A stretch of DNA of 64,000 nt, taken from assembly GCA_031552765.1 (NCBI GenBank), contig JAVBME010000008.1, positions 66,095 through 130,094 of the forward strand, read 5' to 3'. The notes beneath the pieces were generated by a model, which saw nothing but the letters and a program-made list of their open reading frames with translations, was not told the origin of the DNA and did no database searches. The DNA comes from Acidaminococcales bacterium (GTDB lineage Bacteria > Bacillota > Negativicutes > Acidaminococcales > JAISLQ01). Shown here one piece after another: positions 1-64,000 of this stretch (positions within the stretch are counted from its first letter, which is position 1; every line of letters begins with the position of its first letter). Position numbers and translations under genes: made by a program.

Positions 1-301
1 TATCATATTTCTGAGCTGTTATAGCGTCTTTTGCTTTTTCCCAGCCACTTCTTACCATTTTCACATCTATCGGGTCAGGGTTGGCAAAATTTACAAAACA
101 GTCCCTGCCTACCTGGCATATTTCAAAATCCGGCAAATATTTGACAGATTTTATTTCGCCATAATTTTCATCATTTTTTAAAAATTGCAGCATGAGAACT
201 TTCAGCCCGTGCCCTACTGCCCTCATCGCCAAACCCAGGCTGGCGGTAGTCTTTCCTTTGCCGTCGCCGGTATATACTTGTACCATTCCTTGCCCGTCCA
301 T
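1..301 (-). CDS. cobO: cob(I)yrinic acid a,c-diamide adenosyltransferase (CobO/BtuR family), N-terminal part only; the gene runs off the left edge
   Basis: Absent from the ORF track because there is no stop in the window. Manual minus-strand translation from ATG at 301 gives MDGQGMVQVYTGDGKGKTTASLGLAMRAVGHGLKVLMLQFLKNDENYGEIK..., with the GDGKGKTTA P-loop typical of this family. GGTGA lies just upstream. Confidence 0.7.
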   Translation of the reverse strand, partial: MDGQGMVQVYTGDGKGKTTASLGLAMRAVGHGLKVLMLQFLKNDENYGEIKSVKYLPDFEICQVGRDCFVNFANPDPIDVKMVRSGWEKAKDAITAQKYD

Positions 302-315
302 GCCGTTCACCGCCT

Positions 316-1611
316 TTATGCTGATAACAGCCGCTTTAGACCGGCTGCTCCCTGGGCAACTTTTACAGTGCAGGGGATGTTTTTTTCCAAGTCTTTTATG
401 TGCATGCCGTCCAGAAAATCTTCCTCCTGAGCGCGCAGGGCAAGGCCAGGGATGATTACGCGCACAGGCATTTGCGGTAACGACATTATTTTTCTCATTA
501 TGTCCTGTCCAGTCAAAAGGCCCGTTACGGTCACGGTATGACCAAAAAAAACGTTCTCCACCGGCAGCAGACAGTGCTTACTGCCTGTTTGCCTGTTTAT
601 TTCTTCTAGCAGAGGAGCTAATACCTGCTGGGCGGACAGGCCGCATACTACAAAGGTGTCAGGCTGTTTTACCGGCAGAGGTATTTTTTCTTCCTGCCAT
701 TCATCAAGGAATTTCCTTATTATGCCTACGCCGTTTTCATATTGAGGGAAACCGTCATAATCTTTGGCCCGAGGAACTGGTTTTTTCGCTTGCACATAAA
801 ATTCGTCGGAAGGATAGATAAATGCGCGGCCTATTTCGGCGCGGCATGCTTTCTGCCATGCGGTTACAGTATCGACAAGGATTTTGGCTTCTTCTTCAGT
901 AAAGGCGCGCAAACCGTCTGCCCGGCTGTATTTGGTAAGGCCTACAGGCACTACGGCCATTGATAATATAGACGAGTTGAAGGCAAAAAGGTCATGGAAA
1001 GTTTTTTGCAAAACCGCCCCGTCGTTTATACCGGGACAAAGCACCACCTGGGTGTGAAACTCTATGCCGCCTGCCGCGAGCCTTTTGATACAGGATAATA
1101 TCTCTCCCGCCCGCTTGTTGCGGATAAGTCTTTGGCGGATAATCTCATCTGTAGCGTGTACCGACACATATAAAGGTGACAGGTGCAGTTTTAGTATGCG
1201 CTGTTCATCGGCAGGAGTGAAATTGGTAAAGGTAATAAAATTGCCATATAAAAAGGACAACCTATAATCGTCGTCTTTCACATAAAGGCTTGAGCGCATC
1301 TGGGGCGCCATCTGGTCGACGAAACAAAATACGCAGGCATTGGAACATTCTTTTACTCCGTCAAATACTGCTGTATCAAACTCGAGCCCTAATTCCTGGT
1401 CAATTTCTTTATGTATGATTACAGTGCGCTCTTTGCCTTCCCCGTCTGCCAGGGAGAGTTCGAGCAGTTCTTCTGCGAACAGGAAACTCAGGTCAATGAT
1501 ATCAAAAAAGGCGTTCCCGTTTACGGCAAGGAGGCGCTCGCCGGATTGAACGCCGGCTAAATCAGCCGGGCTGTGCAGTTTTACCTTTGTTATGCAGTTA
1601 TTTTCATACAT
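316..1611 (-). CDS. DUF512 family protein (PDZ-like N-terminus, radical-SAM-like Cx3Cx2C core, DUF512 C-terminal region); function unknown
   Basis: 431 aa ORF with the KECSNACVFCFVDQ cysteine triad. Layout resembles the conserved Firmicute DUF512 proteins. Confidence 0.7.
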   Translation of the reverse strand: MYENNCITKVKLHSPADLAGVQSGERLLAVNGNAFFDIIDLSFLFAEELLELSLADGEGKERTVIIHKEIDQELGLEFDTAVFDGVKECSNACVFCFVDQMAPQMRSSLYVKDDDYRLSFLYGNFITFTNFTPADEQRILKLHLSPLYVSVHATDEIIRQRLIRNKRAGEILSCIKRLAAGGIEFHTQVVLCPGINDGAVLQKTFHDLFAFNSSILSMAVVPVGLTKYSRADGLRAFTEEEAKILVDTVTAWQKACRAEIGRAFIYPSDEFYVQAKKPVPRAKDYDGFPQYENGVGIIRKFLDEWQEEKIPLPVKQPDTFVVCGLSAQQVLAPLLEEINRQTGSKHCLLPVENVFFGHTVTVTGLLTGQDIMRKIMSLPQMPVRVIIPGLALRAQEEDFLDGMHIKDLEKNIPCTVKVAQGAAGLKRLLSA

Positions 1612-1627
1612 AAATTTGTCCTTGCTT

Positions 1628-2716
1628 TTATTTATGTGCTTCGCCTCGGGCGTAGCCGAAGTTTTCTATGGCTATCCCCCTGGCGGTCAGCCATTCGCGG
1701 GTATTACCCGTTATAACAATGGGTTTTTTATGTAAATCATCAATGTTGGCGGCGCCGGCCAGCAACATGGTTTTTTTCAGGCCGTCCAGCAAATCGGTGA
1801 TGCTTTGGCTAACAGATTCTTCGTCATTGCCGCTCTTTGCCAGTGTGCGCAAAAACATGGCCGCAATACCTGCGGCCCGTCCGCCGCACGCTAAAGCTTT
1901 CGCTAAATCGAGGGCGCTGCGGATGCCGCCGCTTACCACTATATCTGCGCGGCCTTTGGCTACAGTGGCTGCTTCCAGTGTGCTGGCGGCCGTCGTTATG
2001 CCCCAGGACAAAAGTTCGGGATGGGCAAAAGCTTCGCCGCGCGCAGCTTCGATAGCCAGAAAATTGCTGCCGCCGCAGCCGGAAATATCTATAGCGCTCA
2101 CTCCTGCGGCAATGAGTTCACCGGCTTGTTCCATTGCTATGCCGCAGCCGGTTTCTTTTACTATGACCGGTACGTCGAGCACGGCAATGATTTTTTTTAT
2201 ATTGTCAAGGTAACCGCGAAAATCCCTGTCGCCTTCCGGCATTACCATTTCCTGCGCTATATTGAGGTGTATTTGCAGAGCATCGGCTCCAAGCATATCG
2301 ACAACAGACTGCGCTTGCCGCGCCGTTGCATAAGCGCCGATGTTGGCAAAAATAACGCCGTCAGGATTTTCTTCACGGACAACGGTAAAAGTGTTTATGA
2401 CCGAAGGGTCTTTAAGCGCTATATTCTGTGAACCAACTGCCATGGCGGCGTTCGTCCGCTTAGCCGCTATGGCTAAACGGCGGTTGGTTTCCATTACGCT
2501 TTGGTCGCCGCCGGTCATGGCGTTGATGACAAGCGGATGGGGCAATTTGATCCCGGCTATGGCCGTGGAAAGGTCTACCGCAGAGAAATCCAGGCCGGAC
2601 AAACAATTATGTACCAGCTGGATATCAGAAAACCCGGTTTGTTGAGGGCCGTCCGGCAGTTCTAAGGAATATCTTAGATGATCGGCTTTTCGCGATCGGT
2701 GTAATAGGGTTTTCAT
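1628..2716 (-). CDS. fni: type 2 isopentenyl-diphosphate delta-isomerase (FMN-dependent IDI-2)
   Basis: 362 aa with INAMTGG and VKETGCGI motifs. The TIM-barrel FMN oxidoreductase pattern is typical of IDI-2. Confidence 0.85.
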   Translation of the reverse strand: MKTLLHRSRKADHLRYSLELPDGPQQTGFSDIQLVHNCLSGLDFSAVDLSTAIAGIKLPHPLVINAMTGGDQSVMETNRRLAIAAKRTNAAMAVGSQNIALKDPSVINTFTVVREENPDGVIFANIGAYATARQAQSVVDMLGADALQIHLNIAQEMVMPEGDRDFRGYLDNIKKIIAVLDVPVIVKETGCGIAMEQAGELIAAGVSAIDISGCGGSNFLAIEAARGEAFAHPELLSWGITTAASTLEAATVAKGRADIVVSGGIRSALDLAKALACGGRAAGIAAMFLRTLAKSGNDEESVSQSITDLLDGLKKTMLLAGAANIDDLHKKPIVITGNTREWLTARGIAIENFGYARGEAHK

Positions 2717-2719
2717 ATA

Positions 2720-4684
2720 TTATTTGTCGAGCAATTTGCTCAGGTCAAATTTACTGCCGATAGAAGTAGTAAACTCATTATTTTCAGCAAGATATTCTTT
2801 GAATTCATTTTTTTCGGCATCATGCTTCGCCTGGGCGATGCTTAAAGATATTTTCTTGCTTTTTTTGTCTACGCCTAAGACTTTTACCTTTACCGGCTGT
2901 CCTTCTTTTAGGACTGATTCGGGTTTATCGATACGCTCTTCGGCGATTTCAGAGATATGTACGAGCCCTTCCGCATTGTTCTCCAGCAGTACAAAAACGC
3001 CGAACGGCAAGAACTTGCTTACTTTTCCTTCCAGTATTTGTCCTTCTTTGATACCGGCAATGACGCTAAACCACGGGTCTGGCTGCAAATCGCGCAGGCT
3101 TAAGGATATTTTTTTGTTTTCTACATCCACTTTTTGTACCAGTACTTGTACTTTGTCGCCGACATTAAGTATATCGGAAGGATGTTTTACCCGGTGCCAG
3201 GCCATATCGGAAATGTGCACAAGTCCGTCAACGCCGCCGATATCGATAAAAGCGCCAAAGTTGGCTAAACGTGATACAGTGCCTTCATATTTTTCGCCGG
3301 ATTTTATTTTGTTGTAAAATTCTTTTTCCTTAACTGCCTTCTCTTCTTTAAGTACTTCACGGCGAGAAAGCACAACCCGTTTTCTCGTTCCTTCATTTTC
3401 CAGTTCAATAACTTTGGCAGATATTTTTTGACCGACCATCGGTGAAAAATCTTCTATCCTGTGGACATCTACATGGGAGGCGGGTATAAAACCCCTCACG
3501 CCCAATACGTCTACCGTTATACCGCCTTTTACCACCGCGGTAACAAGCGTTTCCAGCGTCTCGCCGTTTTCTTGGGCGGCGGCCAGGCGTTCCCAGGCCA
3601 GCACGCTGTCGGCCCGTACTTTGGAAAGGATGACGCAACCGTCTTTATCGGGATTTATTATCATGGCGCTTATACTGTCGCCAACTTTGACCAGAGAGTT
3701 TAAATCGTCCGGAGGCAACAAAGACATTTCCGAACGGAGAATGATACCGTCGCTTTTGTGTTGTATATCGAGATACACCTCATCTTTGGCGATACTGCTT
3801 ACAACCCCTGTAATTATTTCTCCCGCCTTGATGTTAGCTATCGCGCCTTCACCGATTGTTTGCATTTCTTCCATTTTATTAATAACCTCCTCAATCAACC
3901 AATCTGGTGTAGACGCCCCGGCGGTCACACCTATATGTTTGCTGTTTTCCAGCATCTCCGACAATAGTTCGTCGGCGGTCTCGATAAATATGGTATTGGA
4001 GCAGTGTTCGGCAACAATATCACGCAGGTGGTTTGTATTGGCGCTGTTTTTTCCGCCGACTACTATCATGGTGTCGACATTTTTGGCCAATTCCACGGCT
4101 GCTTGCTGGCGTTCGCTGGTAGCCTTGCAGATGGTGCGGGCGACCTTGCTTTCGGAAGCTTTGTCGGTTATAAGGCTGCTTAGTTTTTGAAATGCATCTT
4201 CTGTGCAGGTGGTTTGTACGACTATACCATAGCGGCCGCCTGCTGGAAGGTTGTCCACCTCATCAGAACTGCCGATCACGATAGTGTTTGCTCCGCCCCA
4301 GGCTTTGATGCTTATCACTTCAGGATGCTTGGCCTCGCCTATTATCACTACCCGGTAGCCGTCCTGGCAAAATTTTTCCGCGGCCTCCTGGGCTTTCTTT
4401 ACATGCGGACAGGTGGCGTCTATTACCGTCAGCTCGCGGGCTTGGGCGATGTTATAACTTGACGGCCCTTCGCCATGTGAACGGAATATTACCTTGCTGC
4501 CTGCTTTTAGGCCGTAAAGTGAATCTACCGGTGTTATACCTTGTTTTTTTAAACGGTTGATCATTTGCGGGTTGTGGATGAGCGGGCCAAGAGTATAGGA
4601 ACCGGCGCCGCTTTCTGTGGCCAGGTTTACGGCGCGTTTTACTCCCTGACAAAAACCCATGTATTTAGCTTTGGTGATTTTCAA
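2720..4684 (-). CDS. ispH: bifunctional 4-hydroxy-3-methylbut-2-enyl diphosphate reductase (IspH/LytB) fused to ribosomal protein S1 repeats
   Basis: 654 aa. The N-terminus MGFCQGVKRAV plus a full IspH body is followed by several S1 domains (for example GTVSRLANFGAFIDIGGVDGLVHISD). The fusion is known in Clostridia and Negativicutes. Confidence 0.9.
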   Translation of the reverse strand: MKITKAKYMGFCQGVKRAVNLATESGAGSYTLGPLIHNPQMINRLKKQGITPVDSLYGLKAGSKVIFRSHGEGPSSYNIAQARELTVIDATCPHVKKAQEAAEKFCQDGYRVVIIGEAKHPEVISIKAWGGANTIVIGSSDEVDNLPAGGRYGIVVQTTCTEDAFQKLSSLITDKASESKVARTICKATSERQQAAVELAKNVDTMIVVGGKNSANTNHLRDIVAEHCSNTIFIETADELLSEMLENSKHIGVTAGASTPDWLIEEVINKMEEMQTIGEGAIANIKAGEIITGVVSSIAKDEVYLDIQHKSDGIILRSEMSLLPPDDLNSLVKVGDSISAMIINPDKDGCVILSKVRADSVLAWERLAAAQENGETLETLVTAVVKGGITVDVLGVRGFIPASHVDVHRIEDFSPMVGQKISAKVIELENEGTRKRVVLSRREVLKEEKAVKEKEFYNKIKSGEKYEGTVSRLANFGAFIDIGGVDGLVHISDMAWHRVKHPSDILNVGDKVQVLVQKVDVENKKISLSLRDLQPDPWFSVIAGIKEGQILEGKVSKFLPFGVFVLLENNAEGLVHISEIAEERIDKPESVLKEGQPVKVKVLGVDKKSKKISLSIAQAKHDAEKNEFKEYLAENNEFTTSIGSKFDLSKLLDK

Positions 4685-5289
4685 TGCTTATCATTCCTTA
4701 TCTGTGCTAATAATGATCCTATTTCCTGCATAAGACTGTCGGCTATCTGCTGTGGCGTGTCTTTTTCATCTAAATTTTCCGGCATTGGCAGCGGTTTGCC
4801 AAAAATAACAGTGATTTGGGGAAAAGGACGGGATAAAGAGATTTTTTCCGTACCGCTTATAGCGGCGGGAATGATCGTTGCTCCTGTTTTGCACGCCAGC
4901 ATGATGGCGCCCGGTTCGGCTTTACCCAGTGCGCCGTTTTTGCTGCGCGTGCCTTCGGGGAATATACCAAGCACCCTGCCAGACCGTAAGCGCTCCAACG
5001 CCGTTTTTATCGCAGCGCGGTCAGAAGTGCCGCGCCGCACAGGAAAAGCCCCCAGTTTACTTATTATGGCGGCAAAGACCGGGTTGCGGAAAAGTTCTAT
5101 TTTGGCCATGAAGTCTATCTTCCGGGCTTTGCAGGCGGTACCGAGCGTCGGTGGGTCAAGGTTGCTGACATGGTTGCTGGCAATAATAGCTGCGCCCTGC
5201 TGCGGCACGTTTTCTCCGCCAATAATCCTTAACCGGAAAAATATGGCGTAAATAAAGCCAAAGATGATTCTGGCCAGTTTATAAGACAT
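4681..5289 (-). CDS. plsC: 1-acyl-sn-glycerol-3-phosphate acyltransferase
   Basis: 202 aa with the NHVSNLD (Hx4D) acyltransferase motif and an FPEGTRS block. Confidence 0.85.
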   Translation of the reverse strand: MSYKLARIIFGFIYAIFFRLRIIGGENVPQQGAAIIASNHVSNLDPPTLGTACKARKIDFMAKIELFRNPVFAAIISKLGAFPVRRGTSDRAAIKTALERLRSGRVLGIFPEGTRSKNGALGKAEPGAIMLACKTGATIIPAAISGTEKISLSRPFPQITVIFGKPLPMPENLDEKDTPQQIADSLMQEIGSLLAQIRNDKH

Positions 5290-5958
5290 TTACAATCTGC
5301 TCCTTGCCAGGTTTACTATTTCATCAACAGTCTGGCGTATACTGAGTTTTGTAGAGTCTATTTCGATAGCGTCATCAGCTTTTTTTAAAGGTGCGATCGC
5401 GCGCCCCATATCGGCTTTGTCGCGTTCGTCTATTTCTCTTTGCAGTTCTTCTATATCCACCTTCTGCCCTTTGGCTACCAGCTCTATGTAACGGCGCCGA
5501 GCGCGTTCGGCACTGCTGGCTACAAGGTATATTTTGACCGCGGCGTCGGGGAATATGCATGTGCCCACATCGCGGCCGTCCATGACGGCATTGCCGGCGG
5601 AGCCGAGGGCCCTTTGCTGCACAAGCATGGCGCTTCTAACCCCGCCCAGGCTGGATACGAAAGAAGCTTGGTTGGATACCTCGGTCGTCCTGATTTCTTC
5701 CGTTACTTCGCTGCCGTCCACAAACACCCGGTTTATATCGCCGTCCGGGCGAAATACGATATTTACCTTGGCGGCGGTCTCCTCTATTTTTCCCTGGTCG
5801 TTTATTACGCCAAGCTGAAGGCATTTTAAAGCTATGGCGCGGTACATGGCTCCGGTATCAATATAGGCGAAACCCAGTTTTGTTGCTACCTGCTTTGCTA
5901 CAGTGCTTTTTCCGGCCCCGGCCGGCCCATCTATGGCAATGATCTTGCTACCACTCAA
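5290..5958 (-). CDS. cmk: cytidylate kinase
   Basis: 222 aa with the IAIDGPAGAGKSTVAK P-loop. The cmk position next to the S1 gene matches other Firmicutes. Confidence 0.92.
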   Translation of the reverse strand: MSGSKIIAIDGPAGAGKSTVAKQVATKLGFAYIDTGAMYRAIALKCLQLGVINDQGKIEETAAKVNIVFRPDGDINRVFVDGSEVTEEIRTTEVSNQASFVSSLGGVRSAMLVQQRALGSAGNAVMDGRDVGTCIFPDAAVKIYLVASSAERARRRYIELVAKGQKVDIEELQREIDERDKADMGRAIAPLKKADDAIEIDSTKLSIRQTVDEIVNLARSRL

Positions 5959-5975
5959 AATAAAATACCTGCCTC

Positions 5976-7217
5976 TCAGTTGTAAATACTGCCGGCGTTT
6001 GTACCGGCAACATAGCCTGTAGAAAAAGCCGCTTGTAGATTGAAACCTCCGGTATAGCCGTCTATATCCATCACTTCACCGGCAAAGTACAGGCCGGTCA
6101 ATATTTTGGACGCCAGTGTCTTGGGGTCTATTTCTTTCAGGTTTACTCCGCCAGCGGTCACTATCGCTTCGGCCAACGGCCTGGTAGAAGTAACCGATAA
6201 CCGGAAATCTTTTAATACTGCCAGAAATCTTTTTCGTTCTTCTTTGCTTATCTGATTGGTAAATTTTTCTTCGTCTATTTGCGCTTCGGCCAGCACTACC
6301 GGGATCAAGCTCGCCGGTAAAAGCTCATGCAGTGAATTTTTTATCTGCTTGCGGCTATACCGGGTAAAATCCCTTTGTATGCGGGCGTCGAGGATTTCCG
6401 GCTTTAGGGCGGGTTTGAGGTCTATAGCTATTTCCACTTTAAGGCCTGCGGCAAGCTGCTTTGATACTTCATTGCTCAAAGACAAGATGACCGGGCCGGA
6501 CAAACCAAAGTGCGTAAACAGCATTTCGCCGAATTCATTTTTGACTGTTTTGCCGCCGGCAATTATACCGGCATTTATGTTGCGCAGAGAAAGTCCCTGC
6601 AACTTAGGTAAATATGGAGAGTTAGATTGCAGTGGCACCAGGGAGGGTTTTAAAGGAATTATGCTGTGGCCGCATTTTTCCGCCAGCAAAAAACCACTGC
6701 CGTCAGAGCCTGTACCGGGGTAGGAAGCGCCACCGGCTGCCAGGACGACGCTTTTAGCCAGAAAAGTATCTTTGTTAGTTTTTACACCTGAAACTGTACC
6801 GTTATTTACTAATATCTCTTTGGCCTTTGTGTTGAGGATGATTTTTCCTCCCAGGCGTTTAAAGACAGCCAGCAAGGTATCGCGTACATCGGCCGCTTTA
6901 TCGCTTACCGGAAAAACACGTCCGCCGCGTTCGACTTTTGTGAAGAGGTCATTTTCTTCAAAAAAAGCTATCAACTGACGGTTGTCAAAAGCGCGTAAGG
7001 CACTGTTGAGAAAAACGCCGTTCCCCGGGATATTTTTTATTATCTCCGCAACGTCGCAAATATTGGTGATGTTACAGCGGCCTTTGCCGGTAATGAGCAG
7101 CTTGCGTCCCGCTTCTTTCATATGGTCAAGTATGAGTGTTTTGGCGCCTTGCTGCGCGGCGGCAATGCCGGCTAGCAAGCCGGCGGGGCCTGCCCCTATT
7201 ATTACCACATCATACAT
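5976..7217 (-). CDS. NAD(P)/FAD-dependent oxidoreductase, HI0933/BaiN-like flavoprotein
   Basis: 413 aa with an N-terminal VVIIGAGPAGLLAG dinucleotide fold and a GRCNITN block typical of the HI0933 family. Confidence 0.8.
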   Translation of the reverse strand: MYDVVIIGAGPAGLLAGIAAAQQGAKTLILDHMKEAGRKLLITGKGRCNITNICDVAEIIKNIPGNGVFLNSALRAFDNRQLIAFFEENDLFTKVERGGRVFPVSDKAADVRDTLLAVFKRLGGKIILNTKAKEILVNNGTVSGVKTNKDTFLAKSVVLAAGGASYPGTGSDGSGFLLAEKCGHSIIPLKPSLVPLQSNSPYLPKLQGLSLRNINAGIIAGGKTVKNEFGEMLFTHFGLSGPVILSLSNEVSKQLAAGLKVEIAIDLKPALKPEILDARIQRDFTRYSRKQIKNSLHELLPASLIPVVLAEAQIDEEKFTNQISKEERKRFLAVLKDFRLSVTSTRPLAEAIVTAGGVNLKEIDPKTLASKILTGLYFAGEVMDIDGYTGGFNLQAAFSTGYVAGTNAGSIYN

Positions 7218-7947
7218 CGTCTTCTCTTATCACCTGTTTATAAAGATTTTTCACTTCTTCCGGGTTTAATTCCCTTATACCGCCCCGCTTGAGGCCGGAT
7301 AAAGTTATCCCGGCAAACTTTGTGCGTTTCAAATAACGCACCGGGTGGCCGATAGCGTCGCACATACGCCTTACTTGGCGGTTGCGTCCTTCGTGTATCG
7401 TTATGTCAAAAATCGTCACATTTTTTTCATGCTGGTATTCCATGAGATCTACTATAGCCGGGGCGGTTTTCCCGTCGTCGAGAAGCAGCCCCATACGCAA
7501 TTTGTCGAGGGCGTCGTCATTTATCATGCCAAGGGCGCTTACCCGGTAGGTTTTTTTTACGGTGTGGCTGGGATGGCTGAGCAGTTGCGCCAGCTCGCCG
7601 TCATTGGTAAAAAGTAAGATACCCTCGGTATTGTAGTCAAGACGTCCCACAGGAAAAACTTTTTCCGGCAGGTTTTTGAAATAATCCGCTACAGTTTTGC
7701 GCCCTTCAGGGTCGGACATGCTGGTGATGACTCCGCGCGGCTTGTTGAATATGTAATAAACTTTCTTTTGCGCTTCTACCGGCCGGCCGTCGAGAATGAC
7801 CTTGTCCCTGGCCGGGTCTACTTTACTGCCAAGCTCCTGTACGGTCTTGCCGTTCACTCTTACGCGCCCGGCCAGGATTATTTTCTCCGCATCGCGCCGC
7901 GAGGCGATACCGGCCTGGGAGAGGAATTTTTGCAATCTTTCTTCCAT
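7210..7947 (-). CDS. rluB: 23S rRNA pseudouridine synthase, RluB/RsuA family
   Basis: 245 aa with an S4 domain (RLQKFLSQAGIASRRDAEKII) and the catalytic GRLDYNTEG motif. Confidence 0.88.
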   Translation of the reverse strand: MEERLQKFLSQAGIASRRDAEKIILAGRVRVNGKTVQELGSKVDPARDKVILDGRPVEAQKKVYYIFNKPRGVITSMSDPEGRKTVADYFKNLPEKVFPVGRLDYNTEGILLFTNDGELAQLLSHPSHTVKKTYRVSALGMINDDALDKLRMGLLLDDGKTAPAIVDLMEYQHEKNVTIFDITIHEGRNRQVRRMCDAIGHPVRYLKRTKFAGITLSGLKRGGIRELNPEEVKNLYKQVIREDDV

Positions 7948-7974
7948 TGTTTAAGTTGCTCCAATTTACAAGAT

Positions 7975-9069
7975 TCAACTTGCTATTTTTATTTCTGTTT
8001 TGCTGACAAGGCGCAGTTTGCGCACTTCCTTGCCATCATACGTGACCCGTACAAAGCCCGCCTCCTGCCCTTGTTTTACCGGCGCGAACAGGCGCCTGGC
8101 CGGTATTACTTCGACCTTATACTTGTTGAGATCGTTTATTACAGGCAGTGTCAGGTCCTCTTCCACGGTCAGGCTTGCATTGTCCGTGCCTTTATACACG
8201 GGAGTCGAGTAAACGGTATCCCCTCTTTTGTATATTTTTTCCGGCGTAATAAGGGAAAAACCATAATCCATAAGCTTCCAGGCGTCATTCCAACAATAAT
8301 CATCTGAGTGGTATGTAACGGCAATAAGTTTGACGCCGTTTTTTTCCGCGCTGGTCACTAGGCAATATCTGGCCGCGTTGGTATAACCGGTTTTTACGCC
8401 TGTCGCGCCGTCATAAGATGCCAAAAATTTGTTGGTGTTGACAAATATGCTCTCTTGCGCGGCGTTTCTTTTATTCCAGGGATGTTCATATGTACCCACG
8501 ATATTGGCGAAAGCCGGGTTTTTAAGCGCATAAGCGGTTATTAAGGCCATATCGCGCGGGGTCGTATAATGCTCAGGGTCAGGCAAGCCGGAAGGATTGA
8601 CAAATTTGCTGTTTTTTGCGCCGATGAGGCGCGCTGTCGCATTCATCAAGTTAACAAAGCGTTCTACCGAGCCATTGCCCAAGTGTTCGGCTATGGCAGT
8701 AGCGGCGTCGTTGCCAGATACCATCATCATACCGTAAAACAGTTCTTGCAAAAAGTATCTCTCGCCTGCCTTCAGCCGCATGGATGAGCCTTCTATAGAG
8801 GCGGCCCGGGGGCTTATAGTGACAGTCGTGTTGCGGCTGTTGTTTTCAAGAGCGGTGATCAGTGTGAGTATTTTGGTAGTGCTGGCCGGAAAGCACAGCG
8901 TATCGGCATTTTTATTGAATAGCTCTTTGCCAGTAGACGCTTCGATGACAATAGCGTAAGTAGCGTCTACTGACGGCGCCGGGCCCATAGCCGGTTCCGT
9001 AGTAGCCGGGAAAGCAAATAAAAATTGTACGAAAGCAAAGGAAATTATTATCGCGCGTTTCAGCATCAC
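7975..9069 (-). CDS. dacB: D-alanyl-D-alanine carboxypeptidase (PBP5 family, DacB-like)
   Basis: 364 aa with a signal-like N-terminus and the SxxK (ASTTK), SxN (SGN) and KTG motifs. It sits after scpB, as dacB does in Bacillus. Confidence 0.85.
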   Translation of the reverse strand: MMLKRAIIISFAFVQFLFAFPATTEPAMGPAPSVDATYAIVIEASTGKELFNKNADTLCFPASTTKILTLITALENNSRNTTVTISPRAASIEGSSMRLKAGERYFLQELFYGMMMVSGNDAATAIAEHLGNGSVERFVNLMNATARLIGAKNSKFVNPSGLPDPEHYTTPRDMALITAYALKNPAFANIVGTYEHPWNKRNAAQESIFVNTNKFLASYDGATGVKTGYTNAARYCLVTSAEKNGVKLIAVTYHSDDYCWNDAWKLMDYGFSLITPEKIYKRGDTVYSTPVYKGTDNASLTVEEDLTLPVINDLNKYKVEVIPARRLFAPVKQGQEAGFVRVTYDGKEVRKLRLVSKTEIKIAS

Positions 9070-9656
9070 TCATTCTCCATGTTGGCAGGCAACTCTTCTA
9101 TTTCTGGAAATACTTCTTTAGGCAATTTGGGTAAATCTAAAAGCGAATTTAAACCGAAAGAAGCCAAAAAATCATTGGTAGTGGCATAAAGGATCGGCCT
9201 GCCGGCAGCATCTTTACGGCCGGCTTCTTTGACGAATTTCAGTTCGATAAGCGCATTTAGTATCTTGTCGCTTTTTATGCCGCGTATAGCCTCTATCTCC
9301 TGTTTGGTCACAGGCTGGCGAAAAGCTATTATAGCCAGGGTTTCCATCATCGCCTGCGACAATTTTGTTTCCTGGGCCTGTCCTAATTTTCCTATAGTAT
9401 CTGCCAGTTCTTTTTTAGTACATAACTGGTAACCGCCGGCGATATGGCGTATAGTTAGCCCATGCACCGGTTTTGCCAGTTCTTCTTTCAGGTCAAAGAT
9501 GATATCTTCCACGTGGTCGGCCGGGATATCGAGGATTTTCGCTATCTTGTCGGCTGCTATAGGGTCGCCGCTGGCAAACAGGATGGCTTCCACATGGCTG
9601 TAAAATTTGTCATAAAACATGTGCGCCCTCCTGTAGGTAGATATAAATATCGCCAA
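9066..9656 (-). CDS. scpB: segregation and condensation protein B
   Basis: 196 aa ORF with an ScpB winged-helix pattern (EAILFASGDP...). The real start is probably the internal MFYDKF (about 9620). Confidence 0.88.
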   Translation of the reverse strand: MAIFISTYRRAHMFYDKFYSHVEAILFASGDPIAADKIAKILDIPADHVEDIIFDLKEELAKPVHGLTIRHIAGGYQLCTKKELADTIGKLGQAQETKLSQAMMETLAIIAFRQPVTKQEIEAIRGIKSDKILNALIELKFVKEAGRKDAAGRPILYATTNDFLASFGLNSLLDLPKLPKEVFPEIEELPANMENE

Positions 9657-10344
9657 ATTTTTCCGGCTGTCGTATTTTAATGGATTTAAGACGCAATAGC
9701 TCCAGTATGGCTAAAAAAGCCGATACCAATTCTATGTTGCTGCCAGAGCGAATAAGCGTCTCTCGCAAAGTAAGGTTGTCGCCTTTTATTTTTAGCAGTT
9801 GCAGTATGTCGTCCATTTTATCATGGACATTTATTTCCTCGTTATTGATATAGGTAGGCGTCTCTTCTGCCGATTCCATTAGCCCGGCTATGGCGACAAG
9901 CAGCTGTTCAACAGACAAATTTTTAGGCCGGCTGGGAGTTGTTGCAAAAAGCATCGGCTCGCGCACAGCATATAAGGAGCTCTTTTCCCACAAGCCGGCA
10001 AATACCTCTCCCATTTCTTTGAACTGCCGGTATGCTATAAGGCGTTCGACCAGCTTTTGCCGCGGGTCTTCCAAAGCGTCCTCTTCTTCGCCGTCAGGCG
10101 CTGTCGCCGGTTGTTTAGGCAACAGCATGCGCGACTTTATTTGTAAAAGGGTTGCGGCCATCAGCAAAAATTCGCTGGCCAGTTCTATATTAAATTCCTG
10201 CATGCTGCTGATATAGGATAGGTATTGCTGCGTTACGCTGGCAATGGGTATATCGTAAATATCCAGCTTATCTTTCTCGATAAGGTGCATCAAAAGGTCG
10301 AGCGGCCCCTCGAAAGTACCGGCGACTATTTTATACTTGTCCAT
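9610..10344 (-). CDS. scpA: segregation and condensation protein A (kleisin)
   Basis: 244 aa with FEGPLDLLMHLIEKDKLDIYDIPIA, typical of the ScpA N-terminus. It is paired with scpB. Confidence 0.9.
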   Translation of the reverse strand: MDKYKIVAGTFEGPLDLLMHLIEKDKLDIYDIPIASVTQQYLSYISSMQEFNIELASEFLLMAATLLQIKSRMLLPKQPATAPDGEEEDALEDPRQKLVERLIAYRQFKEMGEVFAGLWEKSSLYAVREPMLFATTPSRPKNLSVEQLLVAIAGLMESAEETPTYINNEEINVHDKMDDILQLLKIKGDNLTLRETLIRSGSNIELVSAFLAILELLRLKSIKIRQPEKFGDIYIYLQEGAHVL

Positions 10345-10350
10345 AGCCTG

Positions 10351-11343
10351 TCAGTCGAGCTGCATAGCGCTGCGTACTTCCTGCATGGTGGCTGCGGCTA
10401 CTGCGCGCGCGCGTTCGGCGCCGTGGGCCAGGACTTCTTTTATATAACCCGGCTTGGTCAATAATGCAGTGCGGCGTTCATATATTTGCGCCAGTGCCGT
10501 TATCATATTTTCCGCCAGCAGTTTTTTGCAGTCAACGCAGCCGATTTCGGCATTACGGCATTTTTGCCCTATTTCTTCATACTGCGGCGCGCTGAAATGT
10601 TTATGGAAAGTATATACTGTGCATATGTCAGGGTTGCCTTTGTCGGTTTTCTTGATCCGGTTGGGGTCTGTGATCATTTGGCGCACTTTTGCCCGCAGTT
10701 CATCCGGGCTGGCGCCAAACGGGATCTCATTGCCGTAGGATTTAGACATTTTGCGCCCGTCAAGCCCGGGCAATACTTTGGCTTCGGTCAGGGCGGCCTT
10801 GGGTTCAGGAAATACCTGTGTTTTATAAATCATATTAAAGCGGCGCACCATTTCTCTCGCCAGCTCCAGGTGCGGCACCTGGTCTTCGCCGACCGGGACG
10901 GTATCGGCCTTGTACAATACTATATCTGCTGTCATCAACACAGGATATCCTAAAAATCCGTAGGTGTTTATTTCCTTGCCCATTTCGCCCAGTTGCTGCA
11001 ATTTATCTTTGTAGGTAGGCACCCTTTCCAGCCAGGAGAGCGGTACATTCATAGACAGCAACAGATGCAGTTCGGCGTGTTCTTTGACCTGGGACTGGAC
11101 GAAGATGACATTTTTCTCCGGGTCGAGGCCTGCGCTCAGCCAGTCGAGCGCCATCTGAAAAGTATGTTCTTTTAACATGCTGGTATCATTGTAAGTAGAA
11201 GTGAGAGCATGCAGGTCGACGATAGAAAAAAAACACTCATAGTCGTTTTGCAGGTTTACCCAGTTCTGCAAGGCTCCCATATAATTGCCCAGATGAAAAC
11301 GGCCGGAAGGTTGCATGCCGCTAAAAATACGCCCTTTGGACAT
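10351..11343 (-). CDS. trpS: tryptophan--tRNA ligase
   Basis: 330 aa with a HIGH-type FHLGNY motif and KMSKS. Confidence 0.93.
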   Translation of the reverse strand: MSKGRIFSGMQPSGRFHLGNYMGALQNWVNLQNDYECFFSIVDLHALTSTYNDTSMLKEHTFQMALDWLSAGLDPEKNVIFVQSQVKEHAELHLLLSMNVPLSWLERVPTYKDKLQQLGEMGKEINTYGFLGYPVLMTADIVLYKADTVPVGEDQVPHLELAREMVRRFNMIYKTQVFPEPKAALTEAKVLPGLDGRKMSKSYGNEIPFGASPDELRAKVRQMITDPNRIKKTDKGNPDICTVYTFHKHFSAPQYEEIGQKCRNAEIGCVDCKKLLAENMITALAQIYERRTALLTKPGYIKEVLAHGAERARAVAAATMQEVRSAMQLD

Positions 11344-11362
11344 CGATATTTCTCCTTTGAAT

Positions 11363-11983
11363 TCAAATAAAGATCCCTACGAACATTTTCATGCCGCCAA
11401 GCAAAAAGCTTGCTATGGGCGAAAGGACCATGCCTGTCACGCCAAATACGATCAGGCCGATGAGTATAAACTGGCTGTACGGTTCTATTTGCATCAGCGC
11501 ATAGGCCTGCCTGCCTGGCAGCATGCTCATGAGTATCTTGGAGCCGTCAAGCGGCGGTATTGGCATAAGATTGAAAAGAGCAAACCAGATGTTGTACAGT
11601 TGCAGCCAGATGAGGAATTTTAATACTCCTACACCAAGCAACTGGAATTTTACCATAACGGCAAACAGCACCACGCCGATAAAAGCAATCAAAAGGTTGG
11701 AGCCTGGCCCGGCAAAAGAAACCGCCATCATGCCCTTACGCCCGTCGCGAAAATAGGAAGGATTTACCGGTACCGGCTTGGCCCAGCCAAAACCGACCAA
11801 AAATAGCGCCAGGGTGCCGAAGGGATCAAGGTGTACCAATGGATTCATCGTAAGGCGTCCCATATAACGCGGCGTCGGATCGCCCATAGAGTCGGCGACG
11901 ACCGCATGAGCGTATTCGTGCACTGTTAAAGCTATTAGCAGAGCCGGAATACGATATAGTGCTTCATAACTAAAGTCAAACAT
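11363..11983 (-). CDS. site-2 protease family (peptidase M50) membrane protein
   Basis: 206 aa with HEYAHA (HExxH) in the first transmembrane region and multiple hydrophobic helices. Confidence 0.8.
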
Positions 11984-12059
11984 TTTTTCCTCCGGTCAGA
12001 CAATTTCAATTATTTAATTATACTAGATTTTTCCCTATAGTAAAAGGGATTTAAACTTT

Positions 12060-12285
12060 GTAGTCAAACAACCCCAAAAAATAGAGCAAAGGCCGTTGCA
12101 GTTTTTGTTGTAGGCAAAAATAGCTTACGGCCATGCATACTTGGAAAGCATACATCTTTGCGGCCTATTTTCCCTAACACTATGTTGTCGTCAGTCGGAA
12201 TGCAGGAAGCATTCCTTCTTTCTTCGCCTTGTGTTCCGAAAAATATTCCCGCAATTCTACACTGGTTTTTAGGTTGCTTGACTAC
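12060..12285. ncRNA. candidate structured non-coding element (possible 6S-like or other sRNA, or a MITE-like repeat); family and strand unresolved
   Basis: A 355 bp gap has no ORF of 60 aa or more. The 14 nt arms GTAGTCAAACAACC (12060-12073) and GGTTGCTTGACTAC (12272-12285) are inverted repeats with one mismatch. Internal hairpins lie at 12091-12132 (about 14 bp) and 12197-12215 (GGAATGC/GCATTCC). Confidence 0.3.
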
Positions 12286-12287
12286 AT

Positions 12288-12321
12288 AAATACAGACTGC
12301 CCGCCAGAACAGTCTGTATTT
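12288..12321. terminator. hairpin directly downstream of lysA (possibly bidirectional)
   Basis: AAATACAGACTG-cccgccagaa-CAGTCTGTATTT is a perfect 12 bp stem. A short T run follows on both strands, and the plus side continues atagttttt. Confidence 0.6.
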
Positions 12322-12338
12322 ATAGTTTTTACCGCTGC

Positions 12339-13640
12339 TTACGGCAATATGTCATTGCGTATCAAATCTTCATAGGTCTCTCTTTTTACTACTACCCTGG
12401 CCCTTCCGTCCTGTACAAAAACGACGGCAGGTTTAAGGTTGCGGTTATAATTACTGGACATAGAGTAGTTATAAGCGCCGGTAGACGATACTACCAGTAT
12501 GTCACCCTTAGCGACAGGCGGCAGTTCAATGTCTTTTATCAGCATATCGCCGGATTCACAGCATTTGCCGGCAATAGATACCTTCTCTGTAGCCTTGTCG
12601 AGCATCCTGTTAGCTAAAGCTGCTTCGTATTTGGCGTCATACAACGCCGGGCGCGGGTTATCGGTCATGCCGCCGTCAATAGACACGTACTTTCTGATAC
12701 CGGGTATTTCTTTCACCGTGCCTATAGTATAAAGCGTGCAACCGGTCTCGCCTACCATCGAACGGCCCGGCTCAATGAGCAGCCTCGGTAGGTCTAGGCC
12801 GTGTTTGGCGCAGTTTGCCTTGACTTCTTTGACCAGGTTTTCCACAAAAGCGCTGAGCGTTTTTGGTTCGTCGCCCTCCGAATAATAGATGCCCAAGCCG
12901 CCGCCCAGGTTCAATTCTTCTACTGTCATACCGGTTTCTTTCTTTATTTGCGTCACAAAGCCGACCATGACCTCGACTGTTTCATTATAAGAAGCCAGGT
13001 CGAAAATTTGTGAACCGATATGGCAATGAATACCGACAAATTTCAAGTGTCTTTTCTGTGCGATTCTTTTTATCGCTTCCATGGCCTGGCCGTTGCTTAT
13101 AGCTACGCCAAATTTAGAGTCGATGAGGCCGGTTTTTATAAAGCTGTGCGTATGGGCGTCTATACCGGGCGATACCCGGAGCAGTACTTTGGCAGTTTTG
13201 CCCTTGGCCGCCGTCAGACCTTCCAGAAGGTCTATTTCCGGCATATTGTCTATGACAAAATGGCCTACGCCACTGTCGAGAGCGAGGTTGATTTCTTCCG
13301 GCAGCTTGTTATTGCCGTGAAAATAGGCTTTTTCCATAGGAAATCCTGCTTTTAGCGCAGTATAAATCTCGCCGCCGGAAACTACATCTATGCCCAGCCC
13401 TTCTTCCTCCACCAATTTACACATGGCGGCGGCCAAAAAGACCTTGCTGGCATAAAGAACGGTGAAATCAGGATAGCTGGCGCGAAAAGCTTCTGTATAT
13501 TCGCGGCAATTTGCCCGTATCTGGCCTTCGTCCATCACATATAAAGGGGAACCAAACTGCTCTATGAGGTCAATGGCGGAGCAGCCGCCTATTTCAAGTA
13601 TGCCTTTGCCGTTGATTTTCATGCTGGAAAGCAATTTCAT
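12339..13640 (-). CDS. lysA: diaminopimelate decarboxylase
   Basis: 433 aa with an alanine-racemase-fold PLP decarboxylase pattern (YASKVF Lys region, EPGRSMV, CESGD). Confidence 0.92.
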   Translation of the reverse strand: MKLLSSMKINGKGILEIGGCSAIDLIEQFGSPLYVMDEGQIRANCREYTEAFRASYPDFTVLYASKVFLAAAMCKLVEEEGLGIDVVSGGEIYTALKAGFPMEKAYFHGNNKLPEEINLALDSGVGHFVIDNMPEIDLLEGLTAAKGKTAKVLLRVSPGIDAHTHSFIKTGLIDSKFGVAISNGQAMEAIKRIAQKRHLKFVGIHCHIGSQIFDLASYNETVEVMVGFVTQIKKETGMTVEELNLGGGLGIYYSEGDEPKTLSAFVENLVKEVKANCAKHGLDLPRLLIEPGRSMVGETGCTLYTIGTVKEIPGIRKYVSIDGGMTDNPRPALYDAKYEAALANRMLDKATEKVSIAGKCCESGDMLIKDIELPPVAKGDILVVSSTGAYNYSMSSNYNRNLKPAVVFVQDGRARVVVKRETYEDLIRNDILP

Positions 13641-13681
13641 TAAGTTTCAGTCACCTCTTTGCTATATTTTAGTCAGATTAT

Positions 13682-13714
13682 GCAAAAGGATTGTGAGAGC
13701 TCCCACAACCCTTT
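13682..13714 (-). terminator. rho-independent terminator after the enoyl-CoA hydratase gene
   Basis: The minus strand reads GGGTTGTGGGAGCTCTCACAATCC followed by TTTTGC. This is about 10 bp of stem with two G:U pairs. Confidence 0.65.
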
Positions 13715-13759
13715 GCTACATACATTATATAAAATATAGCCGTCTAAAACAAGAAAAAA

Positions 13760-14539
13760 TTATTTTCCGGCGAATTTTGGCGGGCGTTTTTCTTTAAAAG
13801 CGGCCACCCCTTCGAGGTAATCTGCGCTCCCTAAAAGAAGAGTCTGCCCAGCCGCTTCATAAGAGAGGACATCGTCAAGCGTTGCCTGCTCGTTATTGAG
13901 AGCGCGCTTGGTCATGGTAAGGGCCAGCGGGGCTGATTCGGCAAGCGCGTTGGCAAATCCTACTACCTGGTCAAAAAGTTCGCTGTCTGCTATTACCCGG
14001 TTTACCAGGCCAAGTTCCAGACACTCTTTGGCGGTAAGCATTTGCGCGGTAAACATGAGCTCTTTTGCTTTGTGGCGACCCACCAGTCTGGGCAGGAAAT
14101 AAAAGCCGCCACAGTCTGGTATCAAACCTACTTTAGCGAAACTCTGCGCGAATTTCGCCGATTCGGCAACGTACACAAGGTCGCAGGCCAATGCCAGGTT
14201 AAAACCTGCGCCGGCCGCTGCGCCGTTGACCATCGCGATCACCGGTTTGGACATATCCATAATGGTTTTTGGCACTTTGCCGACAGTAGAAATAAACTCC
14301 TGGCGTTCTTTCGCTGTTTGCAGTGTTTCCATAAAACCAAGGTCGCCGCCGGCGCAAAAGGCTTTGCCCGCGCCGGTGAGTATAACGCAGGAGGCGCCGC
14401 TGTCCGCTTCGGCCTGTGACAAGGCGGCCAGCAGTTCATCTATCAGGGCGCGGTTCATAGTGTTCAAACTGGCCGGGCGATTGAGGGTAATAATGGCCGT
14501 TTTACCATTAAGTTGATAAAGTACGGATTTTTCTTTCAC
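13760..14539 (-). CDS. enoyl-CoA hydratase/isomerase (crotonase) family protein
   Basis: 259 aa with GAGKAFCAGGDL and the crotonase-fold pattern. Confidence 0.85.
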   Translation of the reverse strand: MKEKSVLYQLNGKTAIITLNRPASLNTMNRALIDELLAALSQAEADSGASCVILTGAGKAFCAGGDLGFMETLQTAKERQEFISTVGKVPKTIMDMSKPVIAMVNGAAAGAGFNLALACDLVYVAESAKFAQSFAKVGLIPDCGGFYFLPRLVGRHKAKELMFTAQMLTAKECLELGLVNRVIADSELFDQVVGFANALAESAPLALTMTKRALNNEQATLDDVLSYEAAGQTLLLGSADYLEGVAAFKEKRPPKFAGK

Positions 14540-14563
14540 ATTTTCACAACCTTTTCAAGTATT

Positions 14564-16093
<1,530 letters not shown>

Positions 16094-16267
16094 TTATGTT
16101 ATTTTTATTGCAAAAATCATCAAAATACAATATGAAGTTTTTTGTTGATAATTATGCTTTTAAAATATTAGCATGTGGCTAAAATTTGCATTTTAGTATA
16201 TAATTCTATTTATATATTGTCATAAACGAGTAAAAACGTCTTATAAATTCAGAAAGGACTGGCAATT

Positions 16268-17176
16268 ATGTCTAACGAACACAAAAACGAAATACTCCTT
16301 GAAAGTGGTACTAATGAATTTGAAATTGTTGAATTTATGGTTGGAAAAATTACTTACGGCATCAACGTGGCTAAAGTACGCGAGGTAATAAACCTCCAGC
16401 CTATTACAAAAATGCCCAGCACACACAAATTTATCGACGGCGTATTTACCTTGCGCGGCAAAGTCATTCCCCTTGTCAATCTTGCTACTTGCCTTAATGT
16501 TCCTGATTCTGAACCAAAACGTATCATTGTAGCCGAGCTCAACAATTACCAGGCTGGTTTTTTAGTTGACGAAGTATCGCGTATCCACCGTATTTCCTGG
16601 ACGCGCATGGAATCGGCTCCCGAAATTGCCAACTCTCACCTCGTTGTCGGCATTGTAAAAATGGAAAATAAAATGGTAGTCCTTTTGGATTTTGAGCGCA
16701 TACTGGCCGATATAAACCCTGATATAAACAAAAACTTTACTGATTTTGCCGCTACTACTGAAGAAGGTATTTTGAAACGCCGCGGCGGCAAAACTATATT
16801 ACTTGCGGAAGACTCACATTTGCTGCGCGAGCTTGTAGTAGATAATTTGCATAAATCCGGCTATAAAAACCTCATCGTCAACAATAACGGCCAAGAAGCC
16901 TGGGATAAGCTGGTCAACATCAAACAGCAGGTAGATGACGTATTCGAGACCGTACAATTGGTCATTACAGATATAGAGATGCCGCAGATGGACGGGCACC
17001 ATCTGTTGAAACGCATCCGCCAGGATGAGAAACTCAATGAAATGCCGGTGCTCATCTTCTCGTCACTAATCAATGAAGAAAACCGCAAAAAAGGAATATC
17101 CCTTGGCGCTAATGCCCAAGTCTCCAAGCCGGAAATAAAAGAACTGGTAAGTTTGGTAGATAAATTTATAAAATAA
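16268..17176 (+). CDS. cheV: chemotaxis protein CheV (CheW-like domain + receiver domain)
   Basis: 302 aa with an N-terminal CheW-like region and a C-terminal REC domain (ILLAEDS..., DIEMPQMDG, K in SKP). Confidence 0.88.
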   Translation: MSNEHKNEILLESGTNEFEIVEFMVGKITYGINVAKVREVINLQPITKMPSTHKFIDGVFTLRGKVIPLVNLATCLNVPDSEPKRIIVAELNNYQAGFLVDEVSRIHRISWTRMESAPEIANSHLVVGIVKMENKMVVLLDFERILADINPDINKNFTDFAATTEEGILKRRGGKTILLAEDSHLLRELVVDNLHKSGYKNLIVNNNGQEAWDKLVNIKQQVDDVFETVQLVITDIEMPQMDGHHLLKRIRQDEKLNEMPVLIFSSLINEENRKKGISLGANAQVSKPEIKELVSLVDKFIK

Positions 17177-17187
17177 AACTTTTGAAT

Positions 17188-17215
17188 AAAAAACGCACCA
17201 AAAGGTGCGTTTTTT
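17188..17215. terminator. bidirectional rho-independent terminator between cheV and the convergent phosphoesterase gene
   Basis: AAAAAACGCACC-aaaa-GGTGCGTTTTTT, with an A run and a T run flanking a 7 bp GC-rich stem. Confidence 0.85.
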
Positions 17216-17221
17216 ATGTTT

Positions 17222-18358
17222 TTATTCTTTAAAACTTATGTCTATCACCACTACTTCCGAATCGCTTCCTATCCGTACAGGCGGCCCCCAACTCCCCGCT
17301 CCGCTGGTCACTATCATATTGAGTGTGCCAAATTTCTTATAACCATAATCAAGTTCGTATATGTAACTTGTAATAAGGTTGTTAGGTATAAATTGCCCTT
17401 TGTGCGTATGCCCGGACATTAAAAGATCTGTTCCGGCCGCTTTTGTTTCCTCTATGCGCCGCGGCTGGTGGTCGGCAACCAATATGGGCTTTCCCTGGTA
17501 TCCGGAAAGTTTTTCTTTAAGGCTGTGCTGACCGGCTGTACGGCTATAATCGTCCCGACCGTATAAGATAGCTCCGTTGGGAAGTTCCAGAGCCGTATCA
17601 ATAAGCATGTTTACACCGTTGTTTTGCAGATATGTTACAACGCTTTTAGCACTACGGCTGAAGTACTCATGGTTGCCCATAATGCCGTAAGTACCGTAAT
17701 TGGATTTTATATTTTTGAAAAACCGCATAGAGTTTTTGCGTTCTACCGATTCCAGATCACTATCAATAATATCACCGGCAAATATTACTACATCAGGGTT
17801 TTGCTGGTTAATTTTTTCTACCAGTTTTTGCGCCATATCGTCAGCGATTATTTTGCCGAAATGTATGTCAGATATGAGTACAATGCGCATTTTATCAGTT
17901 TTGGCTGGTTTGTTTATGGTTATATCATACTTTATGATTTGCGGATGGCTGGCGTGATAAGCGCCGTAGGCGATACTAATGCCGACGCAAGCCATTACTA
18001 TATAAGCAGTACTTTTGGCAGTAAACCTGAATATGTCCAAGCCCAGCTTTATTTGGGCAAAATTCAAAACATCGCAAAGCAGTGTCAAAATAAAAGCATA
18101 ATAGATTATGGACATCCAACAAGCGGAAACGAAGTATATGTAGTCGGTCAAACCATTGGGCAATACGGAGCCGTCCGTACGAAACAATATGCCGCCTGCA
18201 CTTAAAAAAGCAAAAGAGCAAAAGAGCAGCAAGGACATGGCTAAATTTAGTTTAAAGACAGCAGCCAGGCGATATGCCACATAAGCATTCATACCGCCAA
18301 ACACGATTGTGTACATAACAACAAATAACGGCAATTTTATTCCTCCTGTTGTAGCCAA
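17222..18358 (-). CDS. membrane-anchored metallophosphoesterase (calcineurin-like)
   Basis: 378 aa with an N-terminal hydrophobic region of about 130 aa, then ISDIHFG, GDIID, GNHEY and GHTH motifs. Confidence 0.85.
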   Translation of the reverse strand: MATTGGIKLPLFVVMYTIVFGGMNAYVAYRLAAVFKLNLAMSLLLFCSFAFLSAGGILFRTDGSVLPNGLTDYIYFVSACWMSIIYYAFILTLLCDVLNFAQIKLGLDIFRFTAKSTAYIVMACVGISIAYGAYHASHPQIIKYDITINKPAKTDKMRIVLISDIHFGKIIADDMAQKLVEKINQQNPDVVIFAGDIIDSDLESVERKNSMRFFKNIKSNYGTYGIMGNHEYFSRSAKSVVTYLQNNGVNMLIDTALELPNGAILYGRDDYSRTAGQHSLKEKLSGYQGKPILVADHQPRRIEETKAAGTDLLMSGHTHKGQFIPNNLITSYIYELDYGYKKFGTLNMIVTSGAGSWGPPVRIGSDSEVVVIDISFKE

Positions 18359-18882
18359 TCTTTTAAAAGGGACGCTGCATATTCCCCCAGTATACTATTC
18401 CCTTCGACCGTAAGGTGTATGCCATCATAAAAATAGTTTACTTTATCTGCACCTGTAAGTAAAGCAGGCTGCAAGTCGGCAAGAAATATCTGTTTGCCGG
18501 ACTTTTCGATAATAAGTTCCCTTAGATCGGTAAAATATTTCTTATACGCATATTGTTCAGGCACAAGCGGCAAGATACTGCCGCTTTTTAGGGAATGCGA
18601 CAATGCAATATTTTGCATATGGATAATATCGGCTACGATATCAGCAAGGGGGCGCCCTGCCAGAAGAATATCATTGGCTCCGCCGAAAATTAGCAAATGG
18701 GTCAACCCTTCTTCTCTCACGATGCTATTTATCCGCAACAGCATATCGCCGGTAGTTTCACCGCATATACCGTGATTTAAAATTTTTACGGCAAGTTTTT
18801 CTTCCACAGTTTGCAACCAGGAAACTTTAGGGCCGAAAGGATAACCATAAGTAAGAGAGTCGCCTAAAACAGCAAGTAACAT
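18337..18882 (-). CDS. SGNH/GDSL hydrolase family protein
   Basis: 181 aa with LGDSLTYG at the N-terminus and a DGIHLT (DxxH) block. Its 3' end overlaps the next gene by 22 nt. Confidence 0.8.
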   Translation of the reverse strand: MLLAVLGDSLTYGYPFGPKVSWLQTVEEKLAVKILNHGICGETTGDMLLRINSIVREEGLTHLLIFGGANDILLAGRPLADIVADIIHMQNIALSHSLKSGSILPLVPEQYAYKKYFTDLRELIIEKSGKQIFLADLQPALLTGADKVNYFYDGIHLTVEGNSILGEYAASLLKDWLQQEE

Positions 18883-18934
18883 TTTATCACCTTTTATCGT
18901 TTTTTGAAAAATTTTAACATTTTTTAAATAAAGC

Positions 18935-18963
18935 TTGCAAAATATTGTGTTTTATGCTAAGGT
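18935..18963 (+). promoter_or_regulatory. candidate sigma-A promoter of the T-box leader
   Basis: TTGCAA (18935-18940), a 17 nt spacer, then TGc-TAAGGT (extended -10, 18958-18963). Confidence 0.5.
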
Positions 18964-18969
18964 GTTAAC

Positions 18970-19195
18970 AATTAAAAATGATTGCGATGAAGGAAATAAG
19001 TATCTGCGATGTTTTTCCTAGAGAGCCGGGTCAGGTGCAAGCCGGTAAAAACTAACAGCGAAAGCCTCTCCCGAGCAGTATATGAAGAATATACCGCAAG
19101 CCGGCGATAAAGGCATTGAGTGTTGCTGGCAGCGTACAGCAGAACACAGGTGGTACCGCGGAATTTCCGTCCTGATTTTCAGGGCGGTTTTTTAT
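18970..19195 (+). promoter_or_regulatory. T-box riboswitch leader (tRNA-sensing transcription attenuator)
   Basis: Stem I base TTGCGATGAAGGAAATAAGTA (K-turn/AGTA). AG bulge and distal loop TAGAGAGCCGGGTCAGGTGCAAGCCGG. T-box sequence AACACAGGTGGTACCGCGG (19143-19161). Terminator CCGTCCTGA-ttt-TCAGGGCGG plus TTTTTT (19167-19194). Confidence 0.9.
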
Positions 19196-19223
19196 TTGTA
19201 AAAAAATATTTGAGGTGTTAAAA

Positions 19224-20417
19224 ATGAAAAAAATTGACTGGAACAAAACCATTTCGCCATCCGTAGGTATTTTGCCGGATTCCGGCCTCGGCCGTTTCCT
19301 CGATATCATAGCAACAAACAAAAATATTATTTCCATGAGCATAGGAGAACCTGACTTCACAGCTCCCCTATCCGTCCGGAAGCGCTGCATCCAAAGCATA
19401 GAAGAAGGACTTACTTCTTATACGTCAAGCTACGGCCTTTTAGACCTGCGCAAAGCGATAATAAGCGAAATGGAAAGGAAATATGGAGTTTCTTATTCGC
19501 CGGAAAAAGAAGCCATAGTGACTGTCGGGGTGAGCGAGGCGCTGGATCTGGCCATGCGCGTATTGCTGGCGCCTGGCGATGAGGTATTGATCCCTGAACC
19601 CTGCTATGTGGCTAACAAGGCCTGCGTCATCATGGCTGGAGGCGCCCCCGTACCGGTGGCCACAAAAGCCGAGGAAGGTTTTGCTCCACAGGTGGCGGAG
19701 CTGGAAAAAGCGGTAACAAATAAAACTAAAGCTCTCATCATTGGCTATCCGACCAACCCGACCGGCGCTACGCTGAAAAAAGAACACCTTTTAGCAATAG
19801 CCGGGTTTGCGGAAAAACATAACCTGGTCGTCGTATCGGATGAACTTTATGCCGACCTGACGTATACCGGCAAACATATTTCTTTTGCTTCCCTGCCCGG
19901 CATGAAAGAGCGCACTGTGCTGCTGGGCGGCTTTTCCAAAGCATATGCCATGACTGGTTTTCGCATTGGTTTTGCCCTGGCGCCCCAGGAGGTTGTAGAG
20001 GCAATGATAGCCGTACACCAATATACTATGCTGTGCGCCCCTACCCCGGCACAGTATGCGGCTCTTGAGGCATTAAAAAGCGCGCAGCGCGACTGCGACT
20101 TTATGATGGACACCTATAACAGCCGGCGCCGGTTGATGACGGACGGTTTCCAAAAAATCGGTTTGCCGGTCTTTGAGCCGGAAGGAGCTTTTTATATTTT
20201 CCCCAATATAAGCTCTACCGGCTTGAGCAGCCTCTTGTTTTCCGAGCAGTTGCTCGCGCAGGAAGAAGTGGCCGCCATCCCCGGACACGCTTTTGGTAAA
20301 TGCGGTGAGGGTTTTATCCGCTGTTCTTATGCTACTTCTACGGAAAACCTCAAAACCGCCCTGGAGCGCATAGACAGATTTATAAATAATGGTCTCAGGC
20401 ATTGCGCAGGAGAGTGA
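19224..20417 (+). CDS. class I/II pyridoxal-phosphate aminotransferase (AspB/PatA-like)
   Basis: The ORF track starts at GTG 19215. ATG 19224 is better spaced from the GAGGTG RBS. Motifs include IGEPDF, NPTG and the PLP-lysine block GFSKAYAMTGFRIG. The overall pattern is close to Bacillus PatA/AspB-type enzymes. Confidence 0.85.
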   Translation: MKKIDWNKTISPSVGILPDSGLGRFLDIIATNKNIISMSIGEPDFTAPLSVRKRCIQSIEEGLTSYTSSYGLLDLRKAIISEMERKYGVSYSPEKEAIVTVGVSEALDLAMRVLLAPGDEVLIPEPCYVANKACVIMAGGAPVPVATKAEEGFAPQVAELEKAVTNKTKALIIGYPTNPTGATLKKEHLLAIAGFAEKHNLVVVSDELYADLTYTGKHISFASLPGMKERTVLLGGFSKAYAMTGFRIGFALAPQEVVEAMIAVHQYTMLCAPTPAQYAALEALKSAQRDCDFMMDTYNSRRRLMTDGFQKIGLPVFEPEGAFYIFPNISSTGLSSLLFSEQLLAQEEVAAIPGHAFGKCGEGFIRCSYATSTENLKTALERIDRFINNGLRHCAGE

Positions 20418-20423
20418 CTATAT

Positions 20424-20456
20424 AAAAAAGGATACCGCGTTATGGTATCCTTTTTT
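20424..20456. terminator. bidirectional terminator between the convergent aminotransferase and histidine kinase genes
   Basis: AAAAAAGGATACC-gcgttat-GGTATCCTTTTTT. It overlaps the last codons of the kinase gene. Confidence 0.8.
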
Positions 20457-22155
20457 CATTTTTAAGCCAGTGGACAAGGCATTTATGCATTAGTTCCGTG
20501 TCGATGGGCTTGGAAAGATAATCGCTGAAACCTGCTTGCAGTAAGCTCTCCTCCACCCCGCTGAGCGCGTTTGCCGTAAGGGCTACAATGGGGATGCTCT
20601 TGTAATAGTCGTCATATTGCCGTATTCTTGCTGTTGTTTCTATACCATCCATATCCGGCATCATCTGATCCATGAATATGATTTCATAGCGTTTTTTCGC
20701 TATTTTTTCCAGCGCTGAGATGCCGGACATTGCCAGGTCGGGTTTTATGCCGTAATCATTTAATATAGCTTCCGCTACTATCAAATTAACGTCTATGTCG
20801 TCGACAACCAATATTTGGGCGCTTTCCGGCAGCTTTATTTCCCTGTAATTTTCTTCCGGCGCTTCCTGAGGCAAATAACCGGCGACAAAAGGAATCTCCA
20901 AGGAAAATGTACTGCCTTTGCCGTATACGCTGTCTACGGTTATCCTACCGTTCATGGCATCACAGATATGTTTGGTGATGGCAAGGCCAAGGCCTGTGCC
21001 TATGATGTTTTTGTTTTTACGCAAATCAAGTTGTTCAAATGGCGAAAAAAGTTTATTGATGTCTTCATTTTTTATACCCAATCCTGTATCGGCAATATCA
21101 AAACGCAAATTGCCGTTTTTTACATGAGCATGGAAAGAAACACTGCCTTCATTGGTATATTTTACGGCATTTACCAAAAGGTTGTTTATCATCTGTCTCA
21201 GCCTGTTTTCGTCGGCGAATATCGCTTGCGGCAAAGCCTGTGACATAGCAAAAGAAAACTTGAGATTTTTTTCTTTGGCAGTGACACTAATCAAGGAGCT
21301 AATATTTTCCAAAAGTGCGTGCAGGTCAAAGTTATCCGGCGCCAGCACCAGCTTTCCCGCTTCTATTTTAGAAAAATCAAGGATGTCGTTTATTATGCTC
21401 AATAGAGAGTTTCCGGCTTTTTTGATGTTGAACAGCAATTTTTTTTGCCGTTCTGTCAACGGATCCTGACCGATGGAGTTTAAAAGGCCGAGTATGGCAT
21501 TCATAGGCGTCCTTATTTCATGCGACATGTTGGCCAGAAAATCCGACTTTGCTTTGTTGGCGCTTTCCGCTTCTTCTTTGGCCTGGAAAAGTTCTGTTAT
21601 GTCATTTATCAATACAAGGACACCGGCAAAGATACCTTCTTCTTTATAAAACGGAAGGACATTAATGTCATATTTAGATTTTTTGACGGAAATTTCCAGC
21701 TTGCCGTTGTGATAGTCGCCGTCGGGATTTGCAATAATTTTTTTGATCAATGTTATCAATTCTTGATTGAAAACCGGCGGATCGTACCTTTCTACTATGG
21801 CATCAAGTTCCCTGCCCTGCAAGATGGAAATGTCTTGAATATCTATGATATTCGTTATGGAATTTGTGCCAAACAGAAATTTCATTTTTTCATCAAAAAC
21901 CAAAATTATATCGGGAAATGATTGTAAAAGCAGGCGGACATACATCTCCTGCTTTATTTTTTCATTGGCTATGGTTTTATTTATACTAGCCTGTGTATCT
22001 ACATTCAACTTGAGGATATCATTTTGTTTTTCGCTTACCCTAAGTGCGCGGGCTAGTTTATTGCATTGCAGTTTAGTTGCTGCAAGTTCTGTTCGCAGGG
22101 CTTCCAAATCATTGCCGGTTTCGCTTGGGGGGCGGCTTACGTCTTGTTTTTCCAT
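20440..22155 (-). CDS. cytoplasmic hybrid sensor histidine kinase / response regulator (coiled coil + PAS-like + HisKA + HATPase_c + REC)
   Basis: 571 aa with no transmembrane segment. H-box SHEIRTPMNAILG, N box LLVNAVKYT, G boxes DTGLGI and GTGLGLAI, and a C-terminal receiver (VVDDIDVN...FMDQMMPDMDG). Confidence 0.9.
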   Translation of the reverse strand: MEKQDVSRPPSETGNDLEALRTELAATKLQCNKLARALRVSEKQNDILKLNVDTQASINKTIANEKIKQEMYVRLLLQSFPDIILVFDEKMKFLFGTNSITNIIDIQDISILQGRELDAIVERYDPPVFNQELITLIKKIIANPDGDYHNGKLEISVKKSKYDINVLPFYKEEGIFAGVLVLINDITELFQAKEEAESANKAKSDFLANMSHEIRTPMNAILGLLNSIGQDPLTERQKKLLFNIKKAGNSLLSIINDILDFSKIEAGKLVLAPDNFDLHALLENISSLISVTAKEKNLKFSFAMSQALPQAIFADENRLRQMINNLLVNAVKYTNEGSVSFHAHVKNGNLRFDIADTGLGIKNEDINKLFSPFEQLDLRKNKNIIGTGLGLAITKHICDAMNGRITVDSVYGKGSTFSLEIPFVAGYLPQEAPEENYREIKLPESAQILVVDDIDVNLIVAEAILNDYGIKPDLAMSGISALEKIAKKRYEIIFMDQMMPDMDGIETTARIRQYDDYYKSIPIVALTANALSGVEESLLQAGFSDYLSKPIDTELMHKCLVHWLKNEKRIP

Positions 22156-22174
22156 AAGAAGAATTTCTCCAGTA

Positions 22175-23347
22175 TCAAATAATCAAGGTAACCAATGAAT
22201 AATTGTGGAAGCGGTTGGCTGGCGAGCAGTCTTTTACGGATGTAGGACATATTTCACCGCCGGCGTAACCCATCATGAACGGAACATTTAAATTAAGCGT
22301 ATTTTTGGCATTTTCCAATTCGGCAAGCGGATCTCTGCCAAGCACCATGCGCCTTATAATGCAGGAGAAAGAAAGTACGCCATGCACGTCCGGCATGTTA
22401 TTTATCTCCTCCATCTTGGCAATAGTGCTGGAAACAACGTCTTCCCGGGTACATTTTGACAAGGTAAATATGGAGTCCTGGTCTACATTGCCGCGAAAGA
22501 TAGCAGTGCCGTCATCTGTAAAAGACGTAAGTACGCGCATAACAGGTATGCCGTCATAGTCTGCGCGTTTTTTCAAGTCGATCATGAACGGGACAAACAG
22601 GAAACTGTCGGTGGGAGCGCCGTTGCTGGCAAAGCCTCGTTCTTCAAAATATTTGTAGGCGTTTATATTATTTATCTCTGCGACCAAAGGTCCTTCCGCC
22701 TTTGTCACTTCGCCGGTGTAGGACATGACATTGTTTTCCGGCAGAGAACCCACTAAAAAGCGCGGTTTTATATTGCCGTAACACAGAACGAACGACATAC
22801 AAGTTCTGGAGTTTACTCCGTTATAGATGGTTTCGCTGCTATCAAAAGATACAGTGTCGTCTATCGCTATTGTGCCGAAATTTGGCGTATGGGGCAGTAT
22901 CTTTCCCCAAATATTAGGATATATATCGCCGGCGTATTTTAAAATGAGCGGCGGGAAAGCCAGTACCAGTTTTGGTTCTTCTGTCATACCGGCCGCTGCT
23001 TTTTCATAAGCTGTCCGGGTCGGTCCTTCGACGTCGTCAGTAAGGTCTTCGGTCACGCCGCTTTTAAAAGTAATATCATCAGCCGTCATGACAAAAATGG
23101 TAAGTATAAGCTCGCCCGCTTGGCCATTTACCGCCTGCGAGGCGGTGGTCACCCCAACCAGTGGGAAAGATAACCGGTCGCATATGTATTTTAAAGTACC
23201 TGACAGTATAAATTCCGGATGACACATGATAATTCCTGCCGTGTTTTCCATTAAGGAAAGTTTTTCATCAAGCTGCTTTTTAATTTCCTGATAAGCTGTT
23301 TCGTGGTCATCGATTTCATAGGTATATACACTTGCGCACTTTAACAT
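22175..23347 (-). CDS. FIST domain protein (FIST_N + FIST_C), putative ligand sensor
   Basis: 390 aa. The size and the C-terminal GYAGGEICP...RFHNYSLV pattern are typical of FIST_C. It lies 19 nt upstream of the kinase gene. Confidence 0.65.
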   Translation of the reverse strand: MLKCASVYTYEIDDHETAYQEIKKQLDEKLSLMENTAGIIMCHPEFILSGTLKYICDRLSFPLVGVTTASQAVNGQAGELILTIFVMTADDITFKSGVTEDLTDDVEGPTRTAYEKAAAGMTEEPKLVLAFPPLILKYAGDIYPNIWGKILPHTPNFGTIAIDDTVSFDSSETIYNGVNSRTCMSFVLCYGNIKPRFLVGSLPENNVMSYTGEVTKAEGPLVAEINNINAYKYFEERGFASNGAPTDSFLFVPFMIDLKKRADYDGIPVMRVLTSFTDDGTAIFRGNVDQDSIFTLSKCTREDVVSSTIAKMEEINNMPDVHGVLSFSCIIRRMVLGRDPLAELENAKNTLNLNVPFMMGYAGGEICPTSVKDCSPANRFHNYSLVTLII

Positions 23348-23383
23348 ATTGCTGACCTCCTAAAATTTCGCGTTGGGTTATAT

Positions 23384-24094
23384 TTACTGCCGGCTTTTTT
23401 TGTTTTTACGCCACAAAAGGGCTCCATATACTATAATTATCAGAACTACGCTGATAGCAAGCCTGTTCATGTTTTGCTCATAATTTACAATATCATGTCC
23501 CAGGATGACTTCAATAGCGGTCGAGGGAAATTTGCCAATAAAGGTCGCAATAACATAATCCCGGACGCTTATCTTGCTGACCGCGCCAAGGGCGGTAAGT
23601 ATGCCTGACGGGAAGTAAGGCAGTGTTCTGGCTAAAGCCATAAAGGTCAACCCTTTTTCCCCGCTTAGTTCGTCAAGGTCTTTCAGGCGTTTGCTTTTTT
23701 CAATAACCGCAAGGGCTGAGTCTCTGAGAAAAAAACGCATGATGAAAAAGCTGATGATAACGCCGATAGATTCGGCTACCCATGATATAAGCACGCCGAG
23801 AGGAATGCCGAACAAAAGCCCGTTGGCTGTAGAAAGGAATATCGAGGGCAAAAAGCCCAGGCAATTTATCAGCACATCAATAAGAAAGCTGACCACAATA
23901 GCCCACACGCCAAAAGAGCGCAGGTACGCTACTGTTCCTTCGATATCGCCTTTGGTGGAAAGTGTCCAGATATTAGTGTAAAAGGCTGGCGCCCATATTT
24001 TTATGGCTGCCAAAATGAGCAGCAAAAAAATGACGGCAGCAAGTTTCAAGTAGGTTTCGGCATGTTTAGAATTTATCAGCATTGCTGCTACCAT
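23384..24094 (-). CDS. TVP38/TMEM64 (DedA-related, VTT domain) membrane protein
   Basis: 236 aa, polytopic. The FLPSIFLSTANGLLFG...SWVAESIG pattern fits the family. Confidence 0.7.
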   Translation of the reverse strand: MVAAMLINSKHAETYLKLAAVIFLLLILAAIKIWAPAFYTNIWTLSTKGDIEGTVAYLRSFGVWAIVVSFLIDVLINCLGFLPSIFLSTANGLLFGIPLGVLISWVAESIGVIISFFIMRFFLRDSALAVIEKSKRLKDLDELSGEKGLTFMALARTLPYFPSGILTALGAVSKISVRDYVIATFIGKFPSTAIEVILGHDIVNYEQNMNRLAISVVLIIIVYGALLWRKNKKSRQ

Positions 24095-24110
24095 TCCTTA
24101 AATATAATTG

Positions 24111-26165
24111 TCAGGCGAAAAAAAGCGTAGAAAATTTTTCGTCATAATTTAGTTTTATCGCGTCTTTCACTGTTTCCATGGCAACAGGATCGTTTACCGT
24201 TCGTCGGGCGGCTTCCCTGGCCTCTAGCAATATGTCTACATCGGAAAAAATATCTGCCAGTTTCAAATCGGGCAAACCGTGCTGCCTAGTACCGAACAAC
24301 TCACCTGCCCCACGTAGTTTCAGATCTTCTTCCGCCAGGGAAAAACCATCGCTGCAAGTGGTCATCAGCTGCAAGCGTTGCAGGGTCTGCGGCGTATTCA
24401 TATTGCTGATAAGCGCACAATAGGACTGGTGGGGCCCGCGGCCGATACGGCCCCTGAGCTGGTGCAGTTGTGCCAGTCCGAAGCGTTCCGCCCCTTCCAC
24501 CACCATTAGTGAAGCATTTGGCACATTTATACCTACTTCAATGACAGTAGTGCTGATGAGTACTTTTATTTTACCTGTTATAAAATCCGTCATTATAGAA
24601 TCTTTTTCTGTCTGCTTTAGCTTACCGTGCAAAAGTGCGGTGGGGATATTTTGCAAAAAGTTTTCTGTCAGCATTTTGTATAATTCTGTTACAGAAATAG
24701 TATCGATTTTTTCAGACTCTTCAATAAGCGGGCACACTACATATGCCTGACGCCCTAATTTTATCTGCCTGACCAGGCCATTGTATACATTTTTTCTTTT
24801 GGTCTCATTATAGCACAAAGTCATTATCGGTTTACGTCCCGGCGGCAACTCTTTTATTAAAGATACATCCAGGTCGCCGTATACTGTCAAAGCCATAGTT
24901 CGCGGTATCGGGGTCGCGGTCATGACCAGGGTATCGGGAATGCCGGGGGTCTTATTGACCAGACCCGCCCGTTGTTTTACGCCGAAACGGTGCTGTTCGT
25001 CAGTGACTACCAGCGAAAGATGCTTGAATTCCACATCTTTTTGCAAAAGGGCATGTGTGCCGATAATAACGTCAAGACGGCCGCTAGCCAAATCATCAAG
25101 TATTTCTTTACGTCTGGCTGCGCCGGTGCTGCCTGTAAGAATATCTGTCTTGATGCCTAGCGGCGCCAAAAGAAGTGACAAGGTGTCAAAATGCTGCGCC
25201 GCCAATATTTCGGTAGGCGCCATCAGCGCGCTCTGAAAACCGTTTTCGGCGGCCTTCACCAGCGCCAGGGCAGCAACCGCAGTCTTGCCGGAACCGACGT
25301 CGCCTTGCAGCAAACGATGCATGGGCGTAGCATCTTCCATATCATTTTCAATGTCCTGCCAGGCGGCTTTTTGCCCAGGCGTAAGTTCAAACGGAAAAGC
25401 CGAAAGAATTTCTTTTATCTTTTGAGAGCTAGCCGCGTGTTTAAAACCTTGAGAGTTCAATTTTACTCTGTTGCGGTAATGCATCAATGCGCACTGCATA
25501 AGATAAAGCTCTTCAAATACCAGACGCTTTTTCGCCGCTTTATATGCCGGCCAGTTGGATGGAAAATGCATATTGGCTATAGCGTCAGTGCGTCCGATAA
25601 AGGCTTGTTCATATAAAACATTTGCCGGGAGAGTTTCCGGCATTCCTTCGTTGTTTATTGCTTCTACAGCGTTTTTTATTATAGTCCGCAAAAAATTTTG
25701 TGTAAGTTGTCCGCTTAAACTATATACAGGGATTATGCTGCTTTCAATAGTTTCTTCCTTGTTGTCGATAGTTGCCTCTGTTACCATTTTGGCCGTACGT
25801 CCGGGCTGTATTTTGCCGGAAATGACCACCGGCATTCCGTTTTTTAATGTACGGGCCCGAAAAATTTGGCTGCCGAAAAGATATATCTCGGCATAACCTG
25901 TATCATCCCTTACCCGCAAAAGGGCGTAACGCCGGCCGCGGCCGGAACGCTTTTCCTGCACGGCGGCGACCTCGGCTTGGAATATTTGCCGCTGGCCAAA
26001 CTCCAGTTGCGATATTTTCTTTACCTTACCATAATCGAGGTAATGACCCTGGCGCGGAAAATACAAAAGTAGGTCGTTTATGCATTCTATACCTATTTGT
26101 TTTAATTGTTCCGCCCGTTTTTCACCAATACCTTTAAGGCCAGTGACAGGTTTTTGTAATAACAT
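24111..26165 (-). CDS. recG: ATP-dependent DNA helicase RecG
   Basis: 684 aa with a wedge domain plus [17 protein letters not shown] and [12 protein letters not shown]. Confidence 0.95.
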
Positions 26166-26178
26166 AATAAACTCCGGC

Positions 26179-26208
26179 TTGCTTTTTCTATAAGTGGTGT
26201 GTTAAAAT
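26179..26208 (+). promoter_or_regulatory. candidate sigma-A promoter for rpmB
   Basis: TTGCTT (26179-26184), an 18 nt spacer ending in TGt, then TAAAAT (26203-26208). Confidence 0.45.
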
Positions 26209-26260
26209 AGCTTTGTTGTATCTGAGATATTTTCCTTCATTCCAAAAGGAGGTGTAATAC

Positions 26261-26452
26261 ATGGCTAAACTTTGTGAGGTTTGCGGCAAGAATGAAACGT
26301 CTGGTTGCTTGGTAAGCCATTCCAACAGGCATACTAAACGTACATGGAAACCCAATATACAAAAAGTAAGAGCAAAAGTCGGCGATGAAATCAAACGCGT
26401 AAACGTTTGCACTCGTTGTCTGCGTTCCGGCAAATTAAACCGCGCTATCTAA
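26261..26452 (+). CDS. rpmB: 50S ribosomal protein L28
   Basis: 63 aa, MAKLCEVCGKNETSGCLVSHSNRHTKRTWKPNIQKVRA... A GGAGGTG RBS lies upstream. Confidence 0.95.
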   Translation: MAKLCEVCGKNETSGCLVSHSNRHTKRTWKPNIQKVRAKVGDEIKRVNVCTRCLRSGKLNRAI

Positions 26453-26516
26453 ACTTTAATATCTGTCAACAGAACTATATTCATGATATGGATATAGTTT
26501 TTTTCTTTGATATTAA

Positions 26517-26548
26517 GAAAACGACCCGTGAAGGTCGTTTTCTTTTTT
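26517..26548. terminator. terminator between convergent rpmB and rny
   Basis: GAAAACGACC-cgtgaa-GGTCGTTTTC followed by TTTTTT on the plus strand. Confidence 0.8.
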
Positions 26549-26550
26549 AA

Positions 26551-28098
26551 TTATTTTGCATAATCGACAGCGCGGGTCTCCCTAATTACTGTGACTTTTA
26601 TCTGTCCGGGATACTCCAGCTCTTCTTCAATCTTTTTGACAATCTCACGCGCCAGGGTAACCGATGTCACATCGTCGACCTTTTCAGGTTTGACCATGAT
26701 CCGGACTTCCCTGCCTGCTTGAATGGCAAAAGATTTTTCTATACCATCAAATGATTCTGCAATTTCTTCCAATCGTGTCAAACGTTTGAGATAACTTTCG
26801 AGCGTCTCACGCCTTGCACCGGGACGGGCGGCGGATACAGCATCGGCTGCGGCCACCAGGACAGCCTGTACGGTTATTGGCTCGACATCGCCGTGATGCG
26901 CCATGATGGCGTTAACAACTTCTTTGGATTCGCGGTATTTTTTTGCAATCTCTCCACCTATTTCAACGTGCGTGCCTTCGACCTCATGGTCGATGGCTTT
27001 GCCGATATCGTGCAAGAGGCCGGCCCGTTTGGCCAGCATAACGTCCACTCCCAGCTCGGCGGCCATAAGGCCTGCCAGATGAGCAACTTCTATAGAATGG
27101 TTGAGGACGTTTTGCCCGTAACTGGTACGGTATTTGAGTCGGCCAATAAGCCGGATGATTTCAGGATGAAGCCCGTGTACGCCTGTTGCAAAAGTGGCTT
27201 GTTCGCCAGCATCCTTGATCTTTTGCTCAACTTCTTTTTGTGCTTTCTCTACCATCTCTTCGATGCGCGCCGGGTGTATACGGCCGTCTGTAATGAGTTT
27301 TTCCAGCGTTATTTTCGCCACTTCGCGGCGCACCGGGTCAAATCCAGACAAAATAACCGCCTCAGGCGTATCGTCGATGATAAGATCTATACCGGTCATC
27401 GTCTCAAGGGTTCGTATGTTGCGGCCTTCCCGGCCGATAATACGCCCTTTCATTTCATCGTTGGGCAGGTTTACCACCGAAACAGTGGTCTCGGCAACAT
27501 GATCCGCCGCACAACGCTGAATTGCCAAAGATATTATTTCACGCGCTTTCTTGTCGGCTTCCTCTTTAGCTTGCTGTTCGAGATCTTTAATAAGTATAGC
27601 CGTTTCATAGCGTATTTCTTCTTCCACGGTTTTCAAGAGTTCTTTTTTGGCGTCTTCAAAAGTAAGGCTGGATATTCGTTCCAGTTCGGCAAGCTGTTTT
27701 ACATGCAATTCTTCTATTTCCGATTGCTTTTTATCCAGTTCGCCTTCTTTTTGTGCGATTATCTCTTCTTTTTTCTCAAAAGAATCTAGCTTACGATCGA
27801 GATTTTCCTCTTTTTGAGTAAGGCGGCGTTCCATGCGTTGCAACTCGCTGCGCCGTTCCTTGTTCTCCCGTTCGGATTCATTTTTGATTTTCAAAACTTC
27901 TTCTTTTGTCTCTAACAGTAGTTCTTTTTTCTTGGCCTCACTTGCCTTTTCAGCTTCGGTTAAAATCCTTTTCGCTTCAGCTTCCGCCGATCCTATTTTA
28001 TTTTCCGCGGAGTTTTTACGAAGAAAGTAGCCGCCAGCGAGACCAGTAATAATTGCAAAGACTATTGTCAAAATTTCTTCTAAACTTATTACTTTCAC
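26551..28098 (-). CDS. rny: ribonuclease Y
   Basis: 515 aa with an N-terminal membrane anchor, a coiled coil, a KH domain ([12 protein letters not shown]) and an HD domain (LLHDIGK). Confidence 0.95.
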
Positions 28099-28179
28099 CT
28101 CCTTACAAGTGTTTTATAAAAATATTGGGCTTTTATTCCCGGTTGGATTACTAAAAAATTTACACGATTGGCTATGCTA

Positions 28180-28208
28180 ATTGTATCGGGTTTTAAAATA
28201 TGTGTCAA
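28180..28208 (-). promoter_or_regulatory. sigma-A promoter for rny
   Basis: The minus strand reads TTGACA (28208-28203), a 17 nt spacer, then TACAAT (28185-28180). The 5' UTR is about 80 nt and ends in AAGGAGGTG. Confidence 0.65.
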
Positions 28209-28217
28209 GGCAGGTAG

Positions 28218-28721
28218 TCACTGCTCAAGAGATATTTTTAACTTTCCGGAGACTACTCTTTTTATCGTAGTATAAGAAAAACCTTTGGCCGACATATGGC
28301 GCAGAAGTTTTGCCAAACTTTTGGGATCGGTCACTTGGTGTAGCTTGAGATAATTGGTAAGAGTTTTGTCCGCTTTTTCCGTTTCGTCAAAATCATCAAG
28401 TGCCAAAGCTTCGTTTATGGTGTTTTTAGCCAGGCCGCGTTTAAATAGTTTAGCTTTGAGGGAGTTTTTACCGCTGGTTTCGCTTTTCTTCCAGCGTTCG
28501 CAAATACTCTCACATAATCTTTCGTCATTTATATAATTATTCTTAAGCAAATAGTCTAAAACTGCCTGGGCGATATCGCCCGGGCAGTTTCTTTTCGCAA
28601 GGTTCGCTAGTATTTCCTGGCTGGAGCGGTCGGCTATAGCTAATTTTTTGTAGGCAAAATCCATCGCTTCAGAAAAAGTGTCAATTTTCTTTTTCCGCAA
28701 CATCAGCAGCATCCGCCTCAT
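28218..28721 (-). CDS. recX: recombination regulator RecX
   Basis: 167 aa helical-repeat protein directly after recA. The longest ORF overlaps the recA 3' end by 41 nt, and the true start may be one of the downstream Met codons. Confidence 0.75.
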
Positions 28722-29745
28722 CAGAAGATGTTTTTAAAGAAGTAAATCCCTGTTGCCTTATTTTATCTTCGACTTCCTTGGCGATTTTCGGATTGTCGCG
28801 CAGGAAATCTTTAACATTTTCCTTGCCCTGTCCCAAACGGTTGTCGGCATACGAATACCAGGAGCCGCTTTTATTGATTATATCCATATCGACGGCAAGG
28901 TCTACTATACAACCTTCATGGGAAATGCCCTGACCGTACATGATATCGAATTCCGCCTGTTTGAAAGGCGGCGCCACTTTATTTTTCACGACTTTTACTT
29001 TTGTCCTGTTGCCTATTATGTCGTTGCCGTTTTTGATACTGTCTACCCGGCGCACTTCAAGACGTACGCTGGAATAAAATTTGAGCGCGCGGCCGCCGGT
29101 AGTAGTTTCCGGGTTGCCGAACATTACGCCGACCTTTTCCCTAATCTGGTTGATAAAAACGGTAACTGTGCGCGATTTGCTAATGATACCAGTCAATTTA
29201 CGCAAAGCCTGGCTCATCAACCTGGCGTGAAGGCCTACGTGCGAGTCGCCCATATCGCCTTCGATTTCAGCGCGCGGCACCAGGGCTGCGACCGAGTCGA
29301 TAACTATTATATCGATAGCGCCGCTGCGCACTAAAGCATCCGCTATCTCCAACGCCTGTTCGCCGTTGTCCGGCTGGGAAATCAGAAGGTTGTCCACATC
29401 TACGCCCAGTCTTTTGGCGTATTCGGGATCGAGCGCATGTTCCGCGTCTATAAAAGCGGCATAGCCGCCCATTTTTTGTGTCTCCGCTATCATGTGCAGC
29501 GCTACGGTAGTTTTACCGGAGGATTCAGGCCCGTATATCTCTATGACGCGTCCACGCGGAATACCGCCTACGCCAAGCGCAACATCTAGAGAAAGCGCTC
29601 CGGTCGGAATAACTTCCAGGTTCATCTTAGCGCTGGCTTCGCCCAGCATCATTATTGAACCTTTGCCGAAATCTTTTTCTATTTGGCGTATCGCCAGTTC
29701 CAATGCTTTGTTTTTGTCGACACTTTTGTCAGGTTTTTCCGCCAT
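28681..29745 (-). CDS. recA: recombinase RecA
   Basis: The ORF track begins at 29802. The start is reassigned to ATG 29745 ([16 protein letters not shown]...), which is preceded by [17 protein letters not shown]-loop. Confidence 0.95.
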
Positions 29746-29773
29746 GTAGCACCTCCGTATTGTTACTACCAAT

Positions 29774-29802
29774 ATAATACAAACAAATGTTTGCATTGTC
29801 AA
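29774..29802 (-). promoter_or_regulatory. recA promoter with an embedded Cheo-box-like palindrome
   Basis: The minus strand reads TTGACA (29802-29797), a 17 nt spacer, then TATTAT (29779-29774). The spacer contains CAAACAtttGTTTG (29793-29780). Confidence 0.6.
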
Positions 29803-29806
29803 TAGT

Positions 29807-30664
29807 TCAACTATTTTTTAATGTTTTTATTTCTTCCTGACTGAAAGTATAGCTGTTATTACAAAAATGGCAACGCACTTCGGTTTTTTCATCATCGGCA
29901 ATAGACTCAAGGTCGGATTTGGACAACCCGGCCAACATGTCCGCCACTTGCTCGCGCGAACAGCCGCAGTAAAAACGCACCGGCGTCTCATCATGGATGG
30001 TCGGTTGCATCTCGCCGCAAATTTTTTTGATGATATCGGCCGGCGTCATCCCTTTTTCCAGCATTACCGTGACAGGCTCAAGGTTGTTTATATTAGCCTC
30101 CAGTGTTTGCAGCGCCAGTTCATTCGCCTCAGGCATTGCCTGAACAAAAAAACCGCCGGCGGCCTTGACTTTGCCGTCTGTTCCTACAAGTACGCCAAGG
30201 GCGATGCTGGCTGGAGTCTGCTCGGAAATATACAGGTAGTTGGTAAGGTCTGCGGCTATTTCACCGCTTACAAGTTCGGCCGAGCCGCTAAATGGCGTCT
30301 TCAGCCCGGTAAAACGCGTCACTATGATTTGCCCTTGGCCTACTCCGCCCGCTACGTCTATTTTTCCGTTTTTGGCCGGCAAATCCGCTTGCGGGTTATC
30401 TATATAACCGCGCACATTGAAATTGCCCGCATCGGCCAACACATTGCCCAGTGGTCCGTCGCCGGCAATTTTTAGAGTAATGCGTTCTTCGTTTTCTTTA
30501 AGCGTAGAGGCCAAAAGAAGCGCGCCGGTCATGGTGCGCCCCAGGGCCGCGGCCGCTAATGGCCAGCAGCCATGCCTTTGACAAGCTTCTTCTACTAATA
30601 TAGTGCTGTCTACTGCATATATCCTTACTCCGTCTACAGTAGCGCGCGTCAAAACATCCGGCAT
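29807..30664 (-). CDS. hslO: redox-regulated chaperone Hsp33
   Basis: 285 aa with the C-terminal zinc centre CGCS...CHFC. Confidence 0.92.
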
Positions 30665-30676
30665 TTATGCCCTCCA

Positions 30677-31465
30677 TCAGGTCAGTTTTAAAAATTCTTC
30701 CTGGACTTTCTGCAAAGTTTTCGGTATATCGTCATTTATTACCACAGCAGCCGCAGAATCAAGCTGTGTGGGGTCATTGTTTATTATTACCAGTTTTCCG
30801 CCATGTCCTAAAGTATAGCTGGGCAATTGATTGGCCGGCCCCACCAGGAGCGAGGAGCCGAGCACCACTATCAGGCTGGCGTTTTGGGCGGCGGCTACCG
30901 CCTGCTGCCAGTTGCGCAAAGGCAATTGTTCGCCAAAAAGTACCACATCCGGACGCAATTGGCCGCCGCAGTTTGGGCAGTAGCACTCTTGTCCGTGTTT
31001 ATAACCGTCCGCCTTCTGTTCATCATCCCAGTTGACATCAGGCGGGATGATAGACTTGCTGTCATAGACGCTGGCGCACTTGAGACAACTTACCGTGCGC
31101 AGGCTGCCGTGCAGTTCGTCGACTTTCTCTGAGCCGGCCCGCTGGTGCAAACTGTCGACATTTTGTGTGACGATAAGGCTCACCTTGCCGTCTTTTTCCA
31201 TTTCAGCCAGCATGGTATGGCCAAAATTCGGCAATGTCTGCCACAGTTTGGCAATACGCCACTGGTAGAAAAAATAAAATTCATCAGGTGTTTTTTGCAA
31301 GGCGTTCAAGGTCGCAAGCGCTTCCGGCCGCTGGCGCCACAGCCCAGTTTTCGAACGAAAATCAGGCAGGCCGGAAGCTGTGCTCATACCGGCGCCGCTT
31401 AATATTACGACGTTTTTTGCATTTTTCCATAAAGTTGCGATTTTTTTTATTTTATCAGATGGCAT
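30677..31465 (-). CDS. cobB: NAD-dependent protein deacylase (Sir2/CobB family)
   Basis: 262 aa with GAGMSTASGLPDFRS, QNVDSLHQRAG, ELHGS and the zinc ribbon CLKC...CPNCGG. Confidence 0.9.
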   Translation of the reverse strand: MPSDKIKKIATLWKNAKNVVILSGAGMSTASGLPDFRSKTGLWRQRPEALATLNALQKTPDEFYFFYQWRIAKLWQTLPNFGHTMLAEMEKDGKVSLIVTQNVDSLHQRAGSEKVDELHGSLRTVSCLKCASVYDSKSIIPPDVNWDDEQKADGYKHGQECYCPNCGGQLRPDVVLFGEQLPLRNWQQAVAAAQNASLIVVLGSSLLVGPANQLPSYTLGHGGKLVIINNDPTQLDSAAAVVINDDIPKTLQKVQEEFLKLT

Positions 31466-31473
31466 AATTACCT

Positions 31474-31947
31474 CTAAGACAACTTTTTCAGGAGACTGGC
31501 CATTTCCATGGCCGACATCGCGGCGTCAAATCCTTTGTTGCCAGCTTTGGTACCGGCGCGTTCCACAGCCTGTTCGATATTGTCTGTGGTAACGATGCCA
31601 AAAATAACCGGCAGGCCGCTAGAGAGGCCGACTTGGGCAATACCCTTGGTCACTTCCGCGCACACCAGGTCATAGTGAGAAGTACTGCCCCGGATGACTG
31701 CGCCCAGGCAGATGACGGCGTCATAGCTACCGCTTGACGCCAGTTTTTTTGCCAGCAAAGGTATTTCAAAAGCGCCCGGCGCCCAAACCGTGGTGATATC
31801 TTCTTCATTGGCTTCGTGGCGCTTTAAAGCGTCCAAAGCCCCGCCGAGTAGTTTGTTAGTGATAAACTCGTTAAAACGCGATACTACTATCGCAAAGCGG
31901 AATCCTTTGGCGGAAATATGTCCTTCTATAACTTTACCCATGTACAC
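31474..31947 (-). CDS. ribH: 6,7-dimethyl-8-ribityllumazine synthase
   Basis: 157 aa with the typical RibH pattern ([13 protein letters not shown]..., GAFEIP). Confidence 0.95.
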
Positions 31948-31960
31948 AGACCCCTTTTCA

Positions 31961-33160
31961 TCATGATTTTGTCAGCGTATGCCCCATTTTCAAACGTTTG
32001 CAGGAAAGATACCTGGCGTTATATTTATTGGAGTTTATTTCGATCGGCACCGTACCGGTGACTGTTATACCATGGCCGGTAAGGCCGGCGCGTTTTTCCG
32101 GATTGTTCGTAATAAGGCGTATACTGCTCAAGCCTATATCCGTCATTATCTGGGCGCCTAAACCGTAGTCGCGCATGTCGGGCGCAAAACCGAGAGCCAG
32201 GTTCGCTTCTACCGTATCCATGCCCTTATCCTGAAGGGCATAGGTTTTTATCTTATTCGCCAATCCGATACCGCGGCCTTCTTGCCGCATATATATTATA
32301 ACCCCTTCTTTGGCTTTTTCAATCATTTTTAATGCCTCATGCAACTGGTCGCCGCAGTCACAACGCAAAGAGCCCAGTACGTCGCCAGTTAGGCATTCCG
32401 AATGCACGCGGACCAAAACGTCTTTCTTGTTTGTCACGTCCCCTTTTATAAGAGCCAGGTGGCACTGGTCGTCCACATCGTTTTCATAAGCGATGAGGTG
32501 GAACATGCCGTATTTGCTGGGCAACTCGGTTTCCGCCACCCTTCTCACCAATTTGTCGTGTTTTTTTCTGAAAGCGATGAGGTCGGCCACCGTTATCATC
32601 TTTAAATCATGTTTTCTGGCAAATTCTATCAATTCGGGCGTCCTGGCCATATCGCCGTTTTCGCTCATTATCTCACAGCAAATACCTACGGGCTTGAGGC
32701 CGGCCAAAACCGCCAGGTCGACAGTAGCTTCAGTATGCCCGCTGCGCCTTAGCACTCCGCCCTGGCGGGCGCGCAAGGGAAATACATGCCCGGGACGGCG
32801 GAAATCTTCCGGCCGGGCTGTTTCATCAAGCATCTTCTGGATGGTCAGCGCGCGTTCAAAGGCGGAGATACCGGTAGTAGTTTCGATATGATCTACCGAT
32901 ACGGTAAATGCTGTTTCATGGTTGTCGGTATTTTTCATAACCATTTGCGACATGCCAAGCGCATCCAGGATATCCCCGGACGCCGGCGTACAGATCAGCC
33001 CACGGGCATGGGTAGCCATAAAGTTTATCGCCTGTGGCGTAGCAAATTCCGCCGCCATTACCAAGTCGCCTTCGTTTTCCCTATCTTCGTCATCCACCAC
33101 CAGTATCATTTTGCCCTGTTTTATATCTTCCAACGCCTGTTCTATCGTATTAAAAGCCAT
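31961..33160 (-). CDS. ribBA: bifunctional 3,4-dihydroxy-2-butanone-4-phosphate synthase / GTP cyclohydrolase II
   Basis: 399 aa with [10 protein letters not shown] (DHBP synthase) and RCDCGDQL (GTP cyclohydrolase II). Confidence 0.95.
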
Positions 33161-33162
33161 TT

Positions 33163-33819
33163 CTAATTCCTCCCAAATCCATTTTCCAGCAACGCCGCCA
33201 TAGTAAGGCCGCCGCTTTTTTCTTGACTATCTTTGGTTTGCAATAGTTTTTCCACGTATTTTCCTATGATATCTGTCTCTATATTGACCATATCGCCCAC
33301 TTTTTTATAACCTAAAGTGGTGTTTTGCGCCGTATGCGGTATGAGCGACACGCTAAAATTATTTTCGCCCAGAGCGCATACTGTGAGGCTGATGCCGTCA
33401 ACAGTCACAGAACCCTTTAGTATGATATAGCGCATAGCCTCTTTGGGGACGGCTACAGTAATTATTACGGCTATTTCGTCGCGTTTGGCCGCAATAATCT
33501 TGCCGGTGCATTCGACATGCCCGCTTACCATATGACCATCCAGCCGGTCACCCACCCGGAGCGTACGCTCAAGGTTTACCAAGTCGCCGGTTTTTAGGAT
33601 CGGTATGATAGTGTGCTCACTGGTCTCCGGCGTAGCTTCCACGGAAAAACCTGCGCTGTCCATCGCGACCACCGTCAAACAGGCGCCGTTTACTGCCACG
33701 CTGTCGCCTATACGCAAGCCTTCCATTACTTTTTTGGCAGTGATAGACAATGTATAGGAACGGCCGTCTTTTTTTAACGCGGTTATTTTGCCTAATTCCG
33801 CTATCAATCCGGTAAACAT
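33163..33819 (-). CDS. ribE: riboflavin synthase (alpha chain)
   Basis: 218 aa with the MFTGLI start and a duplicated barrel pattern. Confidence 0.93.
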   Translation of the reverse strand: MFTGLIAELGKITALKKDGRSYTLSITAKKVMEGLRIGDSVAVNGACLTVVAMDSAGFSVEATPETSEHTIIPILKTGDLVNLERTLRVGDRLDGHMVSGHVECTGKIIAAKRDEIAVIITVAVPKEAMRYIILKGSVTVDGISLTVCALGENNFSVSLIPHTAQNTTLGYKKVGDMVNIETDIIGKYVEKLLQTKDSQEKSGGLTMAALLENGFGRN

Positions 33820-34919
33820 TATTCTTTCTCCTTTTTTATGTAACCGCTAATCAGCACATCAACGCCGATCGTTTGCACGCTCATACCGTCGAGGCGCCAG
33901 GCTTCGGCCAATCTGTCTGCGCCAGTGCCGCCTACCGGCCCGGGCGCCGTTTTTCCAGCAATAATGATAGGCGCTATAAAAGCATGCACTTTATCGACAA
34001 GGTTTTCTTCCAGCATTGCAGCGTGCAGCGTGGCGCCGCCTTCCAGCAATATACTGGTGACATTTTGTTTTCCAAGGTAGTCCATAAGGGAAAGCAGGTC
34101 TACCCGGCCATCCTTTGCCGGCAGGATTACCGCTTCGGCATGTTCCAACTCGTTTATGCGGCGGATATTTTCCAGCGGCGCGGCGTCTGTCGCCACAACG
34201 ATTGTTTTGGCGAGACCGTCGGCCAGTACTTGGGCGGATAAATCTATACCGGCCTTGCTGTCGACGATTATCCGTATCGGGTTCTTACCGCCGGGCAAGC
34301 GGCAGGTAAGCGCGGGATCGTCTATTTTTACCGTGCCGCACCCCACCATTATGGCATCATATTGGTTGCGCAATTTATGGGTAAAGGAACGCGACTGTTC
34401 GCAGCTTATCCATTTGGACTGGCCGCTGGCGGTAGCTATTTTGCCGTCCAGCGACATGGCATATTTGGCTACGACAAAAGGCCGGCAGGATGTTATCCAT
34501 TTTAAAAACACTTCGTTCAATAAAGCCGCATCATCCGCTAACAGGCCTTCTTCCACTGCTACCCCGGCCGCACAGAGTTTGGCGATGCCTTTGCCGTCGA
34601 CCAACGGGTTCGGGTCGCGCATAGCAACAAAAACTTTTTTAATGCCGGCGGCAATTATTGCGTCTGCGCAAGGACCGGTACGCCCATTATGGGCGCATGG
34701 CTCCAGGGTAACATATAATTCGGCGCCCCGGCTGTTTTCCCCGGCGTTTGCAAGAGCTACCCGCTCAGCATGAGGCAGGCCTGCTTGTTCATGCCAGCCT
34801 TCGCCGACTATTTTACCGTCTTTAACAATGACTGCGCCTACCATAGGGTTGGGCGAAGCAGTCCCCTTGCCCCTTGCCGCAAGCTGCAAGGCGCGATCCA
34901 TATAATGCTGTTTATCCAA
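33819..34919 (-). CDS. ribD: bifunctional diaminohydroxyphosphoribosylaminopyrimidine deaminase / 5-amino-6-(5-phosphoribosylamino)uracil reductase
   Basis: 366 aa with the deaminase zinc motif HAE...PCAHNGRTGPC. The TTG start at 34919 lies 6 nt after AGAGGTG. Confidence 0.93.
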   Translation of the reverse strand: MDKQHYMDRALQLAARGKGTASPNPMVGAVIVKDGKIVGEGWHEQAGLPHAERVALANAGENSRGAELYVTLEPCAHNGRTGPCADAIIAAGIKKVFVAMRDPNPLVDGKGIAKLCAAGVAVEEGLLADDAALLNEVFLKWITSCRPFVVAKYAMSLDGKIATASGQSKWISCEQSRSFTHKLRNQYDAIMVGCGTVKIDDPALTCRLPGGKNPIRIIVDSKAGIDLSAQVLADGLAKTIVVATDAAPLENIRRINELEHAEAVILPAKDGRVDLLSLMDYLGKQNVTSILLEGGATLHAAMLEENLVDKVHAFIAPIIIAGKTAPGPVGGTGADRLAEAWRLDGMSVQTIGVDVLISGYIKKEKE

Positions 34920-34939
34920 TCAATACACCTCTTGACACG

Positions 34940-35135
34940 AAAAAAAGCCATACGGACATCAGAAAATGGTCGTATGACTTTTACATCTCTTCTACGCCCT
35001 TTCTCATCCAGACTATACTGTCGGTCCCGGAATCACACCGGGTCATGCTGCGCAAACAGCTCGCGGACTTTTACCGCCGGTAGGGAGTTGGCCGTGGCCT
35101 CACCCTGCCCCAAAGGCTACTTATTAAATTTAACA
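34940..35135 (-). promoter_or_regulatory. FMN riboswitch (RFN element) with terminator
   Basis: The minus strand reads GGGGCAGGGTGAGGCCACGGCCAACTCCCTACCGGCGGTAAAAGTCCGCGAGC...CCGGTGTGATTCCGGGACCGACAGTATAGTCTGGATGAGAAAGGG, which matches RFN conserved blocks. A CATACGAC/GTCCGTATG hairpin plus TTTTTTT lies at 34979-34940. Confidence 0.92.
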
Positions 35136-35141
35136 TATATT

Positions 35142-35170
35142 ATAATAGCACTTGCGAAAAAAATATGCAA
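35142..35170 (-). promoter_or_regulatory. sigma-A promoter of the rib leader
   Basis: The minus strand reads TTGCAT (35170-35165), a 17 nt spacer ending in TGc, then TATTAT (35147-35142). The -35 element begins 3 nt after the rpe stop codon. Confidence 0.6.
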
Positions 35171-35173
35171 GTA

Positions 35174-35836
35174 TCAGCCGCGCAACGCAGCTATGGCAGC
35201 AACGATATCCGGCGCGCCGTAAACGGCGCTGCCGGCGACAAGGATATCTGCGCCTGCTTTTATCACCGCCGGCGCGGTTTCTTTGTTTATTCCACCGTCT
35301 ACCTGAATCTCCGCCTTGCTGCCGCACTCTTCTATCATGGCGCGCAGGCGTGTTATCTTGGACAGCGTTGCCGGAATGAATTTTTGATTGGCAAAGCCGG
35401 GATTTACTGACATCAAGAGTACCAAGTCAAGTTCTGGCAGCAATTCTTCCAGTGTTACCAGCGGCGTCGAAGGGTTGAGCGATATGCCTGCCTTTATATT
35501 CTCACCGCGCAGGCTGGTGCGTTCTTTTATGTTGTTTATCAGCCTGTGCATATGTTTATCTGTTTCGATGTGCACCACTATACAGTCGGCGCCTGCCGCG
35601 GCAAAGTCGTCGATCATGGAAGACGGATTGTCCACCATCAGGTGACAGTCAAAAAACAGGTCGCTATGTGGGCGTATCTTTTCAACTACGGGTGCGCCGA
35701 AAGTAAGGTTGGGCACAAAGTGCCCGTCCATGACGTCTATATGCAGCCATTCGGCGCCTGCTTTTTCCACCCGGGCCACTTCTTCGCCCAGACGGGCAAA
35801 ATCCGCCGATAAAATAGAGGGAGCAATCTTTACCAT
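35174..35836 (-). CDS. rpe: ribulose-phosphate 3-epimerase
   Basis: 220 aa, [13 protein letters not shown]..., [10 protein letters not shown]. Confidence 0.95.
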
Positions 35837-35837
35837 A

Positions 35838-36716
35838 TCAAATCCGCCTTCCTTTGTCCGTTTCGGCTAAAATTTCCAAATAATGCTGATAACGAATATT
35901 ATCTATTTTCCCTTGCCGCACAGCTTCTTTTACGGCGCAGAGCGGTTCGGAAGCATGCAGACAGGTAGAAAATTTGCAATAAGTTTTGTATTCTTTAAAT
36001 TCCGGGAAGCTGTTTTCTATTTCTCGCCCGCTAAAATTGCCCACTTCACTTAGGCTAAAACCAGGCGTGTCCACTATATAGGCGCCATCAACAGCCAAAA
36101 GCTCCGAATATCGCGTCGTATGTTTGCCCCGGCCTATTTTTTCACTTACTTCGCCAGTGGAAAGTTCAAGGGTTGGGTAAAGAAAATTTAAAAGTGATGA
36201 CTTGCCTACCCCGGACAGGCCGGCAAATACGCTTATTTTGTCGTGCAGCAGTTTTTTTAGTTCTTCGGTTCCTTCACCGCTTAGCGATGAGAGCACGAGC
36301 GCGCGGTAACCAATGTTTTGATAAATGTTTTTGATATTTTCAATATCGTCAGACTTTTCCAGCAAATCGGCCTTGCTCAGGCAAATGATTATAGGTATGC
36401 CGGACTGCTCAGCCAAAACCAAAAACCGGTCGAAAGTATTACGATTAAAATCCGGCTGCTTAGCGGCAAAAACCAGGATCAACTGGTCTACGTTCGCGAC
36501 TGCCGGACGCAAAAGGCTGTTTTTACGCGGCAGTATTTCTTCTATGCTGCCTTCGCCGTTGACCGCCGGTTCAAATATCACGTAGTCGCCGGTAAGAAGG
36601 GAAAAGCGCGTTTTTTTCAGCCGCCCGCGGATTTTACAGGCGGTCACCTGGCCGTCAGGCGAATTTACATAGTAATAACCGTTGTAATTTTTCACTACTG
36701 TGCCTTGTTGACTCAA
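35838..36716 (-). CDS. rsgA: ribosome small-subunit-dependent GTPase A
   Basis: 292 aa with an OB fold, circularly permuted GTPase motifs ([16 protein letters not shown]) and a C-terminal zinc motif [14 protein letters not shown]. Confidence 0.93.
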
Positions 36717-38578
36717 AGAAGCCTCTCTTCCAGCAATCTATTGTTGCTGTAAAATTGTATCCTTATCGTACCTACGCCTTCTATGGTTTGGCGGATGCGC
36801 GCTCCCGGGTCGTTTTTTTCTTCATAGACAGTCCGACGGCTGCGGCTGTCGGTCACGATGATTTTTATTTGCTGGTTTTTCCCGCCAGGCGGAACAACAA
36901 ACTCGACGATGCCCTGTTTTTCCTGCTCCGACAAAGGCCTGGCTACGTTTATGACGATTTTTTCGCCTTCTTTGGTTTCCTGCCCCGGAGCCGGGGTTTG
37001 CCCTACCACGGTGCCGCTGGCGCTGTCCGAGGTGTATTGGTCTACGATATCTTTTAAATCCAGTTTAAGCGCCGTAAGATATACCCTGACTTCTCCGACA
37101 GTCATGCCGCGCAAGTCAGGCATAGTTATTTTTTTGCCTTCGCCTGCTACCACCACCAGGTCGATTTGGGAATTTATGCCTATTTGCGCTGGCGGAGCCG
37201 GATTTTGCGCAATAATGGTTCCGGGGTTTTTGCTTTTATCTTCTTTTTCTTCTATGCGGCCAACTTGCAGTTGAAGTTGCTGTAGGGTAGCTTTAGCCTG
37301 TTCCACGTTAGACCCGACCAGCGTCGGCACATTTACCAGTTGCGGCCCTTTGCTTACAGCTATACTGATTTGCCGTTGTTCTTTTACTATAGTTCCGGCA
37401 TCCGGCGATTGATATATGATAAAACCTGAGGGCACTTTGCTGTCAAATTCTTCTTTTACGGTATTGCCCAGTTTATTTTCCGACAACAACGCCTGTGCTT
37501 CCGCTAATTGTTTACCCACAACATTAGGCACTTTTACCTCGCTCATATTCCAGGAACGGCCAAATACTATAAACATGCCGACAAAAAAACTGGTGATGAG
37601 CAGCAGAAAAATACTGGCTGCTTTAGACCATTTATATCGCCAAAAAAGATTCATCTTATCGATAAGTTTTTGTATAGGCGTTTTTTTGACTACTACCTTT
37701 TCTATTACTAAGGTGTCCGCGCCAAAAAAAGTATTGTCATTATCTTCCATTATGGCTTGGGCGTTATCAAGGTCATTGATAAAATCATCGGCGCTGGCGT
37801 AGCGGTCCTCTGGCAATTTAGCCATCGCCTTTATTACTATTGACTCTAGTACGGGATGGATGTTGTCGACAAATTCACGCAGTACCGGTGGAGTGGCCTG
37901 CACGTGCTGCAGGGCGATGGCAACAGGTGTCTCTCCGAAAAAAGGAACTTTCCCTGTCAGCATTTCAAACAGGACCACGCCCAAGGAATATAAATCAGAG
38001 CTATAAGTCACCTGCCCTGCCTGCGCCTGCTCGGGCGACAGGTAATGCACCGAACCGAGTATATTGCCGTCAAACGTAGCTGTTGCGGAACTGACAGCCC
38101 GCGCTATGCCAAAATCGCTGACTTTAGGCTGGCCGTTATCGTCGACTATTATGTTATGAGGTTTTATATCGCAGTGGATGATGCCTCTTTTATGGGCGAG
38201 AGACAGAGCTTTTGCTATACCTTTGGCTATATATATGGCCCGGTCGGCGGCTAGCGGCGCTTCTTTAGCAATTATTTTTTGCAGCGTTTCGCCCGGTACG
38301 TATTCCATAACTATAAAATAAGTGTCGCTTTCTATGCCTACGTCAAAAACACTTACGATAGAGTTATGAGAAAGCCTGGCCGCAGACTGCGCCTCACGGC
38401 GAAACCGTTTGATGAAATTTTCATCCCGGGCAAATTGCGGGCGCAAAATCTTAACGGCAACGTCTCTTTCTAAAAGCAGGTCTATGGCTTTGTATACTTC
38501 GGCCATGCCTCCGCAGCCTATATATTCGATTATCCTGTATCTGTTTTGCAGTATCGTGTTTAGCATAGCAGCCTCCAC
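36713..38578 (-). CDS. prkC: Ser/Thr protein kinase with PASTA repeats (PrkC/PknB type)
   Basis: 621 aa with a kinase domain (GGMAEVYKA, HCDIKPHN, DFG), one transmembrane helix, then PASTA-like repeats. Confidence 0.92.
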   Translation of the reverse strand: MEAAMLNTILQNRYRIIEYIGCGGMAEVYKAIDLLLERDVAVKILRPQFARDENFIKRFRREAQSAARLSHNSIVSVFDVGIESDTYFIVMEYVPGETLQKIIAKEAPLAADRAIYIAKGIAKALSLAHKRGIIHCDIKPHNIIVDDNGQPKVSDFGIARAVSSATATFDGNILGSVHYLSPEQAQAGQVTYSSDLYSLGVVLFEMLTGKVPFFGETPVAIALQHVQATPPVLREFVDNIHPVLESIVIKAMAKLPEDRYASADDFINDLDNAQAIMEDNDNTFFGADTLVIEKVVVKKTPIQKLIDKMNLFWRYKWSKAASIFLLLITSFFVGMFIVFGRSWNMSEVKVPNVVGKQLAEAQALLSENKLGNTVKEEFDSKVPSGFIIYQSPDAGTIVKEQRQISIAVSKGPQLVNVPTLVGSNVEQAKATLQQLQLQVGRIEEKEDKSKNPGTIIAQNPAPPAQIGINSQIDLVVVAGEGKKITMPDLRGMTVGEVRVYLTALKLDLKDIVDQYTSDSASGTVVGQTPAPGQETKEGEKIVINVARPLSEQEKQGIVEFVVPPGGKNQQIKIIVTDSRSRRTVYEEKNDPGARIRQTIEGVGTIRIQFYSNNRLLEERLL

Positions 38579-38580
38579 TA

Positions 38581-39291
38581 TCAGTACTTAAGACAAATAA
38601 TACTGATATTGTCATCACCGCCCGCTTGCTTGGCAGCTACCAGCAATTCTTCGGCCAGTTTCCCGATGCTTTGTTTGTGTTTTGCTATTTTGTCTTGCAT
38701 TTCTTCATCGGATAGCATATTCGTCAATCCGTCGGAACAAAGCAGCAGTATATCGCCTTTGAGCAATTCGATCCTGCCGGTATCCGCTTGGACGGTAGCG
38801 GCAGTGCCCACGGCGCGCGTGATGATGTTTTTACTGGGATGTACGGCCGCCTGGTCAGGCGTTATACAGCCGTCCACCAGCATTTGCGCCACCAAAGAAT
38901 GGTCTCTCGTAATCTGGCTGAGAGCATCCCCTCTAAAAAGATACAAACGGCTGTCGCCGACATAAGCGTAAAACAGCACGCCGCGCACTGCCTTGACCAG
39001 AACGATGGTAGTACCCATACCGTTGTATTCAGTTTTTTCCGCGGAAAGGGAAAAAACTTCCCGGTTTGCCGCATCTATGGCCTGGCTTAAAAACTCGATC
39101 GCATTTTTTTCAGTTATACTCACCTCGGCCAAAAATTCTTTTATGCATTGCAGCGCTTTCCTGCTGGCAACCTCACCGGCCAAGTGACCGCCCAGACCGT
39201 CCGCTACAGCATATAGCGACCTGTCAAGCAATATGGAATCTTCATTTGTTTCGCGTACGCATCCGCGATCAGTCAATCCGGCAGCCTGCAT
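38581..39291 (-). CDS. prpC: PP2C-family Ser/Thr phosphatase (PrpC/Stp)
   Basis: 236 aa with RETNEDS, ADGLGGH, DGLT and GGDDNIS motifs. Confidence 0.92.
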   Translation of the reverse strand: MQAAGLTDRGCVRETNEDSILLDRSLYAVADGLGGHLAGEVASRKALQCIKEFLAEVSITEKNAIEFLSQAIDAANREVFSLSAEKTEYNGMGTTIVLVKAVRGVLFYAYVGDSRLYLFRGDALSQITRDHSLVAQMLVDGCITPDQAAVHPSKNIITRAVGTAATVQADTGRIELLKGDILLLCSDGLTNMLSDEEMQDKIAKHKQSIGKLAEELLVAAKQAGGDDNISIICLKY

Positions 39292-39312
39292 GCCCTTACC
39301 CCCGCTTTATCA

Positions 39313-39747
39313 TTACTCCAGTTCGTATATTATTACGCTATTAGCTATTTTTACCGCATCGCCATGTTGCAGTATTTTTTTCGTGATACGCATGCCATTG
39401 ACATACGTGCCGTTCATGCTGCGTCCATCATATATGACGTGGCGCCCGTCTTCACCGACAACAAAAGCGTGTAGGCGTGATGCGCCCGGATCAGTTATGC
39501 TAAGTTCGTTGTTGGCGGCGCGGCCTATGTTCAGGCGCCCGCCGGAAAGTTTTACCTCATGCCCCGCATCGACGCCGGATATTACTTTCATCGTGGCCGG
39601 CAGAGGCTGTTTTATCTCAATATTGTCCCTGGCCGGAGTAAATATTTTAGTCTGGTCGTCAAACGAAACATTCGCAGTGTCATTTGTTTCCGGCGCTTTT
39701 TCGTTTTTACCGGCTAAAAATTTAGTAAAAATTTTTCGTAATGACAT
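39313..39747 (-). CDS. FHA domain-containing protein
   Basis: 144 aa. The C-terminal roughly 90 aa carry FHA signatures (IGRAANNELSITDPGASRLHAFV...GTYVNG). Confidence 0.85.
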   Translation of the reverse strand: MSLRKIFTKFLAGKNEKAPETNDTANVSFDDQTKIFTPARDNIEIKQPLPATMKVISGVDAGHEVKLSGGRLNIGRAANNELSITDPGASRLHAFVVGEDGRHVIYDGRSMNGTYVNGMRITKKILQHGDAVKIANSVIIYELE

Positions 39748-39762
39748 TTCACACCACCATTA

Positions 39763-40860
39763 TCATAAAAAACTTTTTGGGTTCTGGGCGGCTTTCAGCT
39801 GCCCACAGGCGGCTAGTATATCGGCGCCCATTTCTTTTCTCACCGTTGCCGCTACGCCCATACCATTAAGCATGGCGCGGAAGGTCTCTATATCTTTTTT
39901 GCCTGGTTTTTCCCAGTATTTTCCCTCGATACTGTTAAAAGGTATGATATTTACCGCAGCCAGGCGGCCAGTTAAAAGAACCGCCAGTTTCTTAGCCATA
40001 TTTATGCCGTCATTTACATTTTTTATCAATATATATTCATACGTTATGCGCCGCCCACTGGCGGCGGCGTACTTATCAGCGGCAGCCACTACCGAGGAGA
40101 TATTATACTTATCGTTGACCGGCATGAGCCGCCCACGCAGTTCGTCGTCAGGGGCGTGCAAAGAAATAGCCAGGTTTACGGGTATATTTTCCTTGAGCAG
40201 TTTTTCTATCCCGTCAACTATACCGCAGGTAGATACAGTAATATTGCGGTAACCGATATCATATATTTCTCTATCATGCAAAAGATGGATGAATTTTATC
40301 AATTCACTATAGTTTAGCAGTGGTTCGCCCGAACCCATTACTATTATATTACCGATGCGGGCGCTTTTTTTATTCGGCGCCTTTTGAAATAACGCCACTT
40401 GCGCCAACATCTCTTGCGCAGTAAGGTTGCGTATGCAACCGCCAGACGTACTGGCGCAAAAAGCGCAGTTCATGGCACAGCCGACCTGGCTGGAAACACA
40501 AACGCTATAACCATAATCATGCTGCATGCCCACAGTTTCTATACTGTTGCCGTCAGGAAAACGGATAAGCAGTTTACTGGTAGTGCCGTTCTCAGACGTT
40601 TTGCCAGTCAAAAGATCTACATTTTGCGGCAGGACGGTAAATTCTTCTTCCAGCAAAGCGGCATCTTTGCGTGAAATATTCGGCATACCGGCAAAATCCC
40701 ACACATGCTTTTGATAAAGCCAGTCGGCCAGTTGTTTGCCACGAAATTTCGGCAGTTGCAATTTTTCGGCTCTTGCTTCAAGCTCTTTGACAGTTAGCCC
40801 GAAAATTTCTTGTTTTGCCAAAATAGCCCCCTCTTCAAACGGTTCTTTCCAATACTGCAA
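39763..40860 (-). CDS. rlmN: 23S rRNA/tRNA (adenine2503-C2)-methyltransferase RlmN (radical SAM)
   Basis: 365 aa with VGCAMNCAFCAST (Cx3Cx2C) and a C-terminal catalytic Cys region. Confidence 0.93.
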   Translation of the reverse strand: MQYWKEPFEEGAILAKQEIFGLTVKELEARAEKLQLPKFRGKQLADWLYQKHVWDFAGMPNISRKDAALLEEEFTVLPQNVDLLTGKTSENGTTSKLLIRFPDGNSIETVGMQHDYGYSVCVSSQVGCAMNCAFCASTSGGCIRNLTAQEMLAQVALFQKAPNKKSARIGNIIVMGSGEPLLNYSELIKFIHLLHDREIYDIGYRNITVSTCGIVDGIEKLLKENIPVNLAISLHAPDDELRGRLMPVNDKYNISSVVAAADKYAAASGRRITYEYILIKNVNDGINMAKKLAVLLTGRLAAVNIIPFNSIEGKYWEKPGKKDIETFRAMLNGMGVAATVRKEMGADILAACGQLKAAQNPKSFL

Positions 40861-42175
40861 TGAAAAAGCCGTCTACACCGTCTATATGTGGCCACAGTTG
40901 TAAAGTATTTAAAAGTTTCCCTGTCAAAGGATGTTTTATTTTTTGCAGGCGAAATTCCTGCTGTGTAGACAGGAAGTCCTTTATTATGCAATCATTTTCC
41001 GCTTCTTCAGTGGTACAGGTACTGTATACCAGTGTGCCGCCTCGGCGGACATAGCTTGCCGCATTTTGCAGTATAGCGGCCTGTAGCGGCGGAAAAGCAG
41101 GCAGGTCTTTTTCTGTGCGGCGCCAACGCAAATCCGGGCGGCGCCTTAAAACACCCAGACCTGAGCAGGGCGCGTCGACCAATACTTTATCGGCGCTATC
41201 TTGCCAGATGGGTTTTGTAAGCGTTGCATCATGCAATACTGTTTCGATAATATCTATGCCCAGTCTTTTAGCATTATCGTTGATTATTTTTATCTTATGT
41301 TCATAGATATCGCAAGCGATAATTTGTCCCTTGTTGTTCATCAGTTCCGCAAGATGAGTGGTTTTACCGCCGGGAGCGGCGCACATGTCTATGACCCTGT
41401 CCCCGGGCTGCGGCGCGAGAAAACGTGCGACCAACATGGAGCTTTCGTCCTGCACCTGGTAAAACCCCTGATTAAAAGAGGGCAAACTGGGCAGAGGCGG
41501 AAAGTTGTCGGCAATAAGACCTTCTTTAGCCCAGGAAGAACTGTGAACGCTCACGCATTCCTTTTCCAGCATTTCTATGAGTCCGTCGCGGCTGATTTTT
41601 AATGTATTAGTGCGTAAAGATAATGGAGCCGGCTGATTATTCAAGAAACACAACTGCTCTGTTTCTTCTTTGCCTAGTTGTTTTTCCCATTTTTCCAGCA
41701 ACCACTGCGGGTGCTGCAAAGCCAAACAGCGCGCGAGGTCCGGTTCATTTTGCAAGCCACCCGCCTCTTTCCAGCGCACTATACTGCGCAAAAGGCCGTT
41801 GACCAACTTTACCGTACCTTCATGGCCGAACTTGCGCGCCTGTTTTGCCGCTTCGTTACAAGACGCGGAGTCGGGTACTTTAGCCAAGTGTAAAATCTGA
41901 TATGCAGCCAAGCGTAAGATGCACAAAATAGCAACCGGCAGCTTTTTCAAAGGCCGGGAAGCAAACTTTGCCAACGCCATATCCAAAGACAGTCCTGCCT
42001 TCACTGTACCGTAGGCCAGTTCGGTAGCAAACCGCCGTTCTAGATCGTCCAGCTTGTATTTATTTAGTTCCGCATTTAAGGCAATATTAGCATATGCGCC
42101 ATTATTAACGACGTTCAGCAAGACATTCAGCGCAATAAGACGGGCGTTTGGCGGATTTTTATTATTTTTGCCCAC
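40835..42175 (-). CDS. rsmB: 16S rRNA (cytosine967-C5)-methyltransferase RsmB
   Basis: 446 aa with a NusB-like N-terminus, DMCAAPGGKT, DAPCSGLG and YSTCT. Confidence 0.93.
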   Translation of the reverse strand: MGKNNKNPPNARLIALNVLLNVVNNGAYANIALNAELNKYKLDDLERRFATELAYGTVKAGLSLDMALAKFASRPLKKLPVAILCILRLAAYQILHLAKVPDSASCNEAAKQARKFGHEGTVKLVNGLLRSIVRWKEAGGLQNEPDLARCLALQHPQWLLEKWEKQLGKEETEQLCFLNNQPAPLSLRTNTLKISRDGLIEMLEKECVSVHSSSWAKEGLIADNFPPLPSLPSFNQGFYQVQDESSMLVARFLAPQPGDRVIDMCAAPGGKTTHLAELMNNKGQIIACDIYEHKIKIINDNAKRLGIDIIETVLHDATLTKPIWQDSADKVLVDAPCSGLGVLRRRPDLRWRRTEKDLPAFPPLQAAILQNAASYVRRGGTLVYSTCTTEEAENDCIIKDFLSTQQEFRLQKIKHPLTGKLLNTLQLWPHIDGVDGFFIAVLERTV

Positions 42176-43001
42176 TGTCCGCTCCTTCCGCCACTAAATT
42201 GCGCACAGCATTTTCCACTGCCGCCAGATCTACTGTCGTATTGAAACACGGGCCACAGGGCCTTGCGTTGAGCACTCCGAATACCGGCAGCGGGAAGACA
42301 TCCTGAATGCCGCTGGTAAGGTCGCGCTCGCAGGCTACGGCCAAAATGACCTTGGGCCGAAGTGATTTTACAACCATGCGCGCCAGGGTACCGCCCGGCA
42401 CGACCGCCATGTGTATGCCGTATTTTTGGCAGATAGATAGCAGGCCTCCGATGCTACAGCCGCCGCATTGGCGGCAATTGTTGGCGTTTAGAGTTATTTT
42501 GTGCGGGCAGGTATCAAGCTGCAAACAATGCGGCAGCAAAAGGAGTATCTTGTCGGCAGGAGCTTTTATTTGCTTTTGTACCACCAGGTGGTTGCTCAAT
42601 TCAATAAAAGAACGGTCTATCCGTTCTTTTTCTATGTTAAATAATTTGCCTAAAAAAACAGCTATAGGCAAAAGAAAGTTAATGCAACTCCAGGCAAGAC
42701 CCTGAAATATTTTAAAAGTAGGGATGCCTATGACTGCCAACACCATACAGGAAATGAAAAAAGCGATGCCTAAAAGAGCGGTCGCAACAGTGACCCCCAG
42801 AATAAATGGCAGGTACAGGTTTATACTGCTAAGACCCGGCAATGCGATATGCCAGACAAAATATATAGCTGTGGCCAAAAGCAGCCAACTGATAAGTATG
42901 AGTGAAAGAAAGAGGCGTTTTTTAGGCCTCGGCGCTGGAATGCAATCTACCATCCATCGTCTCCTTGAAAAATTCTTTCCCTTCTTGCAAACCGCGGGCA
43001 A
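42162..43001 (-). CDS. DUF116 family membrane protein with a Cys-rich cytoplasmic domain
   Basis: 279 aa ORF; the start is uncertain because the ORF overlaps the fmt 3' end. Transmembrane helices are followed by LLPHCLQ...CPH...CRQCGGC...ACERD...CGPC. Confidence 0.65.
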   Translation of the reverse strand: MPAVCKKGKNFSRRRWMVDCIPAPRPKKRLFLSLILISWLLLATAIYFVWHIALPGLSSINLYLPFILGVTVATALLGIAFFISCMVLAVIGIPTFKIFQGLAWSCINFLLPIAVFLGKLFNIEKERIDRSFIELSNHLVVQKQIKAPADKILLLLPHCLQLDTCPHKITLNANNCRQCGGCSIGGLLSICQKYGIHMAVVPGGTLARMVVKSLRPKVILAVACERDLTSGIQDVFPLPVFGVLNARPCGPCFNTTVDLAAVENAVRNLVAEGADSGQK

Positions 43002-43887
43002 AAATACCGGCCGGCATGCGTTTGCGGCTTTCCGGCTGTACTTCGGTTATTTCCAGTAACCCGTCGCCGGTACTTACATAAAAGCCGTCTTTGCTAAAGC
43101 CGGCGATGCAGCCCGGAAGCATATGGGCATTTTTTTCGCTAAGGCGGCTGGCGAATATTTTTAAGCGTCCGTCAGTTGATAGTGCGTAAGCCGCCGGCCA
43201 GGGATTGAGTCCCCGTATTTTATTATGTATTTTCAAGCTCGGCCAAGACCAGTCTATAAGTTCTATTTCTTTGGTCAATTTGGGAGCGTAACTGGCAAGG
43301 TCATGATTTTGCGGGACAGGCTGTACAGATCCGTCTACTATCCCTGCAAGCGTATCCAGCAAAAGCTGCGCGCCTGAAATGCTTAATAGGTCGTGTATTT
43401 TTCCTGTAGTATCATTTATGTCTATGAGTATTTCGTTTGTCAGCAACATTGCCCCGGTATCCATGCCTTTATCCATCAGCATGGTAGTATTGCCGGTCTT
43501 TGTTTCACCGTTGATGACAGACCAGTGTATAGGCGCCGCGCCGCGGTACTTTGGCAGCAAAGACGCATGCAGGTTTATGCAGCCATAGCGCGGCATGGCC
43601 AGTATCTTATCCGGCAATATCTGGCCAAAAGCCACTACCACTATCACCTCAGGCGCCAGTTGCTCCAAAGTGGCGATGAAGTTTTCTTCCTTGACTTTTT
43701 CCGGCTGGACAACCGGTATACCCAAGGAAAGCGCCGCTTCTTTTACCGGCGGGAGAGCCAGTTTGTGCCCGCGCCCTTTAGGCCGGTCCGGCTGGGTTAC
43801 CACAGCGCACACATCATGTCCTGCTTTCACTAAAGCCTGTAGAGATGGCACGGAAAAATACGGCGTACCCATAAAAACTATGCGCAC
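42922..43887 (-). CDS. fmt: methionyl-tRNA formyltransferase
   Basis: 321 aa, MRIVFMGTP..., HASLLPKYRG. Confidence 0.95.
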   Translation of the reverse strand: MRIVFMGTPYFSVPSLQALVKAGHDVCAVVTQPDRPKGRGHKLALPPVKEAALSLGIPVVQPEKVKEENFIATLEQLAPEVIVVVAFGQILPDKILAMPRYGCINLHASLLPKYRGAAPIHWSVINGETKTGNTTMLMDKGMDTGAMLLTNEILIDINDTTGKIHDLLSISGAQLLLDTLAGIVDGSVQPVPQNHDLASYAPKLTKEIELIDWSWPSLKIHNKIRGLNPWPAAYALSTDGRLKIFASRLSEKNAHMLPGCIAGFSKDGFYVSTGDGLLEITEVQPESRKRMPAGIFARGLQEGKEFFKETMDGRLHSSAEA

Positions 43888-43891
43888 AGCC

Positions 43892-44383
43892 TTATTCCTC
43901 CCCGTCTTTTTCCAAAGCTTCCGCTTTTATCAGACTGATAGCCCGGTCGATGAACAAGATACCATCCAAATGATCTATTTCATGCTGTATCGCTTGCGCT
44001 TTAAAGCCTTCCGCCGTTAAGGCAAACGGTTTTCCTGTGCGATCCTGGGCAGACACTTCGATAATGGCAGCCCGCTCTACAGTGCCAAAAAGGCCGGGCA
44101 CGCTAAGACAACCCTCATTTTGGCAGTTTTGCACGCCTTCGGTGCGGGTTATTTCCGGGTTTATCAATTCAATAAGTCCATCGCCTACATCAACGACCGC
44201 TATACGCTGGCTTACGCCTACCTGGGGCGCGGCTAGCCCTACGCCATTAGCGTCGCGCATGGTTTCAGCCATACTATCCAAAAGTTTTTTCAACGCTTTA
44301 TCAAATTTTTTTACCGGCAGGGATTTGTTGCGCAAAACATTATCGCCAGCCGTCCGTATCAATAATTTAGCCACTTGCAGCAC
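43892..44383 (-). CDS. def: peptide deformylase
   Basis: 163 aa with GVGLAAPQ, EGCLS and HEIDH motifs. Confidence 0.95.
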   Translation of the reverse strand: MLQVAKLLIRTAGDNVLRNKSLPVKKFDKALKKLLDSMAETMRDANGVGLAAPQVGVSQRIAVVDVGDGLIELINPEITRTEGVQNCQNEGCLSVPGLFGTVERAAIIEVSAQDRTGKPFALTAEGFKAQAIQHEIDHLDGILFIDRAISLIKAEALEKDGEE

Positions 44384-44417
44384 CTCCGGCTAAAGAAAAT
44401 ACTTTGCCAATAATAAA

Positions 44418-46817
44418 TTAAATCACATTTAGAGGATCTATGTCAATCAAGATATCCTTGTTTTCCAGGTAATTAGAGGTCTTTAGCCACTGTTTCACCA
44501 TATTTGCCTTGTCGGTTTTAAGCAAGATGTTTATTTTAAAGATATCCTTGATTTTGGCCACCATCCCCTGGAAAGGGCCGTTGATTTCCAGCCGGCTGTT
44601 TTTGTGTATACCGCTTTCAATTAATTTATCGACAAACTCCATCGATTTTTTCAGTGCGGCAGTTTCCTCTTTTCCGGTAACTGTCACCTTGATGATGCTG
44701 GAAAACGGCGGATAAAAAAGTTCCCTTCGCTCTTCCAATTCGTAAGCGGCAAAAGAATCATAATCCTGCTGCACAGCATACTGGATGGCCGGATGCTCGC
44801 TTTCGTAAACTTGCAAAATAACTTTGCCCGGCTTTTCTCCCCGTCCCGCCCGCCCGGCCGCCTGTGTGAGCAGGGAAAAGGTGCGCTCCGCCGCCCGGAA
44901 ATCGGGTAAATTTATGATAGAGTCGGCGGACAGGATGCCGACAAGGGTGACGTTTGGCACATCATGCCCTTTGGCGACCATTTGCGTACCTAAAAGGAGC
45001 CGGTATTTACTCTGTCGAAACTGTGCCAGAATCTCATCGTGGGCGAATTTTTTTCCTGTGGTATCCTGGTCCATACGTATTACGGAAAGTCCTGGGAGCA
45101 GTTCTTGTATCTGCGCCTCGGCTTTTTGCGTCCCGCTGCCGAAAAATCTTATACGGCGGCTTTTACAGGCGGGACACTCCGACGGGACCTGTTCGGTATG
45201 ACCGCAATAATGGCAGCGCATGACTGTATCTTGCGCGTGATAAACCAGAGAAACTGCGCAATGCTGGCACCTGACGGCATAACCGCAATCCCGGCACAGT
45301 ACAAAAGTGGAAAACCCTCTACGGTTGAGAAGTATGATCGCCTGCTCCCCGCTGTTCTTTATCTCTTCCAGGCCGGACAGCAACTGGTGGGACAGCACTC
45401 CCCTGTTGCCTGCTTCCAGTTCCGCTTTCATATCTACAACCGTAACTGCCGGTAAAGCAGAAGAAGCCGGCCGTTTTGTAAGTTTTAGCAAAGTATATTG
45501 GCTGCTCAGCGCTTTGTGGTAACTTTCCAGGTCGGGAGTAGCGCTGCCTAAAACCAGAGGCACAGAAGATATGACAGCCAGCTCTTCTGCAACTGTACGA
45601 GCGTGATAGCTGGGACGTTCTTCCTGTTTATAGCTAAACTCATGTTCTTCATCCATGACGACCAGCCCCAACGCTCTAAACGGCGCAAAAAGAGCCGAAC
45701 GGGCGCCGATAAGGATGCAAGGCTCGCCTGTCTTTATATATTCAAATACATCCATGCGTTCATTTAAGGAAAGACGGCTGTGTACGACTACTACGCGTTC
45801 ACCAAAGCGTTCTTTAAAACGGCTTATGATCTGTCCGGTCAGCGCGATCTCCGGCACCATTACCAGTACCTGCCTGCCGCGGTTTACGGCTTCTTCGGCG
45901 GCGGCCAGGTATACTTCCGTTTTGCCGCTGCCGGTCACGCCCTGCAAAAGGAATGTTGTGTGTCCGGCCATACTTGCGACTATTATATCCACAGCCGCCT
46001 GTTGCTGGTCGTTGAGCCGCACTTTTTCTTTTGTGGCAACCTCTTCGCTGTAGCTGTTTCTTATACTTTCTTTTTCATATAGCTTTACCAAACCTATTTT
46101 TTGCATGCGCAAAACCGTATCGCGGCTGATGCCATTTTTTTGCAGTAAGGCAAGCGGCGCCGCTTTGTGTACCGTCAGAATTTCAAGGGCCTTTTTTCTA
46201 GCTGCCGGGCATTTAGTCGCATTGCTTAGGTATTCTTCTCCAGCTTCGGTTATTTCTACATAACTGACCATGCGTTTTTTAAATTTGCTGATATATTCTT
46301 TTTCTGATTTTATCAAGCCACGGCGTTCCAAGCTGTCTAAGACAGGTTTTATATCATTACCGCAAAGTTTTTTCAATTTTTCCAAAGTTGCTTTCACATT
46401 AGCGGATAAAATACGGAGAAGAAAACCTTCTTTATCATCGGCAATATCATCAATAGCGGCATTGTCGGTAATTTTATAGGACAACACTGCCGACAGGCTT
46501 TTTTTACCTGGTAAAAACAAACGCATAGCTTCGGCCAATGTGCAAAGATAATAATCGGAAAGCCAAGTGGCCAAAGCGATCATCTTTTCATCAAACCAAG
46601 CCTCTTTATCCAGCACTTCTTCCACGCATTTTAACGCGGAGTCTCCATCTTGGCCTTCATATTTTTGCAGGATAAAACCCTCGGCTTTGGCGCTGGCAAA
46701 AGGCACGAGCACGCGCCAGCCCGTGCCGGCAGCGGACAAGCATTCTGGCAGGCAATATGTGTATATGTTATTTAATGATTTTACCGGCAGGTTTATACAA
46801 ACATCGACTAATAGCAT
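44418..46817 (-). CDS. priA: primosomal replication restart protein N' (PriA helicase)
   Basis: 799 aa with GVTGSGKT, VMDEEHEFS and a Cys-rich zinc insertion (CRDCG...CQHC...CHYCG...CPAC). Confidence 0.95.
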   Translation of the reverse strand: MLLVDVCINLPVKSLNNIYTYCLPECLSAAGTGWRVLVPFASAKAEGFILQKYEGQDGDSALKCVEEVLDKEAWFDEKMIALATWLSDYYLCTLAEAMRLFLPGKKSLSAVLSYKITDNAAIDDIADDKEGFLLRILSANVKATLEKLKKLCGNDIKPVLDSLERRGLIKSEKEYISKFKKRMVSYVEITEAGEEYLSNATKCPAARKKALEILTVHKAAPLALLQKNGISRDTVLRMQKIGLVKLYEKESIRNSYSEEVATKEKVRLNDQQQAAVDIIVASMAGHTTFLLQGVTGSGKTEVYLAAAEEAVNRGRQVLVMVPEIALTGQIISRFKERFGERVVVVHSRLSLNERMDVFEYIKTGEPCILIGARSALFAPFRALGLVVMDEEHEFSYKQEERPSYHARTVAEELAVISSVPLVLGSATPDLESYHKALSSQYTLLKLTKRPASSALPAVTVVDMKAELEAGNRGVLSHQLLSGLEEIKNSGEQAIILLNRRGFSTFVLCRDCGYAVRCQHCAVSLVYHAQDTVMRCHYCGHTEQVPSECPACKSRRIRFFGSGTQKAEAQIQELLPGLSVIRMDQDTTGKKFAHDEILAQFRQSKYRLLLGTQMVAKGHDVPNVTLVGILSADSIINLPDFRAAERTFSLLTQAAGRAGRGEKPGKVILQVYESEHPAIQYAVQQDYDSFAAYELEERRELFYPPFSSIIKVTVTGKEETAALKKSMEFVDKLIESGIHKNSRLEINGPFQGMVAKIKDIFKINILLKTDKANMVKQWLKTSNYLENKDILIDIDPLNVI

Positions 46818-46831
46818 TACATCACCACAGG

Positions 46832-46860
46832 AAAACAGAGGACATAAAGTCCTCTGTTTT
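46832..46860 (-). terminator. hairpin after metK, 14 nt ahead of the priA start codon
   Basis: The minus strand reads AAAACAGAGGAC-tttat-GTCCTCTGTTTT, then CCTGTGGTGATGTA-ATG. Confidence 0.6.
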
Positions 46861-46910
46861 AAATTCTGTTATATAGTTTTCGCCATACTGGCAGGAAAAA
46901 CCTTTTTCTT

Positions 46911-48101
46911 TTACAGGCCGGCCTGTTGGCGCAAAGCAGCCGCTTTATCGGTTTTCTCCCAGGGCAGGTCGATATCTGTTCGGCCAAAGTGCCCGTAAGC
47001 GGCCGTCTGTTTGTATATCGGGCGGCGCAAGTCAAGCATCTTGATGATGCCGGCCGGCCTGAGGTCAAAGTTTTTGTCTATAAGCTCGGCGATTTTTTCA
47101 TCGGCAATTTTACCGGTACCGAAAGTTTCCACCAAAATAGAAACCGGGTTAGCTTTACCTATCGCATAAGCAAGCTGTATCTCACATTTTTCGGCCAGGC
47201 CGGCTGCTACTATATTCTTGGCGGCATACCGCGCGGCATAAGCTGCGGAACGGTCTACCTTCGTGGGGTCTTTGCCGGAAAAAGCGCCGCCGCCGTGACG
47301 GGCCATACCGCCATAAGTATCGACGATGATCTTGCGCCCGGTCAGGCCGGAATCGCCTTGCGGGCCGCCTACTACAAAACGTCCGGTGGGATTGATATAA
47401 TATTTAGTCTGATCGGTCAAAAGCTTGCTGTCGATGACCGGCAATATGACATGTTTTTTGATATCGGCGGTCAGTTGCTCCAAAGATATTTCCGGGCCGT
47501 GCTGGGAAGATATGACTATGGTATCGACGAAAACGGGTTTGCCGTCATCATATTCGACCGTAACCTGGGTCTTGCCGTCCGGCCTCAGATATTTAAGAGT
47601 GCCGTCTTTACGGACTTTGGTCAGTTGGCGGGCCAATTTGTGGGCCAAAGATATGGGCATCGGCATCAATTCCGGCGTTTCATTGCTAGCATAGCCAAAC
47701 ATCATTCCCTGGTCGCCGGCGCCAGTCGCTTCGGCATCAGGCATCTCGCCCTGCTTGGCTTCAAGTGACTTATCAACGCCCATAGCGATATCTGGCGACT
47801 GTTCGTCGAGCGATATCAAAATACCGCAGGTCTCCCCATCAAAGCCGTACTTTGCGCGGTCATAGCCGATATCCAAGATGGTCTGGCGGATAAGACGGGA
47901 AATATCAACATAGCAGTTTGTCGTTATCTCGCCGGCGATATGGACTTGCCCTGTTGTGACAAGCGTTTCGCAGGCTACGCGCGAATTTGGGTCGCTGGCC
48001 AGCATGGCATCAAGTATCGCATCGGAGATTTGGTCGGCTATCTTGTCAGGATGCCCTTCTGTTACCGATTCAGAAGTAAAAAGTTTACGTGTTATTGTCA
48101 T
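46911..48101 (-). CDS. metK: S-adenosylmethionine synthase
   Basis: The ORF track starts at TTG 48131. ATG 48101 ([20 protein letters not shown]) follows a GAGGA RBS. GAGDQG motif. Confidence 0.95.
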
Positions 48102-48136
48102 TATATCCTCAATCCTTTCTTTGAATAACAAGTTTA

Positions 48137-48300
48137 TAAAAAATAAAACCCCTTATTTGGGGTATGTTTTATAGTCACATTTCCCCATCTTGCGGTCGCG
48201 CCGCCGGAATTGGCACCGTTTGGCAAAAGCCATGGTTGCCGCGGTTTCATCGGGCCTTTCCCTCAACCAACTCTTGATGAGCATCATATTTAATTTAAAA
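48137..48300 (-). promoter_or_regulatory. SAM-I (S-box) riboswitch with terminator
   Basis: The minus strand reads CTCATCAAGAGTTGGTTGAGGGAAAGGCCCGATGAAACCGCGGCAACC...GGTGCCAATTCCGGCGG...AGATGGGG, which matches S-box blocks. The ACCCC-aaataa-GGGGT terminator with TTTTATTTTTT lies at 48170-48137. Confidence 0.92.
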
Positions 48301-48309
48301 CCAATATTG

Positions 48310-48338
48310 ATTATAAATGGTTTGCCATAATATTGCAA
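48310..48338 (-). promoter_or_regulatory. sigma-A promoter of the metK leader
   Basis: The minus strand reads TTGCAA (48338-48333), a 17 nt spacer, then TATAAT (48315-48310). It begins 1 nt after the coaBC stop codon. Confidence 0.65.
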
Positions 48339-48339
48339 A

Positions 48340-49536
48340 CTATTTATTCTTCCTCGCTAAAATTTCATCGAGCAGTTTTTTCGCTACTTCCTGTTTACTC
48401 AACTTATCCAGGCTTGTTATCTGTCCATCCGGGTATATGAATTTGACGATGTTGGTATCATAGTTAAAACCGGCGCCCGGCAAAGATACATCGTTAGCCA
48501 CTATCATATCGAGGTTTTTCGCGGTTATCTTACTCTTGGCATTGTCAATAAGATCGTTTGTCTCGGCGGCAAAACCGACTAGGTACTGATGTTTTTTTCG
48601 TTTGCCCAGTTCTTTTAGTATGTCGGGGTTTTTTACCAACTCTAAAATCAGCGAATCGCCGCTTTTTTTGATTTTCTGGCTGGCTACAGCCTTTACGCGA
48701 TAGTCGGCCACCGCTGCCGCTTTTATAACGATATCCGCGCCGTCATATTGCAAAAGCATAGCATCCTGCATTTCCTGCGCAGTTTCGACGTTTATAACAT
48801 CCACACCAGGCGGCGGCGGCAAAAGCGCCGGCCCCGATATGAGTACGACTTTGGCGCCGCGGTCAGCGGCCTCGCCGGCAATAGCATAACCCATTTTTCC
48901 GCTGGAGCGGTTTCCTATGTAGCGCACCGGGTCTATCGCTTCACGCGTACCGGCGGCAGTCACTACCACTTTCACGCCTTGCATGCTTTGTTTTGCAGCA
49001 AAAAAACTTTCTAACTCTTTTACTATCTCCACCGGCTCCGGCAGGCGCCCCTTGCCTGTAGTACCGCAAGCCATCCCGCCGCAGCCGGGTTCCATGACAT
49101 GCATGCCCAGACGGCGCGCTTTGATAATGTTTTCAGTAGTAACATTGTTTTCATACATATTGGTATTCATAGCCGGGCATAAAATTATCGGCGCAGCAGT
49201 CGCCAATAAAGTTGTTGACAGCATGTCGTCGGCTAAGCCATGGACGAGTTTGGCAATAATATTGGCGGTAGCGGGAGCTACCAAAACAGCGTCCGCCCAA
49301 GAAGCCAACGCAATGTGCTCCACGTTGTGGTGGGTCACTTCACTCCACATACTGCTGGTAACGGGATGGGCGCTCATTTCCCTGAAAGTAAGCGGCGTTA
49401 CAAATTTGGTAGCCGCCTCCGTCATAATCACTTTCACTTCGGCGCCGCATTTGCGCAGCCTGCTGACAACTTCGACCGCTTTATAAGCGGCTATACCGCC
49501 ACATACCCCTAAGAGGATCTTTTTATGGGCCAGCAT
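48340..49536 (-). CDS. coaBC: bifunctional phosphopantothenoylcysteine decarboxylase / phosphopantothenate--cysteine ligase
   Basis: 398 aa with an N-terminal flavoprotein (GGIAAYK) and a C-terminal CoaB ligase domain. Confidence 0.93.
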   Translation of the reverse strand: MLAHKKILLGVCGGIAAYKAVEVVSRLRKCGAEVKVIMTEAATKFVTPLTFREMSAHPVTSSMWSEVTHHNVEHIALASWADAVLVAPATANIIAKLVHGLADDMLSTTLLATAAPIILCPAMNTNMYENNVTTENIIKARRLGMHVMEPGCGGMACGTTGKGRLPEPVEIVKELESFFAAKQSMQGVKVVVTAAGTREAIDPVRYIGNRSSGKMGYAIAGEAADRGAKVVLISGPALLPPPPGVDVINVETAQEMQDAMLLQYDGADIVIKAAAVADYRVKAVASQKIKKSGDSLILELVKNPDILKELGKRKKHQYLVGFAAETNDLIDNAKSKITAKNLDMIVANDVSLPGAGFNYDTNIVKFIYPDGQITSLDKLSKQEVAKKLLDEILARKNK

Positions 49537-49548
49537 GCGCCGTCCTCC

Positions 49549-49755
49549 TTATTTTATACCTGCTTTGGTTCTCTCGTAAGAAATCTTTTTGGCCGCTACT
49601 TCACATAAGGCGGAAGTCACAGGTTTGCCGGATTTGCTTTCCGCCATGGCATTGCCTTCCGCGACCATCTCTCTCGCTCTTTTGGCCGCCAGCACCACAA
49701 GGGTATATTTGCTATCCACCAAGTCTATCATCTTATCTATCGACGGTTCTATCAT
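49549..49755 (-). CDS. rpoZ: DNA-directed RNA polymerase subunit omega
   Basis: The start is reassigned to ATG 49755 (MIEPSIDKMIDLVDSKYTLVVLAAKRAREM), preceded by GAAAGGGG. The longer track ORF would overlap gmk. Confidence 0.9.
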   Translation of the reverse strand: MIEPSIDKMIDLVDSKYTLVVLAAKRAREMVAEGNAMAESKSGKPVTSALCEVAAKKISYERTKAGIK

Positions 49756-49771
49756 TGATAATGTACCCCTT

Positions 49772-50392
49772 TCACCTTTGTGCGCATCCATAGCGCAATT
49801 CGTCTATCATTTTAAGATTGCGGGCGACGCTGGCTTTCTCCGCCATAATTATCGAGCCGATAATCTTTACCGCATCATCTACCTTGTTATTCACTACGAT
49901 ATAGTTATATTGTACGGCATGGGCGATTTCACCGGAAGCCGCGGCCATACGTTTTTGAATCACTTGCTCCGTATCTTGGTCGCGCTTTTTTATCCGTTTA
50001 TATAACTCGTCCAGGGATGGCGGCGCGATAAAAATAAAAACTCCGTTGCGGAATTTTTCTTTTATCTGCATTGCTCCCGCAGTATCAATTTCTAAAAGAA
50101 CATCTTTGCCCTTGTTTAACAAATCCAATACATAATTGCGCGGCGTCCCGTAATAATTGCCATAAACTTCGGCATATTCCAGCAACTGGTCCCTTTTTAT
50201 CAAATCTTCAAATTTTCCCCGGTCAAGAAAAAAATAGTTTTTCCCGTCTATTTCACCATTTCTCGGCGCACGCGTAGTCATAGAAATAGAATAATGCAAA
50301 TCGGGATATTTTTCTAAAAGAGCGCTGCAAATAGTGCCCTTTCCTGCACCGGACGGGCCGGAAATAACCAGCAAAACTCCTCTTTTCTCCAC
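49772..50392 (-). CDS. gmk: guanylate kinase
   Basis: 206 aa with the GPSGAGKGT P-loop. Confidence 0.95.
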   Translation of the reverse strand: MEKRGVLLVISGPSGAGKGTICSALLEKYPDLHYSISMTTRAPRNGEIDGKNYFFLDRGKFEDLIKRDQLLEYAEVYGNYYGTPRNYVLDLLNKGKDVLLEIDTAGAMQIKEKFRNGVFIFIAPPSLDELYKRIKKRDQDTEQVIQKRMAAASGEIAHAVQYNYIVVNNKVDDAVKIIGSIIMAEKASVARNLKMIDELRYGCAQR

Positions 50393-50409
50393 TAAAAAAG
50401 CTCCCTTCG

Positions 50410-50688
50410 CTAATTTTCCTTATCGTCTGGTAAATCTTTAGCGTTTTCTTTGGCCGTCAACCTGTTGGCGACAGTTTCCGGTTGCACGGAAGAGAGGATT
50501 ATATGTCCGCTGTCGGTAATAACTACAGCCCGTGTACGGCGGCCGTAGGTGGCGTCGATGAGCATGCCTCCTTCGCGCGCTTCTTGTATTATGCGTTTTA
50601 TCGGGGCAGATTCCGGACTGACTACGGAAATTATCCTGTTCGCAGAAACAATATTGCCAAAACCGATGTTAACCAATTTTATGTCCAT
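50410..50688 (-). CDS. remA: RemA/DUF370 family regulator
   Basis: The start is reassigned to ATG 50688 ([20 protein letters not shown]...), preceded by AAGGAG. The position between yicC and gmk is conserved. Confidence 0.88.
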
Positions 50689-50713
50689 ATGCAAACTCCT
50701 TTTACATTTTTGC

Positions 50714-51610
50714 CTACTCAATGTTTTGGATCTGTTCGCGTATTTTTTCTATCTCACTCTTCATTTCCACTGTTATCTGAGTTATAGTAGAGTCATTTGC
50801 TTTAGAAGCTATGGTATTTACCTCACGGTTGAACTCTTGAATGATGAAGTCCAGTTTGCGGCCAACTGCGCCGGGAAAATCTACGGCGGCGCGAAACTGT
50901 TTTATATGGCTTTTCAGTCTTACTATTTCTTCGGTGATACTTGTCTTATCGGCAAAAATTGCCACTTCATGCAGTATTTTATCCTGATCAATCGTTTGCT
51001 GCACATCTTTTAGCAGTTCATTAACCCGTTCAGTTATTTTAACATGAAACTCTTTCACTACTTCCGGCGCTCTATCTTCTACCAGTTGCAGTTGCCGCTC
51101 AATAGTGTTTATACGTACGCAAAGATCATGGTAAATATTTGCTCCTTCAACTTCACGCATTCTCAAGAGATTGTCAATAGCCAAAGCTACAGATGTTGAC
51201 AGTGCCTCCCAGTAATCTTCGGCATCGCTGGTAGTCTCTTCAGTGCTAACAACACCGGATGAACGCATGATAAAAAGCAGTTCCTGCCAATCAGGCACTT
51301 CCGCCTTAAGCTCTACCGCAGAAGCTACTTCTTTCAGCGCATTATGATAGGCGACCGCAAGGTCGCGGTCGATTTTGAGCGAGCATTTACCGGTGGAATT
51401 GTCCGACATGTTTATAAACACATCTACCCGGCCACGGTTGACAGCATTCGCTATTTGCCGCCTCACCCGGTCTTCGAGCGGATTCAATACCCGTGGCAAG
51501 CGTATAGCTATTTCATTATACCTGTGGTTTACCGCTTTCATCTCTATGGTAAAAGACAGCTTTTCATCGGCGTATTCGCCACGCCCAAATCCTGTCATGC
51601 TTTTTAGCAA
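50714..51610 (-). CDS. yicC: YicC/YloC family endoribonuclease
   Basis: 298 aa with [11 protein letters not shown] and a C-terminal DUF1732-like [13 protein letters not shown]. Confidence 0.88.
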
Positions 51611-51630
51611 TTTAGCACCTCGAAATCATT

Positions 51631-52470
51631 TTATAGTAAAGATCCAAATTTTATATAAAATTTACGCTCATGCTCATTTTGTACGTCTATTGATAAAACA
51701 GACGCGGCGTTTCTATCCAGCTCACGCATGTCAAAATAGAAAAACACTTGCAACCGGTAAAGGTCTGGAACTGTTTTTTCTATTATAACAGGCTCCGGCT
51801 TTACTTCTACCGGCTGCACAGGTTGCTGCGGCTGTTTTTTATCATCGGCATTCTTCTTTGTTTTCTTATCATCTTTTTTGTCTTTTTTACTGTCCGTATC
51901 CTTGTTCTTATCTTCGCTGTTCTTATTACTGTCGCCGGTTACGGCGGGAGTTTGTTTTTGCGTCTCTGTGATCGGCGGCGGCTGAACGACTTCTTTTATG
52001 ACTTTTGTTTTTACTACCACCAATTCTTGCATGTTAACGGCATAAGGATGGATAATTTTACCGTTTTGGCTTAAAGCGGCGCTTATATTATCCGCTACAT
52101 TTTTTTTGAGGTTTTCGCCGTCACGCACAAATAACACTAAACAAAAAGGCAGTGAATTCTGATAGCCATCCAGCATTATCTGTCCGTCAGACAAGTTGAT
52201 AGTCTGGCTGGCCAAAAGGCGTTCGCGCGCATTGACCGCCACTAGATAGTACGGCGTATATGTATACGCGCGCTCGCTAAAATTATCTAAGGCTTTGCTT
52301 TTTTCTTCATATACCATCCATGGCTTGCCAAAGACAGGCAGTTCCTCTTGGTAATGCATGACTCCATATTCTTGTGCATCTTTTATTCTGGCATCATTCA
52401 TAACAGCAAACGCTGAAACTTGACTTGTGTAAAATAAAATGAATATTACTGCAAGAATAAATTTCTTCAT
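51631..52470 (-). CDS. hypothetical secreted protein with a Lys/Asp-rich disordered linker
   Basis: 279 aa with the signal peptide MKKFILAVIFILFYTSQVSAFA and a GGAGG RBS. The central low-complexity stretch is SNKNSEDKNKDTDSKKDKKDDKKTKKNADDKKQPQQPVQPVEVKPEP. Confidence 0.6.
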   Translation of the reverse strand: MKKFILAVIFILFYTSQVSAFAVMNDARIKDAQEYGVMHYQEELPVFGKPWMVYEEKSKALDNFSERAYTYTPYYLVAVNARERLLASQTINLSDGQIMLDGYQNSLPFCLVLFVRDGENLKKNVADNISAALSQNGKIIHPYAVNMQELVVVKTKVIKEVVQPPPITETQKQTPAVTGDSNKNSEDKNKDTDSKKDKKDDKKTKKNADDKKQPQQPVQPVEVKPEPVIIEKTVPDLYRLQVFFYFDMRELDRNAASVLSIDVQNEHERKFYIKFGSLL

Positions 52471-52581
52471 AAAAAACTACCTCCTGTGCAATAAAGAGAG
52501 ATACGCCATTATATGCAATAAATCCTGCTAAAAAACACATTTAAATATGATTAGTTTATTTATTAAAGCAAAAATCCTCTT

Positions 52582-53415
52582 TTAAAGCAGTAATTCACCG
52601 GTAAAAACTTTTATTGCCGGCCCGGTCATATATACATGCCCGTTTTCTTCAGACCATTCTATAAACAGGCTGCCGCCGTCAAGCACTACTTCTGCCTTGC
52701 GCCCGGTTTTACCCAAGAGCGCACCGGCCACGACGGTTGCGCACGATCCTGTACCGCAAGCTAAGGTTATGCCGGCGCCACGTTCCCAGACGCGCATGCG
52801 TACTGTTTTCTTGTCGATGATTTCCACAAACTCGATATTAGCTTTTGCCGGAAAGATGTCATGTTTTTCCAGTAATGGACCCACCTTGGCAATATCTATT
52901 GCCGCCAGTTTGTCCACGAAAATGACAAAGTGCGGGTTACCCATAGACACGCCCTGACCAAAAAATTCCTGCTCTGCTACCACTATTTTGGCCTGACTGT
53001 TTTCCGTAGCCGCTCCCGCCATCGGGATAAGCTCTCTTTTTAGCTTGGGCTCTCCCATATCTACGCATATGTTTGTTATTTCCCCGTTTTCGATTATAAG
53101 CCGGGGTTGCATTATACCGGCCAGTGTTTCTACCTTCATTTCGGTTTTATTTACCCGGCCGCTTTCATACATGTGTTTGGCCGCGCAACGGATAAGATTG
53201 CCGCACATCTCCGCCTCGCTGCCGTCGGAGTTTATCAGGCGCATACGAAAATCCGCCTTGTCCGTCGTTTCCAGAAGGCAAAGCCCGTCGGCTCCCACAC
53301 CAAAATTGCGGTCACAGATTTTCCGGGCAAAACCGGCTATATCTTCGCACTGAAAATCCATATCATCGGGTATGATAAAATCATTACCCAGACCTTGCCA
53401 TTTACTAAACCTCAT
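52582..53415 (-). CDS. dapF: diaminopimelate epimerase
   Basis: The start is reassigned to ATG 53415 (MRFSKWQGLGNDF), preceded by GAGGTG. Catalytic cysteines are in MCGN and ACGTGS. Confidence 0.93.
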   Translation of the reverse strand: MRFSKWQGLGNDFIIPDDMDFQCEDIAGFARKICDRNFGVGADGLCLLETTDKADFRMRLINSDGSEAEMCGNLIRCAAKHMYESGRVNKTEMKVETLAGIMQPRLIIENGEITNICVDMGEPKLKRELIPMAGAATENSQAKIVVAEQEFFGQGVSMGNPHFVIFVDKLAAIDIAKVGPLLEKHDIFPAKANIEFVEIIDKKTVRMRVWERGAGITLACGTGSCATVVAGALLGKTGRKAEVVLDGGSLFIEWSEENGHVYMTGPAIKVFTGELLL

Positions 53416-53577
53416 AACAACACCTCGCAACATTATGAATAAATATAGAAATAAAATTCAAAGATTGGCAGGATATATTTTATCATGGAACAAGCTATTT
53501 AACAAGTTCTATCATTGACCGGCAGCTATATATGGCATATACTTAAACAAAATCTTCATTGGGGGAGCACTACAGCT

Positions 53578-55302
53578 ATGAATCTTGAGGGCATTGCCAT
53601 ATCGCTGCAAAAAGATTTTCTCTGCGAAAAACTGCCAGGCGCGCGTATAGATAAAATATATCAGCCGGAACGCCTTTCGCTGTTTTTCCAGTTAAGGAAT
53701 AATAACTCCAATATGTTTTTTTATGCAACTTGCGGAAACTCGCCACACATTCGCATAACAGATAAAACACCGGAAAATCCGGAAAATCCCCCCTCTTTTT
53801 GCATGTTGCTCAGGAAACATTTGGAAAATGGCCGGATAATGCAAATAGCCCAGCATAAACTGGACCGGATAATTATTATGGATATAGATACATTGGGCAA
53901 GGGTAAAAATATAGTAACAAAACAACTGGTTTTTGAGTTGACAGGAAAAAGCAGTAACATAATTTTTTTGCAGGACAATATTATCATTGATTGTTTAAAA
54001 CATATCGGACCGTCGGTCAGCCGTTTCAGGCAATTGCTGCCCGGCCGCGAATACATGCCGCCGCCGCAAAAAGAAGGTTTTAATATATTGTCGGCTCAGG
54101 CGCTAGAGATAGTCCACGCTTTGCCTGCAAGCGCTAAATCACTCAGTAAAAGTTTGATAGAACAGACATTGGGCATCGGTCCGCTCACCGCAAACGAGAT
54201 CGCCTGGCGCGCCGGCCTCCCACCCGACCTGCCGGCCGCTAATCTTGATGCAAAAGACAGCGTAGCTTTATGTGAGGCGATAGAAAGCATAGTACTGCCG
54301 ATAAAAAATAATGCCGCCCGCTCTTTCGTTGCTGTAGATAATGAAGGCGGCCTCCTTGCGGTAGCTCCTTTCGCGCCTCAGCATTTGCCGTCAGGACAAG
54401 TAAAAGAATTTGCCACAATGAATGCGGCAATCTCCTTTGCCATTAAGTTGCAACCGGCGAAAAGCCCTCTAAATGTCACCCTGTCTAAACAGGTTCGGAG
54501 CGAAATAACGCGCCTCGAAAAGAAAATGGATATCCTTAGCGAAGAAACAGTTGCGGCCCAGAATGCGGACAGGTTAAAAGAAACGGCCGATAATATAATG
54601 TCCCAGCTCTATGCCATAAAAAAAGGGGAAGAGCTTTGCCTTGTCACAGATATTTTTACCGGCGAACAGATAGAAATCAAACTGGATCCCTTGCTTACTC
54701 CGGTAGAAAATGCCCAGCGTTACTACAAACTATATAATAAGGCCAAACGCGCTGTCAGCCAATTGCAGCAGCAAACGCGCGAAAGCTCTGAATTGCTGGA
54801 TTACCTTATGGGGGTAGAGTTTTCTTTAGAAGAAGCAAAAACGTCCGGCGAGGTTTTGGAAATAAAAAATGAACTTCTTGCCGCCGGTATACTACAGGAA
54901 AAAACTTACCGCCCGCTTCGTACGCAAATAAGCCAACCCTGGAAAATAACTCTGGCGTCAGGGGCTATCATATATGTAGGAAAAAACAACCGGCAAAATG
55001 ACCAACTGACCTTTAAAACAGCAAAAGCAGGCGATCTGTGGCTGCATGCCAAAAACATCCCGGGCTCTCATGTAATATTGCAAAACAGCAGCCCGGACAA
55101 CCAGGAAGGCCTCTTTACCGCCGCGCTTTTGGCGGCTTGGTTTAGTAAGGCACGCAGATCTTCCAACATACCGGTCGATTACACATTTAAAAAACATGTC
55201 AAAAAACCGGCCGGCGCCCGGCCAGGCTTCGTCATTTACGAACAGCAGAAAACCATCCAAGTAACTACTGATGAAGAAAAAATCAAACACATACTCCAAT
55301 GA
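53578..55302 (+). CDS. rqcH: ribosome quality control protein RqcH (NFACT/FbpA family)
   Basis: The track ORF starts at 53515; ATG 53578 (MNLEGIAISLQKDF...) is the likely start. NFACT-N, a coiled coil and an NFACT-R/DUF814 block (LHAKNIPGSHVIL). Confidence 0.88.
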   Translation: MNLEGIAISLQKDFLCEKLPGARIDKIYQPERLSLFFQLRNNNSNMFFYATCGNSPHIRITDKTPENPENPPSFCMLLRKHLENGRIMQIAQHKLDRIIIMDIDTLGKGKNIVTKQLVFELTGKSSNIIFLQDNIIIDCLKHIGPSVSRFRQLLPGREYMPPPQKEGFNILSAQALEIVHALPASAKSLSKSLIEQTLGIGPLTANEIAWRAGLPPDLPAANLDAKDSVALCEAIESIVLPIKNNAARSFVAVDNEGGLLAVAPFAPQHLPSGQVKEFATMNAAISFAIKLQPAKSPLNVTLSKQVRSEITRLEKKMDILSEETVAAQNADRLKETADNIMSQLYAIKKGEELCLVTDIFTGEQIEIKLDPLLTPVENAQRYYKLYNKAKRAVSQLQQQTRESSELLDYLMGVEFSLEEAKTSGEVLEIKNELLAAGILQEKTYRPLRTQISQPWKITLASGAIIYVGKNNRQNDQLTFKTAKAGDLWLHAKNIPGSHVILQNSSPDNQEGLFTAALLAAWFSKARRSSNIPVDYTFKKHVKKPAGARPGFVIYEQQKTIQVTTDEEKIKHILQ

Positions 55303-55304
55303 TG

Positions 55305-55351
55305 AAAAACAGCAGGCAGCTTGAAAGATGGAAAGCTGCCCGCTGTTTTTT
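55305..55351. terminator. bidirectional terminator between convergent rqcH and the PAP2 gene
   Basis: AAAAACAGCAGGCAGCTT-gaaagatgg-AAGCTGCCCGCTGTTTTTT, about 13 bp of stem with one mismatch. Confidence 0.8.
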
Positions 55352-56096
55352 AATGTCCCAGTAAATGTTTTTTATTCATATTTATTCGCAGCTTAGCAAG
55401 CACATCTGGCTGCTCCACCAGCCTGTTTATCAATAGCAATATTGACCAGGCCAGCGCGGTGACAAAAAGCGTGTGACTTAAAAAATGCTCGCCTCTTAAC
55501 ATTTGGTAGATGCCCATATACCAGCCTAACCCCAAGGCTAACGCCCGCGCTATACGGCGCTTTTTTTCTTCGGCAAAACAAAAATACAATACCATCAAGG
55601 CCAGCCCCCCGCTGGCATGGCCGGCGGGAAAACCGGCGCCGCGCGAAATCTGCACAAAATTTGCCGGGTATTTTCTTAGCGCTGGCGCGTAAGGATTGGC
55701 GCCATTATAACGCTGTATCTGGTAAGGGCAATATACATTGGTGATATCTTTCAATATACCGACACAAGAAGGAATGAGCGCTAAGGCCAGAAAAATCTTA
55801 AGGAAATTTTTCCGCCATTGCAGGAAGGCTCCTGTTTTCCGTGAATATATGTATGCGCCAATATTCAGTGCAGCAAATATGATCAAAAATGTTTTTGGCA
55901 GTGTGTACAGCAAAAAACCCCATTGTTCGTGAAAAACCTTACTGATAAACCATTGCCCGGTCTGGCGGTTGAAGAACAAATCCTGTAACCAAAGGTCAAA
56001 AGGGGTAAAACTTTCGAAAAACAAAATTATCACCATAGCAAACATTGGAAAGGAAAGTTTTTTTAGAAATGATCTCTTCTCTTTCATAATAATCAT
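55350..56096 (-). CDS. PAP2 superfamily membrane phosphatase (lipid phosphatase type)
   Basis: 248 aa, polytopic, with FPAGHASGG (PSGH-like) and RGEHFLSHTL blocks. The start is either ATG 56096 or, better spaced from the RBS, ATG 56087. Confidence 0.75.
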   Translation of the reverse strand: MIIMKEKRSFLKKLSFPMFAMVIILFFESFTPFDLWLQDLFFNRQTGQWFISKVFHEQWGFLLYTLPKTFLIIFAALNIGAYIYSRKTGAFLQWRKNFLKIFLALALIPSCVGILKDITNVYCPYQIQRYNGANPYAPALRKYPANFVQISRGAGFPAGHASGGLALMVLYFCFAEEKKRRIARALALGLGWYMGIYQMLRGEHFLSHTLFVTALAWSILLLINRLVEQPDVLAKLRINMNKKHLLGH

Positions 56097-56128
56097 CTCT
56101 CCTAAAAATTTTATATTTAGGAGAGATG
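56094..56128 (-). promoter_or_regulatory. perfect 13 bp hairpin that pairs the Shine-Dalgarno sequence and first ATG of the PAP2 gene
   Basis: CATCTCTCCTAAA (56094-56106) and TTTAGGAGAGATG (56116-56128) are exact reverse complements separated by a 9 nt loop. Confidence 0.55.
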
Positions 56129-56161
56129 ATACAGGACATGATTGAAATTTTCATGAAAATC

Positions 56162-57103
56162 TTACAAAGTTATATCTGCAGCACCTGTCAGGGTCTGCTT
56201 AGCCTGGCTGATTATCCTCTCAATAACTTCTTTGCAGGGTTTTATATCTTTTAAAACATAGAGGCTCTGTCCTACCTGTACGGCGCCGTTTTCCACATCG
56301 CCGTCTACCGAACCTTTGCGGTTGGTACCGGCCGCCATTTGGTTGAGTTCATCCTGCGGCGCTCCGCTGACTTCTTTAGCCATGAAACGCTCAGTAAAAG
56401 CGTTGCGTAGGCTGCGCACGCCATAGTTGCGCGAATAGCCGGTCACTACCGAGTCGGTATCTACGGCTTCCACTATTTTCTGTTTGAAATCCGGATGAGC
56501 CGGGCACTCGTCGGTGAGCAGGAACCTTGAACCCATCTGTACGCCTGATGCTCCCATCAAAAGAGCCGCCGCCATGGCCCGACCGTCGGATATGCCGCCT
56601 GCTACTAGTACCGGCAAATTGACCAATGGTATGACATTGCTCATCAAGGCCATTGAGGTAAGGGTGCCAATATGGCCGCCGCCTTCCATACCTTCGATGA
56701 CTATCGCGTCCGCGCCTTTTTCTTCCACTCTTTTTGCCAGTTTTACACTGGGCACTACAGGAATTATTTTGACGCCGCTCTTTTTAAGCTGCTCAAAAAA
56801 TGGCACCGGATTGCCCGCGCCGATAGTCATAAAGGCGACTTTTTCTTCACAGGCTACATCGACTATTTTTTCCACCTGCGGCGTCATGAGGGTGATATTT
56901 ATGCCAAAGGGTTTGTCGGTAAGTTTTTTTGCTTTTTGTATTTCTTCACGCGACCATTCCACCGTGCGCCCGCCTGTGCCAATTATGCCGGCGCCGCCGG
57001 CGTTGGAGACTGCCGCCGCCAATACGGCGTCTGATGCCCAAGCCATGCCCCCCTGTATTATCGGATATTTTATGCCTAATAACTGCGTCAAACGGTTTTG
57101 CAT
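56162..57103 (-). CDS. NPD-fold FMN oxidoreductase (nitronate monooxygenase / FabK-like enoyl-ACP reductase family)
   Basis: The start is reassigned to ATG 57103 (MQNRLTQLLGIKYPIIQGGMAW), preceded by AAGGAGAGG. A GGHIG block is present. Confidence 0.75.
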   Translation of the reverse strand: MQNRLTQLLGIKYPIIQGGMAWASDAVLAAAVSNAGGAGIIGTGGRTVEWSREEIQKAKKLTDKPFGINITLMTPQVEKIVDVACEEKVAFMTIGAGNPVPFFEQLKKSGVKIIPVVPSVKLAKRVEEKGADAIVIEGMEGGGHIGTLTSMALMSNVIPLVNLPVLVAGGISDGRAMAAALLMGASGVQMGSRFLLTDECPAHPDFKQKIVEAVDTDSVVTGYSRNYGVRSLRNAFTERFMAKEVSGAPQDELNQMAAGTNRKGSVDGDVENGAVQVGQSLYVLKDIKPCKEVIERIISQAKQTLTGAADITL

Positions 57104-57243
57104 TTCATTCCTCTCCTTTTGAGCATAATTGTAAAAATACACTGTTGTTTTCAGTGATACCGTATACATAGTATCGCAGAAAACTCTTGTAACTGTCAAA
57201 TATAAGAATTTTTTTCCGCTACTTTTCTTTTTAATACATTATG

Positions 57244-57258
57244 TTATAATAGTTATCG
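57244..57258 (+). promoter_or_regulatory. extended -10 promoter element overlapped by a Fur-family-like box
   Basis: TGt-TATAAT lies at 57242-57250. TTATAATAGTTATCG matches the 7-1-7 Fur consensus TGATAATnATTATCA at 11 of 14 specified positions. Confidence 0.4.
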
Positions 57259-57303
57259 TCAACTAACACTGTTTCCGTTATATAACTTTTGAGGTGATAT
57301 ATT

Positions 57304-58557
57304 TTGCGCTCCCAACTGGATATCAATAACACTATTTTTGACATTACAGAAAAACATCCTGAAACCGTCGATTTTTTCGTCGCCAACGGTTTCCCCCAGT
57401 TTTCCGACAATCAAATGAGAAGTTTATTAGGTAAAGCAGTAACTTTGCGGGAAGCATTATTAAGCAAAAGAATCAATCATGAGGTTTTTTTACAAAAACT
57501 TGATGATATCATCACGCAAAACAGCATTGCTATTGAGCTGGGCCTGACCGAGGCCAAACGGGAAAACGGCGGCGCTATCCGTATTGAGGGCGTGTTGCCC
57601 TGCCCTATCCGCATACCGTTTTTGGAAAAGTTCAGCCGCTGGCTGGAGGAAAATGAAAATAAACTGGGATTTACGGCCGACTTTGATTTGCGTCCGGCCA
57701 GCATGGGCGTTTCCTGGATAAAGGAGCGCATAATTGCCAATAAAGAAAACGCTGAAGAAAAGCTGACCGATATATTTATGTCGGCCGGCTTTGAATTGTT
57801 TTTTGAGAACAATCTGATTAAAAAATATAAAGACAGGGGCATTTTTGAAAATATTACAGGTGTTGCTAAATTGAATACCGATTTTGACAATCAGCATATC
57901 GATTTAAAAGACCCGGACAATCATTACGCGGTCATCGGCGTAGTGCCGGCAATTTTTATAGTTAATAAGACCCTCCTTAGCAACCGCCCCCTTCCTGCGA
58001 CATGGGAAGACCTGCTGCGGCCGGAGTTTGCCGACTGTGTATCTTTGCCGCTGGAAGACCTCGACATGTTTGACGCCATATTATTAAATATCTATAAAAA
58101 ATACGGTGCAGACGGCGTAGCTAAGCTGGGTAAAGCTATGCTCAAAAGCATGCACCCGGCAGCCATGCTCAAATCTTACCTGGCTGGCGACGCGAAAAGC
58201 GTACCGGTAGTTTCCGTGCTGCCTTATTTTTTCGCCAAAACAATGCCGCCAGGCAGTCCGTTTGTCACAGTCTGGCCTAAAGACGGAGCGATAATCAGCC
58301 CCATATATTTGATAACGAAAAAATCCAGCCAACACCTGACCAAACCCTTTGTTGATTTTCTTTTTTCCAAGGAGATCGGCGATGTTTTCTCCGTGCAGGG
58401 CTTTTTCCCCTCCACCCATCCGCAAGTGGACAACGGTTTTGGTGAAGGGCAGAACTTCATGTGGCTGGGCTGGGACTACATAAAAGAAAACGATATCGGC
58501 AGGCTTATTGCCCAAACAAAACATATCTTCTACAAAGAAATGGAGGAAAAAAAATAG
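57304..58557 (+). CDS. DUF1858-like N-terminal domain fused to a periplasmic-binding-protein-like (ABC substrate-binding fold) domain; no signal peptide
   Basis: 417 aa with a TTG start 7 nt after GAGGTG. The N-terminus NTIFDITEKHPETVDFFVANGF...TLREAL is DUF1858-like. The body carries SBP-type blocks (AVIGVVPAIFIVNK, PATWEDLLRPEF). No hydrophobic leader or lipobox is present. Confidence 0.6.
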   Translation: MRSQLDINNTIFDITEKHPETVDFFVANGFPQFSDNQMRSLLGKAVTLREALLSKRINHEVFLQKLDDIITQNSIAIELGLTEAKRENGGAIRIEGVLPCPIRIPFLEKFSRWLEENENKLGFTADFDLRPASMGVSWIKERIIANKENAEEKLTDIFMSAGFELFFENNLIKKYKDRGIFENITGVAKLNTDFDNQHIDLKDPDNHYAVIGVVPAIFIVNKTLLSNRPLPATWEDLLRPEFADCVSLPLEDLDMFDAILLNIYKKYGADGVAKLGKAMLKSMHPAAMLKSYLAGDAKSVPVVSVLPYFFAKTMPPGSPFVTVWPKDGAIISPIYLITKKSSQHLTKPFVDFLFSKEIGDVFSVQGFFPSTHPQVDNGFGEGQNFMWLGWDYIKENDIGRLIAQTKHIFYKEMEEKK

Positions 58558-58558
58558 C

Positions 58559-59254
58559 ATGGATCTGGCGATTTTTTCCGGCCCTCCATCTTCCGGCAAG
58601 ACCTCCGTCATTTTAAAAGTGATAGATGCTTTGCAAAAGAGAAATGTTTGCGCCGGCGTCGTAAAATTTGACTGCCTGTACACCGATGACGACCTTTCGT
58701 ATAAAAAAGCCGGCATACCTGTGAAAAAAGGACTGTCCGGCGCATTATGCCCCGACCATTTTTTTGCCGCCAATATCGAAGAAGTTGTCGCTTGGGGAAA
58801 AAATTTATCTTTAGACCTTCTTGTTACCGAATCGGCCGGGTTGTGCAACCGCTGTTCTCCTTATTTGAAAGAAACAACAGCCGTCTGCGTCATCGATAAC
58901 CTGTCCGGCATAAATACGCCGAAAAAAATTGGCCCGATGCTCAAAGCCGCCGATATTGCGGTAATAACCAAGGGTGATATCGTATCCCAGGCGGAGCGTG
59001 AAGTTTTTGCCACCAGGGTCATGTCGGTAAACCCCAAAGCCAGGGTCATGCATGTGAATGGTTTGACCGGACAGGGCGCTTTTGAGTTGAGCAAGCATAT
59101 TTTTGAAAGCAAAAAAGACATCTCTTCTGTAGAAAATATGCAGCTGAGGTTTTCCATGCCGGCCGCGCTCTGCTCTTACTGCCTGGGCGAAACGCGTATC
59201 GGCGAAAGTTACCAACTGGGCAATATCAAAAAAATAGATTTGGCAGGCGGCTGA
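58559..59254 (+). CDS. G3E-class P-loop GTPase related to UreG/HypB/CobW metallochaperones
   Basis: The start is reassigned to ATG 58559, 1 nt after the upstream stop. Motifs are GPPSSGKTS, LCPDH, LLVTESAGLCNRC, ITKGD and a C-terminal CSYC. Confidence 0.7.
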   Translation: MDLAIFSGPPSSGKTSVILKVIDALQKRNVCAGVVKFDCLYTDDDLSYKKAGIPVKKGLSGALCPDHFFAANIEEVVAWGKNLSLDLLVTESAGLCNRCSPYLKETTAVCVIDNLSGINTPKKIGPMLKAADIAVITKGDIVSQAEREVFATRVMSVNPKARVMHVNGLTGQGAFELSKHIFESKKDISSVENMQLRFSMPAALCSYCLGETRIGESYQLGNIKKIDLAGG

Positions 59255-59256
59255 CT

Positions 59257-60267
59257 ATGGAAAATATTAAAATAAAAAACCTTGAAACCAAATACCCCTT
59301 TATACATAATTATTTTTCCAGCAATAAAATAGACGTTTCTGCGGCCAAAGAAAAAAGCTTCCGGCAATTGCTGGATTCTTACAGCCCGCTAAAATTAGAA
59401 GAAGAGGCCATAGACAAAGAAAAACTTATAGCAGATATGCATGTTTTCGTCGAGCAAATGTCTTCATTCCTCGGTATAAAAAATGACCGGCTGTCCTCTT
59501 TGACCATAGTTGCCGGCCAGGATAAAAACGGCGCGTCGGAAAATTTTGGCGAAATAACGATAAATTCTTCGGAAATAGTGTCCATCGTCGGGCCTACCGG
59601 CTCGGGTAAAAGCCGGCTCTTGGCCGATATAGAAGTGATAGCGCAAGAAGATACCCCTACCCGGCGCACCATACTGCTGGACGGGCAAAAAAATAAAGAA
59701 AGAAGCTTTTCTTCCGCCAATAATAAACTGGTGGCCCAGCTTTCGCAGAACATGAATTTCGTCATGGACCTTACGGTTGAGGAATTCCTCTCTTTGCACG
59801 CGGAAAGCCGTATGGTGACCGACGCGGAAAAACGCATTGAACGTATCATCAACGAGGCCAACCAGCTGTCCGGCGAATCATTCGGCCCGGATACCCACCT
59901 GACCAGTTTGAGCGGTGGCCAGTCGCGCGCCCTCATGATAGCCGACACCGCCATTTTGAGCACCTCCCCTGTCGTTTTGATCGACGAGATAGAAAATGCC
60001 GGCGTTGACCGCAAAAAAGCTTTACAACTGCTTTTGAACGAAGACAAGATAGTCTTTATTTCTACTCATGACCCGGTTTTGGCGCTCATGGCCGACAAAC
60101 GGCTGGTCATAAAAAACGGCGGCATAGATAAGGTAATCGGTACCAGCACGGAAGAAAAAGGGTTGCTAAACGAATTGGAAACCATAGAAACATCCATGCA
60201 AAATATGCGGCAAAAATTACGTTCAGGAGGCAGGGTAGGAGCAAAAGACCTGCCCCGCTATCTTTGA
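59257..60267 (+). CDS. soluble ABC-type ATPase with a ~100 aa N-terminal extension; no cognate permease nearby
   Basis: 336 aa starting 2 nt after the upstream stop. Walker A GPTGSGKS, signature LSGGQ, Walker B VVLIDE, H-loop STHD. Confidence 0.8.
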   Translation: MENIKIKNLETKYPFIHNYFSSNKIDVSAAKEKSFRQLLDSYSPLKLEEEAIDKEKLIADMHVFVEQMSSFLGIKNDRLSSLTIVAGQDKNGASENFGEITINSSEIVSIVGPTGSGKSRLLADIEVIAQEDTPTRRTILLDGQKNKERSFSSANNKLVAQLSQNMNFVMDLTVEEFLSLHAESRMVTDAEKRIERIINEANQLSGESFGPDTHLTSLSGGQSRALMIADTAILSTSPVVLIDEIENAGVDRKKALQLLLNEDKIVFISTHDPVLALMADKRLVIKNGGIDKVIGTSTEEKGLLNELETIETSMQNMRQKLRSGGRVGAKDLPRYL

Positions 60268-60318
60268 ACGGTAAAATAAATAACCTTGTATTAGTTTTAT
60301 TTGAGACGGAGGAGTAGT

Positions 60319-62229
60319 ATGAAAAAGAAAAAACTTGTCACCGGAGCCCTTGCCTGTTTTATGGCTGCGGCCAACCCCAGCGCTTTTGCCGAGGAAAAAC
60401 TCGAGACCTTCGAACTTGACCCGGTAGTCGTTACCGCCAGCAAAACGCCCAGGCACGCCAAAGAAGTTTCCGCCGCCGTGCAAGTCATTACTAAAAGTGA
60501 GATAGAGTCTATCGGCGCCGCCAACCTCGAACAGGCTTTGCACCTGGCTACCGGCGTACAAATCGGCACAAATTCCGGTACAGGTAAGAAAAGCCCGATG
60601 ATACGCGGTTTTGACTCGCGTTTTTCCACTATTTTGATCAACGGCCGCCGCCTGGCGGCCGAACCTGACCAGTTATATGAACTAAACCGCATCACTTTGG
60701 CCAATGTGGAACGCATCGAAATAGTCCGCGGGCCTATGAGCGTCCTTTACGGCACGGAAGCGATGGGCGGCGTCATAAATATCATAGTCAGGAACTCCGA
60801 CACCCGTTCGCTGCTCTTGAGCGCCGACCTTGGCACATACGGCGGCGATAATAATCCGCAAAATTACAATATTGACTTCCAGTCCGGCCAAACCGGACGC
60901 TTTCGCTATTCATTATACGGATCTTACCGCGACAACAACGACCCTATGTACAAAAGCAACGGCCTGACCTACGAGCCATACGGCTGGCACAGCAATATCG
61001 GCGGCCGGGTGGAATATGACCTGTCGAAAACCGAAGTGCTGGCCCTTGATATTGCTTACGAAGAAGAACGCACCAACGAAATATCCAATATGGCTAACCT
61101 TAACCAGCAAACCCTCGACAATAACCGCCGCAATGAGCAATCTTTGAGTTATACAAGGAAAACCGACAATACAGAACTGTTTTTCCGCTATTATAACGGC
61201 GTACTTGATAAAGACGTCGACCAATTAAATAAAAACACCGGTCAGCTATTGCAGCCCGGCAGTTGGGTACGGGCCGAGCGTACCATGCGCGCCTTGGAAG
61301 GCCGTCTGACCCGCAAAGTCAACGATCAGCACACAGTAACTTTCGGCGCCGAATACCGGCCGGAGAAGTTTAAGGGCACGTCGGTCAATACCGGCGAAGG
61401 TATTTTTAACACTACATATAATGGTGTAACAAAAACCGGTTCTACCGCCTGGCTGGACTATTTCGGCATTTACCTTATGGATGAATGGCAGGCGACCGAC
61501 AGGTGGCGTATTATTACCGCCCTCAGGTATGACGACAGCAACAAATTCGAAAGCGACTGGAGCCCGAAACTCGGCCTTATTTATCAGTTCAACGACAAAT
61601 CCCGTTTGAAAGCCAATGCCGGGCACGCCTTCCGCAGCCCTACCCCTAATCAGCTTTATAATAACCAACCTACCTCTTTGGGCAACCCCAACCTGAAATC
61701 GGAAAAAGCCAATTCTTATGATATTTCTTACGAACAGGACTACAGCCGTTCGGGTTATAAACTCACCTATTTTTATAACGATATATCAAACCTTATCGAA
61801 GTGCAAAACAACAGATACCAAAATATCGCCAAAGCAACCATCCAGGGTATAGAAGCTGAATACCTGACCCGTTTCAACAACAACTGGTCGTGGATAAATG
61901 CCTGGGCCTATCTTGACGCAACCGACGACACCACCGGGCAACGCCTGAAAGGCCGCTCGCGCAATGTGCTTACTTCCCGCATCGCCTATTCGGACAACAA
62001 ATATTTTTCCGCTAGTTTCTGGGGCGAGCTATACCACGACTATCTGCCTACTACGCCGACCATCAGCACGCGTGAACGCTCCTATGTCACATGGAACCTA
62101 GCCGCTACCTATTCGCTCAATAAAAACACCAAGTTTATTTTAGGCGTATACGACATATTCGACAAAATGGACGAAGACGCCAATGTTATGGGCCGCTACG
62201 CACACCTGACTGTACAGTTTAAATTCTGA
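60319..62229 (+). CDS. TonB-dependent outer-membrane receptor (BtuB-sized)
   Basis: The start is reassigned to ATG 60319 (MKKKKLVTGALACFMAAANPSAFA), preceded by GGAGGAG. TonB box DPVVVTAS, a plug domain (IRGFDSRFSTILINGRRL), a beta-barrel repeat pattern and a C-terminal ...TVQFKF. Confidence 0.9.
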   Translation: MKKKKLVTGALACFMAAANPSAFAEEKLETFELDPVVVTASKTPRHAKEVSAAVQVITKSEIESIGAANLEQALHLATGVQIGTNSGTGKKSPMIRGFDSRFSTILINGRRLAAEPDQLYELNRITLANVERIEIVRGPMSVLYGTEAMGGVINIIVRNSDTRSLLLSADLGTYGGDNNPQNYNIDFQSGQTGRFRYSLYGSYRDNNDPMYKSNGLTYEPYGWHSNIGGRVEYDLSKTEVLALDIAYEEERTNEISNMANLNQQTLDNNRRNEQSLSYTRKTDNTELFFRYYNGVLDKDVDQLNKNTGQLLQPGSWVRAERTMRALEGRLTRKVNDQHTVTFGAEYRPEKFKGTSVNTGEGIFNTTYNGVTKTGSTAWLDYFGIYLMDEWQATDRWRIITALRYDDSNKFESDWSPKLGLIYQFNDKSRLKANAGHAFRSPTPNQLYNNQPTSLGNPNLKSEKANSYDISYEQDYSRSGYKLTYFYNDISNLIEVQNNRYQNIAKATIQGIEAEYLTRFNNNWSWINAWAYLDATDDTTGQRLKGRSRNVLTSRIAYSDNKYFSASFWGELYHDYLPTTPTISTRERSYVTWNLAATYSLNKNTKFILGVYDIFDKMDEDANVMGRYAHLTVQFKF

Positions 62230-62263
62230 GTTTAATATTTTTGTAACAATCTAATTTAAGATT

Positions 62264-62316
62264 CCTCGCCTGCGGCTCAAAATGACGGATAAATGTCATT
62301 GCGAACACAGGCGGGG
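62264..62316 (+). terminator. two-tier hairpin downstream of the receptor gene (possible terminator)
   Basis: The outer stem is CCTCGCCTG/CAGGCGGGG (9 bp, one G:U). The inner stem is AATGAC/GTCATT. It is followed by GATTGTTATTTAT. Confidence 0.4.
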
Positions 62317-62438
62317 GATTGTTATTTATAATTGGCAAAATCTTTCTTTAATCTGACTATTGAGTTATAATAATATACATATTCACAAAAAACAAGCCAA
62401 AAACAAGTGTGTTATGTATCGAAAGAGAGGTTTTTCAA

Positions 62439-64000
62439 TTGAGACGTTCAGATGATGTAAAAAAAGGCTCCACCAGGGCGGCGCACCGTTCTTTGTTCAG
62501 CGCGCTGGGTTTTACCAAAGAAGATATGGACAAGCCGCTTATCGGCATAGTAAATGCGCAAAATGAAATAATCCCCGGCCACCTGCACCTTGATATAATC
62601 GCCAAAGCAGTAAAAGAAGGCGTATGGGCGCACGGCGGCGTACCGGTAGAAGTTCCGGCCATCGGCATCTGCGACGGTATCGCCATGGGGCACCAGGGTA
62701 TGAAATACCCCCTCCCGAGCCGCGAACTTATCGCCGACAGCATCGAAGCCATGGCCAACGGCCATTGTTTTGACGCCCTGGTGCTTATACCCAATTGCGA
62801 CAAAATCGTCCCCGGCATGCTGATGGCAGCGGCTAGGCTCAACATCCCCTGCGTGGTCGCCAGCGGCGGCCCTATGCTGGCCGGTCGTTTTGCCGGTAAA
62901 GATGTCGGCGTGAGCAATGTTTTTGAGGCGGCCGGACGCTTTGAAGCAGGCAAAATAACCGTAGACGAGCTGGAAGAAATAGAGTCTTCCGCCTGCCCCG
63001 GTTGCGGCTCCTGTTCCGGCATGTATACGGCCAACACCATGAACTGTCTGGCCGAAGTTTTAGGCCTGGCTTTGCCCGGCAACGGCACCATACCCGCCGC
63101 CCACCAGGGCGCGCGTACGGCGCTTTCCCGCACCGCCGGCAAACAGGTCATGCAAATGCTGGAGAAGAATATCTGCCCGCGCGACATCATGACCCTTGAC
63201 GCTTTCAAAAACGCTATCACGGTAGACATGGCTATCGGCGGCTCCAGCAATACCACCCTGCACCTGCCCGCCATCGCCCACGAGGCCGGGATAGAGCTCT
63301 CGCTCGACTTATTCAACGATATTGCTAAAACTACCCCTTATATCGCCTCACTAAGCCCGGGCGGCTCACACTTCATCCAGGAACTGAACGAGGCGGGCGG
63401 CATCCCGGCGGTCATGAAAGAACTGGACAAGAAAAAACTCATGCACACCGGCTGCATGACCGTAACAGGCCAAACCTTGACCGACAATCTGACAAAAGTA
63501 CAAAACCGCAACACCGAAGTCATCCGTCCGATAGACAAGCCTTACCGGCCCACCGGCGGCATAGCCATCCTTCGCGGCAATCTGGCTCCTGACGGCGCGG
63601 TCGTAAAAGAAAGCGCAGTAGCCGAAGAAATGCTGGTGCATTCCGGCCCGGCGCGGGTTTATGATTCGGAAGAGCAGGCAATCGATGCCATCATCGGCAA
63701 AAAAATAAAGAGCGGCGACGTTATAGTCATCCGCTACGAAGGGCCTAAAGGCGGCCCCGGCATGAAAGAAATGCTCAATCCCACCTCCGTCCTGGCCGGC
63801 ATGGGGCTCGACAAAGAAGTGGCCCTACTGACCGACGGCCGCTTTTCCGGCGCGACGCGCGGCGCTTGCATCGGTCATGTCTCACCGGAAGCCATGGAAG
63901 GCGGGCTTATCGGCCTCATACAAGAAGGCGACATCATAGAGATAGATATTCCCAACCGCAAACTAGCCGTCAAACTGGCTGATGAGGACATCGCCAAGCG
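62439..64000 (+). CDS. ilvD: dihydroxy-acid dehydratase, N-terminal ~520 aa; runs off the right edge
   Basis: Absent from the ORF track because there is no stop in the window. Manual translation from TTG 62439 (after GAAAGAGAGG) gives [47 protein letters not shown]...CDGIAMGH...[10 protein letters not shown]. Confidence 0.9.

Follow-up and report, generated by a model that had tools for sequence, protein, structure and literature searches.

The spacer that separates lysA from an M50-family peptidase gene in the window analysed here (the whole stretch of 64,000 nucleotides from an Acidaminococcales bacterium) holds a non-coding insertion of 228 bp, located at 12059-12286 and assigned to neither strand. 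It is bounded by inverted repeats, reads 5'-TG...CA-3' at its ends, is missing from the orthologous spacers of relatives and has no homologue in the collections searched. Comparison of these loci suggests, with about an even chance of being right, that it is an orphan, small, non-autonomous DNA element, either MITE-like or an internally deleted IS relic, which inserted in this lineage. A first-pass annotation of the same DNA had likened the element to 6S or another small RNA and had named a MITE as the alternative. That alternative is now favoured, though unproven, on the strength of the inverted repeats, the non-coding character, the presence/absence pattern and the position between a terminator and a promoter.

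Position of the element and its terminal repeats

Both flanking genes lie on the minus strand, a point missing from the first-pass annotation: lysA is found at 12339-13640 (TIGR01048, 491 bits against a cut-off of 298) and the M50-family peptidase gene at 11363-11983 (PF02163), followed after 19 nt by trpS and then by scpA. The identity of trpS was confirmed alongside those of lysA and the M50 peptidase. The 355-bp spacer had been described as the largest gap in a compact region, and this holds for the neighbouring gaps, which measure 6, 19, 119 and 24 bp. Read along the direction of transcription, the spacer begins after the lysA stop codon and comprises the lysA terminator, the element, 14 nt (AAAGTTTAAATCCC), the M50-trpS promoter (12044-12017) and GGAGG, after which comes the ATG. 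The intrinsic terminator of lysA, whose hairpin had also been recognised correctly, lies at 12286-12323 on the minus strand. It is a perfect 14-bp hairpin (arms 12286-12299 and 12310-12323) orthologous to the CAGACTG...CAGTCTG hairpin at locus L001 of the nearest relative, and only a shortened T-tail, ATTTAT, is left to it at the junction with the element. The M50-trpS promoter, TTTACT-16-TATAAT (12017-12044, minus strand), is found downstream of the element; all relatives keep it in the form AAAATCyrGTATAAT. Since the element comes after the lysA terminator and before this conserved promoter, it is not a 5' leader and falls outside both transcription units, a site that argues for a MITE-like insertion.

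The M50-trpS arrangement is unusual for a Firmicutes-type trpS. The trpS gene carries no T-box leader, follows the M50 gene by 19-39 nt in all relatives examined and, as far as sequence can tell, is apparently co-transcribed with it from the conserved AAAATCyrGTATAAT promoter. Elsewhere in the window, Rfam matches were obtained for a T-box leader (18978-19177, plus strand, 105.6 bits), an FMN riboswitch (34992-35121, minus strand, 96.7 bits) and a SAM-I riboswitch (48182-48283, minus strand, 75.7 bits).

The element had previously been delimited by a 14-nt repeat, GTAGTCAAACAACC at 12060-12073 and a partner at 12272-12285 with one mismatch. Checked against the sequence, this repeat is real but understated, as its arms extend to 21 nt. 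The left terminal inverted repeat is TGTAGTCAAACAACCCCAAAA (12059-12079, plus strand) and the right one, read as its reverse complement, is TGTAGTCAAGCAACCTAAAAA (12266-12286, minus strand). The two arms are complementary at 18 of 21 positions and their outer ends are exactly 5'-TG...CA-3'. When the 355-nt spacer was shuffled with its dinucleotide composition preserved, an 18/21 match was reached in 1 of 1000 shuffles and a 13/14 match in 12 of 1000. The 21-nt inverted repeat with its TG...CA ends is beyond chance, and such rarely matched ends speak for a MITE-like element. At 12277:12068, the sole non-Watson-Crick position of the shorter repeat, the minus strand has a G:U pair and the plus strand A:C, as the first-pass annotation had it; over the full arms the differences number three, and two of these are transitions yielding minus-strand G:U pairs. 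The ends of the element, TGTAGTCAA... (as a 15-mer, TGTAGTCAARCAACC), carry the hexamer TTGACT facing outward and similar to a -35 element.

The tetranucleotide TAAA, a possible target-site duplication, occurs on both sides in AT-rich flanks, with its left copy at 12052-12055, 3 nt outside the TG end, and its right copy at 12287-12290, directly after the CA end. No clean duplication of 3-4 bp abutting the TG and CA ends was found, the left TAAA copy being offset, and this counts against a MITE-like origin. A single further, directly oriented occurrence of the repeat core lies within the element (12108-12118 versus 12058-12068, TTGTAGGCAAA versus TTGTAGTCAAA, 10 of 11 positions); it could be a subterminal transposase-binding repeat or a chance match. 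A 9-mer of the left arm, AGTCAAACA (12062-12070), is found again at 11974-11982, in the coding start of the M50 gene (ATGTTTGACT, minus strand), probably by chance.

The locus in related genomes and the search for copies

By its M50 protein the organism falls within Acidaminococcales-like Negativicutes; the best database relatives of this protein were one entry of 100% identity and one of 82%. The genome encoding the latter, GCA_031551525.1 (loci L001 and L134), was the nearest compared. Its gene order is IMPDH, ECH, lysA, M50, trpS, scpA and scpB, with which the window agrees as far as scpA, and its lysA-M50 spacer measures 101 bp against 355 bp in the window. In that spacer, the CAGACTG...CAGTCTG terminator and its TCTTTTTTG tail are followed immediately by TTTTACTAT...AAAATCTAGTATAAT, the same promoter as in the window. 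BLAST over about 15 kb yielded two collinear blocks of 70-73% nucleotide identity (window 17148-12352 with L134 5109-9889, and window 12045-2048 with L134 9940-19931). The sole break in this collinearity sets window 12046-12351 against 50 nt in L134, a surplus of 256 nt.

Six loci from more distant relatives (L003, L127, L128, L129, L130 and L131), encoding four distinct M50 proteins, were also compared. In all six, the terminator hairpin and T-run of the upstream gene lead directly into AAAATCyrGTATAAT, in spacers of 108-141 bp. No element-like sequence was found in any relative's locus that was fetched, which in the nearest relative covered the orthologous site and 20 kb around it. Judged by this comparison, the element is specific to the window's lineage among the relatives fetched, the empty sites coming from distant genomes (70-73% nucleotide identity) rather than from the strain level. 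Its presence in the window, set against an empty orthologous site in GCA_031551525.1 and in more distant relatives, is consistent with a MITE-like insertion. Gain is favoured over loss because the GCA_031551525.1 junction resembles the junctions in all other relatives, in a comparison where a single relative has lysA at the locus and the order of events is without strict polarity.

Among the loci compared, only the window and GCA_031551525.1 have lysA itself between the enoyl-CoA hydratase (ECH) gene and the M50 gene. In four of the distant loci (L003, L127, L129 and L130), ECH is followed directly by M50-trpS-scpA-scpB. The absence of lysA from the locus in distant relatives suggests that lysA is an older lineage-specific arrival.

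Multiple dispersed genome copies are the defining property of MITEs. No second copy or half-site was detected within the 64-kb window, and blastn against plasmids and phages returned no match to the element. Viral contigs contained no match to the two-arm pattern, the 21-nt repeat end or a hairpin 23-mer, and JGI metagenomes contained none to the two-arm pattern. The source organism is apparently not included in the plasmid, phage, viral and JGI collections, so that the single known copy is only weak evidence against a MITE-like element. A second point of this kind is that the 292,551-bp contig bearing the window's M50 gene, if it is the source, runs unbroken through the element, which argues against many identical copies. 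The 21-nt repeat end gave two matches in JGI metagenomes, about the number expected by chance and both inside unrelated sequence, and the 15-mer TGTAGTCAARCAACC gave at least 120 matches in species-representative genomes (596 Gb), all of those listed being chance matches. In one metagenome-assembled genome, JAZDHY01 ('bacterium isolate MEGAHIT-group-0.373'), four contigs (L044, L057, L072 and L090) carry one and the same stretch of more than 130 nt, three times at contig ends, indicating a multi-copy repeat in that unrelated genome. This cluster was rejected as copies of the element, since only the 15-mer is common to both, by chance.

The element is small and encodes neither a transposase nor any other recognisable product, as expected of a MITE-like element; among its ORFs that have a start codon, the longest span 34-48 aa. 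Six-frame (stop-to-stop) translations had no relative among 5.8 billion proteins, and the element is thus not a recognisable pseudogene. An autonomous IS with the same ends was found neither in the window nor, by means of the 21-nt end, in the viral and metagenome collections, and a MITE-like origin is weakened to the extent that a parent IS with these ends was not identified. Our literature search on MITEs in Negativicutes found nothing relevant. Rfam at the gathering score, applied to the whole window, reported nothing in the lysA-M50 spacer; at E <= 10, positions 11900-12400 (501 nt) gave eukaryotic chance matches only (ciliate, snoRNA) and no 6S model. ARAGORN detected no tRNA or tmRNA in the element. 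There is likewise no consensus promoter inside it, the best candidate being TAGTCA-19-TAGAAT on the minus strand, with 9 of 12 positions matching and off-optimum spacing. The lack of a good internal promoter, an Rfam family and a tRNA-like gene agrees with a mobile DNA element.

Predicted fold and competing explanations

The 226 nt first delimited fold on the minus strand with -86.4 kcal/mol, compared to -52.3 +/- 4.4 for shuffled sequences (z -7.8), and on the plus strand with -67.1 kcal/mol, compared to -48.7 +/- 4.2 (z -4.4). The same fold was retained within the whole spacer (z -9.4). The in-register element has a GC-corrected energy residual of about -34 kcal/mol, and the most extreme of 3190 sliding 226-nt windows over the 64 kb reaches -26, a comparison biased toward the element since these windows were out of register with any structures of their own. 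The place in the window that comes next in degree of structure is 55285-55370, where a hairpin whose arms measure 38 nt lies between two convergent ORFs (53515-55302, plus strand; 55350-56096, minus strand) and resembles an ordinary bidirectional terminator.

Minimum-free-energy and centroid predictions both give a 20-bp closing helix and a three-way junction, from which a 97-nt imperfect hairpin, a 10-bp hairpin and a GGCCGU hairpin are predicted to branch. The closing helix amounts to -24.1 kcal/mol on the minus strand and -18.1 kcal/mol on the plus strand. The long imperfect hairpin (12158-12254, minus strand), closed by UUGCGG/CCGCAA, reaches -33.0 kcal/mol on the minus and -25.7 on the plus strand. 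Its tip is the perfect 7-bp hairpin at 12197-12215 that had been correctly noted before; on the plus strand this tip together with TTCTTTCTTC scored as terminator-like. The 10-bp hairpin AUGUAUGCUU-UCC-AAGUAUGCAU (12133-12155) forms on the minus strand only (-9.1 kcal/mol, against -2.2 on the plus strand) and contains two G:U pairs, 12149:12139 and 12152:12136. The GGCCGU...ACGGCC hairpin, which the first-pass annotation had placed rightly at 12091-12132, slightly favours the plus strand (-19.3 versus -16.1 kcal/mol on the minus strand). On the minus strand it is followed by UUUGCUCUAUUUUUU (12075-12132 in all), and sequence and fold together make it a candidate for a second terminator acting on transcription from lysA, one that a consensus terminator scan did not call because of internal loops. 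On the minus strand three of the four helical modules have the lower energy, and the counts of G:U pairs are near-balanced, at 7 for the minus and 6 for the plus fold. These predictions suggest a modest to moderate preference for the minus strand, the strand of the flanking genes, which falls short of proving selection at the RNA level.

For a MITE-like insertion this fold cuts both ways. The near-balanced G:U pairs and the one hairpin that is better on the plus strand have the look of a decaying DNA palindrome. However, the interior consists of three separate hairpins rather than two fused IS ends, and the clearly greater stability of three modules and of the whole fold on the minus strand could reflect RNA-level selection. 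We propose that the inverted repeats were recognised by a transposase provided in trans, which would have moved the element into the few bases separating the lysA terminator from the M50-trpS promoter, where insertion does little harm. The strong RNA or DNA fold would then result mainly from nested palindromes rather than from selection for a function as RNA. Clipping of the lysA terminator T-tail would likely be a side-effect of the insertion, and the minus-strand hairpin with UUUGCUCUAUUUUUU could stop lysA read-through before it reaches the M50 promoter.

The main rival, an explanation that we consider unlikely, is that the element is a minus-strand gene for a structured small RNA which has either arisen or been acquired only recently. 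Such an RNA might start at the weak TAGTCA-19-TAGAAT promoter and end after about 170 nt at the GGCCGU...ACGGCC hairpin and its U-run, or it might stem from read-through of the lysA terminator and span the full ~228 nt with the 20-bp closing helix. Read-through transcripts are plausible because the element lies on the same strand as both neighbours and the lysA T-tail is now shortened. The very strong minus-strand fold (z -7.8), the greater stability on that strand of the closing helix, the 10-bp hairpin and the long hairpin, and a terminator-like hairpin with a U-run on the 3' side all point in this direction. They are opposed by the missing consensus promoter, by the orthologous locus without the element in every relative fetched, and by the lack of any Rfam match or of any homologue in the collections searched, so that covariation evidence is missing. 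A near-perfect 20-bp terminal duplex is, moreover, unusual for a stable small RNA and would be an RNase III substrate. Were the RNA to start from the weak promoter, it would lack the closing helix's 5' arm, and the 21-nt repeat would be left as a coincidence at about 1 in 1000. The small-RNA interpretation of the first-pass annotation is weakened by the finding that the spacer is not conserved in relatives, an outcome which that annotation had itself taken to speak against an RNA gene. In its more specific version, in which the predicted fold would define an undescribed family of structured non-coding RNA (170-230 nt, minus strand, a three-way junction closed by the 20-bp helix), mobile or recently acquired and made by lysA read-through or from the weak promoter, this explanation appears decidedly improbable. 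The element would be of interest only as an expressed RNA with homologues elsewhere.

Comparison of the loci bears on another explanation, that of a non-mobile relic, left for instance by a degraded small gene or by the DNA that brought lysA, which was cleanly lost in GCA_031551525.1 and not gained here. This we hold to be rather improbable. It would fit the restriction of lysA at this locus to the window and GCA_031551525.1, with the element at one edge of that older insertion, and with a single lysA-sharing relative gain and loss are not strictly polarised. Yet there is no protein-level echo in any frame, and the other edge of lysA (13641-13759) shows nothing similar. The terminator and promoter of GCA_031551525.1 abut as they do in relatives lacking lysA, an arrangement that a clean deletion would have to reproduce, and the 21-nt inverted repeat with TG...CA ends would be left unexplained.

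The location of the conserved promoter makes it very improbable that the element is a cis-regulatory leader of M50-trpS, that is, a riboswitch or attenuator in which two CGGCC copies act as alternative partners of GGCCG. Both copies are present at 12128-12132 and 12161-12165, as described previously; a terminator-like hairpin and a 5-nt alternative pairing exist, and the trpS gene downstream has no T-box of its own. However, the promoter kept in all relatives (12017-12044, minus strand) lies downstream of the element, and relatives have the same operon without it. No Rfam leader or riboswitch, T-box included, matched the element, a Trp-rich leader peptide is missing, and in 226 nt chance alone is expected to produce a repeated 5-mer.

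There is also little to recommend a type I toxin-like mRNA, in which the closing helix and the hairpin at 12133-12155 would sequester the AUG of a 34-codon ORF (12051-12155, minus strand). The ORF, MYAFQVCMAVSYFCLQQKLQRPLLYFLGLFDYKV, does exist and has its AUG inside the 10-bp hairpin, and pairing of 5' and 3' ends is typical of hok- and AapA-type toxin mRNAs. But the ORF lacks a Shine-Dalgarno sequence, its hydrophobic stretch is interrupted (QQKLQRP) so that no clear transmembrane helix results, it crosses the closing helix to a stop codon outside the element, and neither an antisense promoter nor a protein homologue was found. The same ORF was rejected as a small-protein gene, having no Shine-Dalgarno sequence or clean hydrophobic helix and running out of the element. 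From the sequence alone, we also rejected a retron msr/msd (no reverse transcriptase gene nearby), an integron attC site (core sites missing), a Trp leader peptide (the ORFs have no Trp codons) and a single-strand replication origin.

Finally, the earlier idea of a 6S RNA gene, for which the size of ~200 nt and the long closing helix would speak, is effectively refuted: RF00013 and the other 6S models were silent even at E <= 10 over 501 nt, the predicted three-way junction is not a rod with a central bubble, and the orthologous site in relatives lacks the element, whereas 6S RNA is a conserved housekeeping RNA.

If the element is a MITE-like relic, it would be of little importance in itself, adding a further family of short repeats to a Negativicutes lineage that is poorly sampled. 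Its main use would be as a warning to annotators against reading an RNA gene into a very strong fold z-score and a long closing helix, and it would also be a small example of an insertion that clips a terminator T-tail while supplying a replacement hairpin.

Likeness to known systems

Like riboswitch and attenuator leaders, the element combines a terminator-like hairpin with the option of a short alternative pairing, in which GGCCG meets either CGGCC copy. It differs from them in lying upstream of the conserved promoter of the operon, in being absent from relatives with the same operon and in having no Rfam match. Its size of ~200 nt and the long helix that pairs the 5' and 3' ends recall 6S RNA (RF00013), but a covariance-model match, a central bubble, conservation in relatives and a promoter are all missing.

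The ends of the element resemble those of IS3-, IS481- and IS21-type insertion sequences in starting with 5'-TG, in ending with CA-3' and in the outward TTGACT of its repeats, which recalls a -35 element. Unlike these insertion sequences, the element has no transposase gene and no abutting 3-4-bp duplication, and no IS with its ends was found.

Bacterial MITEs include the Correia elements (CREE) of Neisseria, RUP of Streptococcus pneumoniae and ERIC (IRU) of enterobacteria. The element departs from them in its one known copy, in having neither a clean target-site duplication nor a parent IS, in its three independent interior hairpins and in showing no similarity in the collections searched. 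With bacterial MITEs it shares a length within 100-400 bp, non-coding sequence, terminal inverted repeats and strong self-folding of both strands, together with an intergenic position beside terminators and promoters and presence or absence between related genomes.

Follow-up and report, generated by a model that had tools for sequence, protein, structure and literature searches.

A soluble, permease-less three-protein cassette of Firmicutes sharing an operator with hcp: a possible chaperone for iron or Fe-S centres

Three genes of the window—that is, of the whole 64,000-nucleotide stretch of DNA analysed—are one copy of a widespread, soluble and uncharacterised three-protein cassette of Firmicutes, here called A-B-C. 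As the cassette carries in other genomes the NO-responsive operator of hcp, its most likely role is that of an iron or Fe-S chaperone, not of a transporter. We thus tentatively propose that A-B-C may be a soluble, nucleotide-driven chaperone or repair module for iron or Fe-S centres, belonging to the nitrosative-stress regulon. No experimental data on any member of the family were found in the literature searched.

Results

Four co-directional ORFs, A, B, C and D, are present with junctions of 1, 2 and 51 nt; this layout, described in the earlier note, was re-read from the window sequence. A candidate extended -10 element, TGTTATAAT, is read directly from the sequence at 57242-57250 (plus strand); position 57244, taken before as the start of the feature, marks this element and no gene begins there. 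Beyond D, a stem-loop followed by a U-rich tract (62260-62320, plus strand) is probably the intrinsic terminator closing the operon: its predicted folding energy is -34.7 kcal/mol (z -5.2), and 0/200 shuffles fold as well. The neighbours are those previously reported: upstream, on the minus strand, a FabK-like gene (TIGR03151, E 1.7e-116, below its cut-off), and downstream of D, on the plus strand, ilvD starting at ~62440. No ABC permease stands on either flank within 52000-64000, again as the note had it. The A-B-C arrangement is not due to chance, since the same order is found in all of the more than 80 loci of other genomes whose contig extends far enough.

Protein A (417 aa; 57304-58557, plus strand) comprises a DUF1858 helical domain (Pfam, residues 6-61, E 2e-12), a linker and a class-II SBP body spanning about residues 90-417 (SBP_bac_6 at 153-396, E 1.5e-75). 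Its start codon, TTG, is preceded by the ribosome-binding site GAGGTG and is the earliest possible after the upstream stop, so that no N-terminal extension can exist; a corrected start giving A a signal peptide is thereby ruled out. No hydrophobic leader or TM-like segment was found in A, and the DUF1858 domain is kept in 115 homologues, which together indicate a cytoplasmic protein, in agreement with the earlier proposal. The SBP fold of the body was also confirmed: the AF2 model (pLDDT 88.8) has the ferric-binding proteins FbpA/FutA and the related AfuA as top Foldseek matches. At the profile level, on the other hand, A is no closer to iron-binding proteins than to P5PA and PotD, the nearest PDB sequences along with 2fi0 (DUF1858). 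The fold match favours iron as the putative cargo. The family is large (861 homologues at E<=1e-10), and its invariant residues include Cys100, W234, D252, D254, W324-P325, W387 and W390; Cys100 sits in GVLPCP, at the beta1-alpha1 junction. The N-domain is presumably of the kind found in the iron-centre repair proteins RIC/ScdA. DUF1858 is repeatedly met in connection with nitrogen oxides: one protein with this domain belongs to the NnrR regulon of Bradyrhizobium (PMC6710368), and DrpB of Thermus is another example (PMC6282519).

Protein B (231 aa; 58559-59254, plus strand) is a G3E P-loop GTPase of the HypB/UreG branch, as expected from the note, and matches cobW/HypB/UreG (PF02492, E 8.6e-11), with scores below the NCBIfam cut-offs for hypB (52.7 bits against 121.2) and ureG (27.9 against 204.2). 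The top Foldseek matches of its model (pLDDT 86.9) are HypB (2hf8) and UreG (4hi0/5xkt). Its motifs are the P-loop GPPSSGKTS, C64-P-D-H67, E91-S-A-G-L-C96-N-R-C99, T137-K-G-D and C205-S-Y-C208. Over 74 orthologues and 22 distant relatives, C64, C96, C99, C205 and C208 persist in 90% or more of the relatives, down to identities of 28%; among close orthologues C39, H67 and C110 are conserved too. Relatives amount to 467 cluster representatives at E<=1e-3 among 1.84 billion. The Cys/His motifs first noticed are invariant. The nickel flavour given to them finds no support in gene context; a HypB/UreG-like site would nonetheless suit nickel or zinc as well as iron. No leader or TM-like segment was found in B. 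An alternative start at 58508, permitted by the ORF, was rejected because the 74 orthologues all begin with MDLAIF/MKL.

Protein C (336 aa; 59257-60267, plus strand) is, as first described, a complete ABC nucleotide-binding domain with an extra N-terminal domain. The latter (~95 aa) is conserved and has no family match. ABC_tran (PF00005) covers residues 100-244, and the motifs are Walker A GPTGSGKS, a Q-loop region, LSGGQ, Walker B LIDEIE and H271. C contains neither a leader nor a TM-like segment and is soluble. Every NCBIfam match lies far below its cut-off and all are to transporter NBDs; the SufC family is absent among the 25 matches listed, so that the NBD of C is closer to those of transporters than to SufC. 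B and C also occur as natural fusion proteins, P0244 (613 aa) and P0246 (509 aa).

Protein D (636 aa; 60319-62229, plus strand) is a TonB-dependent outer-membrane receptor with Plug and TonB_dep_Rec_b-barrel matches (Pfam), the barrel being of the 22-strand type. It has a typical signal peptide, MKKKKLVTGALACFMAAANPSAFA, and by eye a TonB box, LDPVVVTAS, and a terminal Phe. As A, B and C have no signal peptide, D is indeed the only envelope protein of the operon. Its best NCBIfam match is TonB-B12 (218.5 bits, cut-off 599.7). Homologues of D are Negativicutes receptors, and the close ones stand alone. The order A-B-C-receptor was found in four contigs only (the window, L088, L093 and L216); in Acetonema a Peripla_BP_2 gene and a receptor stand upstream of the trio, not downstream, and most trios, other Negativicutes included, have no receptor. 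The link to the receptor thus holds only within a small derived clade of four contigs, the window among them, and the coupling to TonB-dependent uptake that had been read as a property of the module is restricted to it.

A-B-C is a fixed cassette of Firmicutes. A is encoded in at least 495 species; of the loci compared, 86 have A, 85 have B and 82 have C, with order and strand never varying. In 76/81 loci there is no co-operonic gene with four or more TM segments. Upstream of A, the other five have full exporter pairs that include NBDs of their own; in those of these loci that were checked an HcpR site separates the pair from A. These five pairs are self-sufficient, so that none of the 81 loci has a dedicated permease: its absence is a trait of the family, not a local deletion, and a permease simply displaced in this genome is ruled out. 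The trio without permease, as first read in the window, is therefore general. A match to a characterised transporter family was also sought; none exceeds the cut-off for any of the three proteins.

An HcpR-type (CRP/FNR) operator precedes A in 79/83 distinct upstream regions, counting five with the looser form GTTG-N6-CAAC. The exact palindrome GTAAC-N4-GTTAC, which is the published HcpR2 consensus (PMC1274295), occurs 58 times in 1.5 Mb of loci, for ~1.7 expected from base composition; 56 of these sites are intergenic, and nearly all immediately precede either A or hcp. Of the 40 matches of a second palindrome, GTTGTA-N2-TACAAC, in the loci, 35 are upstream of A. Elsewhere, in a sample of 120 arbitrary metagenome matches, this second palindrome also precedes hcp (2), FrdX-like ferredoxin genes (3) and divergent CRP/FNR regulator genes (2). 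The operator being common to the cassette and hcp in most lineages, HcpR, an NO-responsive CRP/FNR regulator, probably switches the cassette on in them. Fur-like boxes at 13/14 were found in L091, L216 and L071 (P about 3.5e-4), two of which are among the few loci without HcpR operator.

The neighbourhoods are of the same tenor. In 23 loci the hcp gene is found within 10 kb on the same strand, in most cases a few genes after the trio and transcribed separately from it; this adjacency is confined to Tissierellia, and most loci have no hcp within 10 kb, those of all Lachnospiraceae, Oscillospiraceae and of most Negativicutes among them. A CRP/FNR regulator gene adjoins the cassette in L089, L032 and L027. 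In one Lachnospiraceae group, and only there, sufCBDS lies ~200 nt downstream (L015, L046, L087). In 22 loci C is followed by a ~80-aa Cys-rich protein with a weak match to the HypA zinc ribbon (E 1.3e-3, below cut-off), hcp being further downstream in most. Operators and neighbours thus point away from the metal import read before, and towards nitrosative stress and the chemistry of iron and Fe-S.

Discussion

Several other explanations deserve to be weighed against an iron or Fe-S chaperone. The trio could serve specifically to mature or repair the hybrid [4Fe-2S-2O] cluster of Hcp, much as HypA/HypB do for hydrogenase or CooC for the C-cluster of CODH; this would be a narrower version of the chaperone explanation. 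It fits the operator common to the trio and hcp, their proximity in the 23 loci above, and the HypA-like protein placed between them. Most loci, however, have no hcp within 10 kb, the 64 kb of the window have none, and the clade of the window has lost the HcpR operator. Moreover, E. coli and other organisms devoid of the trio are not known to need such factors for the maturation of Hcp. In favour of the explanation, Hcp is related in structure to CODH, whose cluster requires an NTPase chaperone, and the same source mentions no maturation factor for the hybrid cluster (PMC10502027). All in all, we consider this explanation unlikely. The earlier note leaned towards another: a nickel, cobalt or zinc metallochaperone set serving a client encoded elsewhere, the receptor importing the metal or a complex of it, e.g. 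a corrinoid. The nearest structural relatives of B are indeed nickel chaperones, its C-P-D-H and Cys motif is placed like the metal site of HypB/UreG, the best family match of D is a B12 receptor model, and Acetonema has its Peripla_BP_2 gene and receptor. Nevertheless genes for hydrogenase, urease, CODH or cobalamin do not recur beside the trio, neither the window nor seven related loci showed a cobalamin riboswitch, D is far below the BtuB cut-offs, and the recurring signals (HcpR, hcp, suf, Fur-like boxes) are all related to iron or NO; such a set seems quite unlikely.

That the trio be a cytoplasmic sensor or regulator, A sensing a small molecule (nitrite, a polyamine or a phosphorylated metabolite) and B and C transducing the signal instead of moving a metal, is in our opinion improbable: no output domain for DNA binding or signalling is present in the cassette, B has five to eight conserved Cys/His of a sort typical of metal handling, and a sensor would not usually contain two nucleotide hydrolases. 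In its favour, the proteins closest to A by profile, P5PA and PotD, have organic ligands, Trp, Phe and Asp abound among the conserved residues of A, and cytoplasmic SBP-like sensor domains exist, such as the regulatory domain of NrtC and the effector domains of LysR. An ordinary ABC transporter whose permease would be encoded elsewhere in every genome accounts for the fold of A and the NBD of C, most like FbpABC/PotABCD-type importers and MacB/LolD-type NBDs. But A has a cytoplasmic N-domain and is leaderless in 115 homologues, the 76 loci without linked permease span four lineages, a G3E GTPase always separates A from C and is in some cases fused to the latter, and the family is far below every transporter family cut-off, which makes this explanation very improbable.

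For the iron or Fe-S chaperone, we infer which cargo is carried (Fe or Fe-S), in which direction it passes, which clients receive it and how each mechanistic step proceeds. The cassette, probably turned on by HcpR in most lineages, would act when iron or Fe-S centres are damaged or iron is short. A might hold the cargo in its FbpA/PotD-class cleft, which bears an invariant cysteine; B might bind the metal or cluster through its conserved cysteines and release it on GTP hydrolysis; and C, working with B, could be a soluble ABC-type ATPase clamp or motor, a role reminiscent of that of SufC in the Suf system.

The window itself belongs to a small derived clade of Negativicutes in which a receptor was added to the operon. 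In C, the substitutions at W127, P146 and W150 are specific to this clade, these positions being invariant in all other orthologues. No HcpR operator was found in the window, nor in its clade wherever the promoter is available, and hcp, hcpR and frdX are all missing from the 64 kb. Overlapping the -10 element is a weak Fur/PerR-like 7-1-7 match (57244-57258; 11/14, three mismatches); as ~5% of 260-nt stretches reach this score, it is not significant on its own. For these reasons the assignment of the window to a stress regulon is transferred from orthologues of at most 60% identity, and to a clade whose divergence is plain to see. The addition of the receptor plausibly ties the module to the acquisition of an iron compound in this clade; one relative within it carries a Fur-like box, and we suspect that the clade is under Fur control.

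Protein content of the operon

The operon comprises four co-directional genes on the forward strand, A (57304-58557, 417 aa), B (58559-59254, 231 aa), C (59257-60267, 336 aa) and D (60319-62229, 636 aa), with junctions of 1, 2 and 51 nt, which confirms the four-gene organization described in the earlier note. An extended -10 element (TGTTATAAT, 57242-57250) lies 5' of A, a GAGGTG ribosome-binding site precedes this gene, and a hairpin with a U-rich tail (62260-62320; -34.7 kcal/mol, z -5.2) follows D; ilvD begins at about 62440. No RNA element was found near the operon by the Rfam search of the window. The upstream neighbour is a FabK-like ORF on the reverse strand (56162-57199, from a TTG at 57199), whose product scores 388.8 bits against an equivalog cut-off of 453.1 for FabK. 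This gene is called as 313 aa on an identical Logan contig, and its start is likely to be an internal Met (MQNRLTQLL...), the divergent intergenic region then being of about 200 nt.

Protein A associates a DUF1858 domain (residues 6-61) with a body of the substrate-binding protein (SBP) type (SBP_bac_6, residues 153-396, E 1.5e-75 with Pfam). It begins with MRSQLDINNTIFDITEKHPE and has neither a hydrophobic N-terminus nor any hydrophobic segment, so that the signal peptide or lipobox of the SBPs exported for ABC importers is missing. The TTG start of A is the first one possible after the upstream stop, the ORF cannot be extended upstream, and 15 homologues align with A from residue 1: a corrected start cannot therefore provide A with a leader. 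The N-terminal domain, of cytoplasmic type, is kept in 115 homologues. In the AlphaFold model built from these 115 sequences (pLDDT 88.8), the SBP body finds its best Foldseek matches in the ferric-binding proteins FbpA, FutA and the related AfuA (E about 1e-12, TM 0.54/0.69, 9-17% identity); PotD is also matched. At the profile level, the solved sequences nearest to A are 2fi0 (a DUF1858 protein, E 1.7e-6), P5PA (a pyridoxal-phosphate binder) and PotD. Taken together, the model and the profiles make the fold class of A certain, not its ligand. An invariant cysteine, Cys100, is located at the beta1-alpha1 junction, which presumably lines the cleft, by analogy with His9 of FbpA and Trp34-Tyr37 of PotD. 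No solved structure was found for close relatives of A, B or C.

Protein B is a G3E GTPase (PF02492, E 8.6e-11) possessing the P-loop GPPSSGKTS, the ExxG Walker B motif as E91-S-A-G and an NKxD-like motif, T137-K-G-D. Its model (pLDDT 86.9) is closest to HypB (2hf8) and UreG (4hi0/5xkt), the whole corresponding to what is expected of a G3E metallochaperone. The family is small and isolated, with 467 cluster representatives at E<=1e-3 among 1.84 billion. At least 90% of the relatives, down to 28% identity, conserve C64-P-D, E-x-A-G-L-C96-x-R-C99-x-P and C205-x-x-C208; H67 and the NKxD-like T-[KR]-x-D are kept in most of them, and C39 and C110 also in the close orthologues. These Cys/His residues would form the predicted metal site typical of G3E metallochaperones.

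Protein C is a complete ABC nucleotide-binding domain (NBD), with conserved GPTGSGKS, LSGGQ, LIDEIE and H271, behind a conserved N-terminal domain of about 95 aa. Pfam finds no family for this latter domain; we considered it as a second DUF1858, but its alignment with DUF1858 by hhalign covers no more than 24 columns at a probability of 14% (E 0.002), which does not establish this relation. Two natural B-C fusions, P0244 (613 aa) and P0246 (509 aa, devoid of most of the N-terminal domain of C), came out of the search of cluster representatives with B as query, which argues that B and C work in one complex.

Distribution of the A-B-C cassette and its missing permease

Homologues of A number 861 at E<=1e-10, and A is encoded in at least 495 species; Tissierella praeacuta, Lacrimispora spp., Hungatella hathewayi, Pelosinus and Acetonema longum are examples of carriers that can be cultivated. 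We surveyed 87 loci (numbered L001 onwards), belonging to Tissierellia, Lachnospiraceae, Oscillospiraceae and Negativicutes. Wherever the contig is long enough, the three genes follow one another in the order A-B-C on one strand. The flanks of the cassette in the window encode no ABC permease, and genes with four or more transmembrane segments are missing from the operon of the trio in 76 of 81 loci. In the remaining five, such genes form pairs of complete exporters of the half-transporter type, located upstream of A and equipped with NBDs of their own; the permease encoded together with the SBP and the ATPase of an importer is thus lacking.

Two ABC exporters of the half-transporter type, each of about 575-740 aa with ABC_membrane and ABC_tran domains, adjoin the trio as a pair in 11 loci, e.g. 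L076 (5820-9892), L073, L081, L047, L084 and L005, usually upstream and on the same strand, although on the opposite strand in L005. We considered these pairs as the missing permease and rejected them: they carry their own NBDs, and in L047, L073, L076, L081 and L084 a site for HcpR, the NO-responsive CRP/FNR regulator discussed below, separates the pair from A.

In 22 loci, a protein of about 80 aa, rich in cysteines (two CxxC pairs), is encoded after C, for example at 12942-13184 of L010. These loci are L001, L008, L010, L014 and 18 others of Tissierellia, with hcp, the gene of the hybrid cluster protein, further downstream in most. This small protein is absent from the window; its similarity to the zinc ribbon of HypA is weak (E 1.3e-3) and does not reach the cut-off.

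An HcpR-type operator precedes most cassettes

Scanning of the regions upstream of A for known operators revealed perfect palindromes. The sequence GTAAC-N4-GTTAC is the consensus defined by Rodionov et al. 2005 (PMC1274295) for HcpR2, which belongs to the CRP/FNR family and regulates hcp in anaerobes, Clostridia among them. Its exact form occurs 58 times in the 1.5 Mb of loci, against about 1.7 expected from an estimate based on base composition; 56 of the 58 copies are intergenic, nearly all directly upstream of A or of hcp. The operator consensus GTAACnnnnGTTAC is common to the regions upstream of the trio and of hcp in the same loci.

Lachnospiraceae display another palindrome, GTTGTA-N2-TACAAC, with 40 matches in the loci, 35 of which were assigned to the region upstream of A. 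A metagenome scan with the 14 specified palindrome bases returned 120 arbitrary matches, mostly due to chance and inside coding regions, so that only the intergenic subset is informative: two of its matches are upstream of hcp and three upstream of genes for FrdX-like ferredoxins, two of these sites being divergent from CRP/FNR regulator genes. On this positional evidence GTTGTA-N2-TACAAC is taken as a variant HcpR operator. In total, an HcpR-type palindrome is found in 79 of the 83 distinct upstream regions, five of them having only the looser form GTTG-N6-CAAC. The gene neighbourhoods agree with this: hcp is found within 10 kb on the same strand in 23 loci, mostly a few genes downstream, the suf genes follow the trio in three others, and a CRP/FNR regulator gene adjoins it in three lineages, a Sporomusaceae MAG, Pelosinus and Muricomes.

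In Lachnospiraceae we also observe a second conserved palindrome, TGATA-N5-TATCA, which precedes the GTTG-N6-CAAC operator at a fixed distance of about 31 nt (L013, L019, L038-L040, L043, L044, L057, L068, L075 and others). It resembles the 7-1-7 box of Fur at 11-13 of 14 positions and may be a site for Fur or for another regulator.

The place of the trio thus resembles that of the genes controlled by HcpR, with the same operator consensus as hcp and a regulator gene adjacent in three lineages; the copy of the window differs by the lack of the operator. A parallel exists with the RIC proteins YtfE and ScdA, which also belong to NO-responsive regulons, as the HcpR-type operators indicate for the family of A. 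We take the N-terminal DUF1858 of A to belong to the same superfamily as the N-domain of ScdA, and ytfE is under the control of NsrR. However, A has no hemerythrin-like di-iron domain, the remainder of the protein being an SBP fold according to Pfam and Foldseek; its DUF1858 has no conserved cysteines, and its partner proteins are others: A is not a RIC/ScdA protein. DUF1858 proteins recur in nitrogen-oxide contexts elsewhere (PMC6710368, PMC6282519), such as bsl7085 of Bradyrhizobium in the NnrR regulon (PMC6710368). The HcpR regulon of anaerobes was described with hcp and frdX (PMC1274295), and hcpR was studied in C. difficile (PMC12915319); the trio is absent as an HcpR target from the main text of both papers, and we found no description of it in the literature on DUF1858, on HcpR and hcp, on HcpR and the HypB/UreG/CobW proteins or on Hcp maturation and GTPases.

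The receptor and the regulation of the window's copy

D has all the features of a TonB-dependent receptor: a signal peptide, a plug (E 2.9e-26) and a barrel (E 1.2e-46) recognized by Pfam, and, read from the translation, the TonB box LDPVVVTAS and a terminal aromatic residue in ...QFKF. It does not qualify as the B12 receptor BtuB: its best family score, obtained with a B12-receptor model, is 218.5 bits for a cut-off of 599.7, i.e. about one third, another being 160.3 for 836, and Rfam found no cobalamin riboswitch in the window, nor in any of seven related loci (among them L003, L088, L093, L094 and L095). As the Rfam search is empty near the operon in the window and these seven loci, control of the operon by cobalamin or by a riboswitch was rejected. 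The closest named homologue of D comes from an Acidaminococcales MAG and the others from Sporomusaceae and other Negativicutes, which indicates that the organism is a diderm Firmicute.

The earlier note had coupled the module to TonB-dependent uptake. As a general rule this is not supported: the order A-B-C-receptor is present on only three contigs other than that of the window (L088, L093 and L216), the other Negativicutes trios have no receptor, and in Acetonema a receptor is encoded upstream of the trio, together with a Peripla_BP_2 gene. Nor is the orthologous group of D always tied to the trio, since two homologues, 61% and 53% identical to D, occur without it. The receptor-linked copies of C (window, L088, L093 and L216) are distinctive: W127 is replaced by V or T, P146 by N or A, and W150 is variable, whereas these three residues are invariant in the 72 other orthologues. 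Over residues 127, 146-151 and 154, the motif IEW-T-AQ becomes IEV-I/C-AQ and PDKKWR is degenerate. In L216 (1932-3184), the two domains of A are on separate ORFs, of 183 aa for DUF1858 and 199 aa for SBP_bac_6; the gene may be genuinely split, or this may result from a frameshift or from an error of assembly.

Within 400 nt upstream of A in the window we found neither GTAAC-N4-GTTAC, with up to two mismatches, nor GTTG-N6-CAAC; control of this copy by HcpR was rejected as the operator is absent. L088 and L216, whose upstream regions are complete, are likewise devoid of it. Two of the few operator-less loci have Fur-like boxes at 13 of 14 positions, L216 (just downstream of the -10) and L091 (-32), and the enrichment of 13/14 boxes across all upstream regions has a P of about 3.5e-4. 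The promoters of L088 and L216 share a TATAAT followed by a Fur-like box; footprinting of the window promoter against these two revealed no block in common with the window. The Fur-like match of the window (57244-57258) reaches 11 of 14, which is the level of chance as about 5% of such stretches do so: control of this copy by Fur is hence a lead, not a finding.

Interpretation of the module and comparison with known systems

The earlier note had proposed a cytoplasmic module for metal hand-off, and our data support this core: A is leaderless with an SBP fold, B is a Cys-rich relative of HypB and UreG, and most loci are devoid of a permease. The objections raised in advance did not materialize, whether a permease displaced in this genome (the few candidates elsewhere being self-contained exporters), a signal peptide hidden by a wrong start, a body of A unrelated to SBPs (its Pfam and ferric-binding-protein matches being what they are) or membership of the trio in a known transporter family. 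Since iron and Fe-S centres are affected by NO as well as by iron limitation, we propose, with a little less than even confidence, that the trio is a nucleotide-driven module for the chaperoning or repair of iron or Fe-S centres. We infer its cargo, its clients and each step of transfer: the cargo would be held by A and carried, as metal or cluster, by B under the gating of GTP, and C would act as a SufC-like motor. In the clade of the window, the module has been re-wired and joined to an outer-membrane importer, plausibly for an iron compound.

SufBC2D offers a parallel for such a motor, as both systems use an ABC-type ATPase without membrane permease, and the trio is directly upstream of sufCBDS in several Lachnospiraceae, at about 200 nt in three loci (L015, L046 and L087). 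The suf operons also respond to stress and iron. At the opposite, C is not an orthologue of SufC: SufC is absent among the 25 NCBIfam matches listed for C, the best of which are transporter NBDs, it is encoded as a distinct 254-aa gene downstream of the trio in these same three loci, and C has its own N-terminal domain and no SufB/SufD-like scaffold for partner.

Other readings may be weighed against this chaperone or repair function. The trio could be a dedicated maturase of the Hcp cluster, hcp being its neighbour in the 23 loci mentioned above; the 64 kb of the window contain none of hcp, hcpR and frdX, and we hold this role as unlikely. A chaperone of Ni, Co or Zn would bring the trio closer to HypB/HypA and UreG/UreEFH, the nickel-insertion systems with G3E GTPase metallochaperones (review PMC9164220). 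B shares with HypB and UreG the G3E fold, the P-loop, ExxG, TKGD and Cys/His at the position of their metal site, and the small Cys-rich protein accompanying the Tissierellia trios recalls HypA by its weak zinc-ribbon match. However, the pairs C96-x-x-C99 and C205-x-x-C208 are additional in B, whose NCBIfam scores (52.7 for hypB and 27.9 for ureG) are far below the cut-offs of 121.2 and 204.2; its fixed partners, an SBP-fold protein and an ABC ATPase, exist in no Hyp or Ure system; and hydrogenase or urease genes, the clients that would be expected nearby, do not recur beside the trio across the 87 loci. The nickel role towards which the earlier note leaned is therefore not supported, and we give a Ni/Co/Zn chaperone quite a small probability.

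The other two alternatives consider A as a binder of solutes. With C it brings the class-II SBP fold and the canonical NBD of SBP-dependent ABC importers, FbpABC/FutABC/AfuABC and PotABCD, to whose SBPs (cluster D) A is linked by its fold, its SBP_bac_6 body and the segment W-x-D-L-x-x-P-E-F. Contrary to these importers, A bears a cytoplasmic DUF1858 in place of a signal peptide or lipobox, its identity to solved SBPs remains within the low range of its Foldseek matches, a GTPase is interposed between A and C, and no permease is present; a transporter relying on a remote permease is thus very improbable. Soluble and of SBP fold, A might also belong to a sensor of small molecules; it is constantly accompanied by B and C, with their conserved nucleotide-binding motifs, and we regard such a sensor as improbable.

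Each component of the trio belongs to a superfamily already known, and NTPase metallochaperones are an established type of system; it is the three-part soluble architecture and the apparent place in the HcpR regulon that appear undescribed. A bolder version of the chaperone or repair module, which we consider doubtful, would make the trio an unrecognised metallocofactor machine, uniting an SBP recruited to the cytoplasm as cargo holder, a G3E GTPase from a fifth branch of these enzymes and an ABC ATPase that works without permease, and building or repairing the Hcp hybrid cluster and other NO-damaged Fe-S centres; in the clade of the window the addition of the TonB-dependent receptor would have shifted it from NO to iron-uptake control. 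If the reading is right, hundreds of anaerobic Firmicutes, including the gut genera Hungatella, Lacrimispora, Oscillibacter and Tissierella, would possess in the trio a part of the nitrosative-stress response that has escaped study. The trio would offer a way to approach the assembly or repair of the Hcp cluster and of NO-damaged Fe-S centres in anaerobes and the role of G3E GTPases beyond the HypB, UreG, CobW and MeaB families, and it would be a clear case of transporter parts, SBP and ABC ATPase, reused as soluble machinery.

Other features of the window

Three RNA elements score above gathering in the window, a T-box leader (18978-19177, forward strand), an FMN riboswitch (34992-35121, reverse strand) and a SAM riboswitch (48182-48283, reverse strand); such elements are typically found in Firmicutes, and these three have no relation to the operon. 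A 595-aa protein of the NFACT family is encoded at 53515-55302 on the forward strand, with NFACT_N and NFACT-R_1 domains recognized on the identical Logan contig L007; it is of the RqcH/FbpA type of ribosome quality control, unrelated to the ferric-binding FbpA. Finally, the reverse strand at 51631-52470 encodes a protein of 279 aa, in which a signal peptide is accompanied by a long low-complexity stretch rich in Lys, Asp, Pro and Gln, KKDKKDDKKTKKNADDKKQPQQPVQPVEVKPEP.

Follow-up and report, generated by a model that had tools for sequence, protein, structure and literature searches.

GTPases of the G3E class combine a Walker A motif GxxxxGK[ST] with a glutamate that replaces the aspartate of the G3/Walker B motif (ExxG), and reviews divide the G3E metallochaperones into the four subfamilies UreG, HypB, MeaB and COG0523 (PMC9164220). 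The defining elements of COG0523 proteins are a conserved CxCC and, at the C-terminus, a CobW_C domain, and one member, Nha3, handles iron (PMC9164220). The closest described relatives of the protein discussed here are HypB (Methanocaldococcus jannaschii structure 2hf8) and UreG (4hi0, 5xkt). In the 64-kb stretch of DNA that we analyzed (the window), this protein is encoded by the middle gene of a compact cassette. Its features are:

58559–59254, plus strand: gene 2, the GTPase (231 aa; ATG at 58559, TGA at 59252–59254)
58580–58606, plus strand: Walker A/G1 motif GPPSSGKTS (residues 8–16), with G8, G13 and K14 invariant
58748–58759, plus strand: C64-P-D-H67, which aligns with the Cys-His pair that binds metal in HypB and with Cys-Pro-His in UreG
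58829–58861, plus strand: G3/Walker B motif E91-S-A-G-L-C96-N-R-C99-S-P101, which contains the family-defining Glu and a CxxC and aligns with ENVGNLICP of HypB
58967–58978, plus strand: G4-like T137-K-G-D140, preceded by Ile, a TKxD variant of NKxD read from the sequence
59171–59182, plus strand: C205-S-Y-C208, inside the conserved C-terminal tail LRfxMPxAxCSYCLGEtRIGe

ATG 58559 is preceded at a distance of 13 nt by a GGAGG ribosome-binding site, and the orthologues in our alignment start at the same methionine. The initial annotation, made from the sequence of this gene, had listed the motifs GPPSSGKTS, CPDH, ESAGLCxxC, ITKGD and a C-terminal CSYC. All of them are present, and since they are conserved in 27 sequences with identities down to 29%, they cannot be attributed to chance. 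In this set residues G8, G13, K14, P65, E91, C96, E146, G173 and C205 are invariant, and C64, D66, A93, G94, L95, R98, C99, P101, D132, T137, P201 and C208 are conserved to at least 90%, so that the cysteine and histidine positions singled out initially did hold in homologues. The same pattern is seen across 80 orthologues. K138 and D140 of the G4-like motif vary among the most divergent members, and we therefore consider guanine specificity to be likely, short of proven. By analogy, C64-P-D-H67 is expected to lie at a dimer interface. The AlphaFold2 model of the protein has a mean pLDDT of 87.8, with the C-terminal CxxC tail modeled at low confidence. Because of this low confidence, a composite four-cysteine site that includes the tail CxxC is a guess. 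In one divergent variant (L008) the GTPase tail is followed by an appended PF04060 Fe–S domain with four cysteines.

To place the protein in a branch, we used the cut-offs of curated profiles, rankings by profile and by fold, and motifs. The protein matches PF02492 (cobW/HypB/UreG) with 42.2 bits over residues 4–164 (Pfam cut-off: 20.7), and this domain is present in all homologues of the GTPase. Its SIMIBI G-domain fold is closest to solved G3E structures: the six best Foldseek matches of the AlphaFold2 model are HypB and UreG proteins, led by HypB 2hf8, 4lps and 2wsm and UreG 4hi0 and 5xkt (E = 1.9e-11 to 3.6e-9), with 18–24% identity. A family profile searched against the PDB gave the same ranking (HypB: 5e-17, UreG: 9e-15), with weak matches to MeaB-like proteins (3e-8 to 3e-4) and to YjiA (2e-5). 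Profile alignment places C64 and H67 on the Cys-His pair of 2hf8 and the family consensus ETAGLCxRCSP, which contains C96 and C99, on ENVGNLICP of the same protein, in agreement with the motif order proposed at the outset. Judged by sequence and predicted fold, the product of gene 2 is a true G3E GTPase. The initial annotation had also asked whether the best matches might fall in P-loop families other than G3E, and they do not. An apparent similarity to RecA stems from concatenated RecA chains in which weak P-loop matches are summed (per-domain E = 0.1–10), and we regard it as an artefact.

The four named branches do not accommodate this protein, as had been suspected. Its scores remain below the equivalog cut-offs of the curated NCBIfam models for hypB (TIGR00073, 52.7 bits versus 121.2) and ureG (TIGR00101, 27.9 bits versus 204.2). 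No CxCC motif was found in the sequence, and in Pfam the protein matches PF02492 alone, with no CobW_C, PF03308 (MeaB) or other C-terminal domain. HypB is the best match by sequence and by fold, and is of similar size (~220 aa); the Walker A motif, the G3 glutamate, the Cys-His pair and the cysteine after ExxG all align with it, the latter residues with the metal ligands of its G-domain. Unlike HypB, the GTPase contains an additional Cys96 and, at its C-terminus, an additional CxxC tail, it has CPDH where HypB has CH, and its constant partners are a solute-binding-like protein and an ABC ATPase rather than hyp or hydrogenase genes. UreG shares the G3E fold and carries Cys-Pro-His where the GTPase has Cys-Pro-Asp-His, but the latter motif contains a one-residue insertion (Asp), and no ureDEF or urease genes are found nearby. 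With COG0523 proteins (CobW, YjiA, ZigA, Nha3) the GTPase has in common the PF02492 domain and the putative general role of a metal-responsive G3E GTPase, but neither of their two defining elements. MeaB/MMAA differs likewise, and no mutase genes occur among the neighbors of the GTPase. The family is also compact, with 467 representative clusters (50% identity) at E ≤ 1e-3 among 1.84 billion proteins. Since the protein falls below the hypB and ureG cut-offs, shares 18–24% identity with these proteins and belongs to a compact family, we read it as a separate, fifth and unnamed G3E branch next to HypB and UreG.

In one respect the initial annotation has to be revised. The gene is not an orphan, but the middle one of three tightly packed genes that form a conserved cassette, and natural fusions of the GTPase to one of its partners exist. 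The two partner genes in the window are:

57304–58557, plus strand: gene 1 (417 aa), DUF1858 (residues 6–61), then SBP_bac_6 (residues 153–396), a class II solute-binding fold resembling FbpA
59257–60267, plus strand: gene 3, a soluble ABC ATPase (336 aa; Pfam ABC_tran, 1e-17)
59263–59463, plus strand: a cryptic second DUF1858-like domain in gene 3 (residues 3–69, within the N-terminal ~95 residues), detected by hhalign

The TAG of gene 1 ends at 58557, one nucleotide before the ATG of the GTPase gene, and the start/stop gaps across the cassette measure 1–2 nt. The same order (DUF1858 plus FbpA-like binding protein, GTPase, DUF1858-like domain plus ABC ATPase) recurs in approximately 76 of 81 loci, drawn from at least eight phyla. 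Of the three proteins the GTPase varies least, with an identity of 70–79% between phyla, which is unusually high, and its family extends over at least 565 species in at least eight phyla. The cassette is widespread in anaerobes, with Fusobacterium nucleatum, Treponema, Filifactor and Peptostreptococcus among the carriers. In two proteins (P0122 and P0124) the GTPase is fused to the ABC ATPase, and in one more it is fused to the binding protein. One locus (L092) shows the permuted order GTPase–ABC ATPase–binding protein, and here both partners have lost their DUF1858-type domains together. Our literature search found no publication on this three-gene cassette.

The product of gene 1 matches PF08984 (2.1e-12) and PF13343 (1.5e-75). 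Its AlphaFold2 model (pLDDT 87.3) retrieves ferric-binding proteins as leading Foldseek matches at 10–17% identity. The protein does not have the ferric site, Tyr-Tyr/His/Glu, that FbpA proteins conserve, and the cysteine of its LPCP motif (Cys100) is invariant. The protein begins with its DUF1858 domain, and we found no signal peptide, lipobox or hydrophobic leader; from its sequence the binding protein is predicted to be cytoplasmic. Gene 3 encodes a complete set of ABC motifs (Walker A, Q-loop, signature, Walker B and H-loop) and has no membrane domain. The N-termini of the ABC proteins align with those of the binding proteins (hhalign probability 92%, E = 6.7e-7), and seven of 18 gene 3 members match PF08984 weakly.

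The regions upstream of the cassette suggest when these genes may be expressed. The consensus of the HcpR2 box is GTAAC-N4-GTTAC (PMC1274295), and HcpR is a heme-based sensor of nitric oxide (NO) (PMC12750200). Perfect copies of this box occur 39 times in 903 kb of cassette loci, compared to ~0.9 expected. Approximately 27 of them are located 50–120 nt upstream of gene 1 and nine upstream of hcp; in Treponema, two boxes precede the GTPase gene. When membership in the HcpR regulon was examined by locus, on the basis of a box at a class II position upstream of the operon, 25 of 72 cassette upstream regions contained a perfect box, and six more contained one with a single mismatch. In 15 of 81 loci hcp itself follows the cassette directly on the same strand, 14 loci contain Crp/Fnr regulators and six contain Rrf2 regulators. 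From these boxes and neighbors we predict that in many anaerobes HcpR activates the cassette operon together with hcp. The 2005 paper on the HcpR regulon does not list the cassette. The predicted co-regulation is a functional lead that was absent from the initial annotation.

The window copy deviates from this pattern. Its upstream region contains the following element, identified by reading the sequence and by comparison with two close Negativicute relatives, L094 (Sporomusaceae) and L096 (Acetonema):

57242–57250, plus strand: candidate promoter −10 element in the extended form, TGtTATAAT

This sequence is likely to be the −10 element of the cassette. Both relatives contain an HcpR box (GTAACACAGGTTAC in L094 and GTAACCCTGGCTAC in L096) 22–23 nt upstream of their −10 elements. 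At the position of this box, nucleotides 57209–57222 of the window read TTTTTTTCCGCTAC, in which the right half-site alone is left, and the best HcpR2 match in the cassette upstream region has three mismatches. No hcp, crp or rrf2 gene was found within the 64 kb of the window. Since box, hcp, crp and rrf2 are missing here, the link to NO at this particular locus is drawn from its relatives. A Fur box was also considered, but the sole match at the cassette promoter has three mismatches, overlaps the −10 element and is unconvincing.

We favor, at about even chances, the explanation that the three genes form one cytoplasmic module with the GTPase as its core subunit, and that this module is an NO-induced, NTP-driven system for delivery or repair of iron or Fe–S centers, in which the GTPase would be a metal-binding fifth G3E branch that possibly serves Hcp. 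The metal, the client, the direction of transfer and the contacts between subunits that we infer would be as follows. The binding protein would hold an iron, iron–sulfur or iron–nitrosyl species through the invariant Cys100. Importer ATPases open their binding proteins by acting through membrane domains; here, the ABC dimer may open the binding protein by closing on ATP. A dimer of the GTPase would then accept the metal at C64, H67, C96 and C99, possibly with C205 and C208 of the tail, and GTP hydrolysis would hand the metal to the client. HypB and UreG release nickel on GTP hydrolysis. The likeliest clients would be Fe–S proteins damaged by NO, or Hcp's hybrid cluster. The more specific proposal that the GTPase, the soluble ABC ATPase and the cytoplasmic protein of periplasmic type make up a single complex, a metallocofactor machine of a kind not recognized before, which rebuilds iron or Fe–S centers after NO damage, with the Hcp hybrid cluster as a possible client, is put forward tentatively and with more doubt than trust. 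Hints of iron or Fe–S chemistry are the FbpA-like fold of the binding protein, the PF04060 domain of L008 and the ferredoxin gene next to it, cysteine desulfurase genes near the cassette in five loci, and genes for a TonB-dependent receptor, Peripla_BP_2 or FecCD proteins, which neighbor the cassette in the window, in Acetonema and in L092.

Two groups of known systems resemble this proposal in part. YtfE/RIC/ScdA, which repair iron centers, and other DUF1858/ScdA_N proteins are likewise associated with NO-responsive regulons, and helical domains of the DUF1858/ScdA_N type occur in both partners of the GTPase; we take ScdA_N to be related to DUF1858. However, the cassette encodes no hemerythrin di-iron domain, and two NTPases and a binding protein would do the work instead. 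In the SufBCD and CooC systems a soluble ABC ATPase (SufC) or a P-loop NTPase (CooC) drives the assembly of iron clusters. In contrast to these, the ABC ATPase of the cassette is not SufC-like in an NCBIfam scan, its second NTPase is of the G3E and not of the MinD type, and there is no scaffold similar to SufB or SufD.

Iron is not the only metal that could be handled, since nickel, zinc or cobalt would fit the Cys/His chemistry of the GTPase equally well. The protein may be a divergent Ni, Zn or Co metallochaperone of the HypB/UreG type that serves an enzyme of one of these metals, with flanking genes that store or supply the metal and without a special connection to NO or iron. In sequence and fold it is indeed nearest to HypB and UreG, both nickel chaperones, it keeps the Cys-His and Cys ligands found in the G-domain of HypB, the JGI name for one homologue is "Ni2+-binding GTPase", and no HcpR box precedes the copy in the window. 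We nevertheless consider this explanation unlikely: hyp, hydrogenase, urease or other Ni-enzyme genes are not recurrent near the 81 loci, hyp and hydrogenase genes are also missing from the loci annotated with Pfam, the neighbors and boxes that do recur indicate hcp, HcpR and Rrf2, and the scores of the GTPase are far under the HypB and UreG equivalog cut-offs.

A narrower form of the favored explanation carries a similarly low probability. It holds that the cassette is a dedicated factor for maturation or repair of the hybrid [4Fe-2S-2O] cluster of Hcp, comparable to CooC for CO dehydrogenase (CODH). Hcp is a homologue of CODH, the client of CooC. As a member of the Prismane/CODH family, it has relatives that require an NTPase chaperone (PMC6344411). 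The direct succession of cassette and hcp, which is found in several phyla, and the occurrence of the same HcpR box upstream of both argue for such a role, but the majority of cassettes are located away from hcp, and the divergent loci L090 and L008 adjoin a radical SAM enzyme and a ferredoxin instead. Furthermore, functional Hcp occurs in organisms that lack the cassette. E. coli, for example, makes active Hcp without it, and a strict role in Hcp maturation is therefore not required in general.

It is very improbable that the three genes encode an ordinary ferric-iron ABC importer with a permease encoded elsewhere and the GTPase as an accessory. The databases do name the binding protein "ABC transporter substrate-binding protein" or "ABC-type Fe3+ transport system", its fold is FbpA-like, and a TonB-dependent receptor adjoins the cassette in the window and in Acetonema. 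Against this stand the missing signal peptide and lipobox of a protein that starts with a cytoplasmic DUF1858 domain, the fusion of the ATPase to a cytoplasmic GTPase in P0122 and P0124, the unrelated flanks of the cassette, and the lack of any recurrent permease family around the 81 loci. The iron-transport annotation of the partners is misleading. Equally remote is an NTPase module for signaling or regulation, in which the binding protein would detect a small ligand and some other process would be controlled without movement of metal. Cytoplasmic SBP-like domains do serve as sensors in some regulators and no function is known for DUF1858, but none of the three proteins has a DNA-binding or signaling output domain in Pfam and the metal-handling Cys/His ligand set of G3E proteins is strictly conserved.

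If the proposal of a single complex that rebuilds iron or Fe–S centers is correct, the GTPase would represent a fifth functional G3E subfamily beyond UreG, HypB, MeaB and COG0523, and the first G3E GTPase with an ABC ATPase as its partner. Co-regulation with hcp, as predicted here, provides a testable entry to the protection and rebuilding of iron centers in NO-exposed strict anaerobes, among them oral and gut pathogens and commensals that meet NO derived from the host or from nitrate, and it also bears on the assembly of Hcp's hybrid cluster. A cytoplasmic binding protein worked by an ABC ATPase that has no membrane domain would be a new architecture to study in its own right.

Finally, the cassette in the window is followed by a further gene:

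60319–62229, plus strand: a TonB-dependent outer-membrane receptor with plug and beta-barrel domains (Pfam)

A gap of 51 nt in which we found no terminator separates this gene from gene 3, and the receptor and the cassette are probably transcribed together. Its scores reach none of the curated equivalog cut-offs (best: TonB-B12, 218 bits versus 600). Control by a riboswitch, including cobalamin control of the receptor, was discarded, as an Rfam scan of the window returned T-box, FMN and SAM elements only, all of them distant. A role as a defense system was discarded as well, since PADLOC returned generic ABC-ATPase similarity alone. The receptor is missing from the 81 other loci and is a lineage-specific addition outside the conserved cassette. 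In Acetonema, a different receptor is encoded upstream of the cassette.

The open reading frame from ATG 58559 to TGA 59252–59254 encodes a GTPase of 231 residues. A GGAGG ribosome binding site lies 13 nt 5′ of the start codon, the stop codon of the upstream gene ends at 58557, one base ahead of the ATG, and the downstream gene begins two bases past the GTPase stop. All motifs that the initial annotation had read from this protein were found at the residues it named:

Residues 8–16: GPPSSGKTS
Residues 64–67: C64-P-D-H67
From residue 91: E91-SAGL-C96-NR-C99-SP
From residue 137: T137-KGD
Residues 205–208: C205-SY-C208

In an alignment of 27 family members with identities as low as 29%, residues G8, G13, K14, P65, E91, C96, E146, G173 and C205 are invariant (27 of 27), and C64, D66, A93, G94, L95, R98, C99, P101, D132, T137, P201 and C208 are conserved to at least 90%. 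The same residue conservation is found among 80 orthologues taken from genomes. The Cys and His positions singled out by the initial annotation are thus conserved in homologues, and because the motifs persist throughout the 27-member alignment, they did not arise by chance in a single protein.

The GTPase matches the Pfam CobW/HypB/UreG nucleotide-binding domain with 42.2 bits (cut-off 20.7). An AlphaFold2 model computed from the family alignment has a mean pLDDT of 87.8, with residues 1–200 predicted confidently and the C-terminal tail poorly. Foldseek's six top PDB matches to this model all belong to HypB (three organisms) or UreG (two organisms), with E-values of 1.9e-11 to 3.6e-9 and 18–24% identity; SRP-type GTPases and MMAA come next. 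The family profile matches M. jannaschii HypB (5e-17), UreG (9e-15), MeaB-like proteins (3e-8) and YjiA (2e-5). Profile alignment places C64 and H67 onto the Cys-His pair of HypB, and the family motif ETAGLCxRCSP onto HypB ENVGNLICP. Each of the three metal ligands in the HypB G-domain therefore has a counterpart in the GTPase, which shares with HypB the fold, the Cys-His pair and the Cys after ExxG. An apparent kinship to RecA was rejected: the leading PDB entries were artificial RecA concatemers, with weak matches per repeat (per-domain E-values 0.1–10).

G3E GTPases comprise four subfamilies with defining features (PMC9164220). The protein under study reaches 52.7 bits with the HypB equivalog model (cut-off 121.2) and 27.9 bits with that of UreG (cut-off 204.2), and the domain search returned no match to the MeaB family. 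Unlike COG0523 proteins, it has neither the defining CxCC motif (by sequence) nor the C-terminal domain (by domain search). Judged by these sequence features, the GTPase appears to lie outside every named G3E branch. The initial annotation was essentially right in assigning the protein to the G3E type, given the Pfam domain and the HypB/UreG fold and profile matches, and its view that none of the four classical branches fits is borne out by the sub-cut-off scores and missing features. The family has many members yet is compact: a word-indexed search matched more than 6,400 proteins, the best being 74–79% identical, and 467 representative clusters (50% identity) were found at E ≤ 1e-3 among 1.84 billion proteins. 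Its sole database name is "GTP-binding protein".

The GTPase had also been described as an orphan, a misjudgment of its context, as the gene is the core of a conserved three-gene cassette with the following partners:

57304–58557: binding protein gene (417 aa; N-terminal DUF1858 and SBP_bac_6 solute-binding domain)
59257–60267: ABC ATPase gene (336 aa; without membrane domain)
59263–59463: cryptic second DUF1858-like domain in the ABC ATPase (aa 3–69, by hhalign)

In a Clostridium species and in Galacturonibacter the three genes recur in this order, their stops and starts abutting or overlapping, amid completely different neighbors. When a single genome was scanned for each species, the GTPase turned up in at least 565 species. 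The best 80 of these loci come from Clostridia, Tissierellia and Halanaerobiales; from Fusobacterium and Leptotrichia; from spirochaetes, Treponema among them; from Bacteroidales (Marinifilum, Labilibaculum); from Cloacimonadota; from Izemoplasmatales and Mycoplasmatota; and from Aminicenantes and Fermentibacteria. With the three window proteins as tblastn queries, about 76 of 81 loci showed the order binding protein–GTPase–ATPase. In these searches conservation is highest in the GTPase (70–79% identity), followed by the ABC ATPase (51–65%) and the binding protein (35–54%); across the best 80 loci of the species scan, GTPase identity to the window copy is 69–78%. Natural fusions join the GTPase to the ABC ATPase (P0122, 613 aa; P0124, 509 aa) or to the binding protein (P0188). 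Distant relatives retain the GTPase–ABC pair in other arrangements. Locus L092 reads Crp/Fnr regulator, GTPase, ABC, binding protein; L090 (3806–7233) reads paralogous cobW-like gene, MoaA-like radical SAM gene, GTPase, ABC; and L008 (5421–7241) reads ABC, GTPase with an extra 4-Cys PF04060 Fe-S domain, 2×[4Fe-4S] ferredoxin. The binding protein gene is absent from both L008 and L090. Pairing of the GTPase with a soluble ABC ATPase is obligatory, and a cytoplasmic FbpA-like protein is usually added. A gene call on a short JGI contig (L009, 1134 nt) joins a C-terminal GTPase fragment to a cysteine desulfurase-like class V aminotransferase; on so short a contig a gene-calling artefact is indistinguishable from a real fusion.

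The binding protein starts with DUF1858 and carries no signal peptide. The folds nearest to its model (pLDDT 87.3) are periplasmic ferric-binding proteins (FbpA, FutA, cFbpA) at just 10–17% identity, with sugar-phosphate, PLP and polyamine binders close behind. The FbpA-type Tyr-Tyr/His/Glu ferric ligands are not conserved. Cys100 (motif LPCP), at the first strand-helix junction, is invariant, and many Asp and aromatic residues are also conserved. The ATPase contains all canonical ABC motifs. Pfam finds nothing in the first ~95 residues of the window ATPase, yet profile-profile comparison matches this region to DUF1858 of the binding protein (hhalign, probability 92%, E 6.7e-7); weak PF08984 matches occur in 7 of 18 ATPase orthologues. 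The two partners thus carry paired DUF1858 domains. In L092 DUF1858 is missing from the binding protein and the N-terminal extension from the ATPase, so the two domains come and go together, which suggests that they act together. Since no permease family recurs beside the cassette (clustered ORFs of 83 non-redundant loci), annotation of these partners as an ABC importer is almost certainly wrong.

Clustering all ORFs of these 83 loci identified Hcp, Crp/Fnr-type and Rrf2-type regulators and cysteine desulfurases as the sole recurrent neighbors. The gene for Hcp (Prismane family, E 4.6e-181) lies downstream on the same strand in 15 loci; Crp/Fnr-type regulators occur near 14 cassettes, Rrf2-type regulators near six and cysteine desulfurases near five. 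GTAAC-N4-GTTAC is the predicted HcpR2 consensus for hcp in Clostridia, Bacteroides, Thermotogales and Treponema (Rodionov et al., PMC1274295). Of 72 usable upstream regions, 25 have a perfect HcpR2 box 50–120 nt before the first cassette gene, and six others contain a box with one mismatch. Across all loci (903 kb) we counted 39 perfect boxes, where about 0.9 are expected: about 27 lie 5′ of the cassette, 9 lie 5′ of hcp, two precede the GTPase gene in those Treponema loci that have no binding protein, one precedes an Rrf2 gene, and two lie elsewhere, one of these at the edge of a contig and a short way 5′ of the cassette. F. nucleatum, Leptotrichia, Marinifilum, spirochaetes and an Aminicenantes genome are among those with a box. 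The box ends 22–23 nt upstream of the –10 element wherever one is recognizable, a spacing that corresponds to the class II activator position. Other palindromes occupy this place in loci without the box:

About –95 from gene 1: GTTGT-N4-ACAAC or GTTG-N6-CAAC (L012, L013, L017, L018, L020, L021, L023, L028, L033, L034, L036, L041; also L001, L014, L015)

GTTGT-N4-ACAAC is found in 12 Lachnospiraceae loci and GTTG-N6-CAAC in three more; both are plausibly variant Crp/Fnr sites. HcpR-type boxes and adjacency to hcp mark the cassette in many lineages. HcpR senses NO through heme and activates hcp (PMC12750200). Because of the boxes and this sensor function, the cassette is predicted to belong to the NO-responsive HcpR regulon in many lineages, and we consider it probable that it does respond to NO there. 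It is not among the regulon members in the 2005 HcpR paper (PMC1274295), and the literature searched contained no study of it. Rrf2 regulators before the cassette are a possible second type of NO-responsive control:

L053, L068, L070, L082 (about 3950–4750): Rrf2-family regulator
L073 (about 4311–4787): Rrf2-family regulator
L086 (about 4296–4745): Rrf2-family regulator

These loci belong to Cloacimonadota and some spirochaetes. The Cloacimonadota loci L053, L068 and L070, in which hcp comes after the cassette, have a small cupin-like gene between regulator and cassette, as does L082.

We are highly confident that the GTPase, a HypB/UreG-like G-domain with an enlarged and strictly conserved Cys/His set, represents a new G3E branch within a conserved cytoplasmic module of three proteins. 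HypB and UreG bind metal at a Cys/His site in the dimer interface and release it upon GTP hydrolysis, and in ABC importers closure of the nucleotide-binding domains opens the binding protein. By analogy, the binding protein may hold an iron, iron-sulfur or iron-nitrosyl species, the ABC ATPase would open it, and the GTPase dimer would take up the cargo and deliver it to NO-damaged Fe-S proteins or Hcp. Delivery or repair of iron or Fe-S clusters is a tentative assignment, at best evenly balanced. A serious rival would read the same G-domain as a Ni, Zn or Co chaperone with some other client. Import is unlikely for genes without a recurrent permease, and a role as regulator or defence system is also unlikely. 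The GTPase stands at the core of a widespread three-gene system, so far unstudied, with components mis-annotated as iron transport parts; as a relative of the G3E metallochaperones, it offers a specific, testable link to nitrosative-stress biology.

Acetonema longum and a Sporomusaceae bacterium provide the nearest named relatives of the window binding protein (54–55% identity), which marks the window as DNA of a Negativicute. The surroundings of the window copy are:

53515–55302: NFACT/RqcH-type protein gene
55350–56096: PAP2 phosphatase gene
56162–57199: FabK-like NMO-family enzyme gene, divergent from the cassette
57242–57250: cassette promoter, perfect extended –10 element TGtTATAAT
60319–62229: TonB-dependent receptor gene, 3′ of the ATPase gene
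About 62410–64000: IlvD-like dihydroxy-acid dehydratase gene, running past the window end

The 64-kb window contains no hcp, Crp/Fnr or Rrf2 gene, and no HcpR box precedes its cassette, the best match having three mismatches. The box position reads GTAACACAGGTTAC in Sporomusaceae L094, GTAACCCTGGCTAC in Acetonema and TTTTTTTCCGCTAC in the window, where the right half-site GCTAC alone is left (region 57209–57250). This may be a decayed HcpR box before an activator-independent, constitutive promoter. The sole Fur-like sequence there is a weak match located at the –10 element itself. The NFACT/RqcH, PAP2, FabK-like and IlvD-like genes do not recur beside the cassette in other loci. The Negativicute origin of the window explains the outer-membrane receptor; the gap between ATPase and receptor genes is 51 nt, and no terminator was found in it. 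A. longum has a different receptor (L096 4751–6673; 33% identity) and a Peripla_BP_2 protein upstream of its cassette, and a FecCD/Peripla_BP_2 transporter adjoins that of L092. Such neighbors are repeated but weak hints at a link to iron-chelate, heme or corrinoid uptake. An Rfam scan of the window placed no riboswitch at the cassette locus; it recovered three elements above gathering threshold that are unrelated to the cassette:

18978–19177, forward strand: T-box leader
34992–35121, reverse strand: FMN riboswitch
48182–48283, reverse strand: SAM riboswitch
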